A stretch of 64,000 bases of DNA. Origin: an uncultured Chloroflexia bacterium. Its GTDB lineage: Bacteria > Chloroflexota > Limnocylindria > Limnocylindrales > CSP1-4. A model generated the notes under the pieces. That model searched no databases. It was not told the DNA's origin and worked only from the letters and a program-made list of their open reading frames with translations. Below are positions 1 through 64,000 of the stretch, piece after piece. The position numbers and the translations under genes are program-made. The stretch covers positions 1,824,001 to 1,888,000 of the forward strand of contig CAWHDR010000001.1 in the NCBI GenBank assembly GCA_963828165.1, given 5' to 3'. Position 1 is the first letter of the stretch. Every line of letters begins with the position of its first letter.

Positions 1-188
1 GGCTGTACACGACGTACAACCACATGTCGAGCGTGTCCGTGGGCCGCGGCCAGCGAGTCGGCAAGGGCCAGCGCGTCGGTGCCATGGGCGCGACCGGGTT
101 CGCGACGGGCTCGCACCTGCACTTCGAGGTCTGGCGCGGCGCGATCTGGAGTGGCGGCTCGCGGGTCAACCCGCTGGCCTACCTCTAA
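1..188 (+). CDS. M23 family metallopeptidase, C-terminal fragment (5' truncated by window)
   Basis: Manual translation from base 3: LYTTYNHMSSVSVGRGQRVGKGQRVGAMGATGFATGSHLHFEVWRG...VNPLAYL*, with the M23 HLHFE motif; TAA at 186-188. Confidence 0.85.
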   Translation, partial: LYTTYNHMSSVSVGRGQRVGKGQRVGAMGATGFATGSHLHFEVWRGAIWSGGSRVNPLAYL

Positions 189-258
189 GACTCGCACCGC
201 ACCCGGTCACCGATCGGTCGGATCGGTCGCGCCATGGGTGCGTGGGAGAATGACCACG

Positions 259-1554
259 ATGTTCCTCGACCGCGTGAAGATCTGGGTCCGTGCCGGCGAC
301 GGCGGTGACGGGGCCGCGACCTTCCGCCAGGAGGCGCACGTCCCGCGCGGCGGGCCCGACGGCGGAGATGGCGGTCGTGGTGGGTCCATCCTGGTGCGCG
401 TCGACCCAGGGCTGACGACCTTGCGTGACTTCCAGTACCGCCACCACTTCAAAGCGAAGCCGGGCGGCCGCGGCACGAAGGCCCGCCGCCACGGCAAGGC
501 CGGCGAGGATCTCCTCCTGGAGGTGCCGCCCGGGACCGCGATCGTCGACGACGAAAGCGGCGCGCTGGTCGCCGACCTGGTCGCCACGGGCCAGCAAACG
601 ACCGTGGCGCGCGGCGGTCGCGGCGGCCTGGGAAACACTCATTTCAAGACGCCGACCCATCAGGCACCCAAGCACGCGCAGAAGGGCGAGCCGGGCGAGG
701 AGCACTGGCTGCGCCTGGAGCTGCGCCTCATCGCCGATATCGGGCTCGTGGGCCTGCCGAATGCCGGCAAGTCCACGCTGCTCGCCGCCCTCACCGCCGC
801 GACCCCCAAGATCGCCGACTACCCGTTCACGACGCTCGAACCGAACCTCGGCGTCATGGACCTCGGTGACGAGGACGAGCGCCGGCCGACGATCGCGGAT
901 GTGCCCGGCCTGATCGAGGGCGCCAGCAGCGGGGCGGGGCTCGGCCACGCGTTCCTGCGCCACGTCGAGCGAACACGGATCCTCGTCCACCTGGTCGATG
1001 GCGCCTCCCGCGACCCGGCCTGGGACCACGAGGTGATCCGCGACGAGCTCCGTCTGCACGATCCGGCGCTGCTCGAGAAGCCGTTCCTGATCGCTTTCAA
1101 CAAGATCGATCTCGGTGCCGCGCGCGAGGCTTGGCCCGCGTTCCGCGCGGCCCGGGAAGCCGAGGGGCTCGAGGCCATCGCCATCGCCGCGTCGACCGGG
1201 GAGGGGCTCGATGCCCTCCGTGCCCGTGTCGCGGAGCTGCTGCCCTCGGCGACGGAGCTCGCCGAACCGCCCGAGCCGGCCGGCGTCGTCGTCCACCGGA
1301 TCGATGCGATGGGCGACGGTTTCGCGATCGAACGAGAAGCAGACGGCGGCTTCCGGGTGCGCGGCAAGCGGATCGAGCGGACCGCCGCCCAGACCAACTT
1401 CGATGTCGAGGAGTCGGCTGAGCGGTTCCAGCGCGCCCTCGCGCGACTCGGCATCGACGCCGAGCTGCGACGCGCCGGGGTCGCCGCCGGTGATCTCGTG
1501 CGGATCGGTGCTTCGGAGCTCGAGTGGGAGCCCCAGCCGTGGGAGGAGGAGTGA
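259..1554 (+). CDS. obgE: GTPase ObgE/CgtA
   Basis: MFLDRVKIWVRAGDGGDG Obg N-domain, GLPNAGKS, YPFTT, DVPG, NKID and a C-terminal OCT-like domain. Confidence 0.97.
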   Translation: MFLDRVKIWVRAGDGGDGAATFRQEAHVPRGGPDGGDGGRGGSILVRVDPGLTTLRDFQYRHHFKAKPGGRGTKARRHGKAGEDLLLEVPPGTAIVDDESGALVADLVATGQQTTVARGGRGGLGNTHFKTPTHQAPKHAQKGEPGEEHWLRLELRLIADIGLVGLPNAGKSTLLAALTAATPKIADYPFTTLEPNLGVMDLGDEDERRPTIADVPGLIEGASSGAGLGHAFLRHVERTRILVHLVDGASRDPAWDHEVIRDELRLHDPALLEKPFLIAFNKIDLGAAREAWPAFRAAREAEGLEAIAIAASTGEGLDALRARVAELLPSATELAEPPEPAGVVVHRIDAMGDGFAIEREADGGFRVRGKRIERTAAQTNFDVEESAERFQRALARLGIDAELRRAGVAAGDLVRIGASELEWEPQPWEEE

Positions 1555-2204
1555 CCGCTTCTCGGCCCGCTCCGGTGATCGGCGTGTTCGGCGGCACCTT
1601 CGACCCGATCCACGTTGCCCATCTCGCGGTGGCCGAGGCGGCACGCGACGCGCTGGGCCTGGAGCGCGTGCTGTTCGTCCCGAACCGGCAGCCGCCGCAC
1701 AAGCCCGATCAACGGGTCACCCCGGCCGCGGACCGCCTCGCCATGGTCCGAGCCGCGATCGGGGGAAACCCTGCTTTCCAAGCGAGCACGATCGAGATCG
1801 ATCGGGAAGGGCCGTCGTACACGGCGGACACGCTGGATAGGCTGCACGCAGACCGCCTGGCCGCCGGAGAGTCCGGGGAGCTGGCGCTGATCCTGTCGGT
1901 CGATGCGCTGGCCGGGCTCGCGACCTGGCACGAGCCGGCTCGGGTGCTCGAGCTGGCCACGCTCGTGGTGGCGCCACGCGACGGCTACCCGGACGTCGGG
2001 CCGGAGGAGGTCGCTCGGCTCGTCCCGGGCGCGGAGGCCCGGCTGGTCGTGCTGGATGGCCCGCGGATGCAACTTTCGGCGTCCGAGATCCGGGCTCGCG
2101 CGGCGGCCGGACGGTCGGTGCGCTACCTCGTCCCGGATGCGGTCGCGGCGTATATCGGCGACCATGCCCTGTACACCGAACCTCGGAGGATGGATCGATC
2201 GTGA
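1551..2204 (+). CDS. nadD: Nicotinate-nucleotide adenylyltransferase
   Basis: GVFGGTFDPIHVAH, PPHK, GPSYTADTL, SASEIR, RYLVP; GTG start overlaps the obg stop. Confidence 0.95.
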   Translation: MTASRPAPVIGVFGGTFDPIHVAHLAVAEAARDALGLERVLFVPNRQPPHKPDQRVTPAADRLAMVRAAIGGNPAFQASTIEIDREGPSYTADTLDRLHADRLAAGESGELALILSVDALAGLATWHEPARVLELATLVVAPRDGYPDVGPEEVARLVPGAEARLVVLDGPRMQLSASEIRARAAAGRSVRYLVPDAVAAYIGDHALYTEPRRMDRS

Positions 2205-2647
2205 CCGACCCCGCGCTTTCCGGCCCCGTGGCCACGGAGCCCCGTGCACCGAGCCCAGATGGCCTGCCGCAGCGCGATACGCCCGCCGCCACGAGCGGCG
2301 ACCGCGCCGCCCTGGACCTCGCCCGCCGCGTCGTCGAGCTGGCCGAGGACAAGAAGGCTGCCGATATCGTGCTGCTCGAGCTCGCCCCGTTGACGACGCT
2401 GGCTGACTACTTCGTGATCTGCTCCGGAGGCTCGGAGCGACAGCTCGAGGCCATCGCCGACGGGGTGATCTCCTCGCTGCGCGACGACAAGGTCAAGCCG
2501 ATCGGCCGCGAGGGAACGGCCGCGTCGCACTGGGTGCTCATCGACTTCGGGTCGGTCATCGTGCACATCTTCACGCCGCCGGAACGCGAGTACTACGGTC
2601 TCGAAAAGCACTGGTCGGAAGCACGCACGATCCTGCGGGTCCAGTAG
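2201..2647 (+). CDS. rsfS: Ribosome silencing factor
   Basis: EDKKAADIVLL, DYFVICSG, WVLIDFGSVIVHIF, REYYGLEKHW. Confidence 0.95.
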   Translation: MTDPALSGPVATEPRAPSPDGLPQRDTPAATSGDRAALDLARRVVELAEDKKAADIVLLELAPLTTLADYFVICSGGSERQLEAIADGVISSLRDDKVKPIGREGTAASHWVLIDFGSVIVHIFTPPEREYYGLEKHWSEARTILRVQ

Positions 2648-2764
2648 GCGCGCTCGCGCGACCGGCTAGTCCTCTCGGCGCAGGTGCGGGGCATCCCCCC
2701 GTACCAATGGGCGGAGTACCGTCGGGTCATGGGGAGGCCCCGTGGCGCATGACAGCATCGCGGC

Positions 2765-3019
2765 ATGTCCGCTCTTCGCGACCGTTGTCCCGCCTGTGAT
2801 CACCGGCTCATCACGACCCGGTTCGACACGACATTCCGGCTGCCCGACCGGAGTGAGCGGCTGTGCTTCGGGATCCCCGGCGGACTGTGCGAGGACTGCT
2901 CGCAGCTCTACATCGATCCCGAGCTGATCGAACTCCTCGATCTCGGCGAAGGCCGCTGCGTCTTCGCGATCGAGAGCGACCTCGTCCTCCAGGAACAGGC
3001 CTGGTCGTCCGCCGACTGA
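2765..3019 (+). CDS. Small zinc-ribbon protein (YgiT-type zinc-finger-like)
   Basis: 84 aa with CPAC and CEDC pairs about 30 aa apart; normal codon usage. Confidence 0.65.
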   Translation: MSALRDRCPACDHRLITTRFDTTFRLPDRSERLCFGIPGGLCEDCSQLYIDPELIELLDLGEGRCVFAIESDLVLQEQAWSSAD

Positions 3020-3049
3020 CGGTCTCAAAGGCGGTGTCCGGTCCCGGGG

Positions 3050-4126
3050 TCAGCCGGGGCCGGCGCGCCGCTCTCCGCTGCCGTTCCGCGCAGCGTGGTC
3101 GCCCACCCACATCGTGAACGCCAGCCGGCGCTGGGCGCTGTCCACCTCCGATCCCGGAGCTCCCTTGACCATCGCGTCGAGATCGACCAATCCCTCGAGC
3201 GCGCGCACGAGCTCCGCGGTGGTCCACAGGCGCGCCTGCCCGGCCAGGGTCTTGGCCCGGTACTCGCTCGCGATGCCCATCTCCCGGGCCGCTGCGGGCA
3301 GCGCGGTCCCGGCCGCCAACCGGTCGCCAAGCTCGAGCAGCTCCACGACCCGCCGATGCAGGACCGCCAGCAACACCGGTTCCGGGGTGACGTCGATCAA
3401 ACGATCCAGCGCCGTGAGAGCGGCGTCGGGGCGACGCTCCCCGACGGCGTCGGTCAGGGCCCAGACCGAGCCCGGCGTCGCCTCGGCGACGAGCGCCCCG
3501 ACGTCGTCGGCCGTGACTGGTGCTCCGTCGAGGGCGTGGCGCAGCGCCAGCTTGTCGAGCTCGCCCGAGGCGATCCGGCTCAGATAGCGGCGCTCGACGT
3601 CGCCCTGGGTGACCCGGCTGCCCAGGCGATCGGCGAGCGCGCGGGCCGCCCCGGGCGCCAGCGACAGGCCGCGATCGCGCGCCTCGGTCTCGATCCAGGC
3701 ACCGAGCGCGGTCGGGCGGGGCGCCATCGCCTGGCGGACCGCCCCACCGGCGGCCTTGACGGCGTCGACCAGGCGCTTCGAGCCCGGTCCCTTCGCGCCC
3801 GATTTCGCGGCCTCGACGAAGGCGAGCGCGTTGCCGGTGGCAAGCATCGAGATCGCCTCGATGACGCGGTCGCGCGTGTCATTCCGGCGAACCAGCGCGC
3901 CCGGGTTCGTCACGACGGCCAGCGTGCCACCGCCGAACAGGGTGGCGGTCGCCAGGCGCTCGTGAAGCTGCGCCGCCCCGCTGGTGGCGGTCGCGAGATC
4001 GCCGCGCAGGTCCCAGCGTTCGAGTGGCGTGCCCAGCTCGCCCGCCAGGGCGGTGGCGAACCGGCCGACCAGGCGTTCGGCGACCAGCTCGTCGTCGCCC
4101 CAGACGTACAGGAGCGGCGTGATCAT
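3050..4126 (-). CDS. holA: DNA polymerase III delta subunit
   Basis: LLYVWGDDE, ATLFGG, ELDKLAL, VWALTDAV, LVDLDAMVKG; lies downstream of comEC as usual. Confidence 0.85.
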   Translation of the reverse strand: MITPLLYVWGDDELVAERLVGRFATALAGELGTPLERWDLRGDLATATSGAAQLHERLATATLFGGGTLAVVTNPGALVRRNDTRDRVIEAISMLATGNALAFVEAAKSGAKGPGSKRLVDAVKAAGGAVRQAMAPRPTALGAWIETEARDRGLSLAPGAARALADRLGSRVTQGDVERRYLSRIASGELDKLALRHALDGAPVTADDVGALVAEATPGSVWALTDAVGERRPDAALTALDRLIDVTPEPVLLAVLHRRVVELLELGDRLAAGTALPAAAREMGIASEYRAKTLAGQARLWTTAELVRALEGLVDLDAMVKGAPGSEVDSAQRRLAFTMWVGDHAARNGSGERRAGPG

Positions 4127-4734
4127 CGCGCCGCCGATCCGAGGCGCGCGGCGCGGAACGCATCCGCGGTCCACGGCAATCGTCGGACCTCGGACGGCGT
4201 GATGCCGGCGGCTCGACACACCTCGGCTTCCAGGCGTTCCGCCCGGGAGTGCACGGCTCGCCAGGTCAGCTCGTCCCAGCCATCGGGATACCTCCGACGC
4301 CAGGAGGCGAAGCGGGCCGCCATCGACTCGAGCCGCTGGCCCGCGCGCTTGTCCGCGTACGCGACGATGCGCTCCTCGCGGCTCGCGAAGGCCGCCCAGC
4401 GCCGGTACGCCTCACCGTCGGCGAGGCGCGTCACCGGGTGGGCGGCGACCGCACGGGCGAGCTCGGGGTGACCGTGGTTCGTGAGCCACGCCGCCGAGCC
4501 GTGGCCGTGCCCCAGCCGCCGGACCGGATCGGCTTCGGGGAGGATCTTGTCGACGTCATGGAGCAGGGCCGCGGCCTCCACGACCGCTCGATCGACGGGC
4601 GTCCCGTGCGCCGCGATGCGCGCCGCCAGGAAGCCCGCTACCTCGGCCACGGCGCGTGCGTGCGCGAGGAACCAGGCGGGCGGATCCAGGGAGGAGAGCA
4701 GGGCCGCGGCAGCCACGCGCCCGGGGACGGTCAT
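4123..4734 (-). CDS. HD-domain phosphohydrolase (HDIG/YqeK-like)
   Basis: H..AVA, AALLHDVDK, HGHGSA, AVAAH, VAYADKR metal-ligand pattern. Confidence 0.85.
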   Translation of the reverse strand: MTVPGRVAAAALLSSLDPPAWFLAHARAVAEVAGFLAARIAAHGTPVDRAVVEAAALLHDVDKILPEADPVRRLGHGHGSAAWLTNHGHPELARAVAAHPVTRLADGEAYRRWAAFASREERIVAYADKRAGQRLESMAARFASWRRRYPDGWDELTWRAVHSRAERLEAEVCRAAGITPSEVRRLPWTADAFRAARLGSAAR

Positions 4735-7644
4735 CGACTCGATGGTAGCCGAGTCGGGCCGACGGTCCGGGTGCTGGCAGTAGGCCCGGACGTGTGCCGA
4801 GTAGCCGTGCGTTCCGACGCCGACCATGCTGCCGTCGATCACCACCGCGGAGGGACCATGGCGCGGACGAGGTATCGGGTTCTTGCGATCGGCCTGACGC
4901 TCGTGTCGGCCGCGGTGCTCGTGCTGTACCTGACGGGTCCGGGGCAATGCGCGGTGCCGCTGCGACCGTCCCTGAGCCTGTACGGCCCGCCCATCGTGGT
5001 GCGCCCGGGCCTGTGCGCAGTGGACTCGGTCGTCCCCGTGTGGCTTCTGGGGGTAGCGGCGATGTCGCTCGGCCGCTCGTATCTCCTCCTGGCCCGGGGA
5101 ACGCGACCGGCACGACACTCCGACCCGCCGCCGGCCTGACCTCGGGGATCGCACAGAGGAAGCTGCGCTGGGGCCCGGTCGCCGTCGCGGCCGCGGCCGC
5201 CAACCGTTGACCGCCCTCCGCCTCCGCCGCGCGCGACACGACGTCCGTCGCCGCGCGGCGCGGCTCCGTCCGCACCGCGGGACCCTCAGCCCTGAACGTC
5301 ACCGAGACCGATCCGTCGACATCGGTCCGGTACACCCGTGCTCCGGACGCCGCGAGACGATCCAGGGTGGGACGGGCCGGGTGGCCATACGGGTTGTCGG
5401 CTCCCGCGGAGGCGATCGCGATACGCGGTCGGACCGCGTCGAGGAACGCATCGGTCGTTGCCGTCCGACTGCCGTGATGGGCGACCTTGAGCAGATCGAC
5501 CCGTGGCAACCCGTCGGTCAGCAACGAAGGGTCGACGTCTTCCTCGACGTCGCCGGTCAGGAGGAACCGGCGCTCGCCGATGACGCCGAGCAGCACGACC
5601 GACACGTTGTTGATGCCGCTGCCGGTATCGGGCGGTTCCTCCGGCACCTGGCCACGCACCGGCCAGAGCACGCGCATCGCGACCTCGTCGACCGTCAATC
5701 GATCACCGGCGGCGATCGACATCCGGGTCGGCGCTCCGGGTCGGTCAAGCTGATCGAGCCAGGCCGCGTAACCTGGTCCGGGCCCCCGCATCCCGGGCTC
5801 GAGGACACGGTCGACGCGATAGCGCTCCAGGAGCAGTGCCAGCCCTGCGACGTGATCCTCGTGTGGATGGGACAGCACGACGGCGTCGAGTCGCCGGTCC
5901 CACGGTGGGATCCGTCGATCGAGCTCGACCAGGAGCCGATCCGGGTCGGGCCCACCGTCGACCAGCAGCCGCCCGCCGCGTGAGCCTTCGATCAGGATCG
6001 CATCGCCCTGGCCGACGTCGAGGATCGTGATCCGCGCCACGCCCGCCGGGCGACTGACCGCGACGGCGCCCGCGACCGACACCGCCACGACGAGGCTGAG
6101 TGTCGCCGCGCGGCTGGCTCGCGATGAGCGGGCTCCCTGTCGGTGCGATCGCACCGACACGTCGCTGATCGGGGCGCGCCGGGCCGAGCTTGGGGACCCC
6201 ACCGCGTCTCGACCGCGGGCCGCCGCCGAAGCAGGACCATGGCGACACCCACGCCTGCGCTCCCGACACCAAGCGCCACACCGACGACGGGTTCGAAGGC
6301 GATGCTGCCGAATGGGATCCCCGCAGCGACCTCGACGACCCCGATGGTCATGCGTAACGCGATCCAGCCCGGAGCCGCGAGGATCGCGCCAAGGGCCGCG
6401 GGCGCGCCGGCGCTCACCAGGGCACCGCCGAGCAGAGCCACGAGGCCAGCAGCCATGGCAGGCGTGACCAGGGGCACGACCACCAGGTTCACGGCCGGTG
6501 AGATGAGCGCCAGCCGGCCGAACGAGGCCAGCACGATGGGGAGCGTCGCCGCCTGTGCCGCCAGGGAGACGCCCAGGCTCTCGCTCAACCAACGGGGGAG
6601 GCGACCGCGAGTCAGGCGATCGAGTCGATTCGTGAGTGGGGTCGCCCACGCGACGAGCCCTGCCGTGGCGAGCGTCGATAGCTGGAACCCGGCGTCGCTC
6701 ACGAGCGCCGGCTCCGCGAGGAGCAGCAGGAATGCCGCGAGACCAAGCGCCGCGGCGGCCCGGCCGCTTCGACCGGACTCCCGGGCGAGGAGGACTACCC
6801 CGGCCATCGCCCCGGCACGCAGCACCGACGGCGATGCCCCGGCGAACACGATGTACGACACGACCGCGATAGCGGTGACGATCGCTCGCCGTCGACGACC
6901 GAGCCGACCGGCCATCGCCCCGACGGCGGCGGCCACGATCGCGATGTTCCAGCCCGAGATCGCGACGACGTGACTGACGCCGGCGGTCGTGAAGTCGGCG
7001 GCGACCTCGCGGTCGACTCGATCGCGCAGGCCGATGAGGATCCCGGCGGCCAGCCCCGCCTCGGGTTCGGGTAGCACGCGGGTCAGCACGCTCGCCGGCA
7101 TCGCGGCGCCAGCCCTCCAGCAACGTGCCCGGATCGGTCGGCCGCTCCAGCACCTCCATCGACCGGGCATCGAGCGTGCCCCACGCGTCGAGTCGTTCGA
7201 GATAGCGACCATACGGGCTGTCGGGCCGAGGCCGCGCGCGTCCCGCGACGGTGATCTGGTCACCCGGTTCGATCGCGGGATAGCGCGGCAGCGTGGCGGC
7301 GACCCGGAATCCGCTGAATCCTCGGACAGTGTCCGGATCGTGGCCACCTGGTGACCTTCCCGCGGAGAGCCAACGGTCTCGACGACCATCGTCCACGGCC
7401 CACTGCCCGCCGGTGCGCCTGACAGGCGGGCTCCGGCCGGCCCCAGCCCCGCCCGGAGGGTGATCGACAGGATCCCGATCGCCAACGCCAGAAGCCCGAT
7501 GCGACGCGCGCGCGGCAGCCACAGGCCGATGAGCAGCAAGCAGCCGGCCGCAGCGACGAGGACACCCACGAGATGGCGGTTCTCAGCTCCGACCGTCAGC
7601 GCCGCGATCGCCGCCCCGGCCGCCAGCCAGCCGGTGCGGGGCAT
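4556..7644 (-). CDS. comEC: DNA internalization competence protein ComEC/Rec2 (three apparent frameshifts near 7310, 7095 and 6130-6230; true 3' end uncertain)
   Basis: Segments alternate between two frames: GVSHVVAISGWN, SPSVLRA, GFQLS (competence domain); LDVGQGDAIL, SHPHEDHVAG, LTGD, KVAHHGS, NPYGHP (MBL domain). Confidence 0.9.
4858..5139 (+). CDS. Putative small two-TM membrane protein, antisense to the comEC 3' tail
   Basis: GGAGGG RBS then ATG; MARTRYRVLAIGLTLVSAAVLVLYL...VPVWLLGVAAMSLGRSYLLL; two hydrophobic segments and two Cys. Confidence 0.5.
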   Translation: MARTRYRVLAIGLTLVSAAVLVLYLTGPGQCAVPLRPSLSLYGPPIVVRPGLCAVDSVVPVWLLGVAAMSLGRSYLLLARGTRPARHSDPPPA

Positions 7645-7645
7645 C

Positions 7646-8416
7646 TCAGCGCACCGCCACCAGTTCGCGCAGCTTTTCGAACGTCTTCTCGCCGAGGACG
7701 CCGCGGGTGCGCAACTCTTCGACGGCCGCGAACGGTGCTTCCTCGCGAGCCGCGATGATCTTCAGCGCGGTCGCGGGACCGATCCCGGGCAGCGCCTCGA
7801 GCTCGGCCTGGGTCGCGTGGTTGACGTCGACGGGAGCACCCGCAGTGGCCGGCTCGCCCGGTACCGTCGATGCGCCCGCGGGCGCGACGGCGGGCACGTC
7901 ATCTCGCGACGGAACCCGCACTTGATCGCCGTCATGGAGCGTCGCCGCGAGGTTGAGCTCCCGCTCGGCCCTGACCGTGTCGACGCGCGGCCCGTATCCG
8001 CCGGCCGCCGCCACGAGATCGCCGACCCGGGAACCGGGCGCCAGGCGAAATACACCGGGTCGCGGGACGGCGCCCACGATCTCGACGACGACCTCGCCTC
8101 GGGACCCGGTGCCGGCCCCGCGTTCGGCTTCGGAGCCCGATGCGCCCGATGAACCGGCCACTCCGGACGCACCTGGGGCCGTCAGGGCCGAGCCGCCGTC
8201 GACGATCACGGCGCCATCTGGCGCCCCCGAAAACGCCAGGATGAAGGCGACCACCGCGAACCCGACCGCCGCAACGACGGTCGCGACGACCTTGAAGATG
8301 GCCGGCGACAGCAACGCCGCAGCTGGACGATCCGCTTCCGGCGCCGTCCCTGCGGACGCCCTCGCCTCGGCCGGCGTGTCCAGCACCCGCCACGGCGGGG
8401 TCGCGGTCGGTTCCAC
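7646..8416 (-). CDS. comEA: ComEA DNA receptor (TM, SLBB, helix-hairpin-helix)
   Basis: [42 protein letters not shown]. Confidence 0.93.
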
Positions 8417-8660
8417 ATCGCACTCCGCGGCGGGCGGTCGTGACCGACGACGAGGAAACCGCGACGTCTCGCCACGTTGGGGGCACTTCCGACGCGGCGA
8501 GACGTCTTCGAGACCTTACGCACGGGCGCTTAGCTGCGACTTATCGCGCCAGATCGGGAACGCTGCTCCTGCGACCCTTCTGCAAGGTCACGGCCCGCCG
8601 AAGCGTAGAATCCGAGCCACGTCCCCGGCCACCCTTGTTTCCCGCACAGGAGGACCTTCC

Positions 8661-8864
8661 ATGGCCGTCGCCCGAGTGACCGAGATCAGCTCCACGTCGT
8701 CGAAGAGCTTCGAGGACGCCATCCAGCAGGGCGTCGCGCGCGCCACGAAGACGCTGCGCAACGTCCGTAGCGCCTGGATCAAGGAGCAGCGCGTCGATAT
8801 CCGCGATGGGGCCATCGCCGAGTACCAGGTCAACATGATGGTGACCTTCATCCTGGACGACTGA
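8661..8864 (+). CDS. Dodecin family protein
   Basis: MAVARVTEISSTSSKSFEDAIQQGVARATKTLRNVRSAWIKEQ...YQVNMMVTFILDD; AGGAGG RBS. Confidence 0.92.
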   Translation: MAVARVTEISSTSSKSFEDAIQQGVARATKTLRNVRSAWIKEQRVDIRDGAIAEYQVNMMVTFILDD

Positions 8865-8866
8865 CG

Positions 8867-9217
8867 ATGGACGTCGAGACCGTTCGCAAGCACGCGGACG
8901 CCTACTGCGCGGCGCTTCTTGCCGGCGACATCGGACGGGCGTCCGAGGAGTTCAGCCAGCAGCTGAAGCAGAACATCGGCGAGGTGGTCTCCCAGCTGCC
9001 GCTGCCGCTGACCCAGGCCGCCGTCGAATCCGTCGACGTCGCGGGCTCCGGCTACGTCGCCGTCCTGCACCTGACCGGCGAGACCGACGACATCCGGATC
9101 GAGACCCGCTGGAAGGACCGCGACGGCCGCCCGACGATGGTCGAGGCGAGCCACGTCATCGAACGGGTGGCAGCGCCACCGGCCGAGGAAGGCGCCGAAG
9201 CCGAAGCCGAGGCGTAG
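8867..9217 (+). CDS. Hypothetical protein
   Basis: Starts 2 nt after the dodecin stop, normal codon usage, followed by a terminator. Confidence 0.7.
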   Translation: MDVETVRKHADAYCAALLAGDIGRASEEFSQQLKQNIGEVVSQLPLPLTQAAVESVDVAGSGYVAVLHLTGETDDIRIETRWKDRDGRPTMVEASHVIERVAAPPAEEGAEAEAEA

Positions 9218-9249
9218 GCCTGAGACGTCCGCGACACGCCCGGGGAATC

Positions 9250-9287
9250 GAAGGAGCGCCTGCCGAACGGCAGGCGCTCCTTCTTCT
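9250..9287. terminator. Intrinsic terminator between convergent genes
   Basis: Inverted repeat GAAGGAGCGCCTGCCG/CGGCAGGCGCTCCTTC followed by TTCT. Confidence 0.8.
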
Positions 9288-9299
9288 GGGCAGTGATCG

Positions 9300-9569
9300 T
9301 TACTCCGCGGCCTTCAGGCTGCGGCCGAGGTCTTCGGCGACTGCGTCGTCGAGACGGCGCACCGCAGCGGCGCTGCCGCGGCTCACCGCGGCGAGGCCCT
9401 GCGCGAGCGCGCGCCGGGCGAACGAAGGTCGATCCGGCTCGAACGCCGAGAGCTCCGCCGCCTGACGGGCCTCGCGAGCCTCTCGCGTCTGCCGATACTC
9501 CATGCTGAAGACGTCGGCACGACGCTGATTGGCGAGATCGAGAGCAAGGAAGCTGTACAGGTAGTTCAT
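9300..9569 (-). CDS. Hypothetical small protein
   Basis: 89 aa MNYLYSFLALDLANQRRAD...RLDDAVAEDL; GGAG upstream. Confidence 0.65.
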   Translation of the reverse strand: MNYLYSFLALDLANQRRADVFSMEYRQTREAREARQAAELSAFEPDRPSFARRALAQGLAAVSRGSAAAVRRLDDAVAEDLGRSLKAAE

Positions 9570-9613
9570 CGTGAGGACTCCAGTCCGGCCGCAGCCGGAA
9601 GTTCAGAACGGGT

Positions 9614-9730
9614 TCAGCGGGTGTGGTCGTCAGGGAGGCGGTCGCGCGAATCGGTGCCCCAATTGAGGGCCGCGACGTCCAGGCTCATCAGACCGGCGAT
9701 GAGGATCGCGAACATGATCATGAATTCCAT
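9614..9730 (-). CDS. 38-aa membrane peptide with WGxDSR motif (below ORF-track cutoff)
   Basis: AAGGAGGT RBS; MEFMIMFAILIAGLMSLDVAALNWGTDSRDRLPDDHTR*. Confidence 0.75.
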   Translation of the reverse strand: MEFMIMFAILIAGLMSLDVAALNWGTDSRDRLPDDHTR

Positions 9731-9752
9731 GGCCGACCTCCTTTCCCGAGGT

Positions 9753-9835
9753 GTAACCCGTTTATCGTGTCTTACCGGTTACTAGGTGACTGTACCCCCT
9801 TGCGCGTAACCTGTCAAGCGCTATATAGTGGTTAC
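9753..9835. promoter_or_regulatory. Two GTAACC-N18-GGTTAC palindromic operators
   Basis: Half-sites at 9753-9758/9777-9782 and 9806-9811/9830-9835, both with 18-nt spacers, in an AT-rich divergent promoter region. Confidence 0.75.
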
Positions 9836-9839
9836 CACG

Positions 9840-10555
9840 ATGACAACACAACGTTTTCAGACGACCGACCCGAACCACGCTCACGACGTCTCGTTGGAGG
9901 GCACGTTCGACTTCGTGAACACCTACGACCTTGAGAACACCTTCGACGTCGAGAAGGGTTTCCCGGTGGATCGGTTGCCAACGCTCAATTCCGCCCTCGC
10001 CTGGTTCGTCGAACGTGGGGTCATCCATTACGAGGGCGCGGAGCGCTGGCGTCAGCAGGCGTCCGCCGAGCCGCCCGCTGGTGCGGAAGTGCTCACCCGG
10101 ATCCATGCCGTACGAGCGGCACTGCGCGAGGTCGCCGATTCGATCGCCGAGGAACGCGCTCCGGATCCGGCCGCGCTCGACACCGTGAACCGTGCCCTCC
10201 ACGCCCGCCAGGTCATCGAGCTGATTCCCGCGTGGGACGGCGTGAGCGTGGACCACCGCCACGTCGGCGACCCGATCGATGACGCCCTGGCCCGTTTGGC
10301 CGATCCGCTCGTGCGGGAGCTGACGGACGGACACCCGGAGCGCATCCGGATCTGCGACAACGACCGCTGCCGCTGGGTCTTCTACGACACGTCGCGGACG
10401 GGCCGCCGGCGCTGGTGCGACATGGCGACCTGTGGCAACCGGGCCAAGGCGGCCCGGCACCGGGCTCGGGCGAAGGCGGGCGAGGCCGGCGAGGCGGACA
10501 CGTCGGCGGACACCTCGGCGACGACCGAGAAGCCGACCCGCCGCTCGCGAACTAG
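9840..10555 (+). CDS. CGNR zinc-finger/ABATE domain regulator (frame stays open to 10979; probable true stop TAG 10553-10555 after an indel)
   Basis: DFVNT N-terminal motif; CDNDRCRWVFYDTSRTGRRRWCDMATCGNRAKAARHR. Confidence 0.88.
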
Positions 10556-10626
10556 CCAGAGGAACGCTACCGCCCGCAACCGTTGGGCCATGGACGGGAC
10601 CGCCCCCGGGCTCGTACCGTTCCGGC

Positions 10627-11121
10627 GTGCGACACATCGTCTTCGGACTTGCCATCGCTCTCGCCGGTGCCACAGGGCTGGCAGCCATCATCGAGCTGAC
10701 GAAGACGCCCACGGCCGGCTGGACCGATCCGGGCGCGCACGTCGTCGACGGCCTGTGGCTCGGCGCCGCGACGGCCTGTCCCCTCGAAGGCGGGCAGGAG
10801 TGCTCACTGGCCCTCGATGCGGCCATGGCGCGTCTGGCGGTGATCACGTCGACGGCGACGGTGACGTCCGCGTCGGTCGCCAAGCCCGTGGGCGCGTACC
10901 GGAACGGGCGAGGCGGGACGATCCTGGCAACGACCGCTGGCTGGGTCACCTACAACATCGTCGTTCTCGGGCTGGCTGATGGCAAACGGTTGATGGTCGG
11001 CGTGTATTGCGAGCCGCGGATGGAACGAGAGTCAGGCTCGATCCCGGCCCACTGTCAGGCTGACGCCGCTCCGGTCAATGCGCCACGAGTCGGCGAGGAA
11101 CCCTGGCTCCGCAGCGACTGA
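10627..11121 (+). CDS. Hypothetical exported or membrane-anchored protein
   Basis: GTG start, MRHIVFGLAIALAGATGLAAII hydrophobic N-terminus, four Cys. Confidence 0.6.
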   Translation: MRHIVFGLAIALAGATGLAAIIELTKTPTAGWTDPGAHVVDGLWLGAATACPLEGGQECSLALDAAMARLAVITSTATVTSASVAKPVGAYRNGRGGTILATTAGWVTYNIVVLGLADGKRLMVGVYCEPRMERESGSIPAHCQADAAPVNAPRVGEEPWLRSD

Positions 11122-11145
11122 GCGCGCACGTGTCGTCGTGGGCGG

Positions 11146-11565
11146 TCAGGGGCAGGGACCGGGCTCCACGCTCGCGGCCGGGGCCAGCGCTTCCGTCTCG
11201 CCAAGCTGTCCGATCAGCACCGTGACCACACCGCACGGCAGCCCGATCGACGCGCCGTTGCCGTACCGACCGGCGGCGCCGGCCGCCAACTGGTCGTCGT
11301 TGATCGGCAGCGACAGGAGCACGGCACCGGACGGCGAACGGACTTCGAGCGCCTGCGGCCGCCCTACCCCGGTGATCGATGCGTCGCCGCTGGCTCCAGG
11401 CGCGAACGTCGCCACCCAGCGGCCGTCTGCGTAGACGCCGACGGCGATATCGGTCGCGTTGTCGACATGCAGGGGCCCGCTGGCTGCGCAGGCCACCGTG
11501 ATCCAGGCGATGATCGCCAGCCCGAACGCGAGGACGGCGCCACGCTCCCCGTGCCGCGCGATCAC
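11146..11565 (-). CDS. Putative lipoprotein
   Basis: Hydrophobic N-terminus ending TVAC; overlaps the leuS stop. Confidence 0.6.
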   Translation of the reverse strand: MIARHGERGAVLAFGLAIIAWITVACAASGPLHVDNATDIAVGVYADGRWVATFAPGASGDASITGVGRPQALEVRSPSGAVLLSLPINDDQLAAGAAGRYGNGASIGLPCGVVTVLIGQLGETEALAPAASVEPGPCP

Positions 11566-14153
11566 GCTTCGCGGACGACGATGTTGATGAGCTTCCCGCC
11601 GCCCGCCAGGATGATCTTGTCTGGCTGACGGCCAGCCAGGATCGCGATGACCTTCGGGCTGGCCAGCGCGGCCGCCTCGAGCTGCGGGCCGCCGATCCCC
11701 GCCGGGACCGTCAGCTTGTCGCGGAGCTTGCCGTTGACCTGGACCGGCACTTCCCGGGTCGACTCAGCCGTCGCGGCAACGTCGACCTCCGGCCACGATT
11801 CGGTATGGATGGACGACCACTCGCGACCGGCCTCGGCGGCGCGGCGCGACCAGAGCTCCTCGGTGATGTGCGGGGCGGCTGGCGCCAGCATCAGCAGCAG
11901 CAGCCGGATCGCCTCGTCCCACGCGGTGCCACCGGCGATCGGCGTCCCGCGGTAGCGGAACAGGACGTTCGAGAGCTCCATCAGCTTGGCGACCATCGTG
12001 TTGAAGTGGTACGCCTCGTAGTCGGCGGTGACATCCCGCAGGGTGCGATGTGCCGCCGAGCGCAGCCTGGCTTCGGCGGCATCGACGTCCTCGCCCGCCG
12101 GCAGGTTGCCGGCGTCGGGATCGCCCCCCTCGCGCCCATGCGGGTCGACCGTCAGCGTCCACACCCGATTGAGGAAGTGATGTGGGCCGCCGATGCCGGT
12201 CGGGCTCCACGGGCCACCCTGGTCCCAGGGGCCCATGAACATCAGGTACAGCCGAACCGTGTCTGCGCCGTAGCGCGCGACCAGCTCGTCGGGGTCCTGC
12301 ACGTTGCCCCGGGACTTCGACATTCGCTCGCCGTCTGCACCCAGGATCTGGCCCTGGTTGAACATGCGCAGGAAGGGCTCGTCCTGACCGACCAGCCCGC
12401 AGTCGCGCATCGCCTTGGTCCAGAACCGGCTGTACATCAGGTGCATCACTGCGTGCTCGGCACCACCCGTGTACTGGTCGACGGGGGTCCAGGCATCGGC
12501 CATCGCCCGGTCCACCGGCCCATCGTCGTAGTCCGGCGACAGATAGCGGAACCAGTACCACGACGAGTCGACGAACGTGTCCATCGTGTCGGTCTCTCGT
12601 CGCGCCGGCCCACCGCAGCGTGGGCAATCGACGCGCAGGAAGGCCTCGTCCTGGTTCAGCGGGTTGTCGCCGCGTCCCTTGTAGTCCACGTTCTCCGGCA
12701 GGCGGACCGGCAGGTCCGCGTCGGGCACCGGCACGATCCCATCCGTCTCGCAGTAGATGATCGGGATGGGCGTGCCCCAGTAACGCTGGCGGCTGATCAG
12801 CCAGTCGCGCAATCGATAGGTGACCTTGGGCTCGGCCTCGCCGGTTTCCGCGAGTTTCGCGACGATCGCCTTGCCGCCCTCGTCGGCCGGCATCCCATCG
12901 AAGGGGCCGCTGTTGACCAGGCGCTCGCCCTCGGCGTGGGCCACATAGGCGTCGGCCATCGGGTCATCCGCGGCAGTTCCGGGCGCGGCGACCACGCGGC
13001 GGATCGGCAGGCCGAACTGCTGTGCGAAGACGAAGTCGCGCTCGTCGTGCGCGGGGACCGCCATGATCGCCCCAGTCCCGTAGCCGGACAGCACGTAGTC
13101 CGCGATGAAGATCGGGACCTGCTCGTCGTTGATCGGGTTGATGGCCGAGGCTCCGATCGCGACCCCGGTCTTCTCGCGGTCGGTCGACAGCCGGTCGATC
13201 TCGGTTCGTCGCCTGGCCTGCTGGACATAGGCCTCGACCTCCGCCCGCTTCTCGGGCGCGGTCAGGGTCTCGACGAGCGGATGCTCCGGGGCGAGGACCA
13301 TGAACGTGGCCCCGAACAGCGTGTCCGGCCGCGTCGTGAAGACCCGCAACGTCTCGCCGCCCGGGTGATGGTCTGACGGGGCCGTCTCGAAGTCGATCTC
13401 CGCGCCCTCCGAGCGGCCGATCCAGTTCGTCTGCTGGATCCGGATGGGCTCCGGCCAGTCGATCCCGGTGAAGTCCAGCAGCTCGTCCGCGTACGCGGTC
13501 GTCCGCAGGTACCACTGCTCGAGGTCGCGCTTCTCGACGGGAGCGCCGCAGCGCCAGCAATGCCGATCCGCGCCCTCGACCTGTTCGCGTGCCAGCGTCC
13601 CGTCGTTGGGGCACCAGTCGACCGGCGACATCTTCCGGTAGGCGAGGCCCTTCTCGAGGAACCGCAGGAACATCCACTGGTTCCAGCGGTAGTAGGACGG
13701 GTCGGCGGTGACCACTTCGTGCTTCCAGGAGAACGTGGCGCCCATCGAGCGGAACTGCCGGCGCATGTTCTCCATGTTCTGCATCGTCCAGGTGAACGGA
13801 TGGCCACCCTCCCGGATGGCCGCGTTTTCGGCCGGTAACCCGAAGGCATCGAAGCCGATCGGGAAGAACACGTTGTAGCCATGCATCCGCCGATAGCGGG
13901 CCAGCGCATCACTCGGCGTCACGATGTACCAGTGCCCGATGTGCAGGTCACCCGACGGGTACGGGTACATGGTCAACATGTAGTACTTGGGCCGGCTCGT
14001 GTCCGCCAAGTCGGTGTCGTGCAGGCCGAGCTCTGCCCAGCGCGCCTGCCAGCGCGGCTCGACCGCCGTCGGGTCGTAGCGCCCGACCCGTGTTCGGCCG
14101 TCGACGGTGTCGGCGGCGTCGGCTGTCTTGGCGGTGTCGGCGGTGTCGGTCAC
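11562..14153 (-). CDS. leuS: Leucine--tRNA ligase
   Basis: MYPYPSGDLHIGH, FDAFGLPAENAA, VFTTRPDTLFG, GTGAIMAVPAHDERD, DWLISRQRYWG, RMSKS. Confidence 0.98.
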   Translation of the reverse strand: MTDTADTAKTADAADTVDGRTRVGRYDPTAVEPRWQARWAELGLHDTDLADTSRPKYYMLTMYPYPSGDLHIGHWYIVTPSDALARYRRMHGYNVFFPIGFDAFGLPAENAAIREGGHPFTWTMQNMENMRRQFRSMGATFSWKHEVVTADPSYYRWNQWMFLRFLEKGLAYRKMSPVDWCPNDGTLAREQVEGADRHCWRCGAPVEKRDLEQWYLRTTAYADELLDFTGIDWPEPIRIQQTNWIGRSEGAEIDFETAPSDHHPGGETLRVFTTRPDTLFGATFMVLAPEHPLVETLTAPEKRAEVEAYVQQARRRTEIDRLSTDREKTGVAIGASAINPINDEQVPIFIADYVLSGYGTGAIMAVPAHDERDFVFAQQFGLPIRRVVAAPGTAADDPMADAYVAHAEGERLVNSGPFDGMPADEGGKAIVAKLAETGEAEPKVTYRLRDWLISRQRYWGTPIPIIYCETDGIVPVPDADLPVRLPENVDYKGRGDNPLNQDEAFLRVDCPRCGGPARRETDTMDTFVDSSWYWFRYLSPDYDDGPVDRAMADAWTPVDQYTGGAEHAVMHLMYSRFWTKAMRDCGLVGQDEPFLRMFNQGQILGADGERMSKSRGNVQDPDELVARYGADTVRLYLMFMGPWDQGGPWSPTGIGGPHHFLNRVWTLTVDPHGREGGDPDAGNLPAGEDVDAAEARLRSAAHRTLRDVTADYEAYHFNTMVAKLMELSNVLFRYRGTPIAGGTAWDEAIRLLLLMLAPAAPHITEELWSRRAAEAGREWSSIHTESWPEVDVAATAESTREVPVQVNGKLRDKLTVPAGIGGPQLEAAALASPKVIAILAGRQPDKIILAGGGKLINIVVREA

Positions 14154-14187
14154 GGAGCGAGCCTCTGGTCGGTCGCCGGAGACGGTT

Positions 14188-14213
14188 CACCCCCCGCCGT
14201 CGGCGAGGGGTGA
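14188..14213 (-). terminator. Hairpin between tRNA-Ala and leuS
   Basis: TCACCCCCCGCCG/CGGCGAGGGGTGA imperfect inverted repeat; no U-tract. Confidence 0.4.
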
Positions 14214-14234
14214 GGGTCGGCGGTTCCACGTTTC

Positions 14235-14310
14235 TGGTGGAGCTACGGGGACTCGAACCCCGGACCCCCTGCATGCCATGCAGGTGCTCTTCCAGCTGAG
14301 CTATAGCCCC
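14235..14310 (-). tRNA. tRNA-Ala(GGC)
   Basis: GGGGCTATAGCTCAGCTGGAAGAGCACCTGCATGGCATGCAGG...GTTCGAGTCCCCGTAGCTCCACCA; encoded CCA; extended -10 TGCTACAAT just upstream. Confidence 0.97.
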
Positions 14311-14355
14311 ACGGAGGGCGGATTGTAGCAGAGGGTCGGCCCGCGACCGGGTAAC

Positions 14356-15822
14356 TCAGCTGCCGATGATGACCGGGATGCTGTAGACGCCACCGAAGGT
14401 GTCGTCGCCCTTCGAGCCGTTCAAGCCGACCCGGATCACCCAGTCACCTGCCTCCAGGCCCGTGAGCGGGATGACTACGTCCTGGCCGCCGTCGCTGAAG
14501 CTCGTGAACTCGCGGCTCACGCCGAAGGGGTCCCTTCGGGCGACCTCGCGATCCATGACCTCCACGCCGCCGTTGTCGATCCGCCAGCCGTCGGCGAGCA
14601 CGAGTCGCAGGCTCGAGTCCACGGCAAGCCCGACCGCCTTGGCACCGTCACGGGCGAGGAACGGAACGCCGCACGAGTCGCTGATGCCGTTCCAGCTCAC
14701 GCACAGGGCCAGCGCGCCCGACCCTGGACCTTCGAGGTCGTCGCCGGCGTAGGCCAGGAGCACGGGCGCGATGAAGGCCGGCGGGTCGCCGTCGTACGTC
14801 ACGACGATGCGCCAATGGTTCCGCGGGCTGGTCGTGACGAGCATGCCCGTGCCTTCCGGCGGCACGCCTTCGCTCATCTCGGATCCCAGGGCGCTCCCGT
14901 CGCACGGCTGCTCGCCGCCGCCCGCGAGCCGGTCCTCCCCGATCTCCCACCGGATCGTCCCGCCGCCGACGCAGGCGAGGGCGACCAGGTACTTCCCGCG
15001 CGCCGGCACGACGCCGGCCGAGGACTGGACAGATTCGGCGGAAGCGTCCGGATCCGGCTCGTTGGTGAAGTCGACCGCGACAGTCCCTTGCGGGACCGCG
15101 AACGTGGGCAGGACCGTTCGCACGGGGTTATTCATGAAGCCGTACGTGTCCACGACGACCCGGAATGCGGTCTGCGGCGTCGCCTGGAGGGACAAGGCCT
15201 GGCCGAGCATCGGTTGGTGCACCCTGAGGTCGAAGCGGAAGGACTGCACGGTCCCGTCGCAGACGACCGGCTCCGACGCGATGCTGTTCAGACCCGGGAA
15301 GACGCCCCATTCGAAGCGCGCATCCGACCCGATACACGCGACCTTGATGCCGGCCTCGCGCGCATCCATGCGGACGCCATCGAGGTACCGCCGGGTCAGG
15401 TCCGTGCTCGTCTCGGACGGTTCACCGGGGTCCTCGGTCTCGTAGTAGTCGATGCTCGCTGGATCGCGCTCGATCGCCGGCAGCGCCGCCAGCGGGTCGG
15501 CCGACGTGGCCGGGCTGGGCGTGGCGATCGCGCTCGGGCTGGCGCTCGCGGCTGGGGTCGGGGCGACGCTGGCGGTCGGCGATGGCGAGGGATCCGCCGC
15601 GATGTTCGTGTTCCGCAGCCAGCCGCTGCCCAGGGCGAAGATCGATCCGAGGGCGAGGGCCGCCACGCCTGCGGCCAGCAGGCCGAGGCGCTGCCCGTTG
15701 CGGGCGCGTCGCCGTACCTGCAGCCGACGCTCCAGCTCGTCGGGCGTGATCGTGAAGGGGAGGCTGTCGCCTTCCTGGCGAAGCATGGAGCGCAGGCGCT
15801 CCTCGAGGGTCGTGTCATGCAT
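14356..15822 (-). CDS. Single-TM protein with large extracytoplasmic region (putative anti-sigma factor)
   Basis: LEERLRSML N-terminus, one TM, P/S/T linker, Cys-paired repeats; overlaps the ECF sigma stop. Confidence 0.65.
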   Translation of the reverse strand: MHDTTLEERLRSMLRQEGDSLPFTITPDELERRLQVRRRARNGQRLGLLAAGVAALALGSIFALGSGWLRNTNIAADPSPSPTASVAPTPAASASPSAIATPSPATSADPLAALPAIERDPASIDYYETEDPGEPSETSTDLTRRYLDGVRMDAREAGIKVACIGSDARFEWGVFPGLNSIASEPVVCDGTVQSFRFDLRVHQPMLGQALSLQATPQTAFRVVVDTYGFMNNPVRTVLPTFAVPQGTVAVDFTNEPDPDASAESVQSSAGVVPARGKYLVALACVGGGTIRWEIGEDRLAGGGEQPCDGSALGSEMSEGVPPEGTGMLVTTSPRNHWRIVVTYDGDPPAFIAPVLLAYAGDDLEGPGSGALALCVSWNGISDSCGVPFLARDGAKAVGLAVDSSLRLVLADGWRIDNGGVEVMDREVARRDPFGVSREFTSFSDGGQDVVIPLTGLEAGDWVIRVGLNGSKGDDTFGGVYSIPVIIGS

Positions 15823-16366
15823 GAAAGGCCTCCCCGAGGCTGGTGCCGACCGGGTCGGCAAGATGGATGCGAAGCCGGTCGAGCGCCGTCTGGAGCTGCG
15901 CCTTGATCGTGTTCGGGCTCTTCCCGAGCGTGGCGGCGACCTCATCGACCGACTGGTCGGCGTAGTAGCGCAGGATCACGGCGGCGCGCATCTGGATCGG
16001 CAGGCTCGCGATGCCGTCCAGCAGGGCCATTCGCGTCGTGCTGTCGGCACCCAGGTCGCCGGCGGCGGCGCCATCGGGCATGAGCTCGAGGCGCGTCACG
16101 CGCCCCGACCGTCGTTTCACCCCGAGCGCGTGGTTGGTGGCGACGCGCAGGAGCCACGCCCGCAGCGCGCGCTCGTCACGGATGCTGCCGCCGCGTTCGA
16201 ACGCGGTGAGCAACGTCTCGATCACGACGTCCTCGGCCGCAGGACGGTCGCGCAGGATGAGGTAGGCGACGCTCTGGAGCTCGCGCCCGTACGTCTCGAG
16301 CAGGTCTCCGAGTGTCTCCGGTCGACGCCGGCGAATGGCCTCGACGGTCATGGATGCATCCTTCAC
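15815..16366 (-). CDS. ECF RNA polymerase sigma factor (start uncertain)
   Basis: AEDVVIETLL, AWLLRVATN (region 2); LPIQMRAAVILRYYADQSVDEVAATLGKSPNTIKAQL (region 4). Confidence 0.9.
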   Translation of the reverse strand: MKDASMTVEAIRRRRPETLGDLLETYGRELQSVAYLILRDRPAAEDVVIETLLTAFERGGSIRDERALRAWLLRVATNHALGVKRRSGRVTRLELMPDGAAAGDLGADSTTRMALLDGIASLPIQMRAAVILRYYADQSVDEVAATLGKSPNTIKAQLQTALDRLRIHLADPVGTSLGEAFHA

Positions 16367-16466
16367 GTCCCCGATGGCGGGCGACCTTGGGCGGGCCGCG
16401 TCACAGGGTAGATGCACGGGACGTGGCTTTCGGGCTAGTGGCGGTGCGCAGTGTCATCATCAGCGC

Positions 16467-18098
16467 GTGACCGCCTTCGATCTGCTCCTGCACGGCGGCA
16501 CCGTCGTAGACGGCACCGGATCGCCCGGGCGTCGCGCGGACGTCGGGGTGCTGGGTGACCGGATCCTCGCCGTCGACGACCTGTCGGCGGTCGACATCGG
16601 GGGCGTCACGCATGTGATCGACGCCACCGGCCTCGTGGTCGCGCCCGGGTTCGTGGACCCCCACGGTCACTCGGACGGCTCGCTGTTCGTGGACGGCGGC
16701 CTCGTCAGCCATCTGCGCCAGGGGTACACGACGCAGCTGTCCGGCAATTGCGGGGAGACGTTGGCGCCCATCACTGACGCGGGCCGGGAGATCGTCGCGC
16801 TGGCCCTGCGACCCAACCAGCTGGTGGCCCGCTGGCGCACGTTCGGGGAATACCTGGATGCCGTGGCCGAGGAGCGTCTTGGGCTGAACGTTGCGTTCCT
16901 CGTCGGGCAGGGAACGATCCGCGGGTCCGTGATGGGCTCGGAGGCCGGCGTCGCCACGGACGATGAGCGGGGGGCGATGGTGCGTGCGGTGGAGGCCGCC
17001 ATGGACGCCGGGGCGTTCGGACTGTCATCGGGGCTGATCTACGCGCCAGGGATGCACGCCGGGGCGGACGAGCTGGTGGCCCTGGTCGCGACGGCTGCGC
17101 GGCGCGGTGGCCTCTACGCGACCCACATGCGCAACGAGAGTGCCGGGCTGTTCGAGTCGCTCGAGGAATCGATCGCGACGATCCGGGCAGCACGCGACGG
17201 GGGTGCCGAGGGGGCGCGGCTCCAGGTCTCGCATCTCAAGTGCGGCGCACGCGCCGTGTGGGGACGCGCGGGCGAGGCCATCGCCGTCCTCGACGCGGCC
17301 CGCGCCGAAGGCCTGGATGTTGCGGCGGACCAGTACCCGTACACGGCCGCCGCGACGACCCTGGCGACGGTCCTGCCGCCCAGTCTCCTCGCGCTCGGTG
17401 TCGACGATTGCGTCGCGGCGCTGACCGATCACGAGGCTCGGGACCGCGTGGCCGCCGAGATGAAACGAGGGATCTCCGGCTGGGAGAACGTGGCCGCTGA
17501 CCCAGGCTGGCAGGGGATCCGGATCTCGTTCGCCCCCAGCCACCCGGAATGGGCGGGGCGATCGCTTGCGGAGCTTGGCGAGGAGATGGATGTCGATCCT
17601 GCCGAACTGGCGATGGACGCGCTGATCGACGATCAGCTCGACGTCTCGGTCGTCATCGATTGCATGGACGAGACCGATGTCGCGACGATCATGGATGTGC
17701 CCTGGATCGCGGTCTGCACGGACGCCCAGGCGCGGCGGCCGGGTCACCCGATCCTCGACGCCGGCCGGCCACACCCGCGGACATACGGGACCACCGCGCG
17801 CGTGCTCGGCACCTACGTCCGTGAGCGCGGCGCGCTCGCGCTCGAGACGGCCGTCGCGAAGCTGAGCGGCGTGCCCGCGGGTCGCCTGGGTCTGCGCGAC
17901 CGGGGCGTGCTGCGCGAGGGCGCCTTCGCCGACCTCGTGGCCTTCGACCCAGCGTCCGTCGCGGACGACGCGACCTATGAGGAGCCCTCACGTCACCCGA
18001 TCGGCATCGAGCATGTCGTCGTGAACGGGCGCCTGGCGGTGCTGGCCGGGCAGGAGACCGGCGAACGAGCCGGTCTGCTGCTGCGGCGAACCGGATGA
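16467..18098 (+). CDS. N-acyl-D-amino-acid deacylase family amidohydrolase
   Basis: GGTVVDGTG, APGFVDPHGHSD, GNCG, GLSSGLIYAPG, THMRNE, SHLK, PHPRTYGT. Confidence 0.9.
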   Translation: MTAFDLLLHGGTVVDGTGSPGRRADVGVLGDRILAVDDLSAVDIGGVTHVIDATGLVVAPGFVDPHGHSDGSLFVDGGLVSHLRQGYTTQLSGNCGETLAPITDAGREIVALALRPNQLVARWRTFGEYLDAVAEERLGLNVAFLVGQGTIRGSVMGSEAGVATDDERGAMVRAVEAAMDAGAFGLSSGLIYAPGMHAGADELVALVATAARRGGLYATHMRNESAGLFESLEESIATIRAARDGGAEGARLQVSHLKCGARAVWGRAGEAIAVLDAARAEGLDVAADQYPYTAAATTLATVLPPSLLALGVDDCVAALTDHEARDRVAAEMKRGISGWENVAADPGWQGIRISFAPSHPEWAGRSLAELGEEMDVDPAELAMDALIDDQLDVSVVIDCMDETDVATIMDVPWIAVCTDAQARRPGHPILDAGRPHPRTYGTTARVLGTYVRERGALALETAVAKLSGVPAGRLGLRDRGVLREGAFADLVAFDPASVADDATYEEPSRHPIGIEHVVVNGRLAVLAGQETGERAGLLLRRTG

Positions 18099-18883
18099 CG
18101 GCTCGCAGCCGGCCCGCCCTCGCGCCGACTACGGAGGTGGCGGCCGTCGCGCCACTCCCGGGCGGGTCCCTGGGATACACGCTGCGGCATTCGGCCCGCG
18201 CCCGCGGCCTGCGCGTCGTGATCCACCCCGAACGAGGCGTGATCGTCACGGTGCCCGCCACGCGGTCCGGGCGAGCGGACGGCGAGCGCCGCGCCGTGGA
18301 GTTCCTCGAGCAACGCGAGCCGTGGGTCCGCCGCCACCTCGCCCGGCATGCGGACGTCCGTGCCGTGCTGGCAGCCCGCGGCGGGGCGCGCGACGGCGGA
18401 TCCATCCGGCTCGAGGGTTCGGTGGTGCCGATCCGGGTCGTCCCGGCCGTCACCGGGGCGCGGCGCTCCACCGTTGTCCGATTCGATGACGAGCTCGTCA
18501 TCCACCGTGCCCAGGCGGACGCCCGCGCCGACGCGGTCGTGGTCGAGGCCTGGCTCCGCGAGCTCGCCCGTTCCAGGATCGACGACGCGATCGAGCGGCA
18601 CGCCGCGGATCTTGGCGTGACCCCGCGAACGGTCACCATCCGCGACCCCCGCACCCGGTGGGGGAGTGCGTCCCAGACCGGCCGGGTGTCGCTGTCATGG
18701 CGCCTGGTCCTGGCTCCATGCGAGGCCCTGGAGACGGTCGTCATCCACGAACTCGCCCATCTCCGGATCTTTGGTCATGGGCCGAGATTCTGGGCGCTCG
18801 TGGCGTCGCGGCGACCCGACCACGGCACGTGGCGCCGCTGGCTGCACGACCACGCCACCGAGCTGCACGGCGCCCTGGGCTAG
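18095..18883 (+). CDS. M48/YgjP (DUF45) family zinc metalloprotein
   Basis: RTRWGSAS, LSWRLV, VVIHELAHL, HGPRFW. Confidence 0.88.
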   Translation: MTARSRPALAPTTEVAAVAPLPGGSLGYTLRHSARARGLRVVIHPERGVIVTVPATRSGRADGERRAVEFLEQREPWVRRHLARHADVRAVLAARGGARDGGSIRLEGSVVPIRVVPAVTGARRSTVVRFDDELVIHRAQADARADAVVVEAWLRELARSRIDDAIERHAADLGVTPRTVTIRDPRTRWGSASQTGRVSLSWRLVLAPCEALETVVIHELAHLRIFGHGPRFWALVASRRPDHGTWRRWLHDHATELHGALG

Positions 18884-18886
18884 CCG

Positions 18887-19627
18887 CTAGTTCGGCAATC
18901 CCTGGGCGTCGTCGCCCTCGGCGACCACGGTCATACCCGTCCACCGCAGCAGATTCAGGTCCAGCTCGTCGTGGCAGCCCTCCGCGATCGCCTCCCAGAT
19001 CCGGAACGCGAGGTCGGGGTCGACATCGTCTGGGAGTGCGACGAGCGTGTTCCGGACCGGTGCGAGCAGCAACCGCGGACGCTCCCCGAGGATCGGACGC
19101 AGGACGTCCGGCACGAGGATCAGCGCCGACCCCCAGCCCTGACCCTGGATGGCGAAGGTCTCGACGCCTTCCGGGTGGATCCGCTCGACGCGCGGGGGCT
19201 CGACGACCGTCAGCGCACGCAGGTTCTCGAGCGCGGTCCCGAGCAGCGTCGCGTGATCGATGCCCCAGCGCTCGACCTGGTTCGCGGTGACATGCGTGAA
19301 GGCCGGCCCGAAGTCGATGCCGAAGCCGGTCCACACGCCGGGCGGAACGAAGACGTGCATCGGGGTGGCTTCCGGCGGGTACGGGTGGCGGACGCGGCGC
19401 AGGATCGGCAGGACGAGGGACGACACATCCGGCCACGGGGCGTCGAGGTCCAGGCGCTGGGCCGCGGCGAGGACGCGCTCGAACAGCTCATGGTCCATCG
19501 TGCCCCCGAGCGCACGCATGGCGAGCTCGTCCTCGTTCCGTCCGCGGGCCTTGGTCTTTCGGCCGGTCCGTCGCGCCTTCGCTGACCGGCGGTCGCGATC
19601 GCCCTTCGTGGTCTTCATGCGGCGCAT
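18887..19627 (-). CDS. Hypothetical protein (weak resemblance to DUF1444-like proteins)
   Basis: Normal codon usage; WGIDHATLLGTALENL segment. Confidence 0.6.
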   Translation of the reverse strand: MRRMKTTKGDRDRRSAKARRTGRKTKARGRNEDELAMRALGGTMDHELFERVLAAAQRLDLDAPWPDVSSLVLPILRRVRHPYPPEATPMHVFVPPGVWTGFGIDFGPAFTHVTANQVERWGIDHATLLGTALENLRALTVVEPPRVERIHPEGVETFAIQGQGWGSALILVPDVLRPILGERPRLLLAPVRNTLVALPDDVDPDLAFRIWEAIAEGCHDELDLNLLRWTGMTVVAEGDDAQGLPN

Positions 19628-19767
19628 GGTGGCGATCAGGGCTCTCCCGCCGCTTATCTCAACCTTCACCCGCGATTTCGAGGTCGAGGAGCCCACGCCG
19701 ACCGGTACCCTAGGCAAGCGCGGCGTGCCCGCTGCTCGGAGCGGCAGCCGCGAGCCCGGGAGGCATC

Positions 19768-20449
19768 ATGGCGGCACCTGGCCCACGCTTCTGCCCGCGG
19801 TGTGGCACCGAGCGCATCGGCGACATGCGCTTCTGCCCGAGCTGCGGTCTCGACCTTGGGCAGCTCGGGACCGGAGGATCGCCCCTCCGTCGAGCCGGCC
19901 CAGCCAGTCGACGACGCGCCGCCAGTGGCGTCGCCCCCGGTGCCTCGGCGCGAAGCCGCGCCTCGCCGCTCGTTCTGGCGCCCGCTCGTCGGACCGGGTC
20001 TCCTGGTCCTGCTCATCGTGGTCGTCGCGGCGTGGGTCACCGGCCTCGGTCCCTTCTCCCCGCGCGGCGGTTCCGGCACGCCGGCGGGAAACGGGGCCTC
20101 GAACGCCACCCCGACATCGCCGTTCCTGCCCGAGGTCACGTCGCAGCCGTCCTTCATCGCCTCGCCCGGTCTCACGGCGCCGCCCGTCGGCTTGCGGATC
20201 CTGAGCCCGGCCGATGGCGCGGTCGTCGGTGCCCGTGACGTCACCGTGATCGGAACGGCGCCCGCCGGACTCCGCATCACGCAGGACGTCAGCTTCGGGT
20301 TCGACCGGCACGCGACCGCCGACGGGACCGGCCACTGGGCCATCGGACTGGAGCTCTCGGAAGGGGACAACGAGCTCAAGTTCCGGATCGGCGACGACCC
20401 TTCGACGACGCAGACGATGCACGTCACCTACGTGCCCCCGGCGCCCTGA
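19768..20449 (+). CDS. Zinc-ribbon membrane protein with C-terminal Ig-like domain (frameshift near 19870)
   Basis: GGAGG RBS; FCPRCG..RFCPSCG, then in the next frame a TM helix and ILSPADGAVV..VTVIGTA..LSEGDNEL. Confidence 0.7.
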
Positions 20450-20452
20450 CGC

Positions 20453-21304
20453 TCAGAGATCGCGCCGCTCGAACCACCAAGTCGCGGCGCCTAGCACGAG
20501 CGCGATCCAGAGGACCGACCAGATGATGAAGCCGAGCGGCGGCGGCGCCGTGGCGTAGAACGGGTTTGCCTCGGCGAGGTCGCCCGCCTCGCCCGCCGCG
20601 ATCATCACGACCAGTGGCGGTTCTAGCCCGTAGATCACCCCGCGCCAGAGCCCGTCGGTCGGCAGCACCCACCGACTGAACTCCGCGACGGACCGCAGGG
20701 CATCGACGCCGAGCGCGGAGGCCACCCCGGCGAGCACGCCGGCCATCCAGCCCAGGCCGAAACCGACGACCGCGATGGCACCCGCGGCGATCGACGGCAT
20801 GACCGACCCGAGCGCCAGGGTCAGCGTCAGCAGGACGAGTGCCTCGCCCGCAAGGAACGCGACAGCAACGAGCGGCTGGGGCGGGCCGAACCCGGAGATC
20901 AAGATGGCGACCGCGATCGCCAGCAGCCCGGACGCGACCGCGTACAGCCCGACGACCACCGCGGAGCCCACCCAGCGACCGAGCAAGTGGTCGGCGCGTC
21001 GGAGCGGCCTGGCCAGGATCGCCAGCGCAACCCCGGACTCGAGGTCGCCGCCGACCGCCGGCGCTCCCACGAACGCCGCTGTCATGGCCAGCACGAAGCT
21101 GAACATGAACGCGATGAGGATGAGTACCTGCGACACGCCGATCCGGATCTCCAGCTCGCCGACCCCGTCCGCGCGCGCGAGCTCGACGAGGCGCGACAAG
21201 CCGAAGGCGACCAGCAGCACCGACACGATCGTCAGGGCGGCGAGGACCCAGACGACCCGACGCCGGAAGAGCTCCAGGATGGTGAGCCGCGCGATCACGA
21301 TCAT
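20453..21304 (-). CDS. ABC-2 type transporter permease
   Basis: Multiple TM helices, GDLESGVALAILARPLRR. Confidence 0.85.
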   Translation of the reverse strand: MIVIARLTILELFRRRVVWVLAALTIVSVLLVAFGLSRLVELARADGVGELEIRIGVSQVLILIAFMFSFVLAMTAAFVGAPAVGGDLESGVALAILARPLRRADHLLGRWVGSAVVVGLYAVASGLLAIAVAILISGFGPPQPLVAVAFLAGEALVLLTLTLALGSVMPSIAAGAIAVVGFGLGWMAGVLAGVASALGVDALRSVAEFSRWVLPTDGLWRGVIYGLEPPLVVMIAAGEAGDLAEANPFYATAPPPLGFIIWSVLWIALVLGAATWWFERRDL

Positions 21305-22230
21305 GGGTCAGTCGATCCGGTGATCAGCTCGAGGAAGCGGGCTTCGAGCGAGCCGCGACCCGGCTCGACGACGTGGACGCGACCACCGGCGGCGACGATG
21401 GCGGCCACCAGGTCCGGGATGCGAGCACCATCGAGCGGGCGGACCTCGAGCCATTCGCCATCGACCGCGACCGGGCCGAAGCGCTCGACGGCCGCGTGGC
21501 CGCGCTCGTCCAGGCCGGTCACGCGGACGCGAACTCCATCGACGGCCACGACATCGTCGAGCGCGCCCGATGCGATCGTGCGGCCCCGATGGAGGATCAC
21601 CACGCGATCACAGACCCGCTCGACCTCGGTCAGGAGGTGCGAGTTCAGGATCACCGCGGCCCCGCGGTCCCGGGCCGACCGGACGATCGCCCGAACATCG
21701 GTACGACCGATGGGGTCGAGCGCCGACGTGGGCTCGTCGAGCAGGATCAGCTCCGGTTCTCCGAGGAGCGCGACGCCCAGACCGAGTCGCTGCTGCATGC
21801 CCTTGGAGAACTCGCCGACCGCGTCGTCCTCGCGGTCCGTCAGCCCGACCAAGTCGAGCGCCCCCTCGATCGCGCTGGCTTGGCGGCCGACCGGCACGTG
21901 CGCGAGCCGGGCATGCAGCTCGAGGACTTCATAGGCGGTCAGCCAGGGCTGGTACCGGAAGAGCTCGGGCAAGTAGCCGATCTTCGCGCGTACGGCTCGG
22001 TCGCCGAGGGGCGCTCCCAGGACGGTGCCCGAGCCGCTGGTGGGTCGGGTCAGGCCCAGCAGCAGCTTGATCGCCGTCGTCTTGCCCGCACCGTTCGGCC
22101 CGAGGAGACCGACGAGCTCGCCGCGCCCGACGGTCAGGCTGAGTCCGTCGAGGGCGGTCGTGCGGCCAAAGGTCTTGACGATCCCGTCGAGCTCGATGGC
22201 GGGCGTCGAGGCACGGTCTTGGGCGGCCAC
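21301..22230 (-). CDS. ABC transporter ATP-binding protein
   Basis: GPNGAGKTT, FSKGMQQR, LLDEPTSALD, SH. Confidence 0.93.
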   Translation of the reverse strand: MAAQDRASTPAIELDGIVKTFGRTTALDGLSLTVGRGELVGLLGPNGAGKTTAIKLLLGLTRPTSGSGTVLGAPLGDRAVRAKIGYLPELFRYQPWLTAYEVLELHARLAHVPVGRQASAIEGALDLVGLTDREDDAVGEFSKGMQQRLGLGVALLGEPELILLDEPTSALDPIGRTDVRAIVRSARDRGAAVILNSHLLTEVERVCDRVVILHRGRTIASGALDDVVAVDGVRVRVTGLDERGHAAVERFGPVAVDGEWLEVRPLDGARIPDLVAAIVAAGGRVHVVEPGRGSLEARFLELITGSTDP

Positions 22231-22254
22231 GGACTCCTACACAGGCTGGGGAAA

Positions 22255-22330
22255 TGGTGGAGATGAGGGGACTCGAACCCCTGACCCCCGCGATGCGAAC
22301 GCGGTGCTCTTCCAGCTGAGCTACATCCCC
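22255..22330 (-). tRNA. tRNA-Ala(CGC)
   Basis: GGGGATGTAGCTCAGCTGGAAGAGCACCGCGTTCGCATCGCGG...GTTCGAGTCCCCTCATCTCCACCA; TGCTACAAT upstream. Confidence 0.96.
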
Positions 22331-22437
22331 AACGGCGACGGATTGTAGCATCGGGCCGCCCCAGCTCCCTCTACCCGCTCCGTCCCGGGCCTCAGGACGG
22401 CGGTCCGCTGAGCGCAACGCGCGACTAGGCTCCGCCG

Positions 22438-23340
22438 ATGCCCATCGGCCTCCTGACCGGTCTCGGTGCCGCCCTGTCGTGGGGCACACTCGACGTCTTC
22501 TCCGCGCTCGCGAGCCGCCAGATCGGCAGCCTCCGCGTGACGACGGGGATGCAGCTGGTCGGTGCCGCCCTGATCTGGGTGCTGGCCCTCGCTCGCGGGG
22601 TTTCCTTCCCGTCGGACCCCGCAGTCCTCGTCGGCGGGTCGCTCGTCGGCCTGGCCGGTGCCGGCGCATACCTCGCGTACTTCACGGGGCTGCGCATCGG
22701 GCCCATCGCGGTCGTCAGCGGGATGGTGGCGGCATACGGGGGTCTCACGGTGGTGCTGGCCGTCTTGATCCGTGGCGAATCCCTGACGCTCGTCCAGGCG
22801 CTCGGTGCGACGGTCGCTACGGTCGGCGTGATCCTCACGGGCGTCGCGTTCGGCGGCGGGCTGCGCGGGGTGCGCTTCGCAGGCCCGGGGGTCGGGTTTG
22901 CGATCGTGGCCCTCGTGTTGTTCGCGGCGATGACCATCGGCAGCGATGTCGTCCTCGAGCGGACCGGCTGGATCGAGGTCCTGCTCGTCTCGCGCTCGGC
23001 CAACGCCGTCATCTCGGTGCTGGTGCTGGTCGTGGCGATGACCGTCCTGCGCGGGCCGGCCGGGCCGCTGCTGCGGGGCGAAGACGCGGACGGCGGCCGG
23101 ATCGACAAGCGGGTCGTCGCGGCCGTGGGCCTCGCGGGCGTGCTCGACGTCATCGGGTTGATGTCGTTCGCCTACGGGCTCGAGGTCGCGGAGACGTGGC
23201 TGGTCGGCCTGGCGTCGTCGTTCGGTCCCGCGGTCACGATCGTGGTTGCCGTCGCGTTCCTCGGCGAGCGGCTGAAGCCGATCCAATGGCTCGGCCTGGC
23301 GGGGGTCCTGGTCGGGATGATCGCGATCGGTCTGCCGTAG
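22438..23340 (+). CDS. EamA/DMT family transporter
   Basis: About 10 TM helices, GPIAVVS, FLGERL. Confidence 0.88.
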   Translation: MPIGLLTGLGAALSWGTLDVFSALASRQIGSLRVTTGMQLVGAALIWVLALARGVSFPSDPAVLVGGSLVGLAGAGAYLAYFTGLRIGPIAVVSGMVAAYGGLTVVLAVLIRGESLTLVQALGATVATVGVILTGVAFGGGLRGVRFAGPGVGFAIVALVLFAAMTIGSDVVLERTGWIEVLLVSRSANAVISVLVLVVAMTVLRGPAGPLLRGEDADGGRIDKRVVAAVGLAGVLDVIGLMSFAYGLEVAETWLVGLASSFGPAVTIVVAVAFLGERLKPIQWLGLAGVLVGMIAIGLP

Positions 23341-23349
23341 CGGGCGGGG

Positions 23350-24414
23350 TCAACCGGGAAGGCTGAACCAGAAGCGGGTCATTCCTTCGCGCGACTCCGC
23401 GCCCACCCGGCCGCCGCTGCCCTCGACGAGCTGCTTCACGATCGCCAGGCCGATGCCAGCGCCGCCGCGCGCACGGTCGCGCGATTTCTCGACGCGATAG
23501 AACCGCTCGAACACCCGATCGAGGTCTTCGAGCGGGATGCCCTCACCCGTGTTCGAGATCGAGACGAGGAGGTCACCCGGCCGCCGCTCGGCACGGACCG
23601 TGATGTCGCCACCGGCCGACGTATACCGGACGGCATTCGAGAGCAGATTGGCGAGCACCTGGGCCAGGCCGTCAGGGTCGGCTCGGGCGGGCAACGTGTC
23701 CGGGACCTCGGCCCGGAGCGTGAGGCCGGCGCGTTCGATCGCGGGCGCGGCGAGGTCCAGGGCCGACCTGACGGCGGCGGCGAGATCGAGCTCGACGGCG
23801 ACCGACGGGGTCGTTCCTGCATCGCCCTCCGCGAGCGCGTCGAGGGAATGGGACAGCCGGACGAGTCGGTCGGCCTCCTCGTGCAGGGACTCGTAGGTCG
23901 CCCGGTCGGCGACGATCACGCCGTCGCGTAGGGCCTCGAGGTAGCCCTGAAGGTTCGTCAGTGGGGTCCGCAGCTCGTGGGCGGCATTGGCGATGAAGTC
24001 GCGCCGCATCTGCTCCTGCTGCTCGAGCGATGCGGCCATCTGGTTGAACGAGTCGGCGAGGCTGGCGAGCTCCTCCGGTCCCTCGCGCGGGACTCGGGCG
24101 GCATAGTCGCCGTCGGCGATCCGTCGGGCCGCTCCACCGATCTCCGCCAAGGGCCTCGCGAGCATGCGTGCGAGCACGACCGCCAGGCCCACGCTCGCGA
24201 GCACCGCGACCACCGACGCTGCGATGACGACGGTCGTGACCGAATCGTCGTACATGTCCCGCGCGTGCTCTGCGGAGTCGCCGGCCTCCATCATCAGAGC
24301 GGTAAACACGTCCGCCCCGACGACCGCCACACCCACGGCCAGGATCACGAGCCCGACCGCGGCCGACGCGATGGCCGCCAGCGCGATCCGACCGGCGATC
24401 CCGCGCGCGATCAC
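23350..24414 (-). CDS. HAMP-domain sensor histidine kinase (BaeS-like)
   Basis: Two TM, HAMP, ANAAHELRTPL, NLLSNA, FERFYR, GAGIGL. Confidence 0.93.
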   Translation of the reverse strand: MIARGIAGRIALAAIASAAVGLVILAVGVAVVGADVFTALMMEAGDSAEHARDMYDDSVTTVVIAASVVAVLASVGLAVVLARMLARPLAEIGGAARRIADGDYAARVPREGPEELASLADSFNQMAASLEQQEQMRRDFIANAAHELRTPLTNLQGYLEALRDGVIVADRATYESLHEEADRLVRLSHSLDALAEGDAGTTPSVAVELDLAAAVRSALDLAAPAIERAGLTLRAEVPDTLPARADPDGLAQVLANLLSNAVRYTSAGGDITVRAERRPGDLLVSISNTGEGIPLEDLDRVFERFYRVEKSRDRARGGAGIGLAIVKQLVEGSGGRVGAESREGMTRFWFSLPG

Positions 24415-24552
24415 GTCCGAACCCTGCACGTCACTGTGGGTGGCACCATCGGAATAGACCCGCATGGGTCCACACCGTTTCCGTCGTTTCTGGCCACCAC
24501 CGGCGCACGTTCATTCGCATCTGGTCACTGCCACCGACGGCCTGCACGTCCG

Positions 24553-25302
24553 TCACGTCCGGGCGGCTCGATACCCCACGCCGCGGACCGTCTGCACGTA
24601 GCGCGGCGCGTCTGGATCGTCGTCGAGCTTGTCGCGCAGCCGGCGGATGTGGACGTCGATGGTCCGATCGAGCACATCGGCCGCATCCTGGCCATAGACC
24701 GCATCGAGCAACTGGTCGCGCGACAGCACCCGTCCGTCGGCACCGATGATCGCGGCCAGGAGCCGGAACTCGACACGCGTGAGGTCGATCGCCGCCTCCC
24801 CGCGCCGGACCTCGTGGCGGGATGGGTCGATCGTGAGGTCGCCGTGGCGGATGACCGAACCCGCGACGGCGCCGCCGGTCGAGGGCTCAAGACCGACTGG
24901 CGCCGCCCGCCGCAGGATGGACTTCACGCGGAGGACCAGCTCGGCCGGCGAAAACGGCTTGGGCAGGTAGTCGTCGGCGCCATCCTCAAGCCCGGCGATG
25001 CGATCGATCGTCGAGCTCCGGGCCGACAGCACGAGGATCGGCGTGTGGGCCGCCTCCTCATCGCGGCGCACAGCGCGGATGACGGCCCTCCCGTCCAGTT
25101 CGGGGAGCATCAGGTCGAGCACGACGAGCGCCGGCTGATGCGTTTCGATGGCCTCGAGCGCCGCGGGCCCATCCGCGGCGGTCACGACCGTGAACCCGTC
25201 GCGCTCCAGGTAGGTCCGCACCAGCCGGACGATCTTTGCGTCATCGTCGACGACGAGGATCGGGGCCGCAGGGATGGTCGGGTCAGTCAGAAGAGCGGGC
25301 AT
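24553..25302 (-). CDS. OmpR-family response regulator
   Basis: ILVVDDD, LDLMLP, GADDYLPKPF, RTIDVHIRRLRDKL, TVRGVGY. Confidence 0.95.
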   Translation of the reverse strand: MPALLTDPTIPAAPILVVDDDAKIVRLVRTYLERDGFTVVTAADGPAALEAIETHQPALVVLDLMLPELDGRAVIRAVRRDEEAAHTPILVLSARSSTIDRIAGLEDGADDYLPKPFSPAELVLRVKSILRRAAPVGLEPSTGGAVAGSVIRHGDLTIDPSRHEVRRGEAAIDLTRVEFRLLAAIIGADGRVLSRDQLLDAVYGQDAADVLDRTIDVHIRRLRDKLDDDPDAPRYVQTVRGVGYRAART

Positions 25303-25563
25303 CGCGAACATGGTAGGCCGAGCCTATGGGTCCGCCATGTCGATCCGGTGACGCGGAGGCCCCGCCGATCGCGGCGCGTGCGCCCGGCGCTCCTATCGTC
25401 GATCGAAGGTTTGACCGGTCGACATTCGTGCATCACACGCATCCCATGACGAACGAGACGTCCGATTGCGAGGTCGCGCGCCCGCTTCCAGCCGTTCGTT
25501 CGCTGATAGGAGCATGCGGTGCACGGACGGAGAACGAAACCACCGGTCGGCTCATTTTTGGTC

Positions 25564-25592
25564 TTGTCGCACTAGAACAAGTGTTCTAATCT
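25564..25592 (+). promoter_or_regulatory. SOS promoter with LexA box upstream of imuA
   Basis: TTGTCG-N17-TAATCT with AGAACAAGTGTTCT (25574-25587, GAAC-N4-GTTC) in the spacer. Confidence 0.85.
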
Positions 25593-25601
25593 AGTCGTCC
25601 G

Positions 25602-26712
25602 ATGACGACCCCTCGTGGCGATGTGGATGCCGCTCTGGCGGGCCTCCAGGCTCGATGGGGAGCGGCAGCTCCGAGGGTCGTGGGGGCACTGGCGTTGGCG
25701 CAGGCGGTGGCCCTCCCCGACGAGCAGCCACGGTACGAGCCGGGCCTCGACGACAGCCGGGTCATCCACACGGGCTTCGCCGCGCTCGATGCGATCCTCG
25801 GGCCCGGAGGCCTCCCGAAGTCGGCCAGCGTCGCGATCCGCGGCGACGGCTCCAGCGGCCGGACGACGCTCTCCCTCCGGGTCGCCGCGGAAGCCCAGGC
25901 GGGGGGCTCGGTCGTGGCCTGGCTCGACCTGTCGCGCAGCTTCGACCCGGTCGAGGCCGTCGCCCGCGGCGTCCGGCTCGAGTGGCTCGTCGTCATCACC
26001 CCGGCCAGCCTGGACGAAGGCTTGTCGATCGCGGGCAGCCTGCTGACGGGTCGGTCGGTCGACATGCTCGTCCTGGACCTGCCCGGCGGTCGGCTGGCGA
26101 AGACGGACAAGCCGGCCAGGGTCGCCGATCGACTCCATCGACTCGCCGCGCTCGCCCGCCGCGCGGAGACCCTGCTCCTGATCCTCGATGCGCCCGGACT
26201 CGCCGGCGGCCTCGCGACCGCGGTCGCCGAGTCGACCGGCATCCGGCTCGAGCTGGCTCGCCGGTCGTGGGTCCGCCTGGGCCGCGATGTCGTCGGCCAG
26301 CGCACCGAGGCGATCGTCGCGCACAACCGCCACGGACCGCCGGGGCGCAAGCGCGACCCTCCGGATCCTCTACGCCGAGGGCGGCGAACGGGACGCCTGT
26401 CTCGCGCTCGACACCCTCCTCATCGAGGGGGCGCCGCTCGGGGCGCCCATACCGGTGCCAATCGGCACCGTCAACCCGAACGAGGCCCCCGATCGAAAGA
26501 CCCACGACCATGCGACGTCTCCACCTCTTCGTCCCGCATCTGCCCCTCCACCTGGCGCGGGCCCGACGCTCCGAGCCCTTCCCGACCGGCCCGCTCGTGC
26601 TCGGCGGTCGGCCGTGGGATCCGGGGCCGGTCATCGACGCCGACCGGACCGCTCGATCGCTGGGCGTCCGGCGCGGCATGCCGCTGGCGAGCGCCCATCG
26701 ACTCGTCCCTGA
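25602..26712 (+). CDS. imuA: ImuA-like degenerate RecA-fold protein (frameshift near 26350)
   Basis: TGFAALDAILGPGGLP, Walker A GDGSSGRTT (K to R), VAWLD..FDP, VDMLVLD; first gene of a LexA-boxed cassette. Confidence 0.75.
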
Positions 26713-27764
26713 GGCGACCTTCATCGAGCCCGATCCCGACGCGGACCGGGTAGCGGCTGAGACCGCGTTCGAGGCGCTCGGCGCGTTCAGCCCGAGCCTG
26801 GTCGGGGAGTGGCGACCCGATGGACGCCGCATTCGGGCTGTTCGAGATGGGGATCGATGGCCTGGGGCCGTTGTGGGGTGCCGAGCCGGTGCTCGTCGAG
26901 CGGGTCAGTTCCGCGTTGCGTGTCGCCCTCCCCGGGGAGCTGACGCCGCGGGCCGGGGTCGCCGGCACGCATTTCGCCGCGACCATCGCCGCGGTCCATG
27001 CCCGTGCCGGCTCGCCGGTCGCCGTCCCACCCGGCGACGAAGCGGCGTTCCTCGCGCCGTACCCGTCCGGCCTCCTGACGACGGACCTCGACGTGCGCGC
27101 TCGATTGACCCGGTTCGGGCTACGCGAGATCGGCGCCGTGGCGGAACTGCCCAGGTCGGCGTTGATCGCCCGGTTCGGGGACGAGGGTGCCCGGCTGCAC
27201 GCCCGGGCGCGTGGTGAGGAGACCGAGCCGTTCCGGGCGCGTCATGCCCCGGAGCGCCTGGCCCTCGCCCTGCCCATCGAGCCACCGGTCGAGGACCTCG
27301 AGCCACTGCGGTTCGTGCTCCACCGGCTCGTGGCCGCGATCACGGCTCAGCTCACGACCCTGGGACTCGCCGCGGACCGCGCGCACCTGACCCTGGAGCT
27401 GGACCTGGCCTTCGCCGCGCGCGGGACATCGCCGCGGATCGAGGTCGAACAGCGCTTCCCGGAGCCCACCGCGGACCCCGAGGCCGTCGAGCGGCTGCTG
27501 TTCGCGCGGCTGGAACGGGAGCCGCCGCCGGCGGCGGTGCAACGGCTGGAGCTGGAGTTACGGGGCACGACCCAGGCCGCTGGCCAGCAACTGCCGTTGT
27601 TCGTGCCACAGGCCGCGCGAACGGCTCGGCTCGGCTGGCAGCTCGCGAGGCTGGCGCTGACCTACGGGGAGGATCGCGTCCGGCGGGTCGCCATCACGGA
27701 CCCGGAGGCGCCACTCCCCGAGACCCGCTGGGCGTGGCGGCCGGTCGGGCTGGAGGGGGAATGA
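26510..27764 (+). CDS. imuB: ImuB-like inactive Y-family polymerase (frameshift near 26815)
   Basis: ARSLGVRRGMPLASA, RFGLREIG, LIARFG, clamp-binding-like QLPLF; no catalytic FF/SxDE motifs. Confidence 0.8.
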
Positions 27765-28009
27765 CCCGGCTGCTGCGCGAGCACCCCGCGATCGACGTCG
27801 AGCTCGATGCCGACGGTCGCCTGACCGCGATCCGCTGGAACGGCCGGCGCGAGGTCGTCGAGGTCTGCAATCGCTGGCGGGTAGAAGAATCGTGGTGGCG
27901 CGATCCGATCGCGCGCGACTACCTCAAGGTCGTCGGAGAGCGATGGCTCGCGCTGGTCTACCTGGACCGCATCTCCGGGACGTGGCACCTGGAGCGGCTG
28001 TACGACTGA
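27761..28009 (+). CDS. Small protein coupled to imuB (DUF6504-like)
   Basis: ATGA overlap; WNGRREVV..RWRVEESWW...ARDYLKV...WHLERLYD. Confidence 0.75.
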   Translation: MTRLLREHPAIDVELDADGRLTAIRWNGRREVVEVCNRWRVEESWWRDPIARDYLKVVGERWLALVYLDRISGTWHLERLYD

Positions 28010-28153
28010 ACGTCAGCGCCCGCGCCCGATGCGGCCGAGGTGCATGTCCTGGAACCTGCGAGTCCTGTCGCGAAGGCGGCCGCGCCCCGGCTCGCAACCA
28101 GGGCCGGATCCAGGCCCGGTCGGTCGTCGCGTCTCCGCTCATCCTCGCCGCTC

Positions 28154-28258
28154 TCAGCGGATCGGCGCACCCATCGTCAGGGTCACGACGAACAGGATGA
28201 GGAACATGCCGATCACGAGGACCAGCACGCCGATATCTCGTGGTTGCGCCGACTGCAT
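28154..28258 (-). CDS. 34-aa single-TM peptide (not in ORF track)
   Basis: GGGGAGG RBS; MQSAQPRDIGVLVLVIGMFLILFVVTLTMGAPIR*. Confidence 0.6.
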   Translation of the reverse strand: MQSAQPRDIGVLVLVIGMFLILFVVTLTMGAPIR

Positions 28259-28404
28259 TGCGCCTCCCCCACGGCTGCGCAGGCTCGGGTCTCCACCGCC
28301 CGAGCCGTGTCAGCATAGACGCGCGAGCGTGTTCATGTGTCGCGCCGATGCACCGCGATCGTCGCGCCGACGCACCAGATCCGTGGCCGAGTCGGCGGGA
28401 CGGC

Positions 28405-28908
28405 TCAACCCATCGGACAGGCCGCCCCATATCGGACGACCACGAAGGTCAGACCGCCCATCGGCCGGACCGATGTCTGGATCCGGCAGTCACCCCGACC
28501 GACCGATTCGATGACGAAGCCGCCGTCCTCCAACGGGCCCGAAAGCGACTCCGTCCGCAGCGCCGCGGTCTCGAGCGCGTTCTGCATCCAGCCCGCGATC
28601 TGAGCGGTGTCGTCGTTGTCGACGGCGTAGGTGCCGCTGACCGGTTCCGGGCTGATGTCGTCCGCAACGGTCGACGTCGGGAACCTCGGGAACCCCGGTG
28701 GGAGCTCGTCCCAGATGCGACCCCAGTCGGTCTCGGTCTGGGTCATGGCGGCAGCGGTGGGCTCGACCGACGGCGCCAGGGACGGCCGGTCCATGGGGGT
28801 CGCATTGGTCGTCGAGTCGTGCGTTCCGCAGGCCGCGAACGCCAGGGCGGCGACCAGCATCGCGACGAACGGGAGGGTGGGACGGGAGCGGAGATTCCGC
28901 GTCTGCAT
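28405..28908 (-). CDS. Putative lipoprotein
   Basis: MQTRNLRSRPTLPFVAMLVAALAFAAC lipobox; TAGACT 7 nt before the ATG. Confidence 0.7.
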   Translation of the reverse strand: MQTRNLRSRPTLPFVAMLVAALAFAACGTHDSTTNATPMDRPSLAPSVEPTAAAMTQTETDWGRIWDELPPGFPRFPTSTVADDISPEPVSGTYAVDNDDTAQIAGWMQNALETAALRTESLSGPLEDGGFVIESVGRGDCRIQTSVRPMGGLTFVVVRYGAACPMG

Positions 28909-28917
28909 GCACCCGAG

Positions 28918-29247
28918 TCTAGGCCGAACCGCTGATGCGCCCACCTAGCCCTGGCGACCCTTGACAGACGGCGTACTGTTCGGTCCTGACCGCCGTGTGG
29001 AACACGGCGATCTCGGCGACATGGCGTATAGGCACATCGGCGCCTGTCAAGCCGGACGCGCCCGAAGCGGCTCTTGGGGGAGCCCCTTCGGGCGTCGTCG
29101 ATTCCCGGGCGTGGCAGGACCCCGTCACCCCCAAGCGACGGGGTCCTGCGGGCCAGAGTCCGCTGCTCACCAGCGCTCCGGCGGGTCGGCGCCGACCATC
29201 GCAGTCGTTCGCCGCCTAGATCGTCTCGTGCCCCCAGGCCCCGAGAC
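28918..29247. ncRNA. Candidate structured non-coding RNA, family unknown
   Basis: At least 6 helices found by eye and two adjacent hairpins with complementary loops (TTGGGG / CCCCAA); no convincing ORF. Confidence 0.5.
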
Positions 29248-29256
29248 TTATGAGTG

Positions 29257-29400
29257 CTAGATCGCCGCCGCCTGGACCGCGATGACCGCGGGCAGGAGGA
29301 CGAGGATCAGGAGCATCGCAACCACCACGGCGACACCGCTCCGGAGCGCGGCCATGACGACCGGTCGCAGCGGGTGATCGAGGCGGATGGGTGCGTGCAT
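29257..29400 (-). CDS. 47-aa hydrophobic peptide divergent from dnaE2 (not in ORF track)
   Basis: MHAPIRLDHPLRPVVMAALRSGVAVVVAMLLILVLLPAVIAVQAAAI*; GC3-rich codons; no well-spaced RBS. Confidence 0.55.
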   Translation of the reverse strand: MHAPIRLDHPLRPVVMAALRSGVAVVVAMLLILVLLPAVIAVQAAAI

Positions 29401-29446
29401 GCCGGTGAGACGCCGAACCCCTCGATTGTGTTTCGTGATTCCTACT

Positions 29447-29465
29447 AGAACGTTTGTTCTATACT
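29447..29465 (+). promoter_or_regulatory. LexA box and -10 of dnaE2
   Basis: AGAACGTTTGTTCT (29447-29460) overlapping TATACT (29460-29465). Confidence 0.85.
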
Positions 29466-29504
29466 AGCAGGCCCTGCAAGCCCCGGCCCCCGACCGGAGA
29501 ACCC

Positions 29505-32500
29505 GTGGCCACCATCCCCTACGCCGAGCTCCACGCCCACACCAATTTCTCGTTCCTCGATGGGGCCTCGCCACCGGACGAGCTGGTCGAGCGGGCCGCG
29601 GCGATCGGCCTGGCCGGGTTGGCCGTCACCGACCGCAACGGCCTCTACGGCACCGTCCGTTTCATGGGCGCAGCCGAGGAGATCGGCATCCACGGCATCG
29701 TCGGGACGGAGATCGAGCTGCTCGATGCCGGCGTCTCCGACCCGGCCGGCGTGGTCGTCCCGTCGCGGCGTCAACGGCGACGCGCGCGAACCGCGGCCAC
29801 GCCGACCACGGAGTCGATCGTGGCGGAAGGCCATCCGTCCCGGCCCCGCCCCGAGCGCGCTCGTCTGCCCGGCCACCGCGACCCGGTCAAGGAGGACCTG
29901 CGCGGGATCGGCGAGCGGGCGCGTGGCCCGCATCTCGTGCTGCTGGCCCGCTCGGCGACAGGCTGGCGGAGCCTGTCGCGACTCATCTCCCGCGCGAACC
30001 TGGCCGGGACCAAGGGCGTGCCGCGCTTCCGCCAGGCCCTCCTCGACGAGCATCACGAAGGCCTCGTGGCGCTGTCGGGTTGTCGCCACGGGGAGATCGC
30101 GCGTCGTCTGCGGGTGGGCGATCGAGCGGGGGCCCGGGCGGTCGCGGAGCGCTACGCGACGCTGTTCGGGCGTGGCGACGATCCCGCCTCGAGCGGCTTC
30201 TTCATCGAGCTCTCGCATCACCTGCTGCCCGACGACGACTGGCTTGTGACGGAGTCGGCGGCGCTCGCCGCCGAGCTCGGACTGCCGGTCGTCGTCACCA
30301 ACGATGTCCACTACGCCACGCCCGACGATCGAGAGCTGCACGACGTCCTCACCGCGATCAAGCATGGCCGGACGCTCGAGACGCTCGCCGACCTGCGTCG
30401 GCCGGACGGCGAGTCGCACCTCAAGACAGGCGACGAGCTGGCGGCGCTCGGCGCGTCATTCGACCCGGAGCCGGCGCGGGCGTGGCGAGAGGGGATCGCC
30501 ACGTCGGTCGAGCTGGCGGCGTCGTGCACGGTCGATCTCGGCTTCGAGCAGTACCGCTTCCCGGGCTTCCCGGTGCCCAAGGGCGAGACCCCGTTCTCGT
30601 ATCTCGTCGAGTTGTGCCAGGCCGGCGCCCGGAAGCGCTATCACCCGCTGACCTCGGCCGTCGTCAAGCGGCTCGCCCACGAGCTCGATGTGATCGAGCG
30701 GGCCGGCCTCGCCGAGTTCTTCCTGATCTGCTGGGACCTGATGCGGTTCGCCAGGGAGCAGGGGATCCCGGCCCAGGGTCGGGGCAGCGCGGCGAGCTCG
30801 ATCGTGGCCTACACCCTCGGGATCAGCCGGGTCGAGCCGATCGGGCACAACCTGCTTTTCGAGCGGTTCATCAACGAGGGTCGGACGACCTATCCGGACG
30901 TCGATATCGACTTCAGCTCGGCACGAAGGGAGGAGGTCATCCAGTACGTCTACAACCGCTACGGACCGGAGCACACGGGGATGGTCTGCAACCTCGTGAC
31001 CTACCGAGCGCGCTCGGCGGTTCGCGAGGTCGGGGTGGCACTCGGGTTCCCGCGGCCGCTCGTCGATCGGGTCGCCAAGGCGCTCGAGACCTACGACTCG
31101 GTCATGGTCCGGCGCGACCTGGAGGCGGACGGCGGCTTTGCCGAGTTCTTCAAGCGGACGGGCGAAGGGGAACCAGCCGAAGCGCTGGCGGCGATGGAGG
31201 CCGAAGGACATGGCCTGGTCGACAGGATGGGCCAGCTCAACACCCGCATCCCGCTCGTCGGGAAGGTGCCGCCATGGCGCCAGCCGCAGGCGCCGGCGGA
31301 CCCGGATGCGCCGAAGCCGTTCGCCTGGCTGCGCGACCTCGAAGGGGACGAGCGGCCGCGGGTGTCGACCCGGCCGCGGGTGTCGACCCGGCCGCGGCCG
31401 GGTTTCGCGACGATCCGCTGGCGCCGCGGACGGCGATCCGGGGTGGCGGCACGTCCGGTGACGAGGGTGGGCCCGGCGACACGCCGGCGAGCGTCGCCTG
31501 GCTGCGCGCGGGGAAGGGAACCGGGTACGCGGAGGAGCGCGATCGCCTCGTGCCGCCGACGCTCGTCGAGGGTCGAGCCATCGATCCGGAGAGTGGCCAG
31601 GTCGAGCCGCCGCCGCGCCAGACCGACCGGCTGGGCAGGCCCACTCGCTGGGATCCGCCGCCGAACGCTCCGAGGTCCAAGGCGGAGCCCCGCGACGCCA
31701 TTGGCCTGAGGATTCCGCCTTCCCCGCCAGCGGCGGCGATGGGTCGGGGTGGGTCGGCGGGTCAGTCGTCGGTCGCTCGCATCGAGCCCGAGGCGCCGCC
31801 GCAGGCCCGCGGCGGTTCCACGGTCGGCCTCAGCCATTGGGAGCGCTGGCTGGAATTCTGCGCTCGGATCGATGGCTTCCCGCGCCATCTCTCGATCCAC
31901 AGCGGCGGCATGCTCGTGACGGCGGCCCCGCTCATCGACATCGCGCCGCTGGAACGGGCGACGATGCCGGATCGCGTCGTCGTCCAGTTCGACAAGCGCG
32001 ATGTCGAGACGCTCAAGCTGATCAAGCTCGACCTGCTCGGCCTGGGGATGCTGGCCGCGATGGACGAGACGCTCCAGCTCATCGAGCACGACTGCGCGGT
32101 CTGTCTCGATCTCGATCGGCTGCCGGAGGACGTGCCCGAGGTCTTCGAGATGCTCCAGGCGGCCGACACGGTCGGCGTCTTCCAGGTCGAGAGCCGGGCG
32201 CAGATGCAGACGCTGCCGAAGTCGCGGCCGCACAACCTCGACGACCTCGTGGTCGAGGTCGCGATCATCCGCCCCGGCCCGATCCAGGGCAACGCCGTCC
32301 ACCCGTACCTGCGGCGCAAGCAGGGCCTGGAGCCCGTGACGTACCTCCATCCGTCGCTGGAGCCGGTGCTGAAGGACTCGATGGGCGTGATCCTCTACCA
32401 GGAGCAGGTCATGCGCATCGCGATCGAGGTCGCGGGGTTCAGCCCGGCCGAATTGGACGGGTTCCGCCGCGCGATGGGGACGTGGCGCTCGACCCGGGAG

Positions 32501-33772
32501 ATGGAGAAGCTCCACCAGCAGTTCGTGGAGGGCGCTCTCCGGCAGCCCGGCATGACCGAGGAGGACGCCGAGGAGCTCTTCCGCCAGGTCGCGGCGTTCG
32601 CGAGCTTCGGGTTCGCGAAGTCACATGCCGCGGCCTTCGCGCGGACGGCCTACGAGTCGGCCTTCCTGAAGCTGTTCTACCCGGCGCAGTTCCTCGTCGG
32701 GCTCATCAACGCGCAGCCGATGGGCTTCTACCCGGTCGAGGTGCTCGTCAACGACGCGAAGCGCCACGGCGTGGCCGTTCTGCCCGTGGACATCAACGGC
32801 TCGTCGTACAAGACCACGACCGAATGGGTGGGCCGGCCGGGCGAGCCGCTGCCGCCCGGTGTCGGGATCGAGGCACGACCGGAGCCCGTCGTCTCGTCCG
32901 CATGCGTGAACCCGTCCGTGGCTGCGCGCGAGGTCTGGACGCCGGAGGTGACGATCGGCTGGGGCGTTCGCCTCGGGCTGCAGCTCGTGAAGGGCATCGG
33001 CGAGCAGCACGAGGCGCTGCTGGACGCCGAGCGGGAGCGCGGGCCGTATCGGAGCCTGGCCGATGTCGTGGAGCGGACCGGGCTGCCTGAGGAGGTACTT
33101 GAGCGGCTCATCCGGAGCGGGGCGATGGATTCGCTGGGTCGACCGCGGCGGGAGCTGTTGTGGCAGTTGCGGGAGGTGGCCGGGGCGTCACGAGGTCGCG
33201 TGGACGGCCGCGCGCTGCGGGCGCTGGGTCGGGCGGCCGGCAAGAAAGGCGCGGCCGCGGGCAGGCCGATGGACCTGCGATTGCCGGCGACGGACGCGCC
33301 GGCACTCCCCGCGATCACCGAGTCGGAGCGGATCGGCGATGCCTACGCGGTCCTCGGCGTGGATGCCCGTCGACAGGTCGTGGGGCTGTTCCGGCCGGCG
33401 CTGGATCGGCTGGGTGCCGTGACGAATGCCGCCCTCGCCGATCGTCGTCCGGGGCACGTCCGGGTGGGGGGCCTGGTCGTGACCCGCCAGCATCCGATGA
33501 CGGCCAAGGGCACGGTCTTCCTCGCCCTGGAAGACGAGACGGGGATGGTCAACGTAACGCTCTGGCCAAGCACGTGGGAGCGGCTGCGCGGGGTCGTGCG
33601 GCGGCACGCGTTGTTGCTGGTGGACGGAGAGCTGCAGCGCGAGGGGATGGTCGTGAACCTCGTCGCGCACGAGATCCGGGCACTCCCCGAGGTGGCCGCC
33701 GAGGCCGGTGGGCCGGAACGGCCGGGCGGCGTCCGCCAGATGGGTCACGCCGGGATGCGGCGTCTCGGCTGA
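29505..33772 (+). CDS. dnaE2: Error-prone DNA polymerase DnaE2/ImuC (frameshift near 31340-31405)
   Basis: ELHAHTNFSFLDG, GRGSAASS, LFERF, PDVDIDF, GFPRHLSIHSGG, KLDLLGLGML, NAQPMGFY, RQHPMTAKGTVFLALEDETG; LexA box upstream. Confidence 0.93.
31353..31397 (+). repeat. 18-nt tandem repeat, 2.5 copies, inside the dnaE2 insertion
   Basis: CGGCCGCGGGTGTCGACC twice, then CGGCCGCGG. Confidence 0.9.
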
Positions 33773-33825
33773 CCGTCGTCGGCGCCGCGGGTCGCGGCGC
33801 GGTCGGTGCTGGGTTCAGCGCGCGG

Positions 33826-34536
33826 TCAGCGGCGCGCGCCCGCCTTCTGGCCCGACGTCGAACGGCTGCGGCCGTCGTTGCCGCGGCGCGCCGGCGGACG
33901 GTTCTTTCCTCGGTTCGGGCTCGACAGCTGCAGGAACCGCCGGTACCACGCCGCCGCGGATGCGAACAGCGCACCCATGATCGGCGAGAAGACGAACGAC
34001 GAGACGATGGCCGCGGACGGCTCCAGGGCGAACACTTCAGCGAAGCCCGCCGGCAGGAGCCCGGCGTACCCGAGGACGGTGTAGCAGATCGCGCTCACCA
34101 GACCGACGATCACGCCCAGTAGCCAGCTGGCCCGCGGCGCGAGGAAGCCCGCGATGAACACCCCGCCGATGGCGGGTGTGACGACGAAGTACTGGAAGGC
34201 GAACTGGCTCAGGACGTCTGCCCCCCGCGAGACACCCGTCAGCGCCGCCGCACCGATCGTGAGCAGGATGGGCAGCCACAGCGCCTTGTTCGTTACGAGC
34301 CGGGGGAGGGCTCGGAAGTCACCCGGCGCATCGAGCGGCCGGAATGCCAGGCGAACGGCGCTGAAGATCCCGATCCGCCCGGTCCCGTCCGGACCCGAGC
34401 GGCTTGCGCCCTGCCTGGTGGCCGGGGCGTCGGCCTCGGCCGTTTCATCGTCGAGGTTCGTGTCGTCGAGGAGCCCGTGCTCGGCTCGATAGCGCCGGCG
34501 TGCCTCGGCGCGGGTGGTTCTCTTGGCGCGAGCCAC
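33826..34536 (-). CDS. Hypothetical membrane protein
   Basis: Basic N-terminus MARAKRTTRAEARRRYR, about 4 TM helices; AGGAG RBS. Confidence 0.75.
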   Translation of the reverse strand: MARAKRTTRAEARRRYRAEHGLLDDTNLDDETAEADAPATRQGASRSGPDGTGRIGIFSAVRLAFRPLDAPGDFRALPRLVTNKALWLPILLTIGAAALTGVSRGADVLSQFAFQYFVVTPAIGGVFIAGFLAPRASWLLGVIVGLVSAICYTVLGYAGLLPAGFAEVFALEPSAAIVSSFVFSPIMGALFASAAAWYRRFLQLSSPNRGKNRPPARRGNDGRSRSTSGQKAGARR

Positions 34537-34686
34537 GGTCACTCCTGGGTTCGTCAGAGGGTGGGGCGGTGCGCGCCATCGTAGTCGATAAGTCCGGGGT
34601 AAGGGCCATCTGGTATCACTCATCTGGCGCCGCCGCTCGCCCGACCCCGCCGGTTCGCCCGCCCGTTCCCCGCCGGGAGGTCACCC

Positions 34687-37600
34687 ATGGATCGCGCCCG
34701 GCGCGCGGGGTCTGCCGCGCTCGTCATCGCCCTCATCCTGGTCTCGGTGGGATCGCCCGCCGGGGCGCCCCGGGCCAGCGCGGCCGAGGTCGCGTGGCCC
34801 GTCTCGACCCTGGTGGTGTCGGAGCTCCAGACCGGCGGTGCCGGCGCGTCCGACGAGCTCGTCGAGATCGCCAACCAGGGTACGGGACCGGTCGATCTCG
34901 TCGGCCTCGAGCTCGTGTACGCGACGTCCTCGGGATCGACCGTGACCCGCAAGGCTTCGTGGGACGCCTCGTTCGTCCTCGATGCCGGCCGACGGGTGCT
35001 CGTCGTGAATGGCGCGGGCGTCTACGCGGCGGTCGGGGACAAGGTCTACACGGGCGGCTTCGCCGCGACCGGAGGCGCCGTCGCGCTGCGGGTGATCGGC
35101 GGGACCGTCGTGGACGCGCTGGGCTGGGGCGATGCGACGAACCCATTCGTGGAAGGCGGGCCCGCCGTCGCGCCGCCTGCCGGGTCCAGCCTGGAGCGGT
35201 CCCCCGGGGGCACGCTCGGGAACGGCGTCGACACCAACGACAACGCCCTCGATTGGTTCGTGAACCCTGCCCCGAACCCGCAACGCTCCAGCGACGATCC
35301 TGTGCCGGCGCCTGGTCCGACGCCGACGCCCATGCCCGGACCGACGCCGACGCCAACGCCCGGACCGACGCCGACCCCGACTCCGACGCCCACGCCCGGA
35401 CCGACGCCGACCCCAACGCCGACTCCGACCCCGACCCCCACGCCCGGACCGACGCCGACTCCGACCCCGACCCCCACTCCGGCCCCGTCGATCGCCCCCA
35501 TGACCATCGCGGCCGCCCGAGCCCTCCCCGACGACTCGGTGGTCACCGTCACGGGCACGCTCACGACGGAGCTCGGTGCCCTCGAGAGCGGCCGAACCGC
35601 GTATCTCCAGGACGCGACGGCCGGGATCTCGATCTATCTCGATGCGGCCGTCGTCAGTGCCATGCCGGCAGGGACGGCCGTGATCGTGAGCGGCCCCCTC
35701 GACACGCGGTATGCGCAGCGCACGATCCGTGCCGCCGAGGCCGACATCGTCGTCGTCGGCCAAGGCGTCATTCCGGAGGCGATCGCGATCGCGACCGTCG
35801 CCGGAGACGAGGCGTTCGAAGGCCGACGTGTGTCGGTGGGAGGGTCCGTCGTCGGTGGTTCGGACGTGCTTGCGGACGGCCTTGCCGTGTCCGTCGATGA
35901 CGGCACGGGCCCGATCCGGATCGTCGTCACGCCGGATGCGCTCGGCGAGCGAGCGTTGACGGACGGGACCCTCGTCACGGTCGCGGGATCGCTCGGTCAG
36001 CGTGACAGCAGCGGGACCGGCACGGCCGGCTATCGCCTGTACGTCACCGCGGCGACCGACCTGGTGATCCAGCGCCCGACCCCGACGCCAACGCCGTCTC
36101 CGACGCCCACGCCGACCGCCTCCCCCGGGCCGACACCGACCCATTCGCCGGGTCCGACATCCTCACCGACGCCACCGCCGTCCGTGTCACCGACGCCCGG
36201 CACCACGCCCCTCACGATCGCCAGCGCGAGGACCAGGTCCATCGGCTCGACCGTGACCGTCCGCGGCATCGTGTCCGCCGAGCCCGGCCGACTCGGCTCG
36301 CCCGCCCTGCTCGCCATCGCGGACACGAGCGGCGGGATCGTGGTGAAGCTGCCCGATGGTGCCCGGGCGCCCGCTCGCGGGGCGATGCTCGAGATGCGCG
36401 GCAAGCTCGCCGATCCGTACGGCCAGCTCGAGATCCGCCCGGCCGCCGATGCAATCTCGGGCGGGCTGGGTTCCGGTGCCTTGCCCGCTGCGATCGGCCT
36501 GGGTTCCCGCGGACCCGACGAGGCGACCGAAGGAAAGCTTGTGGTCCTGACCGGCACGGTCGTCGAGAAACCCACGAAGGCGGCCAGCGGCGACATCGCG
36601 CTCTGGGTCGAAACGACCGCTGGGATCCGCGTCCGCGTGATGGCCGATGCCTCGAGCCGGATCATGTCGACGACCGTGTCCAAGGGCGCGACGTACCGTC
36701 TGACCGGCGTTGCCGGCCAGCGGGCGTCCCGGAAGGGCGCGCTCGACGGGTACCGCGTCTGGCTGCGCGACTCCGGGGACCTCGACCTCCTCGCGGGGCC
36801 ACCCGCGTCGCCATCGTCCCCACCTTCCTCTTCGTCATCGCCGAAGCCGACCGCGGGCACGTCACCGCGGCCATCCACGAGCATGCCGGCCGACGGCAAG
36901 GCCATCTCGGTCGCTACGGCGCTGCGGACCACCGATCGCGACGTGGTCATCGAGTCGGTCGTGACGGCGCCTTCGTCTCTCCTGGACGCGACGGGCCGCA
37001 GGATCGTCGTCCAAGACGGGACCGGCGCGATCGAGGTCCTGCTCCCGAAGGACGTCCCGGCCCCGGGAGTCGGCACCCGGATCCGTCTGACCGGCCGGGT
37101 GGGCGTTGCGTACGGTGCCCCACGGCTCCGGGCAGAAGCGATGGAGCGGCTGGGCTCCGGGAAGATCCCTGCGCCACTGCGCGTGCGCGGGCCCGTGGGG
37201 GCGGCACACACGTGGCGGCTCGTCACGGTGTCCGGTCGCATCGACGACGTGCGGAAGCTCGGGGATCGTTGGCGTGCCGAGATCGTGGTGGGAGCGGCGC
37301 ACCTGGTCGTCGTCGGCCAGCCCGGTGCGAGGATCCCGGTCGAGACCGTCGCCGAGGGACGCTCGATCGAGCTGACGGGCATCGTCCGGCCGGCCTACCC
37401 GAGCGCGACCGATCGCCGCCCGACGATCCTGCCGCGGTCGCGGGGCGACGTCAGCGTCGGCGGCGGACCGACGGATGGGGGTCCGACCAGCGGGGCATCG
37501 ATTGCCGGTGCCACGTCCGGTGGCGACGCTGGCGGCGCGCCTTCGTCTATCGGTACCGGAACGGCGAGCGGCACCCCGGCCGGGCATACCGTGACCGATG

Positions 37601-38181
37601 CCGATCTCGCCGACCTCGCATCGATCCTCGGCGAGACGGTCCGCGTCGGCGGCCTCGTCCTCGACGTCCGGCCCGACGGCTTCACCCTGGATGACGGCAC
37701 TGCGCACGCGCCGGTCGTCCTGCGCGACGAAGCCGCGGACTGGATCCCCCTCGTCGAACCAGAGGACGCGATCAACGTGATCGGCCGGGTCGAGCGGCTG
37801 GACGATGGAGCGCTCGCGGTGACCGTCACCGATCCGGCCGCCATCGCGCTCGGCAGTGACCCGACCGCACTCGGTGTCGGGCTTGCAGCCCCGAGCGCTG
37901 CCAGTCCGGCGGACAAGGAGATGGTGGGCGTGGCGGGGCCACGGTCGGCTGGGTTCGGTGACGACCTCGGGGCGCTCCCGGGCGCCGGAGCGGGCCTCGC
38001 GTCGCTCGTCGGGATCAGCCTGTTGTCGCTCGGCGTGACCCTCCTGCGACGGCGGCAGGCCCGTCGGTTGCTGACCGCCCGCGTGGCCGCGCGGCTGTCC
38101 TCGATCGGCGGCACGGAGGCCCTCGACGGGTCGATCGTTGGGGTCCGCGCCGGGGCGGACGGGCGCACTGGCATGGGCTGA
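34687..38181 (+). CDS. Surface protein: signal peptide, lamin-tail domain, multiple OB-fold-like repeats, PT linkers, C-terminal TM
   Basis: [18 protein letters not shown] (LTD); repeated [19 protein letters not shown] modules; (PT)n linkers; TM followed by RRR. Confidence 0.8.
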
Positions 38182-38251
38182 ACGTGGCTCGAACGGGAGC
38201 CATGCGTGAGCTGAGCGTGGCGCGACGGGCGTCATCCACGCTCAGCCACGC

Positions 38252-38281
38252 TTGACTCACGCACGAACAGGGGCCTATCCT
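38252..38281 (+). promoter_or_regulatory. Sigma70-type promoter for udp
   Basis: TTGACT-N18-TATCCT. Confidence 0.6.
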
Positions 38282-38330
38282 CGGCCGAGTTTCGCGCCAG
38301 CGAAGCAGCCACGTGAGCGAGGGAGAGGTT

Positions 38331-39209
38331 TTGCCGAACGCGGAAACCCGCGTCGAAAGCCCGAGAGATCGCCGGATAGCGATCCCTGAAGGGGAACGGC
38401 AGTACCACATCGGACTCGGACGGGGAGACCTGGCCGAGTACATCCTCCTCCCCGGCGACCCTGATCGGACATCCCGGATCGCGACGCGCCTCGATTCCAT
38501 CGAGCTCGAGCACCAACACCGGGAGTTCGCCACCGTCACCGGGACGTTTCGAGGTCAGCGGGTCTCGGTCGTATCGACCGGGATCGGCACGGACAACGTC
38601 GAGATCGTCGTGGCCGAGATCCTGGCGATCACGGAACGGCCCACCTTTATCCGTGTCGGGTCGTGTGGGGCGCTGCAGCCGGAGATGAACCTGGGAGACC
38701 TGGTCATCACCACGGGTGCGGTCCGCCTCGAATCGACCACCAGCTTCTTCGTCCACGATGGGTATCCCGCGGTCGCCGATTACGAAGCGATCTCGGCACT
38801 CGTCGAGGCCGCGGAGCGACTCGGTCACCGCTACCACGTCGGTGTGACGGCGACAGCACCGGGATTCTTCGGGGCGCAAGGGCGTCCCATCCCGCAGCTG
38901 CCGATCCGCTACCCCGATCTGGCAGAGGACATGGCGCGCCAGCGTGTCATGAACTTCGAGATGGAGGCATCGGCCCTGCTCGTCCTCGCGTCCCTCGCCC
39001 GGTGTCGAGCCGGTGTCGTCTGTGCGGTGTATGCCAATCGGACGACCGGTGAGTTCGTCGGTGGAGCGACAAAGGATGCGGCAGAGGCTGCCTGCGTCGA
39101 CACGGGCTTGGAGGGCCTGATCGTGCTCGCCGAGATGGATGCCCAGAAACGAACCGCATCGACGGACCGCTGGCGCCCGTCGCTGTGGACCACTACCGCG
39201 CGTCCCTGA
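38331..39209 (+). CDS. udp: Uridine/nucleoside phosphorylase (start uncertain, 38313 or 38331)
   Basis: QYHIGL, LPGDPDR, HREF, STGIG, IRVGSCG, FFGAQGR, NFEMEAS. Confidence 0.88.
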   Translation: MPNAETRVESPRDRRIAIPEGERQYHIGLGRGDLAEYILLPGDPDRTSRIATRLDSIELEHQHREFATVTGTFRGQRVSVVSTGIGTDNVEIVVAEILAITERPTFIRVGSCGALQPEMNLGDLVITTGAVRLESTTSFFVHDGYPAVADYEAISALVEAAERLGHRYHVGVTATAPGFFGAQGRPIPQLPIRYPDLAEDMARQRVMNFEMEASALLVLASLARCRAGVVCAVYANRTTGEFVGGATKDAAEAACVDTGLEGLIVLAEMDAQKRTASTDRWRPSLWTTTARP

Positions 39210-39269
39210 GAGCGGGTGCGGGACGAAGGTTCCCGTGACGCTCCGATCGCATCCCGAGGAGGAACCCGA

Positions 39270-39410
39270 ATGGCAGAGGCCTATTGCGTCAAGGACAAGC
39301 AGAAGGTCGAAGTCCTGAACCCCCAGCGCATCACCATGAAGAACGGCAAGGCGGCCCTGCAGGGCACCTGTCCGATCTGTGGTGGCAAGGTCTTCAAGAT
39401 CGGCGGCTGA
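39270..39410 (+). CDS. Small DUF5679-like protein
   Basis: GAGGAGG RBS; MAEAYCVKDKQKVEVLNPQRITMKNGKAALQGTCPICGGKVFKIGG. Confidence 0.85.
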   Translation: MAEAYCVKDKQKVEVLNPQRITMKNGKAALQGTCPICGGKVFKIGG

Positions 39411-39434
39411 CCCCGTCCTTCGAACGATCAAGGC

Positions 39435-39468
39435 GAACGGCCCCCGCCGGCGACGGCGGGGGCCGTTC
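39435..39468 (+). terminator. Terminator-like hairpin
   Basis: Perfect 15-bp stem GAACGGCCCCCGCCG with GCGA tetraloop; weak U-tract. Confidence 0.7.
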
Positions 39469-39605
39469 CATGCCCGCGCCGGCCGTGGTGGCCGCGCAGG
39501 ACCCCTTTGCTAGAATGGGCGGCGATCCCCACGACGTTCTTCCCGCACGCCCGCAACCCCGCTCATCCACTCGCGGTCCGACCCCGACCGCCAGGAGGTC
39601 CCACG

Positions 39606-40628
39606 ATGGCAGTCCGCGTCGGCATCAACGGCTTCGGCCGTATCGGCCGCCAATCGCTCAAGGCGCTGATCGAGCGCGCGCCGGACGTGGAGGTCATCGC
39701 CGTCAACGACCTCGTGGACGCGGAGATGAACGCCCTGCTCTTCAAGCACGACTCGACCTACGGCGCCTACGACGGCGAGGTCAAGGCCGGCGACAGCTCG
39801 ATCATCATCGATGGTCGCGAGATCAAGATCCTTGCCGAGCGCGACCCGGCGGCACTCCCGTGGGGCGACCTCGGGGTGGAGATCGTCCTCGAATCGACCG
39901 GCATCTTCACCAGCGCCGAGAAGGCACGCGCGCACATCGATGCCGGTGCCCAGAAGGTCATCATCAGTGCGCCGGCCAAGAACGAGGACATCACCATCGT
40001 CCTCGGTGTCAACGAGGATCGTTACGATCCGGCCAGCCACCACATCATCAGCAACGCCTCGTGCACGACGAACTGCCTCGCCCCGGCGGCCAAGGTCGTC
40101 AACGACCTGCTCGGCATCGAGAAGGGGCTGATGAACACGATCCACAGCTACACGAACGACCAGCGCATCCTGGACGTGGCGCACAGCGACCCGCGGCGTG
40201 CTCGAAGCGCCGGCCAGAACATCATCCCGACGACGACCGGCGCGGCGAAGGCGCTCGCGCTCGTGATCCCGGACCTGAAGGGCAAGTTCGACGGGTTCAG
40301 CCTGCGCGTGCCCACCCCGACGGTGAGCGTCGTCGACTTCACCGCGACCGTCCGACGCGAGACCAGCGTCGAGGAGCTGAACGACGCGTTCCGAACTGCC
40401 GCCGCCGGCCCCATGCAGGGCATCCTCGGCGTATCGGACGAGCCGCTCGTCTCGATGGACTTCAAGGGCGACAGCCGTTCCTCGATCATCGACGCCGATT
40501 CGACGATGGTCCTGGGCGGGGACATGGTCAAGGTCATCAGCTGGTACGACAACGAGTGGGGCTACAGCTGCCGCGTTGCCGACCTCATCGCCTTCGTGGC
40601 GGCCAGACTGCCGGTCGCGGCCGCCTGA
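39606..40628 (+). CDS. gap: Glyceraldehyde-3-phosphate dehydrogenase type I
   Basis: [28 protein letters not shown]; AGGAGG RBS. Confidence 0.98.
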
Positions 40629-40703
40629 CCCCGCCCATCCCGGCGACGGCTCGCGAGCCCGTCGTCCGCTGGCGGTCACACGCCGGCAAGGAGCACTGAC
40701 CGA

Positions 40704-44401
<3,698 letters not shown>

Positions 44402-44482
44402 GGATCGGCCAGCCGGCGCATGACGACGCCCTGGGTGGAGCCCAGGGCGGTCGAGATCGGCGAGGCGCTCGCGAGCCCCGGG

Positions 44483-45154
44483 TCAGCTCTTGCTGGCGGT
44501 CTTCTTCGGGGCGGTCTTCGTGGCGGTCTTCGTGGCGGTGGCCTTGGTCGACGACTTCGAGGTCGACTTCGATGCGCCCTTCGTGCCGGACGTCTTCGCC
44601 GCGGACGCCTTGCTCGCCGGCTTCGACGGCCTGGTCGGAGCAGCGGTGGCGCCTTCGGACGCGGCGGCTTCGGCGGCCTTGGCCGCGGCGGCCTCCGCGC
44701 GAGCCGACTTGCTCAGCGCCGCACGGGCCTTGCCGGCGGCGGTCTGGGCGCCCTTCGCCTTGACCGACTTGCCGGCCGCGATGCGCGCCTTGGCCGCCTT
44801 GGCCGCGGCCGTCTTGCCGGTGACCTTCGTGACACGGCCCGAGGCCGTGGCCTGCGTTCCGCCGAGGGCCGCATTCACCTTGATCGTGAGGCGCGACTTG
44901 CGGCGCGCGGCCGCGTTCGGGTGGATGGCTCCGGCCTTGGCCGCGCGGTCGAGCGCCGACAGCGCATCGATCAGGGCGACGGTGGTGGCTTCGGCGTCGG
45001 TCGGGCCGGCGGCGACGCTCAGGGCCTTGGCGACGTACGTCTTGGCGGCCGTTCGCCGCGGACCGAGGATGTCGTGACGGCGCGCGGCCTGACGAACGCG
45101 CTTGAGTCCCGAAGGTGTCCGGGCTCCCGTCCAGGTGCGGGGCGTCTTGGCCAA
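44483..45154 (-). CDS. rpsT: 30S ribosomal protein S20 with long Ala/Lys-rich C-terminal extension
   Basis: SGLKRVRQ..., KTYVAKA, ALSALDRAAKAGAIHPNAAARRKSRL; TTG start, GAGG RBS. Confidence 0.9.
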   Translation of the reverse strand: MAKTPRTWTGARTPSGLKRVRQAARRHDILGPRRTAAKTYVAKALSVAAGPTDAEATTVALIDALSALDRAAKAGAIHPNAAARRKSRLTIKVNAALGGTQATASGRVTKVTGKTAAAKAAKARIAAGKSVKAKGAQTAAGKARAALSKSARAEAAAAKAAEAAASEGATAAPTRPSKPASKASAAKTSGTKGASKSTSKSSTKATATKTATKTAPKKTASKS

Positions 45155-45313
45155 GTGGAAGAACCTCGTTGCTTCGATCGGATCGTTGGTGGCTGGGCAC
45201 CGTGACACGGGGTGAGTGCCGGGCGCGAACGCGGATGGTACCACAGGGCTTGGTCCAGTCCGGCTCGCCCGCGACCCCAACGCACGACGCTCGCGCCCGG
45301 CAGACTTGGGGGC

Positions 45314-46261
45314 GTGACCGCGATCCTGGGTGGCCTGGCGGCCGCCGTCCTGTGGGCGACCGCGACCCTGGCCTCGTCGAGGTCGAGCCGGATGATCGGC
45401 TCCCGGGTCGTGCTTGCGTGGGTGATGATCGTCGGGACGATCGTAGGTCTGCCGATCGCCCTGGTCGCCGGCATCCCGACCGAGGTTCCCGCGGGCACGC
45501 TGCCTCTCGTCCTGCTTGCCGGCCTCTGTTACTCGGCCGGGCTGTACGCCACGTACAAGGCGCTGACCATCGGCAAGGTCTCGATCGTGGCCCCGATCGT
45601 CGCGACCGAAGGCGCCGTGGGCGCGCTGATCGCCGTGGCGCTGGGCGACCCGTTGACGCTCGTCGCGGCAATCCTGCTGGCCGTCATCGCCGGCGGCGTG
45701 GTCCTCTCCAGCATCGAACCGGCTCGGCCGGATGTCCCCGCCGGCGACATCGAGCTCGCGGCCGATGCCCTCGACGGTCCGGCCCGTGACGACGCCCGGG
45801 CCCGCGTCGCGGACCACGCGGCGCTCGTCGCCGACGACGCAGAGCGGATCCGCAAGACCGTCCTGTATTCCGTGGCGGGCGCCCTGATCTTCGGCGTCGG
45901 CCTCGTGGCGGCCGGCAAGTCCGCAGCCCTCATCCCGCCGATCTGGGTCGCCGTCGGTTCGCGGTTCGTCGGCTTGGCGGTCGTCGCGCTGCCGCTCGTG
46001 CTCCAACGACGGCTGGTGCTCACCCGCCAAGCCCTGCCGCTCGTAGTGATCGCCGGGATCGGCGAGATCGTCGGCTCGACGGCGTCGGCGTGGGGATCCA
46101 TCTACAGCATCCCGATCACGGCCGTGCTCGGCTCCCAGTTCGCGGCGATCGCGGCGGTCCTCGCGTACTTCCTGTTCGGCGAGCGCCTGTCACGCACCCA
46201 GGTCGCGGGTGTCGTCCTCATCGTCGGAGGCGTGACGGCCCTCGCGGCGTCGAGCGTGTGA
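45314..46261 (+). CDS. EamA/DMT family transporter
   Basis: About 10 TM helices, [16 protein letters not shown]. Confidence 0.88.
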
Positions 46262-46280
46262 CCGGCTACACTCCCGCCTC

Positions 46281-48092
46281 GTGACCATCCCCCAGGACCG
46301 CCTTCGAAACTTCTCGATCATCGCCCACATCGATCACGGCAAGTCCACCCTCGCCGATCGGCTGCTGGAGCTGACGCATACGATCGACGCGCGCCAGATG
46401 ACGAGCCAGGTCCTCGATTCGATGGACCTCGAGCGCGAGAAGGGCATCACGATCAAGGCCCGCGCCGTTCGCCTGGACTACACGGCCAAGGACGGCAAGA
46501 CGTACGGGCTCAACCTCATCGACACGCCCGGTCACGTCGACTTCGCCTACGAGGTCAGCCACAGCCTGCAGGCCTGCGAAGGCGCGATCCTTGTCGTCGA
46601 CGCCACCCAGGGGATCGAGGCGCAGACGCTCGCCAATGTCCACCTCGCGCTCAAAGAGAACCTGACCCTGATCCCGGTCCTCAACAAGATCGACCTGCCC
46701 TCGGCCGACCCCGAGACGATCATGGACGAGCTCGAGAACGTCCTCGCGATCCCGCGCGAAGAGGTCATCCTGGCGAGCGCCAAGGACGGCACCGGCGTCA
46801 TCGACATCCTCGAGGCCATCGTCGAGCGGATCCCCCCTCCGAAGGGCGACCCGCACGCCCCCGTGCAGGGTCTGATCTTCGACAGCCACTACGACGCGTA
46901 CAAGGGCGTGATCGTCTACGTCCGGCTGGCCGCCGGCACCCTCCGCTCGACCGAGCCCGTCAAGCTCATGGCGAGCGGCGCCCTGGCGGAGCCGCTGGAG
47001 CTCGGCGTCTTCCGACCCCAGCTCGTACCGGTCAAGCAGCTCGTCGCCGGCGAAGTCGGCTACGTCGCGACCGGGCTCAAGAACGTCCGCGACGCGCAGG
47101 TCGGCGACACGCTCACGACCCAGGCCCGACCGGCGAGCGAACCGCTTCCCGGCTACCAGGAAGCGAAGAGCCTCGTGTTCGCCGGCATCTACCCACTCAG
47201 CGGCGAGGACTATCCGCTCCTGCGCGAGGCGCTCGACAAGCTCCACCTCAACGACGCGAGCTTCACCTTCGAGCCGGAGAGCTCCGTGGCGCTCGGCTTC
47301 GGATTTCGCTGTGGCTTTCTCGGCATGCTGCACATGGAGATCGTCCAGGAGCGACTCGAGCGGGAGCACTCGCTCGACCTCATCGCGTCGGCGCCGTCGG
47401 TCGAGTACCACGTCCAGCTGCAGCACGGCCGCGGCACGGTCGTCGTGGATAACCCGTCGCTGCTGCCGAACCCGTCCGACATCGAGTCGATCGAGGAGCC
47501 CTGGGTCAAGCTCAGCGTCGTGACGCCGAGCCAGTACATCGGCGCGCTGATGGAGCTGTCGACCAACCGGCGCGGGACGTTCGTGAACATGGAGTACCTC
47601 GACCCGACCCGGGTCGTCCTCCACTTCGAGATGCCGCTCGCGGAGCTCATCGTCGACTACTTCGACCAGCTGAAGAGCCGAAGCCAGGGCTACGCGTCGA
47701 TGGACTACGAGGAGCTGGGCTATCGACCGGCGAACCTGGCCAAGGTCGACATCCTCGTCAACGGCGAGCCGGTCGACGCGCTGTCGATCATCGTCCCGCG
47801 TGATCGAGCGCAATCGACCGGGCGAGCCCTTACCGAGCGACTCAAGCAGCTCATCCCGCGGCAGATGTTCGAGATCCCCATCCAGGCGGCGATCGGCAGC
47901 AATGTCATCGCCCGCGAATCCGTCCGGGCCATGCGCAAGAACGTGCTGGCCAAGTGTTACGGTGGCGACATCTCCCGCAAGCGCAAGCTGCTCGAGAAAC
48001 AGAAAGAGGGCAAGCAGCGGATGAAGCGGGTCGGGTCGGTCGAGATCCCGCAGGAGGCGTTCCTCGCGATGCTCCGTCTGGACGAAGGCTAA
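46281..48092 (+). CDS. lepA: Elongation factor 4
   Basis: [57 protein letters not shown]. Confidence 0.98.
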
Positions 48093-48097
48093 GGCGC

Positions 48098-48868
48098 GTG
48101 GAGGATCTGTTCGACGTCTCGCGCGGCCTGATCGTGGTCGGGCTGACGCTGCTGCTGGCGATGCTCCGCCTCGACGCGGAGCGGTTCGGGACGGCTGAGT
48201 ACTACGAGACGACACGTGACGGCGAGCGGCCACGGGTCAGGCGGCGGCTGGCGTGGTACGGGCTCGGGCTCGGGATCGTCATCGCGATGCTGTACATCAG
48301 CCCCGCGCCGCAGGCGGACCTGTTCCTCGGGACGGGCGACCGGCTGGGCGCCGTCCTCGGCGGACTCGTCTTTGCCGCGATCGGGGTGGCCCAGGCGGTG
48401 GCCTTCGCGACGATCCGCTATCACCGGATCCGGTTCCCGGACACGGCGTCCTACCCGGGTGCGCTGCTGAACTCGACGGCCACGGCGTTCCTCGACGAGG
48501 TCACGTTCCGTGGCGCGATCTTCGGGACCCTGATCGCGCTCGGCCTGGAAGCGAATGCCTCGAACCTCATCCAGACGCTGCTCTATGCCCTCGCCACGCG
48601 GCTCGGAGCGCCGGGACGGGACCGGTACCTGCTCGCCACGACGATCGGGATCGGGCTCATCGGCGGCTGGCTGACCGCCGTCACCGGGGGCATCGCCGCA
48701 GCGTTCCTGGGCCACGCTGCCACGCGGTTCGCGATCTTCCTGTGCACGGGCCACACGGGCCAGACGCTGCCGCGCGGGCGGGAGGTCGAGGAGATCGAGA
48801 AGCGCCGCCGTCCTCCCGACGGCTGGCGGGTGATCGGGAATCGGGAGTCGGCCTCGCGAGACCGGTGA
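48098..48868 (+). CDS. CPBP (Abi/CAAX protease-like) membrane protein with degenerate motifs
   Basis: FLDEVTFRG motif 1 (EE to DE), GGIAAAFLGHA motif. Confidence 0.7.
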   Translation: MEDLFDVSRGLIVVGLTLLLAMLRLDAERFGTAEYYETTRDGERPRVRRRLAWYGLGLGIVIAMLYISPAPQADLFLGTGDRLGAVLGGLVFAAIGVAQAVAFATIRYHRIRFPDTASYPGALLNSTATAFLDEVTFRGAIFGTLIALGLEANASNLIQTLLYALATRLGAPGRDRYLLATTIGIGLIGGWLTAVTGGIAAAFLGHAATRFAIFLCTGHTGQTLPRGREVEEIEKRRRPPDGWRVIGNRESASRDR

Positions 48869-48987
48869 ATGCGGTGTCGGCCGGACCGCGTCCCTGCCGG
48901 TGACGTCAACGCCATGAATACGCAAGGGTCGGGTCAACTTGCGCAGGAATCGCCACTCACCCATGGCTGCTTGACGAGATCCCGTCT

Positions 48988-50223
48988 GTGTCCGTGACCG
49001 AACGGCGTCCGCCCATGGAACCGCAACCTCCGGTGACGCTGTACGTCCACGTGCCGTTCTGCGTCTCCCTCTGCCCCTACTGCGATTTCGTCGTCTACGC
49101 CGGTGCGGCGGCGCGTGGCCCGCGGGCTCGGATGTCGACGTTCCTGGACGCGGTCCTGACGGAGATCGAGCTGCGGGCGGACGCGCTCGATGCGCGGTTC
49201 GGATCGTCGCGGCCTGCGCTCCACAGTGTGTACTTCGGCGGAGGCACGCCCTCGCTCGTGCCGGCTGACGACATCGAGCGGCTGCTCTCGCGCGTGCGCG
49301 AGCGCTTCGACATCGCACCCGGCGCCGAGGTCACCCTCGAGTCGAACCCCGGGCCGGACGAGCGCGGCGACCCCGCAGCTTGGCGCCGCGCCGGCATCAC
49401 CCGCATCTCGTTCGGTGCCCAATCGCTCGACGACACCGAGCTGCGGCGGCTCGGACGGCGCCACCACGCAGCGGATGTGGTTGAAGCGGTGGAGAGCGCT
49501 CGCGAGGCCGGCATCGCCTCGATCAACCTGGATCTCCTCTATGACACACCGGAGGGCACATTGGCGACCTGGATGGCCACGCTCGCCACTGCCCTGGAGC
49601 TCGCACCGGAGCACCTGTCGCTCTACGCGCTGACCCTTGACGACCCGGACGCAGAGGGGCTCACCGGTCCGGGCGGCGACCACCTGCCGACCACGCGCGG
49701 CGCCCGCCGCTGGCGCGAACGAGCGCGGCCGACGCAGGACGAGGACCGCGCCGCGGCCGAGTACCAGCACGCCACCTCGGTCCTCGCGGATGCCGGGTTC
49801 CGCGGCTACGAGATCTCGAACTGGGCGCGGCCCGGCCACGAGAGTCGTCACAACCTCGCCTACTGGCAGCGCCGTCCGTATGAGGGGGTCGGGCCGGGGG
49901 CCCATGCCTTCGATGGTGCCGTCCGACGCTGGAATGCGGCCCGGCTGGAGGGGTACGTGGCCGCCCTGACCGGCCCGCGTCCGGTCCTGCCGCCCGGTGG
50001 CGCCGACGTCGTGGACGACGCCGCCGCGACCGCCGAAACGCTGATCCTTGGCCTGCGCCTGGACACGGGCGTCCCCCTGGCCATGGCCGACAAGGCGCCC
50101 CTGGCCGACGCGTTCCGATGGGCGCGCGCCGCCGAGCTCCTGGACGTGACCGTCGACGACCGGGTCGTGTTGACGACGCGAGGCCGGCTCCTGTCGAACG
50201 AGCTGCTTGCCCGGCTGGTCTAG
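48988..50223 (+). CDS. hemW: Radical SAM heme chaperone HemW (HemN-like)
   Basis: LYVHVPFCVSLCPYCDF, YFGGGTPS, YEISNW, HNLAYW; lepA-hemW-hrcA context. Confidence 0.9.
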   Translation: MSVTERRPPMEPQPPVTLYVHVPFCVSLCPYCDFVVYAGAAARGPRARMSTFLDAVLTEIELRADALDARFGSSRPALHSVYFGGGTPSLVPADDIERLLSRVRERFDIAPGAEVTLESNPGPDERGDPAAWRRAGITRISFGAQSLDDTELRRLGRRHHAADVVEAVESAREAGIASINLDLLYDTPEGTLATWMATLATALELAPEHLSLYALTLDDPDAEGLTGPGGDHLPTTRGARRWRERARPTQDEDRAAAEYQHATSVLADAGFRGYEISNWARPGHESRHNLAYWQRRPYEGVGPGAHAFDGAVRRWNAARLEGYVAALTGPRPVLPPGGADVVDDAAATAETLILGLRLDTGVPLAMADKAPLADAFRWARAAELLDVTVDDRVVLTTRGRLLSNELLARLV

Positions 50224-50449
50224 ACAGTGCGGTGCCATCGCGCACCGGTTTCTCGATCGTTTGTCGGCCCGTTCCCCGCGTGGCTGGCGCCCAACGACTT
50301 GGCGCGCGGGCGCGGCGGTGGCCATACTGTCGGGACCGTTGCTTCAGGTCACCAGGGACGTTCCGTGACCGCAGCGGTCGTCCGGGTACGTCGCGCGAGC
50401 AGGGTCGAACTGCGGCGCGTGCGGCGGCCCAGGGGAGGGAGGAAACCTC

Positions 50450-53400
50450 GTGCCATCCCGTCCTGTGTACCGCCCCGATCGTCGTTCCCGACGAACCAGG
50501 CGGCGCGCGCCACTCCTGGCGGCGCTCCTCCTAACGACGCCGCTCCTCGCCATCCCGACGACGGCGGCCGCAGACCCCGGGGCCCCCTGGGATGGGACGC
50601 CGATCTCGGCCGGCCTCGGCCCGACCTACGGCGAGGACTGGTGCCAGCCACCGGACCCCGGCACCGCCATCGCCGGTCTCCAGGGCGCCCCGCTGGCGAT
50701 CATCCCGTACGAGGCCATCCATTGCACCGTCGACCAGATCCTCGCCGAGGGCGTCTCGGCTGGCATCCCGCCGCGCGCGACGTATGAGGTCAACACCCTC
50801 ACGGACACCGGCCGTGAGCAGCTGGCCGTCGTCGTCAACGCCCTCGAGACGCCGGAGCAGCAACGAGACTACGAGCGCTGGACCCAGGTCCGGGAGTTGA
50901 TGACCTCTGATCCTGCCGAGGCACAGGCGCTGCTCGCGACCTTCGGCGCGGACGTCAAGATGCCGATCTTCATCGAGGCCAACATCCACGGCGGCGAGCG
51001 CGAAGGCACCGACGCCATGCTCCAGGTGCTCCGTGACCTGGTCACGACGCCGTACGGTGACCACCCCGTCGTCGATGACGTCCTCGACCACTCGGTCCTC
51101 ATCATCATCCCGAGCCAGAACCCGGACGGCCGGTATCTGGGCACGCGGGCGAACTCCAATGGGTTCGACATGAACCGCGACCTGCTCGTGCAGTCGCAGC
51201 CGGAGATCCGGGCGAACATCCGCCTCCAGCTCGAGTGGCTGGCGCCCGTCATGTTCGCCATGCACGGATACGTCAACCCCACCCTCATCGATGGGCTGAC
51301 GAAGCCTCACAACCCGGGTCTCGAGTACGACATCTTCGCCAACTGGAACCAGCGCCGGCTCGATGAGAACGAGCTGGACTTCGCCGTGATCGAGCAGAGT
51401 CTCACCCGGCCGGTCAACGACTACGGTCCCAACGGCGGCCAGCAGGCGAACATCGCGACCACCAACGGCGCCACCCAGAGTGGCACGACCGTCACGATCC
51501 AGACGACCGGCAGCCACGGCCTGAGCGTCGGCCAGGACGTCGAGGTCGCCGGGGTCGCCGAGTTCGCCTACAACGGCGAGGTCGTCGTCACCTCGATCCC
51601 GGCGGCGAACCGCTTCACGTACGAGCTGGAGGTCACGGGCCTTGCGCCGTCGGGCCAAGGCGTCGTCTTCACCGGCAGCCCCGCCGTGGCCGAGGGATGG
51701 GATGACTGGGGCCCGTTCTACACCCAGACGTATGGCGCGTTCTTCGGCGTGGACGGCTCCACGCTCGAGATGTGCAGCAATGCCTCGTGTGGTGGCCGGC
51801 TGGGCTCCAAGACGGCTCAGTACCTCGGCTTCTACTCGTCGGCCGACTACTGGCTCGCCCACCGTGCCGAGATCCTGCACGATCAGCTCACCGTTGCCAC
51901 TCGCAACGTCAGCAACGCCCCGCGCGTGAACTGCTGCGACGACCCGTTCCTGGCCGAGCGCGGCTTCGATGCCGAGAACCACGATTGGATGGTTCCGTAC
52001 CCCAAGGCCTTCGTGATCCCGAGCAGCATCAGCCCCGGCGGGCATCCCCTCGCATTCGACGACGGCCAGCGGAGCCAGTCCGAGTCGAACCGGCTGGCCC
52101 AGTGGCTCCTGGACAACGGTGTCCAACTCCACCGGACGACGAAGGACTACGTCTATGCGGGGAAGACGATCCCCAGGCATTCCTACGTCCTGTTCCCGGA
52201 TCAGTTCCAGCGCGGGTTCGCCTACACCTCGCTGGCCGCCGGGCAGGATATCTCCGCGCGAATCACCCAGCTCTACGCACCCCCGGGCGCGTGGAGCCAT
52301 GGTCAGCTGTGGGGAGCCGACACGATCGAGGTCCCCGCAGGGGCGACGTTCGCACCCAAGGTCGAACCCATCACCGCATTGAACCCGCAGGTCGGCGGCG
52401 TGCGCGGCGGTGGCAAGGCCAACTGGTACGCACTCGCCATCCGTGGGACCGCGGAGACGCGGGCCGTCCTCGACCTGCTGCGCGACGGGATCGACGGAGA
52501 GATCGCCGACGCAGCCTTCACGAGCGCCTCGGCGGGCTCGATGCCGGCCGGGTCCGTGCTCTTCCCGAATACCCCGGCCAACGTCGCAGCTCTGACCGCC
52601 GCGGGCCTCGAGGCCGGCGTGTGGTTCGAGCGGGTGCTGACAGCGGCCAAGCCAGCGACGACGCAGTTGGACGAAGCGCCGCAGATCGCGGTGCTCGTCA
52701 ACAGCGCGGCGCCGACCATCAACGACACGATGCACAGCCTCCAGCGCATCTTCGGATCGGATGCACGGTTCATCTCGACGATCGCCGGGAGCGACTCGCT
52801 GCAGAACGCCGCTGCCGACCCGCTGGCCGACATCGACGTCATCTACAACACCGGCCAGAACTACCCGGCGTCCGTGAACATCTCGGCAGCGCCGGCTGGA
52901 GCCACGCAGAGCGGCACCACGGCCACCATCCAGACGACAGCCGCACACAACCTCGCGGTCGGTTCGACCGTGACGGTATCCGGTGTCGGCGTGGCGGGCT
53001 ATAACGGCACCTTCGTGGTGACGGCGGTGCCCGCGGCCAACCGGTTCTCGTACGAAGCCGCGACATCCGGACTCGCCGCCTCCGGCGGAGGGACGGTGAC
53101 CTATACCGGCGCTCGTGACCGACTCGCCGGATTCTTCGCGGACGGCGGTGGCTACATCGGGACCGGCGTCTCGGGCACCAACTTCACGTTCCTCACCAAC
53201 GGTGGACTCACCTCCGGCACCTTCACGCAGGGCAGCGCCGGCGCCGGCGGTGGGATCGCCCGCTGGACCAACACCGGTGGGGCAGCCAGCCCGATCACCG
53301 GGGCCTACCCGGCCACCGATTTCTGGTATCTCCCCTCCAACGTCACCTATTTCTCGGCGCTCCCGACCGACGCCGTGATCGACGGCCGCTTTCCAAACGG

Positions 53401-53638
53401 TGCCAGTGCCAGCCCGACCGGACCCACCGAGCTGTTCGTGGCCGGTCTCTGGCGCTCGCGCGACTCCGCCGCCTCGGTGGCCGCGGTCGGCGCCCCGATC
53501 GTCGTCCACGGCAACACCACGGCCGGCAGCCGCTACATCGGCTACGCGACCAATCCGTTCTCGCGGGGCGACTTCGAACGCTCCTGGCCGCTCATCGCGA
53601 CGGCGGCGTTGTGGTCGAATCTCACCGACGAGCCGTAA
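50450..53638 (+). CDS. Secreted M14 zinc carboxypeptidase with two inserted repeat domains
   Basis: Signal peptide; NIHGGEREG (HxxE), QNPDGR, RANSNGFDMNRD, MHG; C-terminal glutaminase-like segment GGGYIG. Confidence 0.85.
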   Translation: MPSRPVYRPDRRSRRTRRRAPLLAALLLTTPLLAIPTTAAADPGAPWDGTPISAGLGPTYGEDWCQPPDPGTAIAGLQGAPLAIIPYEAIHCTVDQILAEGVSAGIPPRATYEVNTLTDTGREQLAVVVNALETPEQQRDYERWTQVRELMTSDPAEAQALLATFGADVKMPIFIEANIHGGEREGTDAMLQVLRDLVTTPYGDHPVVDDVLDHSVLIIIPSQNPDGRYLGTRANSNGFDMNRDLLVQSQPEIRANIRLQLEWLAPVMFAMHGYVNPTLIDGLTKPHNPGLEYDIFANWNQRRLDENELDFAVIEQSLTRPVNDYGPNGGQQANIATTNGATQSGTTVTIQTTGSHGLSVGQDVEVAGVAEFAYNGEVVVTSIPAANRFTYELEVTGLAPSGQGVVFTGSPAVAEGWDDWGPFYTQTYGAFFGVDGSTLEMCSNASCGGRLGSKTAQYLGFYSSADYWLAHRAEILHDQLTVATRNVSNAPRVNCCDDPFLAERGFDAENHDWMVPYPKAFVIPSSISPGGHPLAFDDGQRSQSESNRLAQWLLDNGVQLHRTTKDYVYAGKTIPRHSYVLFPDQFQRGFAYTSLAAGQDISARITQLYAPPGAWSHGQLWGADTIEVPAGATFAPKVEPITALNPQVGGVRGGGKANWYALAIRGTAETRAVLDLLRDGIDGEIADAAFTSASAGSMPAGSVLFPNTPANVAALTAAGLEAGVWFERVLTAAKPATTQLDEAPQIAVLVNSAAPTINDTMHSLQRIFGSDARFISTIAGSDSLQNAAADPLADIDVIYNTGQNYPASVNISAAPAGATQSGTTATIQTTAAHNLAVGSTVTVSGVGVAGYNGTFVVTAVPAANRFSYEAATSGLAASGGGTVTYTGARDRLAGFFADGGGYIGTGVSGTNFTFLTNGGLTSGTFTQGSAGAGGGIARWTNTGGAASPITGAYPATDFWYLPSNVTYFSALPTDAVIDGRFPNGASASPTGPTELFVAGLWRSRDSAASVAAVGAPIVVHGNTTAGSRYIGYATNPFSRGDFERSWPLIATAALWSNLTDEP

Positions 53639-53664
53639 CCGCCGCCATCGACGTGGCGTCATAC

Positions 53665-53693
53665 GATGAGCCGGCGCGACGCGCCGGCTCATC
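53665..53693. terminator. Perfect inverted repeat after the M14 gene
   Basis: GATGAGCCGGCGCG-A-CGCGCCGGCTCATC. Confidence 0.55.
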
Positions 53694-53713
53694 CGCTGCT
53701 AGGGAGATGAGGC

Positions 53714-54292
53714 ATGACGAAGTCAGTCGCCGCCATGCTCGTCGCCGGCCTGCTCCTCCTGGTCGCCTGCCAGAACCCGGTGGTGCCCGCCAGCTCGCCG
53801 CCCACCTCGTCCGTCGTGCCATCCGGCAGCCCGTCCAGCCCATCGCCAGGTTCGACCGCGTCGAGCGGTCCGGCTGACACGACCGCGCCCTCGACTGCCA
53901 GCAGCGTGCCGTCCACGCCATCGTCGACGGCGGCCGCCGCCCCCACTCGGACCCCCACGCCGACCCCGCCTCCTCCGATCGGTGAGTTCCCGCAATCCTG
54001 GACGGGCACCTGGGAGGACCCGGTGACCGGCGGTTCGGGCAGCATCGAGCTCACCCTGTCCGGCAAGGACGCGGGATTCGGCGGCTCCATCACGATGGAC
54101 GGGACGGCCTGCCTCTCCGGCGGCATCCTCGACGGCGCCTACGATGGCCGCGACATCGGATTCGTGGTCACGCAACGCGGTGTGGAGATGCGGTTTGCGG
54201 GCACCGCGCAGAACGCGACGATCTCGGGGACATTCGCCACCGACTGCGACGCGATGGAGGGGACATGGACGGCCGTCCGCAGTTCACGCTGA
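53714..54292 (+). CDS. Putative lipoprotein
   Basis: LLLVAC lipobox, S/P/T linker, small beta-rich C-domain. Confidence 0.72.
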   Translation: MTKSVAAMLVAGLLLLVACQNPVVPASSPPTSSVVPSGSPSSPSPGSTASSGPADTTAPSTASSVPSTPSSTAAAAPTRTPTPTPPPPIGEFPQSWTGTWEDPVTGGSGSIELTLSGKDAGFGGSITMDGTACLSGGILDGAYDGRDIGFVVTQRGVEMRFAGTAQNATISGTFATDCDAMEGTWTAVRSSR

Positions 54293-54882
54293 GGGCGATC
54301 GCCCGGCGACTCGTCATCCTCCCCGTGGTGGCAGCGTCCCTCGCGTTGGCGCCGCCGCCCGCTCTCGCGGAGTGTGACGGCCCGTTCCCGTCCTTCGAGC
54401 ATGCGGCCCCGAGCGCCCGACGCATCGTGATCGGTCAGGTCGTCGCCACCCTGCCGGGCGCGGAAGCCTTCGAGGACGGCCGAACGAGCCAGTTCGTCCT
54501 TCGCGGCTGGTCGGTCCTCGAGGATGATCGGCATGTCGAGATCGAGGTCCGGGACGTGCAGAGCCAGCCCTGTAGTGGGTACATCGTCGCGCGCCCAGGG
54601 GATCGCATCGCGATCGCCTTCGAAGGGCACGACTTCGCGCCCGCCCAGGTCGTGAACGCGGTGGCCTGGCTCGAGGGCGACCCGCCGCCCATCGACGGGA
54701 TCGAGTTCACGACCATCGGAGCGATCTACGCTCGCCTGGGCCGGGTACCGCCGGTGCCTGTAGCGACGGACCCTGCGGAACCGGCCGCAGATCCCTGGAT
54801 CAGTACGCCGACCGTCGTCCTCCTCGTCCTCGCCGCCACGTCGGCGCTCGGCGTCGTCGTGCTGCGACGCCGCCCGCGTTGA
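54265..54882 (+). CDS. Hypothetical exported protein with C-terminal TM (start uncertain)
   Basis: Signal-like ...PPPALA/EC, C-terminal TM followed by RRRPR. Confidence 0.6.
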   Translation: MDGRPQFTLRAIARRLVILPVVAASLALAPPPALAECDGPFPSFEHAAPSARRIVIGQVVATLPGAEAFEDGRTSQFVLRGWSVLEDDRHVEIEVRDVQSQPCSGYIVARPGDRIAIAFEGHDFAPAQVVNAVAWLEGDPPPIDGIEFTTIGAIYARLGRVPPVPVATDPAEPAADPWISTPTVVLLVLAATSALGVVVLRRRPR

Positions 54883-54948
54883 CACTCGGACCGGCCCGCT
54901 GCTACGATGCCGGCACAGCTGTTAGCACTCTCGCCTATCGAGTGCTAA
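54879..54948 (+). promoter_or_regulatory. Promoter and CIRCE element
   Basis: TTGACA-N18-TACGAT; perfect TTAGCACTC-N9-GAGTGCTAA at 54922-54948. Confidence 0.97.
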
Positions 54949-54967
54949 CGTCAGCGGGAGAACGAGC

Positions 54968-56038
54968 TTGGCGCGTCGAAACCGACGACCACTCGGCCCC
55001 CTGGACCTCCGCTCCCAAGCGATCCTTCGGGCCGTCATCGAGGAATACGTCACGACGGCACAGCCCGTCGGAAGCCAGGCGCTCGTCGAGCGCTACGGTC
55101 TCGGCGTGTCCAGCGCGACCGTGCGAAGCATCCTCGCGGAGCTCGAAGCGGCCGGGCTTCTGACCCACCCGCACACCAGCGCCGGGCGCATGCCCACGGA
55201 CGCCGGCTACCGCTTCTACGTGGAATCGATCGTCGATGCCGTGCCGCTGCCGGCGGTCGAGCAGCTGATGATCCGCCACCAGTTCGGCCAGGTCGAGTTC
55301 GCGAGTGAGCACTGGTTCCGCCTCGCGGCGACGACGCTTGCCGGGTTGACGCGTTCCGCTGGCCTGGCCACCCCCGCCAAGCCCCGCACCGCGCACATCC
55401 GCCGCGTCGACCTGGTCGCGGTCAACGAGCGGATGGCGAGCCTGATCCTGGTGCTCCGTGAGGGCGGCATCAAGCAGGCGGTCGTGAGCCTGGACGAGGC
55501 CGAACCGGTCGATCAGCCGACCTTGAACCGCGTCGCCGGTCTGCTCAACGAGCAGCTGACCGACGCGACGGGCAGCCGCGCCGCGACGATCATCGCCCGG
55601 CTTTCGGAAGACGATTCGATCGAGCGCCTGGCGCGACGCGTCGGCGAGCGGATCGTGCGAATCCTCAACGAATACGACGCTGCCTCGGTCGAGGAGGTCT
55701 TCAGCGACGGGCTCCTCAACGTCATGGAGGCCCCGGAGTTCGCCCACAGCGACAAACTCCGCCAGGTCTTCTCGGCGCTCGAGAACCGAGCCTACCTTGG
55801 CGAGCTCGTCGGGAGCGTCGCCGGGTCGGGCACCATCCACATCCTGATCGGCGCGGAGAACCCGCGCGCCGAGATGCACGACGTCTCGCTGGTGCTGGCG
55901 CCCTACGGCCGCGCGGGCCAGGCCATCGGCGTGGTCGGGGTCCTCGGTCCCACGCGCATGAGCTACTCCCAGGCCATCGGCACGGTTCGCTTCGTGTCGG
56001 GCCTCATGAACGAACTGGTGGATCACCTCTATGCCTAG
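54968..56038 (+). CDS. hrcA: Heat-inducible transcription repressor
   Basis: ILRAVIEEYV, PVGS, SSATVRS, PHTSAGRMPTDAGYRFYV, VLGPTRMSY. Confidence 0.97.
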   Translation: MARRNRRPLGPLDLRSQAILRAVIEEYVTTAQPVGSQALVERYGLGVSSATVRSILAELEAAGLLTHPHTSAGRMPTDAGYRFYVESIVDAVPLPAVEQLMIRHQFGQVEFASEHWFRLAATTLAGLTRSAGLATPAKPRTAHIRRVDLVAVNERMASLILVLREGGIKQAVVSLDEAEPVDQPTLNRVAGLLNEQLTDATGSRAATIIARLSEDDSIERLARRVGERIVRILNEYDAASVEEVFSDGLLNVMEAPEFAHSDKLRQVFSALENRAYLGELVGSVAGSGTIHILIGAENPRAEMHDVSLVLAPYGRAGQAIGVVGVLGPTRMSYSQAIGTVRFVSGLMNELVDHLYA

Positions 56039-56612
56039 CCATCGCACCCGCGCCCAGGAGCGCGCCGACGAGATCGACATCAGCCCCACCCGGCTGCTGG
56101 CGGAGATCGAGGCCCTCAACGCACAGGCCGACGCCTCCCGCGTCCAGGCCGACGAATACCTCAACGCGCTGCAGCGTGAGCGTGCGGAGTTCCTCAACTT
56201 CAAGCGCCGTACCGCCGAGGAGCGCCAGCGTGACCTCGGGCTCGCCGCCGAGGACCTCATTCGCAAGGTCCTGAACCTCGCGGACGATTTCGACCGGGCC
56301 ATCGAGGCCCGACCGGAGTCGATCGCCGCGGACCCCTGGTTCGAGGGTGTCAGCGTCATCGATCGCAAGCTGCGCCAGCTCCTCGAGAGCGAGGGCGTGA
56401 GCGCCATCGATGCGACACCAGGTACACCGTTCGATCCGCGCGACCACGAGGCCATCGCCAACGTTCCCGGAACCGATCGCCCCGAGGGCGAGATCGTGGA
56501 GCAGATCCGGCGGGGCTATCGGTTGCGAGATCGCGTCCTGCGGCCCGCCCTCGTGGCCGTCGCCGCAGGTTCCGGTCCTACCGGCGCCAACCCAGACGAA
56601 CCCATTTCCTGA
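56031..56612 (+). CDS. grpE: Nucleotide exchange factor GrpE
   Basis: AEFLNFKRR, DDFDRA, FDPRDHEAI, GYRLRDRVLRPALVAV. Confidence 0.96.
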   Translation: MPSHRTRAQERADEIDISPTRLLAEIEALNAQADASRVQADEYLNALQRERAEFLNFKRRTAEERQRDLGLAAEDLIRKVLNLADDFDRAIEARPESIAADPWFEGVSVIDRKLRQLLESEGVSAIDATPGTPFDPRDHEAIANVPGTDRPEGEIVEQIRRGYRLRDRVLRPALVAVAAGSGPTGANPDEPIS

Positions 56613-56657
56613 CCCCAGATTTCCGAACCCCAACCGAGCGAGGAGCACACACAACCC

Positions 56658-58613
<1,956 letters not shown>

Positions 58614-58637
58614 GCCCCTCCAGTCGTCGCAGATCTG

Positions 58638-58672
58638 GTACCGCCCGGACCATCTGGCCCGGGCGGTACTTC
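58638..58672 (+). terminator. Terminator-like hairpin after dnaK
   Basis: GTACCGCCCGG...CCGGGCGGTAC followed by TT. Confidence 0.65.
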
Positions 58673-58764
58673 GATGTCCGCCCACGCCCGCGAACTCCTG
58701 GTGGCACCCCCGCTCACTAGACTGCGTGGGTGCCGCACCGCAACCGACCTGATCACGGCCGCCG

Positions 58765-60198
58765 ATGACGCTCAAGGGGCGTCGGCCGGGCGACCGTCGC
58801 GTCAGGGTCGAACGGGCCCGGCCCATGGAGTTCCGGATCGCGCCGCCGCGGCGGGTGCGCCGGCCCCGCTCGCCATCTGCGGTCCTCGTCTCGGGCTTTG
58901 CCGTCGTGATCGCGGTGGGTGCCGTGTTGCTGGCGCTGCCCGTCTCGTCCGCGGCGGGGACCTGGACGCCGCCGCTGGACGCGTTGTTCAGCTCCACCTC
59001 GGCCGTGTGCGTGACCGGGCTCGCGCTCGTCGACACGGGGACCTACTGGTCGCCGTTCGGCCAGCTCGTCCTGCTCGTGCTGATGCAGCTCGGCGGGTTC
59101 GGCTTCATGACCGGTTCGACGCTGTTGCTGCTCCTCCTCGTCGGGCGGCGCACCGCCCTGCGTGACCGGATCCTGGCGCAGGCGTCGACGGGCGTCGCGG
59201 AGCTCGGCAGTGTCACTGGCATCATCCGCCGCGTCGCGATCTTCACCCTGATCGCCGAGGTCGCGGGAGTGCTCGTCCTGACCGTCGCGTTCGTGGCGGG
59301 CGACTACGCGGCCGACCCGATCCAGGCGATCTGGTGGGGGATCTTCCACTCGATCTCCGCCTTCAACAACGGGGGCCTGGACCTGTTCGGTGGCTACCGG
59401 AGCCTGGCCGGCTTCGTCGGCGACCCCCTCGTCCTGTTCACCCTTGGCGTGCTGATCCTCCTGGGCAGCCTCGGTTTCGCGATCGTCGGCGACATCGCGG
59501 CCAAGCGACGCTGGCGGCGGCTGGCGCTCGAAACGCGGGTGGTCGTCCTCACGACCCTCGCGATCCTTGCCGTCGGGACCGCATCGCTCGCCATCTTCGA
59601 GTGGTCCAATCCGGCCACCCTCGGCGCCCTGCCGGAGAGCGCCCGGCCGTTCAACGCGCTGTTCGAGACCACGACCCTTCGGACGGCCGGCTTCAGCACC
59701 TTCCCGACGGCCCAGCTGCGCGACCCGACCCTGTTCATCGTCATGGCGATGATGTTCATCGGCGGCGCGTCGGGGTCGACGGCGGGAGGGATCAAGGTGA
59801 ACACCTTCAGCGTGCTGCTCATCGCGATCGTATCGACGGTCCGTGGACGTCCGTCCGCGGAGGCGCTCGGTCGCCGGATCCCGCACGAGATCGTCTATCG
59901 CGCGTTGTCCGTGGCGCTCCTGTCGATCGCGTTCATCTTCGTCGTGGCCCTGAGCCTGGAGCTCACGACGCCGCCCGGCATCTCGTTCGTGGCCATCGTC
60001 TTCGAGTCCATCTCGGCGTTCGCGACCGTCGGTGCCTCCACCGGCATCACCCCCGACCTGCCACCGCTCGCACGGGCCCTCTTGATCCCCGCGATGTTCG
60101 CGGGGCGCCTGGGGCCGCTGACGCTGGTCCTGGCGCTCGCGGCGCGCGCGAGGCCCGTGCCGTATCGCCCAGCCGCCGAGACGATGCGCATCGGATGA
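58765..60198 (+). CDS. Ktr/Trk potassium uptake membrane subunit (KtrB/TrkH)
   Basis: SAVCVTGL, SAFNNGG, RTAGF, SGSTAGGIK, SAFATVG pore motifs. Confidence 0.93.
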   Translation: MTLKGRRPGDRRVRVERARPMEFRIAPPRRVRRPRSPSAVLVSGFAVVIAVGAVLLALPVSSAAGTWTPPLDALFSSTSAVCVTGLALVDTGTYWSPFGQLVLLVLMQLGGFGFMTGSTLLLLLLVGRRTALRDRILAQASTGVAELGSVTGIIRRVAIFTLIAEVAGVLVLTVAFVAGDYAADPIQAIWWGIFHSISAFNNGGLDLFGGYRSLAGFVGDPLVLFTLGVLILLGSLGFAIVGDIAAKRRWRRLALETRVVVLTTLAILAVGTASLAIFEWSNPATLGALPESARPFNALFETTTLRTAGFSTFPTAQLRDPTLFIVMAMMFIGGASGSTAGGIKVNTFSVLLIAIVSTVRGRPSAEALGRRIPHEIVYRALSVALLSIAFIFVVALSLELTTPPGISFVAIVFESISAFATVGASTGITPDLPPLARALLIPAMFAGRLGPLTLVLALAARARPVPYRPAAETMRIG

Positions 60199-60235
60199 GC
60201 CACGCTACGACCCACCACCCGGAGGAATCCCAGCC

Positions 60236-60880
60236 ATGAAGCCATCGGTCCTCGTCGTCGGTCTGGGGCGGTTCGGGACGGCCGCCGCCCTCGAGCTCAT
60301 GACCCTCGGCCACGAGGTCCTCGCGCTCGACCGGGACGAGGCGACCGTCAACGAGATCGCGCCGGAGGTCACGCATGCCGCGCAGCTCGATGCGACCGAC
60401 GAAGGCGCCCTGAGGTCCGTCGGCGCCGGCGACTTCGAGTTCGCGATCGTCGCGATCAGCAGTGCGACCGACGCGAGCATCTTCGCGACGATGGCGCTCA
60501 AGAACCTGGGCGTCACCCAGGTCATCGCCAAGGCAGCGACCAGGTTGCACGGCACGATCCTCGAGCGCATCGGCGCCGACCGCGTGATCTATGCCGAGAA
60601 GGAGATGGGCGAACGGGTCGCGCACTCGCTGACGATCGCCGGCGTGCTGGAGTACCTCGACGTGGCCCCGCGCTTCGGGATCATCAAGATCCGTCCGCCC
60701 GCGGCCTGGGTCGGCCGGTCGCTCAAGGAGCTCGACCTCGGGACTGCGCAGATCAGCCCGGTGGCGCTGCGACGTGGAGCGGACGTGACGGTCAATCCGC
60801 CACGCGACACCGTGATCGAGGCCAAGGACGAGCTCATCCTCCTGGGCCGCGACGAGCAGCTTCAGCGGATCGGCCGCTGA
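60236..60880 (+). CDS. Ktr/Trk potassium uptake RCK subunit (KtrA/TrkA)
   Basis: VVGLGRFG, LDATDE, IGADRVI, C-terminal RCK_C. Confidence 0.93.
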   Translation: MKPSVLVVGLGRFGTAAALELMTLGHEVLALDRDEATVNEIAPEVTHAAQLDATDEGALRSVGAGDFEFAIVAISSATDASIFATMALKNLGVTQVIAKAATRLHGTILERIGADRVIYAEKEMGERVAHSLTIAGVLEYLDVAPRFGIIKIRPPAAWVGRSLKELDLGTAQISPVALRRGADVTVNPPRDTVIEAKDELILLGRDEQLQRIGR

Positions 60881-60886
60881 GACGGG

Positions 60887-62290
60887 TCAGCCCAGGAACA
60901 GGTCCAGACCCGGTGCCACGACGCCCGCGATCAGGACCACGGTGTAGCCCGCCAGGAGCAGCAGCCCGGCCATCAGGTGGAGCTGGACGTTCGCGCCCAT
61001 GATCGCCATGAGCCCGTACGGATTGTCGTAGTTCGGGGCGAGTCCCCGTGATACGCGGCGCGCGAGCGGGATCGTCAGCAGCATCAGCAGCGTCGGCACC
61101 GGCAGGATGCCCGCGACGACGCCGACGACGAGGGCGACGAACGCCGCGGTGACCGCGACGTTGTAACCACCGATCACGGCCCCCCGCGAGAACCGCACGG
61201 GCAGTGTCCGCTTGCCGGCCTGCGCGTCACCGCGCCGGTCCGGGATCTCATTGACGTACAGGATCAGCGCAACGAGGAGCGCCACGGGGATCGAGGCGAC
61301 GAACGGCTCCCAGGCCAGCGCACCACGTGTCTGGACCACATACGCGCCCAGCAGCATCATCGGGCCGAAGCCCAATGCCACCGCCACCTCGCCAAGGCCG
61401 CGATACACGAATTTCAGCGGTGGCGCCGTGTAACCGAGGCTGACGATGAACCCGACGACGCCGATGACGAGCAGCGCGGTCGAGCCGCGGGTCGCGAGCA
61501 GGACCAGCCCGATGACGCCGGCCAGGACGTAGAAGACCGTCGCGAGCCCGGCCATCTGGCGGAGGGACACGAGTCCGTACTGGATGACCCGGGAGCCGCC
61601 GCTGAACTTGGTCGGGGTGACGTTCGCGTCGTCCGCGCCCTGGACCGTATCGAATACGTCGTTGGCGACGTTGAGTCCGAGCTGGACGAACGCCGCGCCG
61701 ATGACGGTGAGTGCGGCCGCCACGAGGTCGAAGGCGCCGTGGCTCGCGGCGATGAGGATGCCGAGGACGACCGGGATGATCGTCGCGGTCAGGAACGGCA
61801 ACCTGGTCGTGCGCAGGGTCAGGAATCCGAACGACAGCGTGGGCTTGACGGGCGTGCCGCGCTCCGCGGACAGCGCGTCGAAGTAGCGGCGTGACTGGGG
61901 CAGGGAGCGCTCGGAGTATTCGAAGAATGGGACCTCTGCCTCGTCCCAGCCCCACGCGCTGTTGCCGGTCAACGTGATGGCGTCGTCCCCGGCCGCGGCG
62001 CGGCCCCACACCGTCACGTGCCGCCGCTCGTCGTAGCCGTAGCCCGGCTGCGGGTGGATATGGGAGCCGGTCAGCGAGACCGGACGATCGGCGGGGACCG
62101 TGAGTCCGGACGGTGGCGCGAACGTGGCCGTCAGGCCCGCCGGATCGACGGCCGCGTCGACGACGACGCTCACCGGGTAACCGGTGTCGTCGACCCACGT
62201 GGCGATCTGATACGGGTACGTGGCGAGCTTCTCGAAGCCCGCGCGCGCATCGAGCTCGGGGGTGCTGCGACCCTCCGCGACGACCGTCAT
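60887..62290 (-). CDS. MenA-like UbiA-family prenyltransferase with N-terminal split-barrel-like domain
   Basis: NVANDVFD..GAD, GGSRVI, YTAPPLK..YRGLGE, NEIPDRRGDAQAGKRTL; about 155-aa soluble N-terminal domain. Confidence 0.85.
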   Translation of the reverse strand: MTVVAEGRSTPELDARAGFEKLATYPYQIATWVDDTGYPVSVVVDAAVDPAGLTATFAPPSGLTVPADRPVSLTGSHIHPQPGYGYDERRHVTVWGRAAAGDDAITLTGNSAWGWDEAEVPFFEYSERSLPQSRRYFDALSAERGTPVKPTLSFGFLTLRTTRLPFLTATIIPVVLGILIAASHGAFDLVAAALTVIGAAFVQLGLNVANDVFDTVQGADDANVTPTKFSGGSRVIQYGLVSLRQMAGLATVFYVLAGVIGLVLLATRGSTALLVIGVVGFIVSLGYTAPPLKFVYRGLGEVAVALGFGPMMLLGAYVVQTRGALAWEPFVASIPVALLVALILYVNEIPDRRGDAQAGKRTLPVRFSRGAVIGGYNVAVTAAFVALVVGVVAGILPVPTLLMLLTIPLARRVSRGLAPNYDNPYGLMAIMGANVQLHLMAGLLLLAGYTVVLIAGVVAPGLDLFLG

Positions 62291-62772
62291 GACACGGCCT
62301 CCGTCGTCAGGCTCGTGACCTCCGGCGGACGCTGGCCATCGCCGTCGGACCAGTACAGGACGCGACGCGGCTCGATCTCGATGAGCGCCCGCTCGAAGAA
62401 CAGCGGCAGCGCCACGCGCTGCTTGAGGAACGCGACGATCGCCGGTTCCTTGGCCGACCAGATCGGCATCAGCCGCTCCCATCCGCCGTGCGGGTCGTCG
62501 GCGATGACGCGGGCATCGCCCTGGATCGTGGCTCGGTCGGTCCGGCCGCCGACGCTGACGGGGTCGGTGATCGAGACCGCGACCTTCGTGTTGGCGTCGA
62601 TGTGCTCGAGCTTGCGGCTGAACAGCGTCGAGGAGGTCATGTACACGCGCTCGCCGTCGTACAGCGGGATGAGCGGGTAGGTGACCGGGCGGCCCTTGCC
62701 GTCGATGACGGTGAGCTCTGCGACGAGTGCTCGATCGAGCAGCTCGGCGACGGGGATGGGCATGGTGGCCAT
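62287..62772 (-). CDS. Pyridoxamine 5'-phosphate oxidase-like split beta-barrel (flavin/F420-binding) protein
   Basis: LTVIDGKGRPVTYP, SRKLEHIDANTKVAVSI, TIQGDARV; AGGAG RBS. Confidence 0.82.
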   Translation of the reverse strand: MATMPIPVAELLDRALVAELTVIDGKGRPVTYPLIPLYDGERVYMTSSTLFSRKLEHIDANTKVAVSITDPVSVGGRTDRATIQGDARVIADDPHGGWERLMPIWSAKEPAIVAFLKQRVALPLFFERALIEIEPRRVLYWSDGDGQRPPEVTSLTTEAVS

Positions 62773-62807
62773 GGATGGCTCCTGGTAAGGCGTTGTGTCG
62801 AGTTCAC

Positions 62808-62839
62808 ATCATACCGCATCTGCTACCTGTGTGTAGCAG
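62808..62839 (-). promoter_or_regulatory. Promoter -10 and palindromic operator-like site
   Basis: TATGAT on the minus strand (62808-62813); CTGCTAC-N6-GTAGCAG at 62820-62839. Confidence 0.5.
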
Positions 62840-62853
62840 GTTTTACAAATGGT

Positions 62854-62884
62854 GGTGCCCAGCCTCACCGCGAGACTGGGCACC
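62854..62884 (-). terminator. Terminator-like hairpin
   Basis: GGTGCCCAG...CTGGGCACC downstream of the 62929-63555 gene. Confidence 0.55.
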
Positions 62885-62928
62885 CGTGCGATCCCGACCG
62901 GCCCCCAAGCCGGACCGGGGACGCGAGG

Positions 62929-63555
62929 TCAGGCGAGCGCGTCGCAGATCGGTCGCAGCGCGTCCACGTCACCATGTAGGAAGTAGTCGTCGAAATGATG
63001 CGGGCCACCGGAGTGGATCAGCATGTCCGTCGCGACGTCGATCACCAGCTTGCCCGCGTCGACGAGCACTGACCGGCCGCCCGGCACGGATACCCGGATC
63101 GCCTGCCCGCTGATGGTCAGTCGACCGGCCGCCTCGTCGCCCGGGACACCCAGGACGTGGTCGACCGTGTCGTGTGCGATCCAGTCGAGCGTCTGTCCGG
63201 ACGTCGGGTCCGTGAGGACGCCCGCGTAGGCCTCGCGATAGTGGCGCCGCTCGAGGTTGCCGCCCGCGTCGTAGAACCGCTTGCCGACGACGGACCGCGT
63301 CTGCGACACGAGGAGCTCGGTGCCGTCGCAGAAGATGGCGCTCGGCTCGTTGGCGAGCGGCGGATCACTGAACGCCAGGTTGCAGAGGATGCCTGAGCCG
63401 ACACGCTCGCACGTCGCGTTGAATCCGGCGGGCGGAGGTGGGTTGAGCGTGTTGGGATCGACGGGCTCCTTGGCCGCGACCGGCGCGACCAGCACGAGCG
63501 TCGCGACAGTGACCACCACGACCGATCGGGCGATGCGAATGATCGATGCGTCCAT
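62929..63555 (-). CDS. Hypothetical secreted protein
   Basis: AAGGAGAGGAG RBS; signal peptide ending APVAA; four Cys. Confidence 0.72.
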   Translation of the reverse strand: MDASIIRIARSVVVVTVATLVLVAPVAAKEPVDPNTLNPPPPAGFNATCERVGSGILCNLAFSDPPLANEPSAIFCDGTELLVSQTRSVVGKRFYDAGGNLERRHYREAYAGVLTDPTSGQTLDWIAHDTVDHVLGVPGDEAAGRLTISGQAIRVSVPGGRSVLVDAGKLVIDVATDMLIHSGGPHHFDDYFLHGDVDALRPICDALA

Positions 63556-63671
63556 GCTCCTCTCCTTCCAGGACCCGGTGTCGTCGGGCTGTCCGACCGG
63601 CCCTACGTATGAAGGCGACGAACATCCAGCGAATCGTTCCGTTTCGGCACGGCGCGGTACCATGCGCCCCC

Positions 63672-64000
63672 ATGACTGAAACGCTCGCGCCGGCGAGTGC
63701 GCCCGAGGTCGGCGCGTCGCCGGCCCCCGAACCGCTCATCCACGCCCGCGGGCTGACCAAGCGCTTCGGCGAGTTGACTGCGGTCGACGGCATCGACTTC
63801 GATGTCGCCCCGGGAGAGTCCTTCGGGTTCCTCGGCCCCAACGGCGCCGGCAAGACCTCGGCCATGCGGATGATCGGCTGCGTCTCGCCGATGTCCGCCG
63901 GGACGCTGCAAGTCCTCGGGATGGACCCGATCGCGGACGGGCCTCGCATCCGGGCTCGACTCGGGGTCGTGCCGCAGCAGGACACGCTCGACACCGAGCT
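63672..64000 (+). CDS. ABC transporter ATP-binding protein (NodI/DrrA-like), 3' truncated by window
   Basis: Manual translation: LTKRFGELTAVDGIDFDV..GFLGPNGAGKTS..LGVVPQQDTLD. Confidence 0.9.
   Translation, partial: MTETLAPASAPEVGASPAPEPLIHARGLTKRFGELTAVDGIDFDVAPGESFGFLGPNGAGKTSAMRMIGCVSPMSAGTLQVLGMDPIADGPRIRARLGVVPQQDTLDTE

Follow-up and report, generated by a model that had tools for sequence, protein, structure and literature searches.

Several bacterial RNAs combine a small protein with a regulatory domain, among them RNAIII/hld of Staphylococcus aureus, AzuCR and SgrS/SgrT of Escherichia coli, and SR1 of Bacillus subtilis; two of these encode a membrane-active peptide. The 6C RNA of Actinobacteria (RF01066), with two hairpins, C-rich loops, and a length of ~75 nt, is linked to the SOS response in Corynebacterium. 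In E. coli, the RNAs MicA, RybB, and MicL are controlled by the envelope-stress sigma factor, and MicL acts on a lipoprotein mRNA. The E. coli tisB/istR-1 and dinQ/agrB loci combine a small single-transmembrane peptide and a strongly structured transcript with an adjoining LexA box (excerpts of PMC3567139, PMC8145889, and PMC5066626). Finally, orphan structured RNA motifs are recognized from covarying intergenic blocks found in narrow taxa and in a fixed neighborhood (excerpts of PMC2864571 and PMC11109978).

Limnocylindria-type Chloroflexota are abundant in soil and uncultured. In the literature searched, we found neither a described non-coding RNA from these bacteria nor a paper joining Limnocylindria with LexA. 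The locus analyzed here lies in a window of 64,000 nt from an uncultured Chloroflexia bacterium (GCA_963828165.1, contig CAWHDR010000001.1), and all coordinates refer to this window unless another source is given. It contains a new RNA family of ~145 nt with four helices and strong covariation, joined to a predicted gene for a tiny membrane protein and to a promoter-like motif of the envelope-stress type, and this family is a candidate for Rfam. The unit provides an entry point to small proteins, leaderless expression, and RNA-based control in Chloroflexota.

The unit resembles each of the described systems in some respects and differs in others. It shares with tisB/istR-1 and dinQ/agrB the three features named above. 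However, in those loci the structure is in the 5' UTR and the antitoxin is an antisense or divergent sRNA, whereas here the structure follows the ORF; the sequences show no similarity. As in RNAIII/hld, AzuCR, SgrS/SgrT, and SR1, a short ORF is accompanied by conserved hairpins with retained loops; in contrast to these RNAs, the loops are G-rich (UGGGGG) rather than C-rich, the ORF, probably leaderless, occupies the extreme 5' end, and no homology is observed. GC-rich hairpins, homopolymer loops, and a high-G+C host are common to the unit and the 6C RNA, but here the loops are G-rich on the transcribed strand, and RF01066 has no match in the region or in the genome (88% complete). A lipoprotein mRNA is the target of MicL, and here a lipoprotein gene is the conserved neighbor; MicA, RybB, and MicL, however, are non-coding, Hfq-dependent, and proteobacterial, while the unit encodes a predicted peptide. 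The type of evidence is the same as for the orphan motifs, but, unlike those kept in Rfam, the unit matches none of the 4227 models of Rfam 15.

Extent, fold, and strand of the conserved RNA

The preliminary description had proposed a structured element of ~300 nt at 28918-29247, with its strand left undetermined. Every helix listed there is present in the sequence: the closing helix formed by TCTAGGCCGAAC (28918-28929) and GTTCGCCGCCTAGA (29207-29220), the internal helices CTTGACAG/CTGTCAAG (28960-67/29044-51) and CGCCGTGT/ACACGGCG (28991-98/29002-09), hairpin A (loop TTGGGG), the 13-bp stem of hairpin B (29114-29149), and two further hairpins, at 29184-97 and 29223-47. The folding check that it had suggested also came out in favor of structure, as on either strand none of 100 dinucleotide shuffles folds as well as the 340-nt stretch (z -5.27 for plus, -5.45 for minus). 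Comparison with relatives, however, reduces the conserved RNA to ~145 nt and shows the left part to be specific to this genome. Hairpin B and the 29223-47 hairpin persist as conserved elements (P1 and P5, respectively), while the other proposed hairpins do not. In particular, the 29184-97 hairpin competes with P4; none of its six pairs is compensatory, and one is C-A in 12 of 40 sequences. The features of the locus are listed in Table 1.

Table 1. Features of the locus, with window coordinates, strand, and basis of assignment.
Feature	Coordinates	Strand	Basis or remark
Lipoprotein gene, 167 aa, lipobox LAFAAC	28405..28908	minus	translation
Lipoprotein -10 box TAGACT	28916-28921	minus	leaderless gene
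Hairpin-rich spacer, genome-specific	28922..29105		no syntenic match in genus
Conserved structured RNA domain, ~145 nt	29106..29251	minus	covariance model, covariation, G-U bias
P1, long GC-rich terminal hairpin, loop UUGGGGG	29114..29149	minus	15 consensus pairs
P2, hairpin, invariant loop block GGUGAGC	29152..29182	minus	covarying pair and loop conservation
P3/P4, two-tier hairpin, loop (U/C)GCGAUG	29188..29213	minus	covarying pairs
P5, hairpin, apical sequence GCCUGGGGGC near-invariant	29223..29247	minus	10 pairs, fold
Small ORF, 47 aa, predicted single-transmembrane peptide MHAPIRLDHPLRPVVMAALRSGVAVVVAMLLILVLLPAVIAVQAAAI	29257..29400	minus	translation, conservation
Two-block motif GAAAC-N17-CGTC, 8 nt upstream of small-ORF ATG	29409..29434	minus	53/55 loci
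LexA box TAGAACGTTTGTTCTA	29446..29461		sequence, GAAC-N4-GTTC core
dnaE2 -10 box TATACT	29460-29465	plus	divergent gene; LexA box overlaps it by two bases

The covariance model R1 matches the conserved RNA with 128 bits (G000:C1:1853106-1853251), and the stretch 29104-29252 folds better than any of 200 shuffles (z -3.52). On the minus strand the RNA consists of four hairpin units, P5, P3/P4, P2, and P1 from 5' to 3', and it is the most conserved part of the locus. In a plain MAFFT alignment of 40 whole units, not fitted to the covariance model and composed of related genomes rather than independent samples, 96.5% of cells are paired over 42 pairs, and 26 of these pairs change on both sides, which is equaled by none of 500 shuffles. 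When the partners are slid by 1-3 columns, only 36-52% of cells are paired and 5-10 pairs show double changes. In the model-fitted alignment of 63 rows, 33 of 44 pairs show such double changes. Read on the minus strand, G-U cells far outnumber A-C cells (237 versus 18 of 2382), and therefore the RNA is assigned to this strand. The compensatory changes together with the G-U bias point to selection acting on the RNA, at the level of the sense strand.

The suggestion that this is a structured RNA without an Rfam family is borne out by the search of Rfam 15. At gathering score, the whole window yields only two tRNAs, both outside the region; within the region, at E<=10, mir-3127 (17.8 bits, cut-off 82) and Chloroflexi-1 (17.1 bits, cut-off 80) are at chance level. 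Nor is the region a repeat, being present as a single copy in this genome. The RNA was found in 65 of 151 related, non-independent genomes representing 23 of 49 genera of one Limnocylindria-type family, with approximately one copy in each, and in none of 106 genomes from four sister families. The family counts are lower bounds, because strict filters miss divergent copies: in genera lacking filtered matches, such copies are seen directly upstream of the lipoprotein gene. With a strict DNA pattern, 113 matches were obtained in public genomes; nearly all of these have Chloroflexota or Limnocylindrales in their titles. Thus, the ~145-nt minus-strand RNA is a genuine, previously undescribed structured RNA domain.

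The individual hairpins differ in how they vary; the counts below refer to the alignment of 40 units. P5 has 98.0% of cells paired, with one pair being U-G in 25 sequences and C-G in 10, and it also appears in the single-sequence fold of 29104-29252. The P4 pair 280/291 is AU in 25 sequences and GC in 12, and the P3 pair 272/300 is GC in 30 and AU in 10. In P2, the pair 317/331 alternates between CG (13), GC (13), and AU (12), while all 55 strong rows have the block GGTGAGC unchanged. P1 changes on both sides in 11 of its 15 pairs and is 98.5% paired; the copy in this genome has 13 perfect pairs against the 15 of the consensus. In seven of 30 genus loci, P1 contains an insertion of ~50 nt with an extra UGGGGG-loop hairpin, and the closing stem is retained.

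P1 has no U-tract, the sequence after it being CCACGCCCGG, and so does not have the GC hairpin followed by a U-tract that defines an intrinsic terminator; a scan of 28300-29700 for U-tract terminators gave no terminator-like site. Terminators without a U-tract exist in high-G+C bacteria, and P1 is presumed to be the 3' end or the terminator of the unit.

The small ORF and its upstream region

In all 55 loci, an ORF with a hydrophobic tail stops 4-22 nt upstream of P5 and the RNA. Its size varies from 39 to 49 aa, and the predicted peptide has one hydrophobic stretch of ~25 residues, conserved in 50 aligned homologs. Entropy by codon position (1.03/0.76/1.24) follows a coding-type pattern. There are 44 predicted homologs, mostly of 47 aa and annotated as "hypothetical protein", and searches against Pfam and NCBIfam gave no family match.

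Across the ORF and the RNA (bins -190 to +110 from the RNA start, 55 loci), TANNNT boxes are very rare and scattered, with six on the sense strand and four on the antisense strand, a tally that omits six sense boxes in bin 0 taken as stop-codon context. No -10-like box was found between the ORF start and the RNA, and the opposite strand has no clustered box in these bins. Just 3' of P1, 20 boxes were counted.

Upstream of the ORF, 53 of 55 loci have the motif G(A/C)AAC-N17-CGTC. The spacer is exactly 17 nt in 51 of the 53, and 42 of them have 8 nt between the motif and the start codon; the nucleotides of the spacer vary. According to an excerpt of PMC5758882, ECF promoters have AAC in the -35 element, CGT(C/A) in the -10 element, and spacers of 14-17 bp, and the motif agrees with this consensus. 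We read it, from its sequence, as a candidate ECF-sigma-type promoter of a leaderless small-ORF transcript. A simple sigma-70 promoter scan of 28300-29700 gave nothing. Genome-wide, GAAAC-N17-CGTC occurs 14 times versus four times for the reversed control, with no obvious regulon among the 14 sites. A cognate ECF sigma factor is usually autoregulated from such a motif. A scan of the 250-1000 nt upstream of the region-4 match found no copy at any of the 32 ECF-type sigma genes that exceed the family cut-off in this genome.

The 38 nt upstream of the ATG contain two conserved blocks, which are read as promoter boxes. The whole-unit consensus fold has zero pairs in this leader, and three possible RNA elements in it were rejected. 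A conserved leader hairpin was one of these, as 40 leader folds share no structure. Pairing of the P2-loop GGUGAG with CUCACC just 5' of the ATG is perfect in this genome, but, judged by eye, at least five pairs can form in only ~11 of 40 relatives. Pairing of the leader CGUCUC with the 3' arm of P5 is unsupported, since changes in P5 have no mirror in the leader.

The LexA box is about 11-13 nt upstream of the GAAAC block in this genome. Its GAAC-N4-GTTC core, a LexA motif documented in an excerpt of PMC3323433, also occurs upstream of lexA and imuA' of this genome. Of the 55 loci, 41 have an exact box and 38 have dnaE2 as a neighbor; where both are found, the box always adjoins the -10 box of dnaE2. 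In five relatives, TTGAC(A/G) and a CATATT-like box flank the LexA box on the strand of the small ORF. The unit is away from dnaE2 and has no LexA box in 14 of 55 loci. Thus, the link of the RNA unit to SOS genes is a matter of neighborhood in about three quarters of the loci and not a defining trait; what had been introduced as an imuB-dnaE2 intergenic element is rather the 3' part of an ORF and RNA unit.

Contigs from soil metatranscriptomes, originating from close relatives, span the ORF and the 5' part of the RNA; these are assembled, strandless contigs without transcript ends, and DNA carry-over is possible. One (X1, record 5) covers 29161-29334 and another (X11, record 11) covers 29161-29444 at a depth of 18. 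Two of the contigs extend to 29444 and 29455, crossing the proposed promoter and ending 44-55 nt upstream of the ATG. For these, a longer leadered transcript or contaminating DNA fits better than a purely leaderless start. The share of the stretch covered by RNA libraries is small (0.05-0.14). Four runs give no cover over 28911-29004, and 29005-29098 is touched by one partial match of 34 nt; low cover over the spacer says nothing for or against its transcription.

The left spacer and the lipoprotein gene

The spacer contains hairpin A, both internal helices, and the greater part of the closing helix's 5' arm. In 45 other genomes of the genus, nothing matches it at the syntenic position, and the only matches are 19-47 nt long and are on other contigs or distant. 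It is missing even in the closest relatives, whose RNAs are 93% and 90% identical to the one studied. The segment 28927-29103 folds better than all 200 shuffles (z -4.23). Judging from these comparisons, the left ~180 nt appear to be an insertion between P1 and the lipoprotein promoter in this genome only, and the 330 nt initially flagged are a composite of two unrelated parts.

In 41 of 55 loci, a lipoprotein homolog follows the RNA on the same strand. In 29 of these 41, TANNNT is found 5-8 nt upstream of an in-frame start, versus two of 82 control frames. With its own -10 box at such a distance, the lipoprotein mRNA would therefore be leaderless and exclude the RNA. In relatives, this box is 11-30 nt beyond P1. 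The lipoprotein family is restricted to Chloroflexota; in the Protein Atlas, only Chloroflexota clusters named "hypothetical protein" or "lipoprotein" were found.

A proposed structured 3' domain of a small-protein transcript and its alternatives

The explanation that we favor, with a probability of roughly 0.55, is that the right-hand RNA is a new structured 3' domain of a small-protein transcript, with a genome-specific spacer on its left. One minus-strand transcript would carry the 47-aa ORF (29400->29257) followed by the ~145-nt RNA as its 3' part, with a length of ~295 nt if leaderless and more if leadered. Transcription would most likely start at or just before the ATG, from the ECF-sigma-type promoter GAAAC-N17-CGTC-N8-ATG, run through the ORF and then P5, P3/P4, P2, and P1, and stop at P1 or be trimmed back to it. 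P1 ends the unit just before the lipoprotein -10 box, and therefore it would shield that promoter and protect the 3' end of the RNA. A stabilizing and terminating role alone would explain the helices, but not the invariant loops. The invariant single-stranded blocks GCCUGGGGGC, GGUGAGC, GCGAUG, and UUGGGGG are read as sites that a partner protein or C-rich RNA may recognize; no binding partner for the loops was found. If they do serve as such sites, the transcript would have two roles, encoding a small membrane protein and acting as a regulatory or scaffolding RNA.

A more elaborate version, which we consider distinctly improbable as a whole, would make the unit a bifunctional envelope-stress RNA, by analogy with known sponges. 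It would be a leaderless messenger for a tail-anchored peptide, whose 3' domain, with two to four UGGGGG loops and the invariant GGUGAGC loop, might act as a decoy or scaffold similar to the CsrB/RsmZ sponges. The titrated partner might be an RNA-binding protein or else an RNA, either a C-rich one or 16S rRNA at its anti-Shine-Dalgarno end, and the position of the unit would couple it to the lipoprotein gene as well as, in the majority of genomes, to dnaE2 under SOS control. A sponge for the 6C RNA was rejected, RF01066 not being found in the genome (88% complete).

Other explanations differ from the favored one in what the RNA belongs to. By analogy with TisB and DinQ, the unit might be a type I toxin-antitoxin-like SOS module, in which a LexA-repressed membrane toxin is encoded by the ORF and the RNA domain governs folding, stability, or docking of an antitoxin RNA on the toxin mRNA. 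The product, a predicted small single-transmembrane peptide, is of the hydrophobic kind expected of such toxins; the LexA box is upstream here and exact in most loci, the same box precedes lexA and imuA', and LexA-controlled structured mRNAs for single-transmembrane toxins are known for DinQ (excerpts of PMC3567139 and PMC5066626) and TisB (excerpt of PMC8145889). Nevertheless we regard this module as unlikely: unlike in tisB and dinQ, an opposite-strand promoter box (TANNNT) is almost absent in or near the unit, the G-U asymmetry reflects selection on the sense strand, and the unit has an ECF-like motif of its own, while the LexA box, where present with dnaE2, adjoins the dnaE2 -10 box and is missing together with dnaE2 from 14 of 55 loci. 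Also, the unit is single-copy and vertically conserved rather than patchy or multi-copy. A lower probability is assigned to two further readings. If the RNA were a riboswitch or attenuator leader of the lipoprotein gene, in which P1 served as expression platform and the small ORF encoded a leader peptide, the same-strand lipoprotein homolog downstream in 41 of 55 loci, the end of P1 only 11-30 nt before the lipoprotein start in many genera, and the divergent RNA copies immediately upstream of this gene would all be expected. We doubt it strongly, because the RNA is not within the lipoprotein 5' UTR, given the separate -10 box in 29 of 41 loci. The distance between RNA and gene varies from ~10 to ~1280 nt, with other genes or the 180-nt insertion between them; in some genera the RNA is present with no detectable lipoprotein gene (in genus g28, RNA in 4/6 genomes and gene in 0/6; in genus g13, 2/2 and 0/2), and no alternative pairing involving P1 was seen. 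Equally doubtful is a free-standing sRNA acting in trans via its G-rich loops, transcribed from a promoter in or after the ORF or processed from a 3' end, with the ORF a mere neighbor. The conservation of the RNA above the rest of the locus, its invariant loops, and the further UGGGGG-loop hairpins inside P1 in some lineages agree with such an sRNA, but the distance between ORF and RNA is fixed in 55 of 55 loci, no -10-like box is found from the ORF start to the RNA, and the RNA-library contigs cross the junction. Release of the RNA by 3'-end processing would, however, be compatible with the favored 3'-domain explanation.

Two further readings concern the nature of the element itself, and we give them hardly any credence. 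The preliminary description had combined the whole region into one ~300-nt RNA held together by the closing helix and by kissing loops of hairpins A and B. The 6-8-nt complementarity of these loops is real in this sequence, as are the helices, and the closing helix is used in the minimum-energy fold of the plus strand. But relatives do not share the loop complementarity, as they have no hairpin A: the spacer, with hairpin A and most of the 5' arm, is lacking in all 45 other genomes searched in the genus. The remainder of the 5' arm shares bases with the lipoprotein -10 box (28916-28921), as does the 3' arm with the conserved P3, and in the consensus fold, supported by covariation, the structure closes locally without the 28918-29/29207-20 helix. 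Because both depend on the genome-specific spacer, the closing helix and the kissing loops are not supported as features of the element, and the comparison with relatives already contradicts the 300-nt model. The hairpins might instead be REP- or MITE-like palindromes acting at the DNA level, or plain GC-rich terminators with no further function. They are indeed GC-rich and palindromic, but the compensatory changes and the G-U bias indicate selection at the RNA level, and, apart from the single copy in this genome, 24 of 41 genus genomes have a match to the P1 motif, at a single place in each and rarely at two. A few genomes have a second P1-like hairpin within ~2 kb.

Conserved and genome-specific parts of the stretch

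The stretch at 28918–29247 had been described as a single structured RNA of about 300 nt with a closing helix and two hairpins with complementary loops. All the helices named in that preliminary description are present and correctly placed in the window sequence. Folded as 340 nt, the stretch reaches -181.6 kcal/mol on the plus strand (z -5.27) and -195.4 kcal/mol on the minus strand (z -5.45), on both strands beating 100 of 100 dinucleotide-preserving shuffles. The suggestion of an unrecognised RNA also held against Rfam 15: at the gathering score no family matches the region, the only matches in the whole window being two tRNAs outside it, and at E<=10 the region yields two chance matches of 17–18 bits against cut-offs of 80–82. 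The window's genome (3.3 Mb, 69.6% G+C) carries the region only once.

The proposed extent did not survive comparison. In a DNA search of 60 relatives, 33 of the 36 other genomes of the genus match, all within query positions 189–345 (window 29097–29253), and none of the 24 genomes of a second family match the stretch. Searched alone, the left part has no syntenic match in any of 45 other genus genomes, the only hits being 19–47 nt long (E 1.5e-7 to 0.01) and located on other contigs or at a distance. In several relatives, hairpin B is separated by 11–30 nt from the start of the downstream lipoprotein gene and the GAGTCTAG motif; in the window's genome, about 180 nt are inserted at this place. 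As judged by sequence comparison, this spacer is specific to this genome. It folds well by itself (z -4.23) and includes the greater part of the closing helix's 5' arm, so that this helix is not supported as a feature of the conserved element. Outside the window, at G000:C1:2495622-2495655 of the same genome, a perfect 14-bp stem capped by TTGGGG resembles hairpin A of the spacer; this may be a recurrent terminator shape there.

The conserved 145 nt form four fold units (P5, P3/P4, P2, and P1). In an alignment of 23 genus sequences, from which 7 of 30 loci with an insertion in P1 were dropped, 13 of 44 pairs show compensatory changes. The covariance model built from it was run on 55 loci of 55 genomes (leaving out the duplicates L001, L003, and L037, the unpublished L041, and L008). 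The model-fitted alignment holds 63 rows, of which 55 are strong matches and 8 are weak and secondary. Pairing is kept in 96.4% of its cells, and both partners vary at 33 of 44 pairs, values that none of 500 shuffles attains; with partners slid, pairing falls to 35–52%. Because this alignment leans towards the model, the count was repeated after aligning 40 whole units with MAFFT alone, all of them among the 53 with the upstream motif described below. Here 42 pairs are 96.5% paired and 26 are changed on both sides, against 36–52% pairing and 5–10 double-changed pairs for slid partners and again 0 of 500 shuffles, the sequences coming from related MAGs, 53–97% complete, so that counts are not independent. 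Covariation in relatives is found within the conserved 145 nt.

Among 2382 cells, 2071 are Watson-Crick, 237 G-U, and 18 A-C, and 96.9% pair when read as the minus strand vs. 87.7% as the plus strand. Since A-C cells would be G-U on the opposite strand, the RNA is read on the minus strand, a point previously left open. Two blocks are invariant, GCCUGGGGG at the top of P5 and GGUGAGC in the P2 loop; the P4 loop, GCGAUG, and the P1 loop, UUGGGGG, are almost so. In the seven genus loci with the P1 insertion (L014, L016, L020, and L025–L028), about 50 nt add an extra hairpin, again with a UGGGGG-type loop, and the closing stem is retained. The hairpin formerly drawn at 29184–29197 competes with P4 and is not supported: it has no compensatory changes, one of its pairs is C-A in 12 of 40 sequences, and the change responsible is compensated within P4.

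Features of the unit and its surroundings (window coordinates)
Feature	Position	Strand	Remark
Small ORF, 47 aa	29400->29257	-	translation; ends just ahead of the RNA
P5	29247-29223	-	consensus and single-sequence fold
P3/P4	29213-29188	-	consensus and single-sequence fold
P2	29182-29152	-	consensus and single-sequence fold
P1 (hairpin B)	29149-29114	-	consensus and single-sequence fold
Spacer	28922-29105		hairpin A, both internal helices, most of the closing helix's 5' arm
LexA box	29446-29461		overlaps the TATACT -10 box of divergent dnaE2 by two bases
Second LexA box, CTAGAACAAGTGTTCTAA	25571-25590		some 15 nt ahead of the imuA' ORF (25602)
ECF-type sigma gene	15872-16030	-	about 13 kb from the unit
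imuB (26540-27764)	25655-27217, 26820-27764		split over two frames
dnaE2 (29500-33772)	29454-31709, 30080-33772		split over two frames

Small ORF, promoter-like motifs and expression

In all 55 loci an open frame with a hydrophobic tail stops 4–22 nt before the RNA. The 50 ORFs extractable by rule give aligned peptides of 39–49 aa with a basic N-terminus and the motif LLILVLLPAxLAxQAA, and the codon-position entropy is 1.03/0.76/1.24. Public protein sets contain 44 predicted homologues, mostly of 47 aa and unnamed; Pfam and NCBIfam give no family match. A short conserved ACCAC(A) lies between the stop codon and P5 (29252–29256 and relatives); given also a stop-to-P5 spacing of mostly 4–9 nt, a ribosome terminating there would extend into P5.

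G(A/C)AAC-N-CGTC stands upstream of the small ORF in 53 of 55 loci, with a spacer of exactly 17 nt in 51 of the 53 and 8 nt to the start codon in 42. Fixed spacing combined with freely varying bases between the blocks is the signature of a promoter, and the blocks fit ECF-sigma promoters, for which PMC5758882 gives AAC in the -35 box, CGTC or CGTA in the -10 box, and spacers of 14–17 bp. The distance to the start codon implies a leaderless mRNA. GAAAC-N17-CGTC precedes none of the 32 ECF-type sigma genes above the Sigma70_r4_2 cut-off in the genome, including the one in the window, and no regulon for it is visible genome-wide. In L012, L018, L022–L028, L035–L045, and other loci whose LexA box stands some 100 nt away from the small ORF, a conserved (C)GGACGAAATTCCCAYCG-like motif lies about 20–35 nt upstream of the GAAAC block, perhaps as a regulator site or as one element of a second promoter.

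The lipoprotein gene, of a Chloroflexota-only family, lies downstream in the same orientation in 41 of 55 loci. TANNNT stands 5–8 nt before its in-frame start in 29 of these 41, vs. 2 of 82 control frames, which points to a leaderless gene with its own promoter directly after P1. Within the small ORF and the RNA such boxes are nearly absent on both strands, which argues for co-transcription of the two and against a cis-antisense RNA from such promoters.

Expression data are assembled soil metatranscriptome contigs, strandless and without defined ends, from close relatives mostly 90–99% alike. Contigs run from the small ORF into the 5' portion of the RNA: record 5 of run X1 covers 29161–29334, and record 11 of run X11 covers 29161–29444 at depth 18, with no X11 cover on either neighbouring gene. 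Runs X1 and X12 contain the same contigs and are possibly one data set. The bridging contigs are a weak hint of co-transcription, DNA carry-over being possible, and two contigs run past the proposed leaderless start on its upstream side (to 29444 and 29455), which calls for caution about that site.

Neighbourhood and possible roles

The GAAC-N4-GTTC core, a LexA motif documented in PMC3323433, also precedes the genome's lexA gene (box at C1:1380606) and imuA'; the genome holds 67 such sites vs. about 26 expected from base composition. An exact LexA box occurs in 41 of 55 loci, and the divergent neighbour is dnaE2 in 38; both are absent in 14, six of which have a family-18 glycosyl hydrolase gene upstream instead. 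The tie to mutagenesis genes is therefore a frequent neighbourhood, and the SOS mutagenesis locus of the preliminary description stands as a common setting but not as a defining one. The Pfam DNA_pol3_alpha match to dnaE2 is interrupted by about 670 nt between profile positions 192 and 193, including a 15-nt tandem duplication PRVSTRPRVSTRP. The splits in imuB and dnaE2 may reflect true frameshifts or insertions, or else indel errors introduced by long-read assembly.

We favour, with a probability of about 0.55, a structured 3' domain of the small-protein transcript, in which P1 would terminate the unit and insulate the lipoprotein promoter and the invariant loops would serve as sites for a putative partner. 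The closest in working are dual-function small-protein RNAs and the structured mRNAs of LexA-controlled membrane toxins, whose defining features are an antisense antitoxin, a 5' location of the structure, and toxicity; here the structure lies 3' of the ORF, and opposite-strand TANNNT boxes are nearly absent. An SOS-type type I toxin mRNA, to which the membrane peptide and the frequent LexA box would correspond, is rather unlikely.

A leader of the lipoprotein gene would agree with the common order and strand; it is improbable, that gene apparently having its own promoter after P1. A separate or processed sRNA, with the invariant loops in its favour, is similarly doubtful, the scarcity of TANNNT boxes favouring one transcript with the ORF. 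The original 300-nt kissing-loop RNA has its helices and loop complementarity in its favour and a genome-specific left half against it, and is very improbable. Equally so is a DNA repeat or plain terminators, hairpin shape notwithstanding: the P1 motif occurs at one place per genome, rarely two nearby, and a repeat family was rejected on this ground. The RNA matches no Rfam family and represents a new one within a familiar category, that of orphan structured domains of mRNAs or sRNAs; our literature search found no paper linking Limnocylindria with LexA and nothing describing such an element.

Distribution and second copies

By the covariance model, the RNA is present in 65 of 151 family genomes, spread over 23 of 49 genera, with roughly one copy per genome; the window's genome and an unpublished one (G140) are among those counted. 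Sampling across the class gives 21 of 44 genomes within its own family and 0 of 106 in four other families; all these counts are lower bounds, search filters being on. When the filters are switched off, 4 of 14 regions taken from genera that had scored as negative show a divergent copy immediately ahead of the lipoprotein gene (54.7, 42.3, 37.9, and 27.9 bits).

Public genomes contain 113 matches to a strict two-block DNA pattern, and among the 80 titled matches listed nearly all are soil MAGs of Chloroflexota, Candidatus Limnocylindrales, or Limnocylindria. A handful (L082, L094, L096, L107, L124, L125, L139, and L143) are titled Acidobacteriota, Thermomicrobiales, Patescibacteria, Rickettsiales, Gammaproteobacteria, Solirubrobacterales, Methylomirabilota, or Gemmatimonadales; wrong labels or mis-binning of the contigs would be a likelier cause than transfer.

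At 0.1–1.8 kb from the main copy, and in the same orientation, there are weak second copies of either the RNA or just P1 (L025:2299-2410, L028:282-445, G311:C3:255538-255668, G024:C2:240733-240763, and G022:C11:163066-163095). The one in locus L021 is preceded by a different 51-aa transmembrane ORF and followed by another lipoprotein-like gene. The second copies suggest local duplication of the unit.
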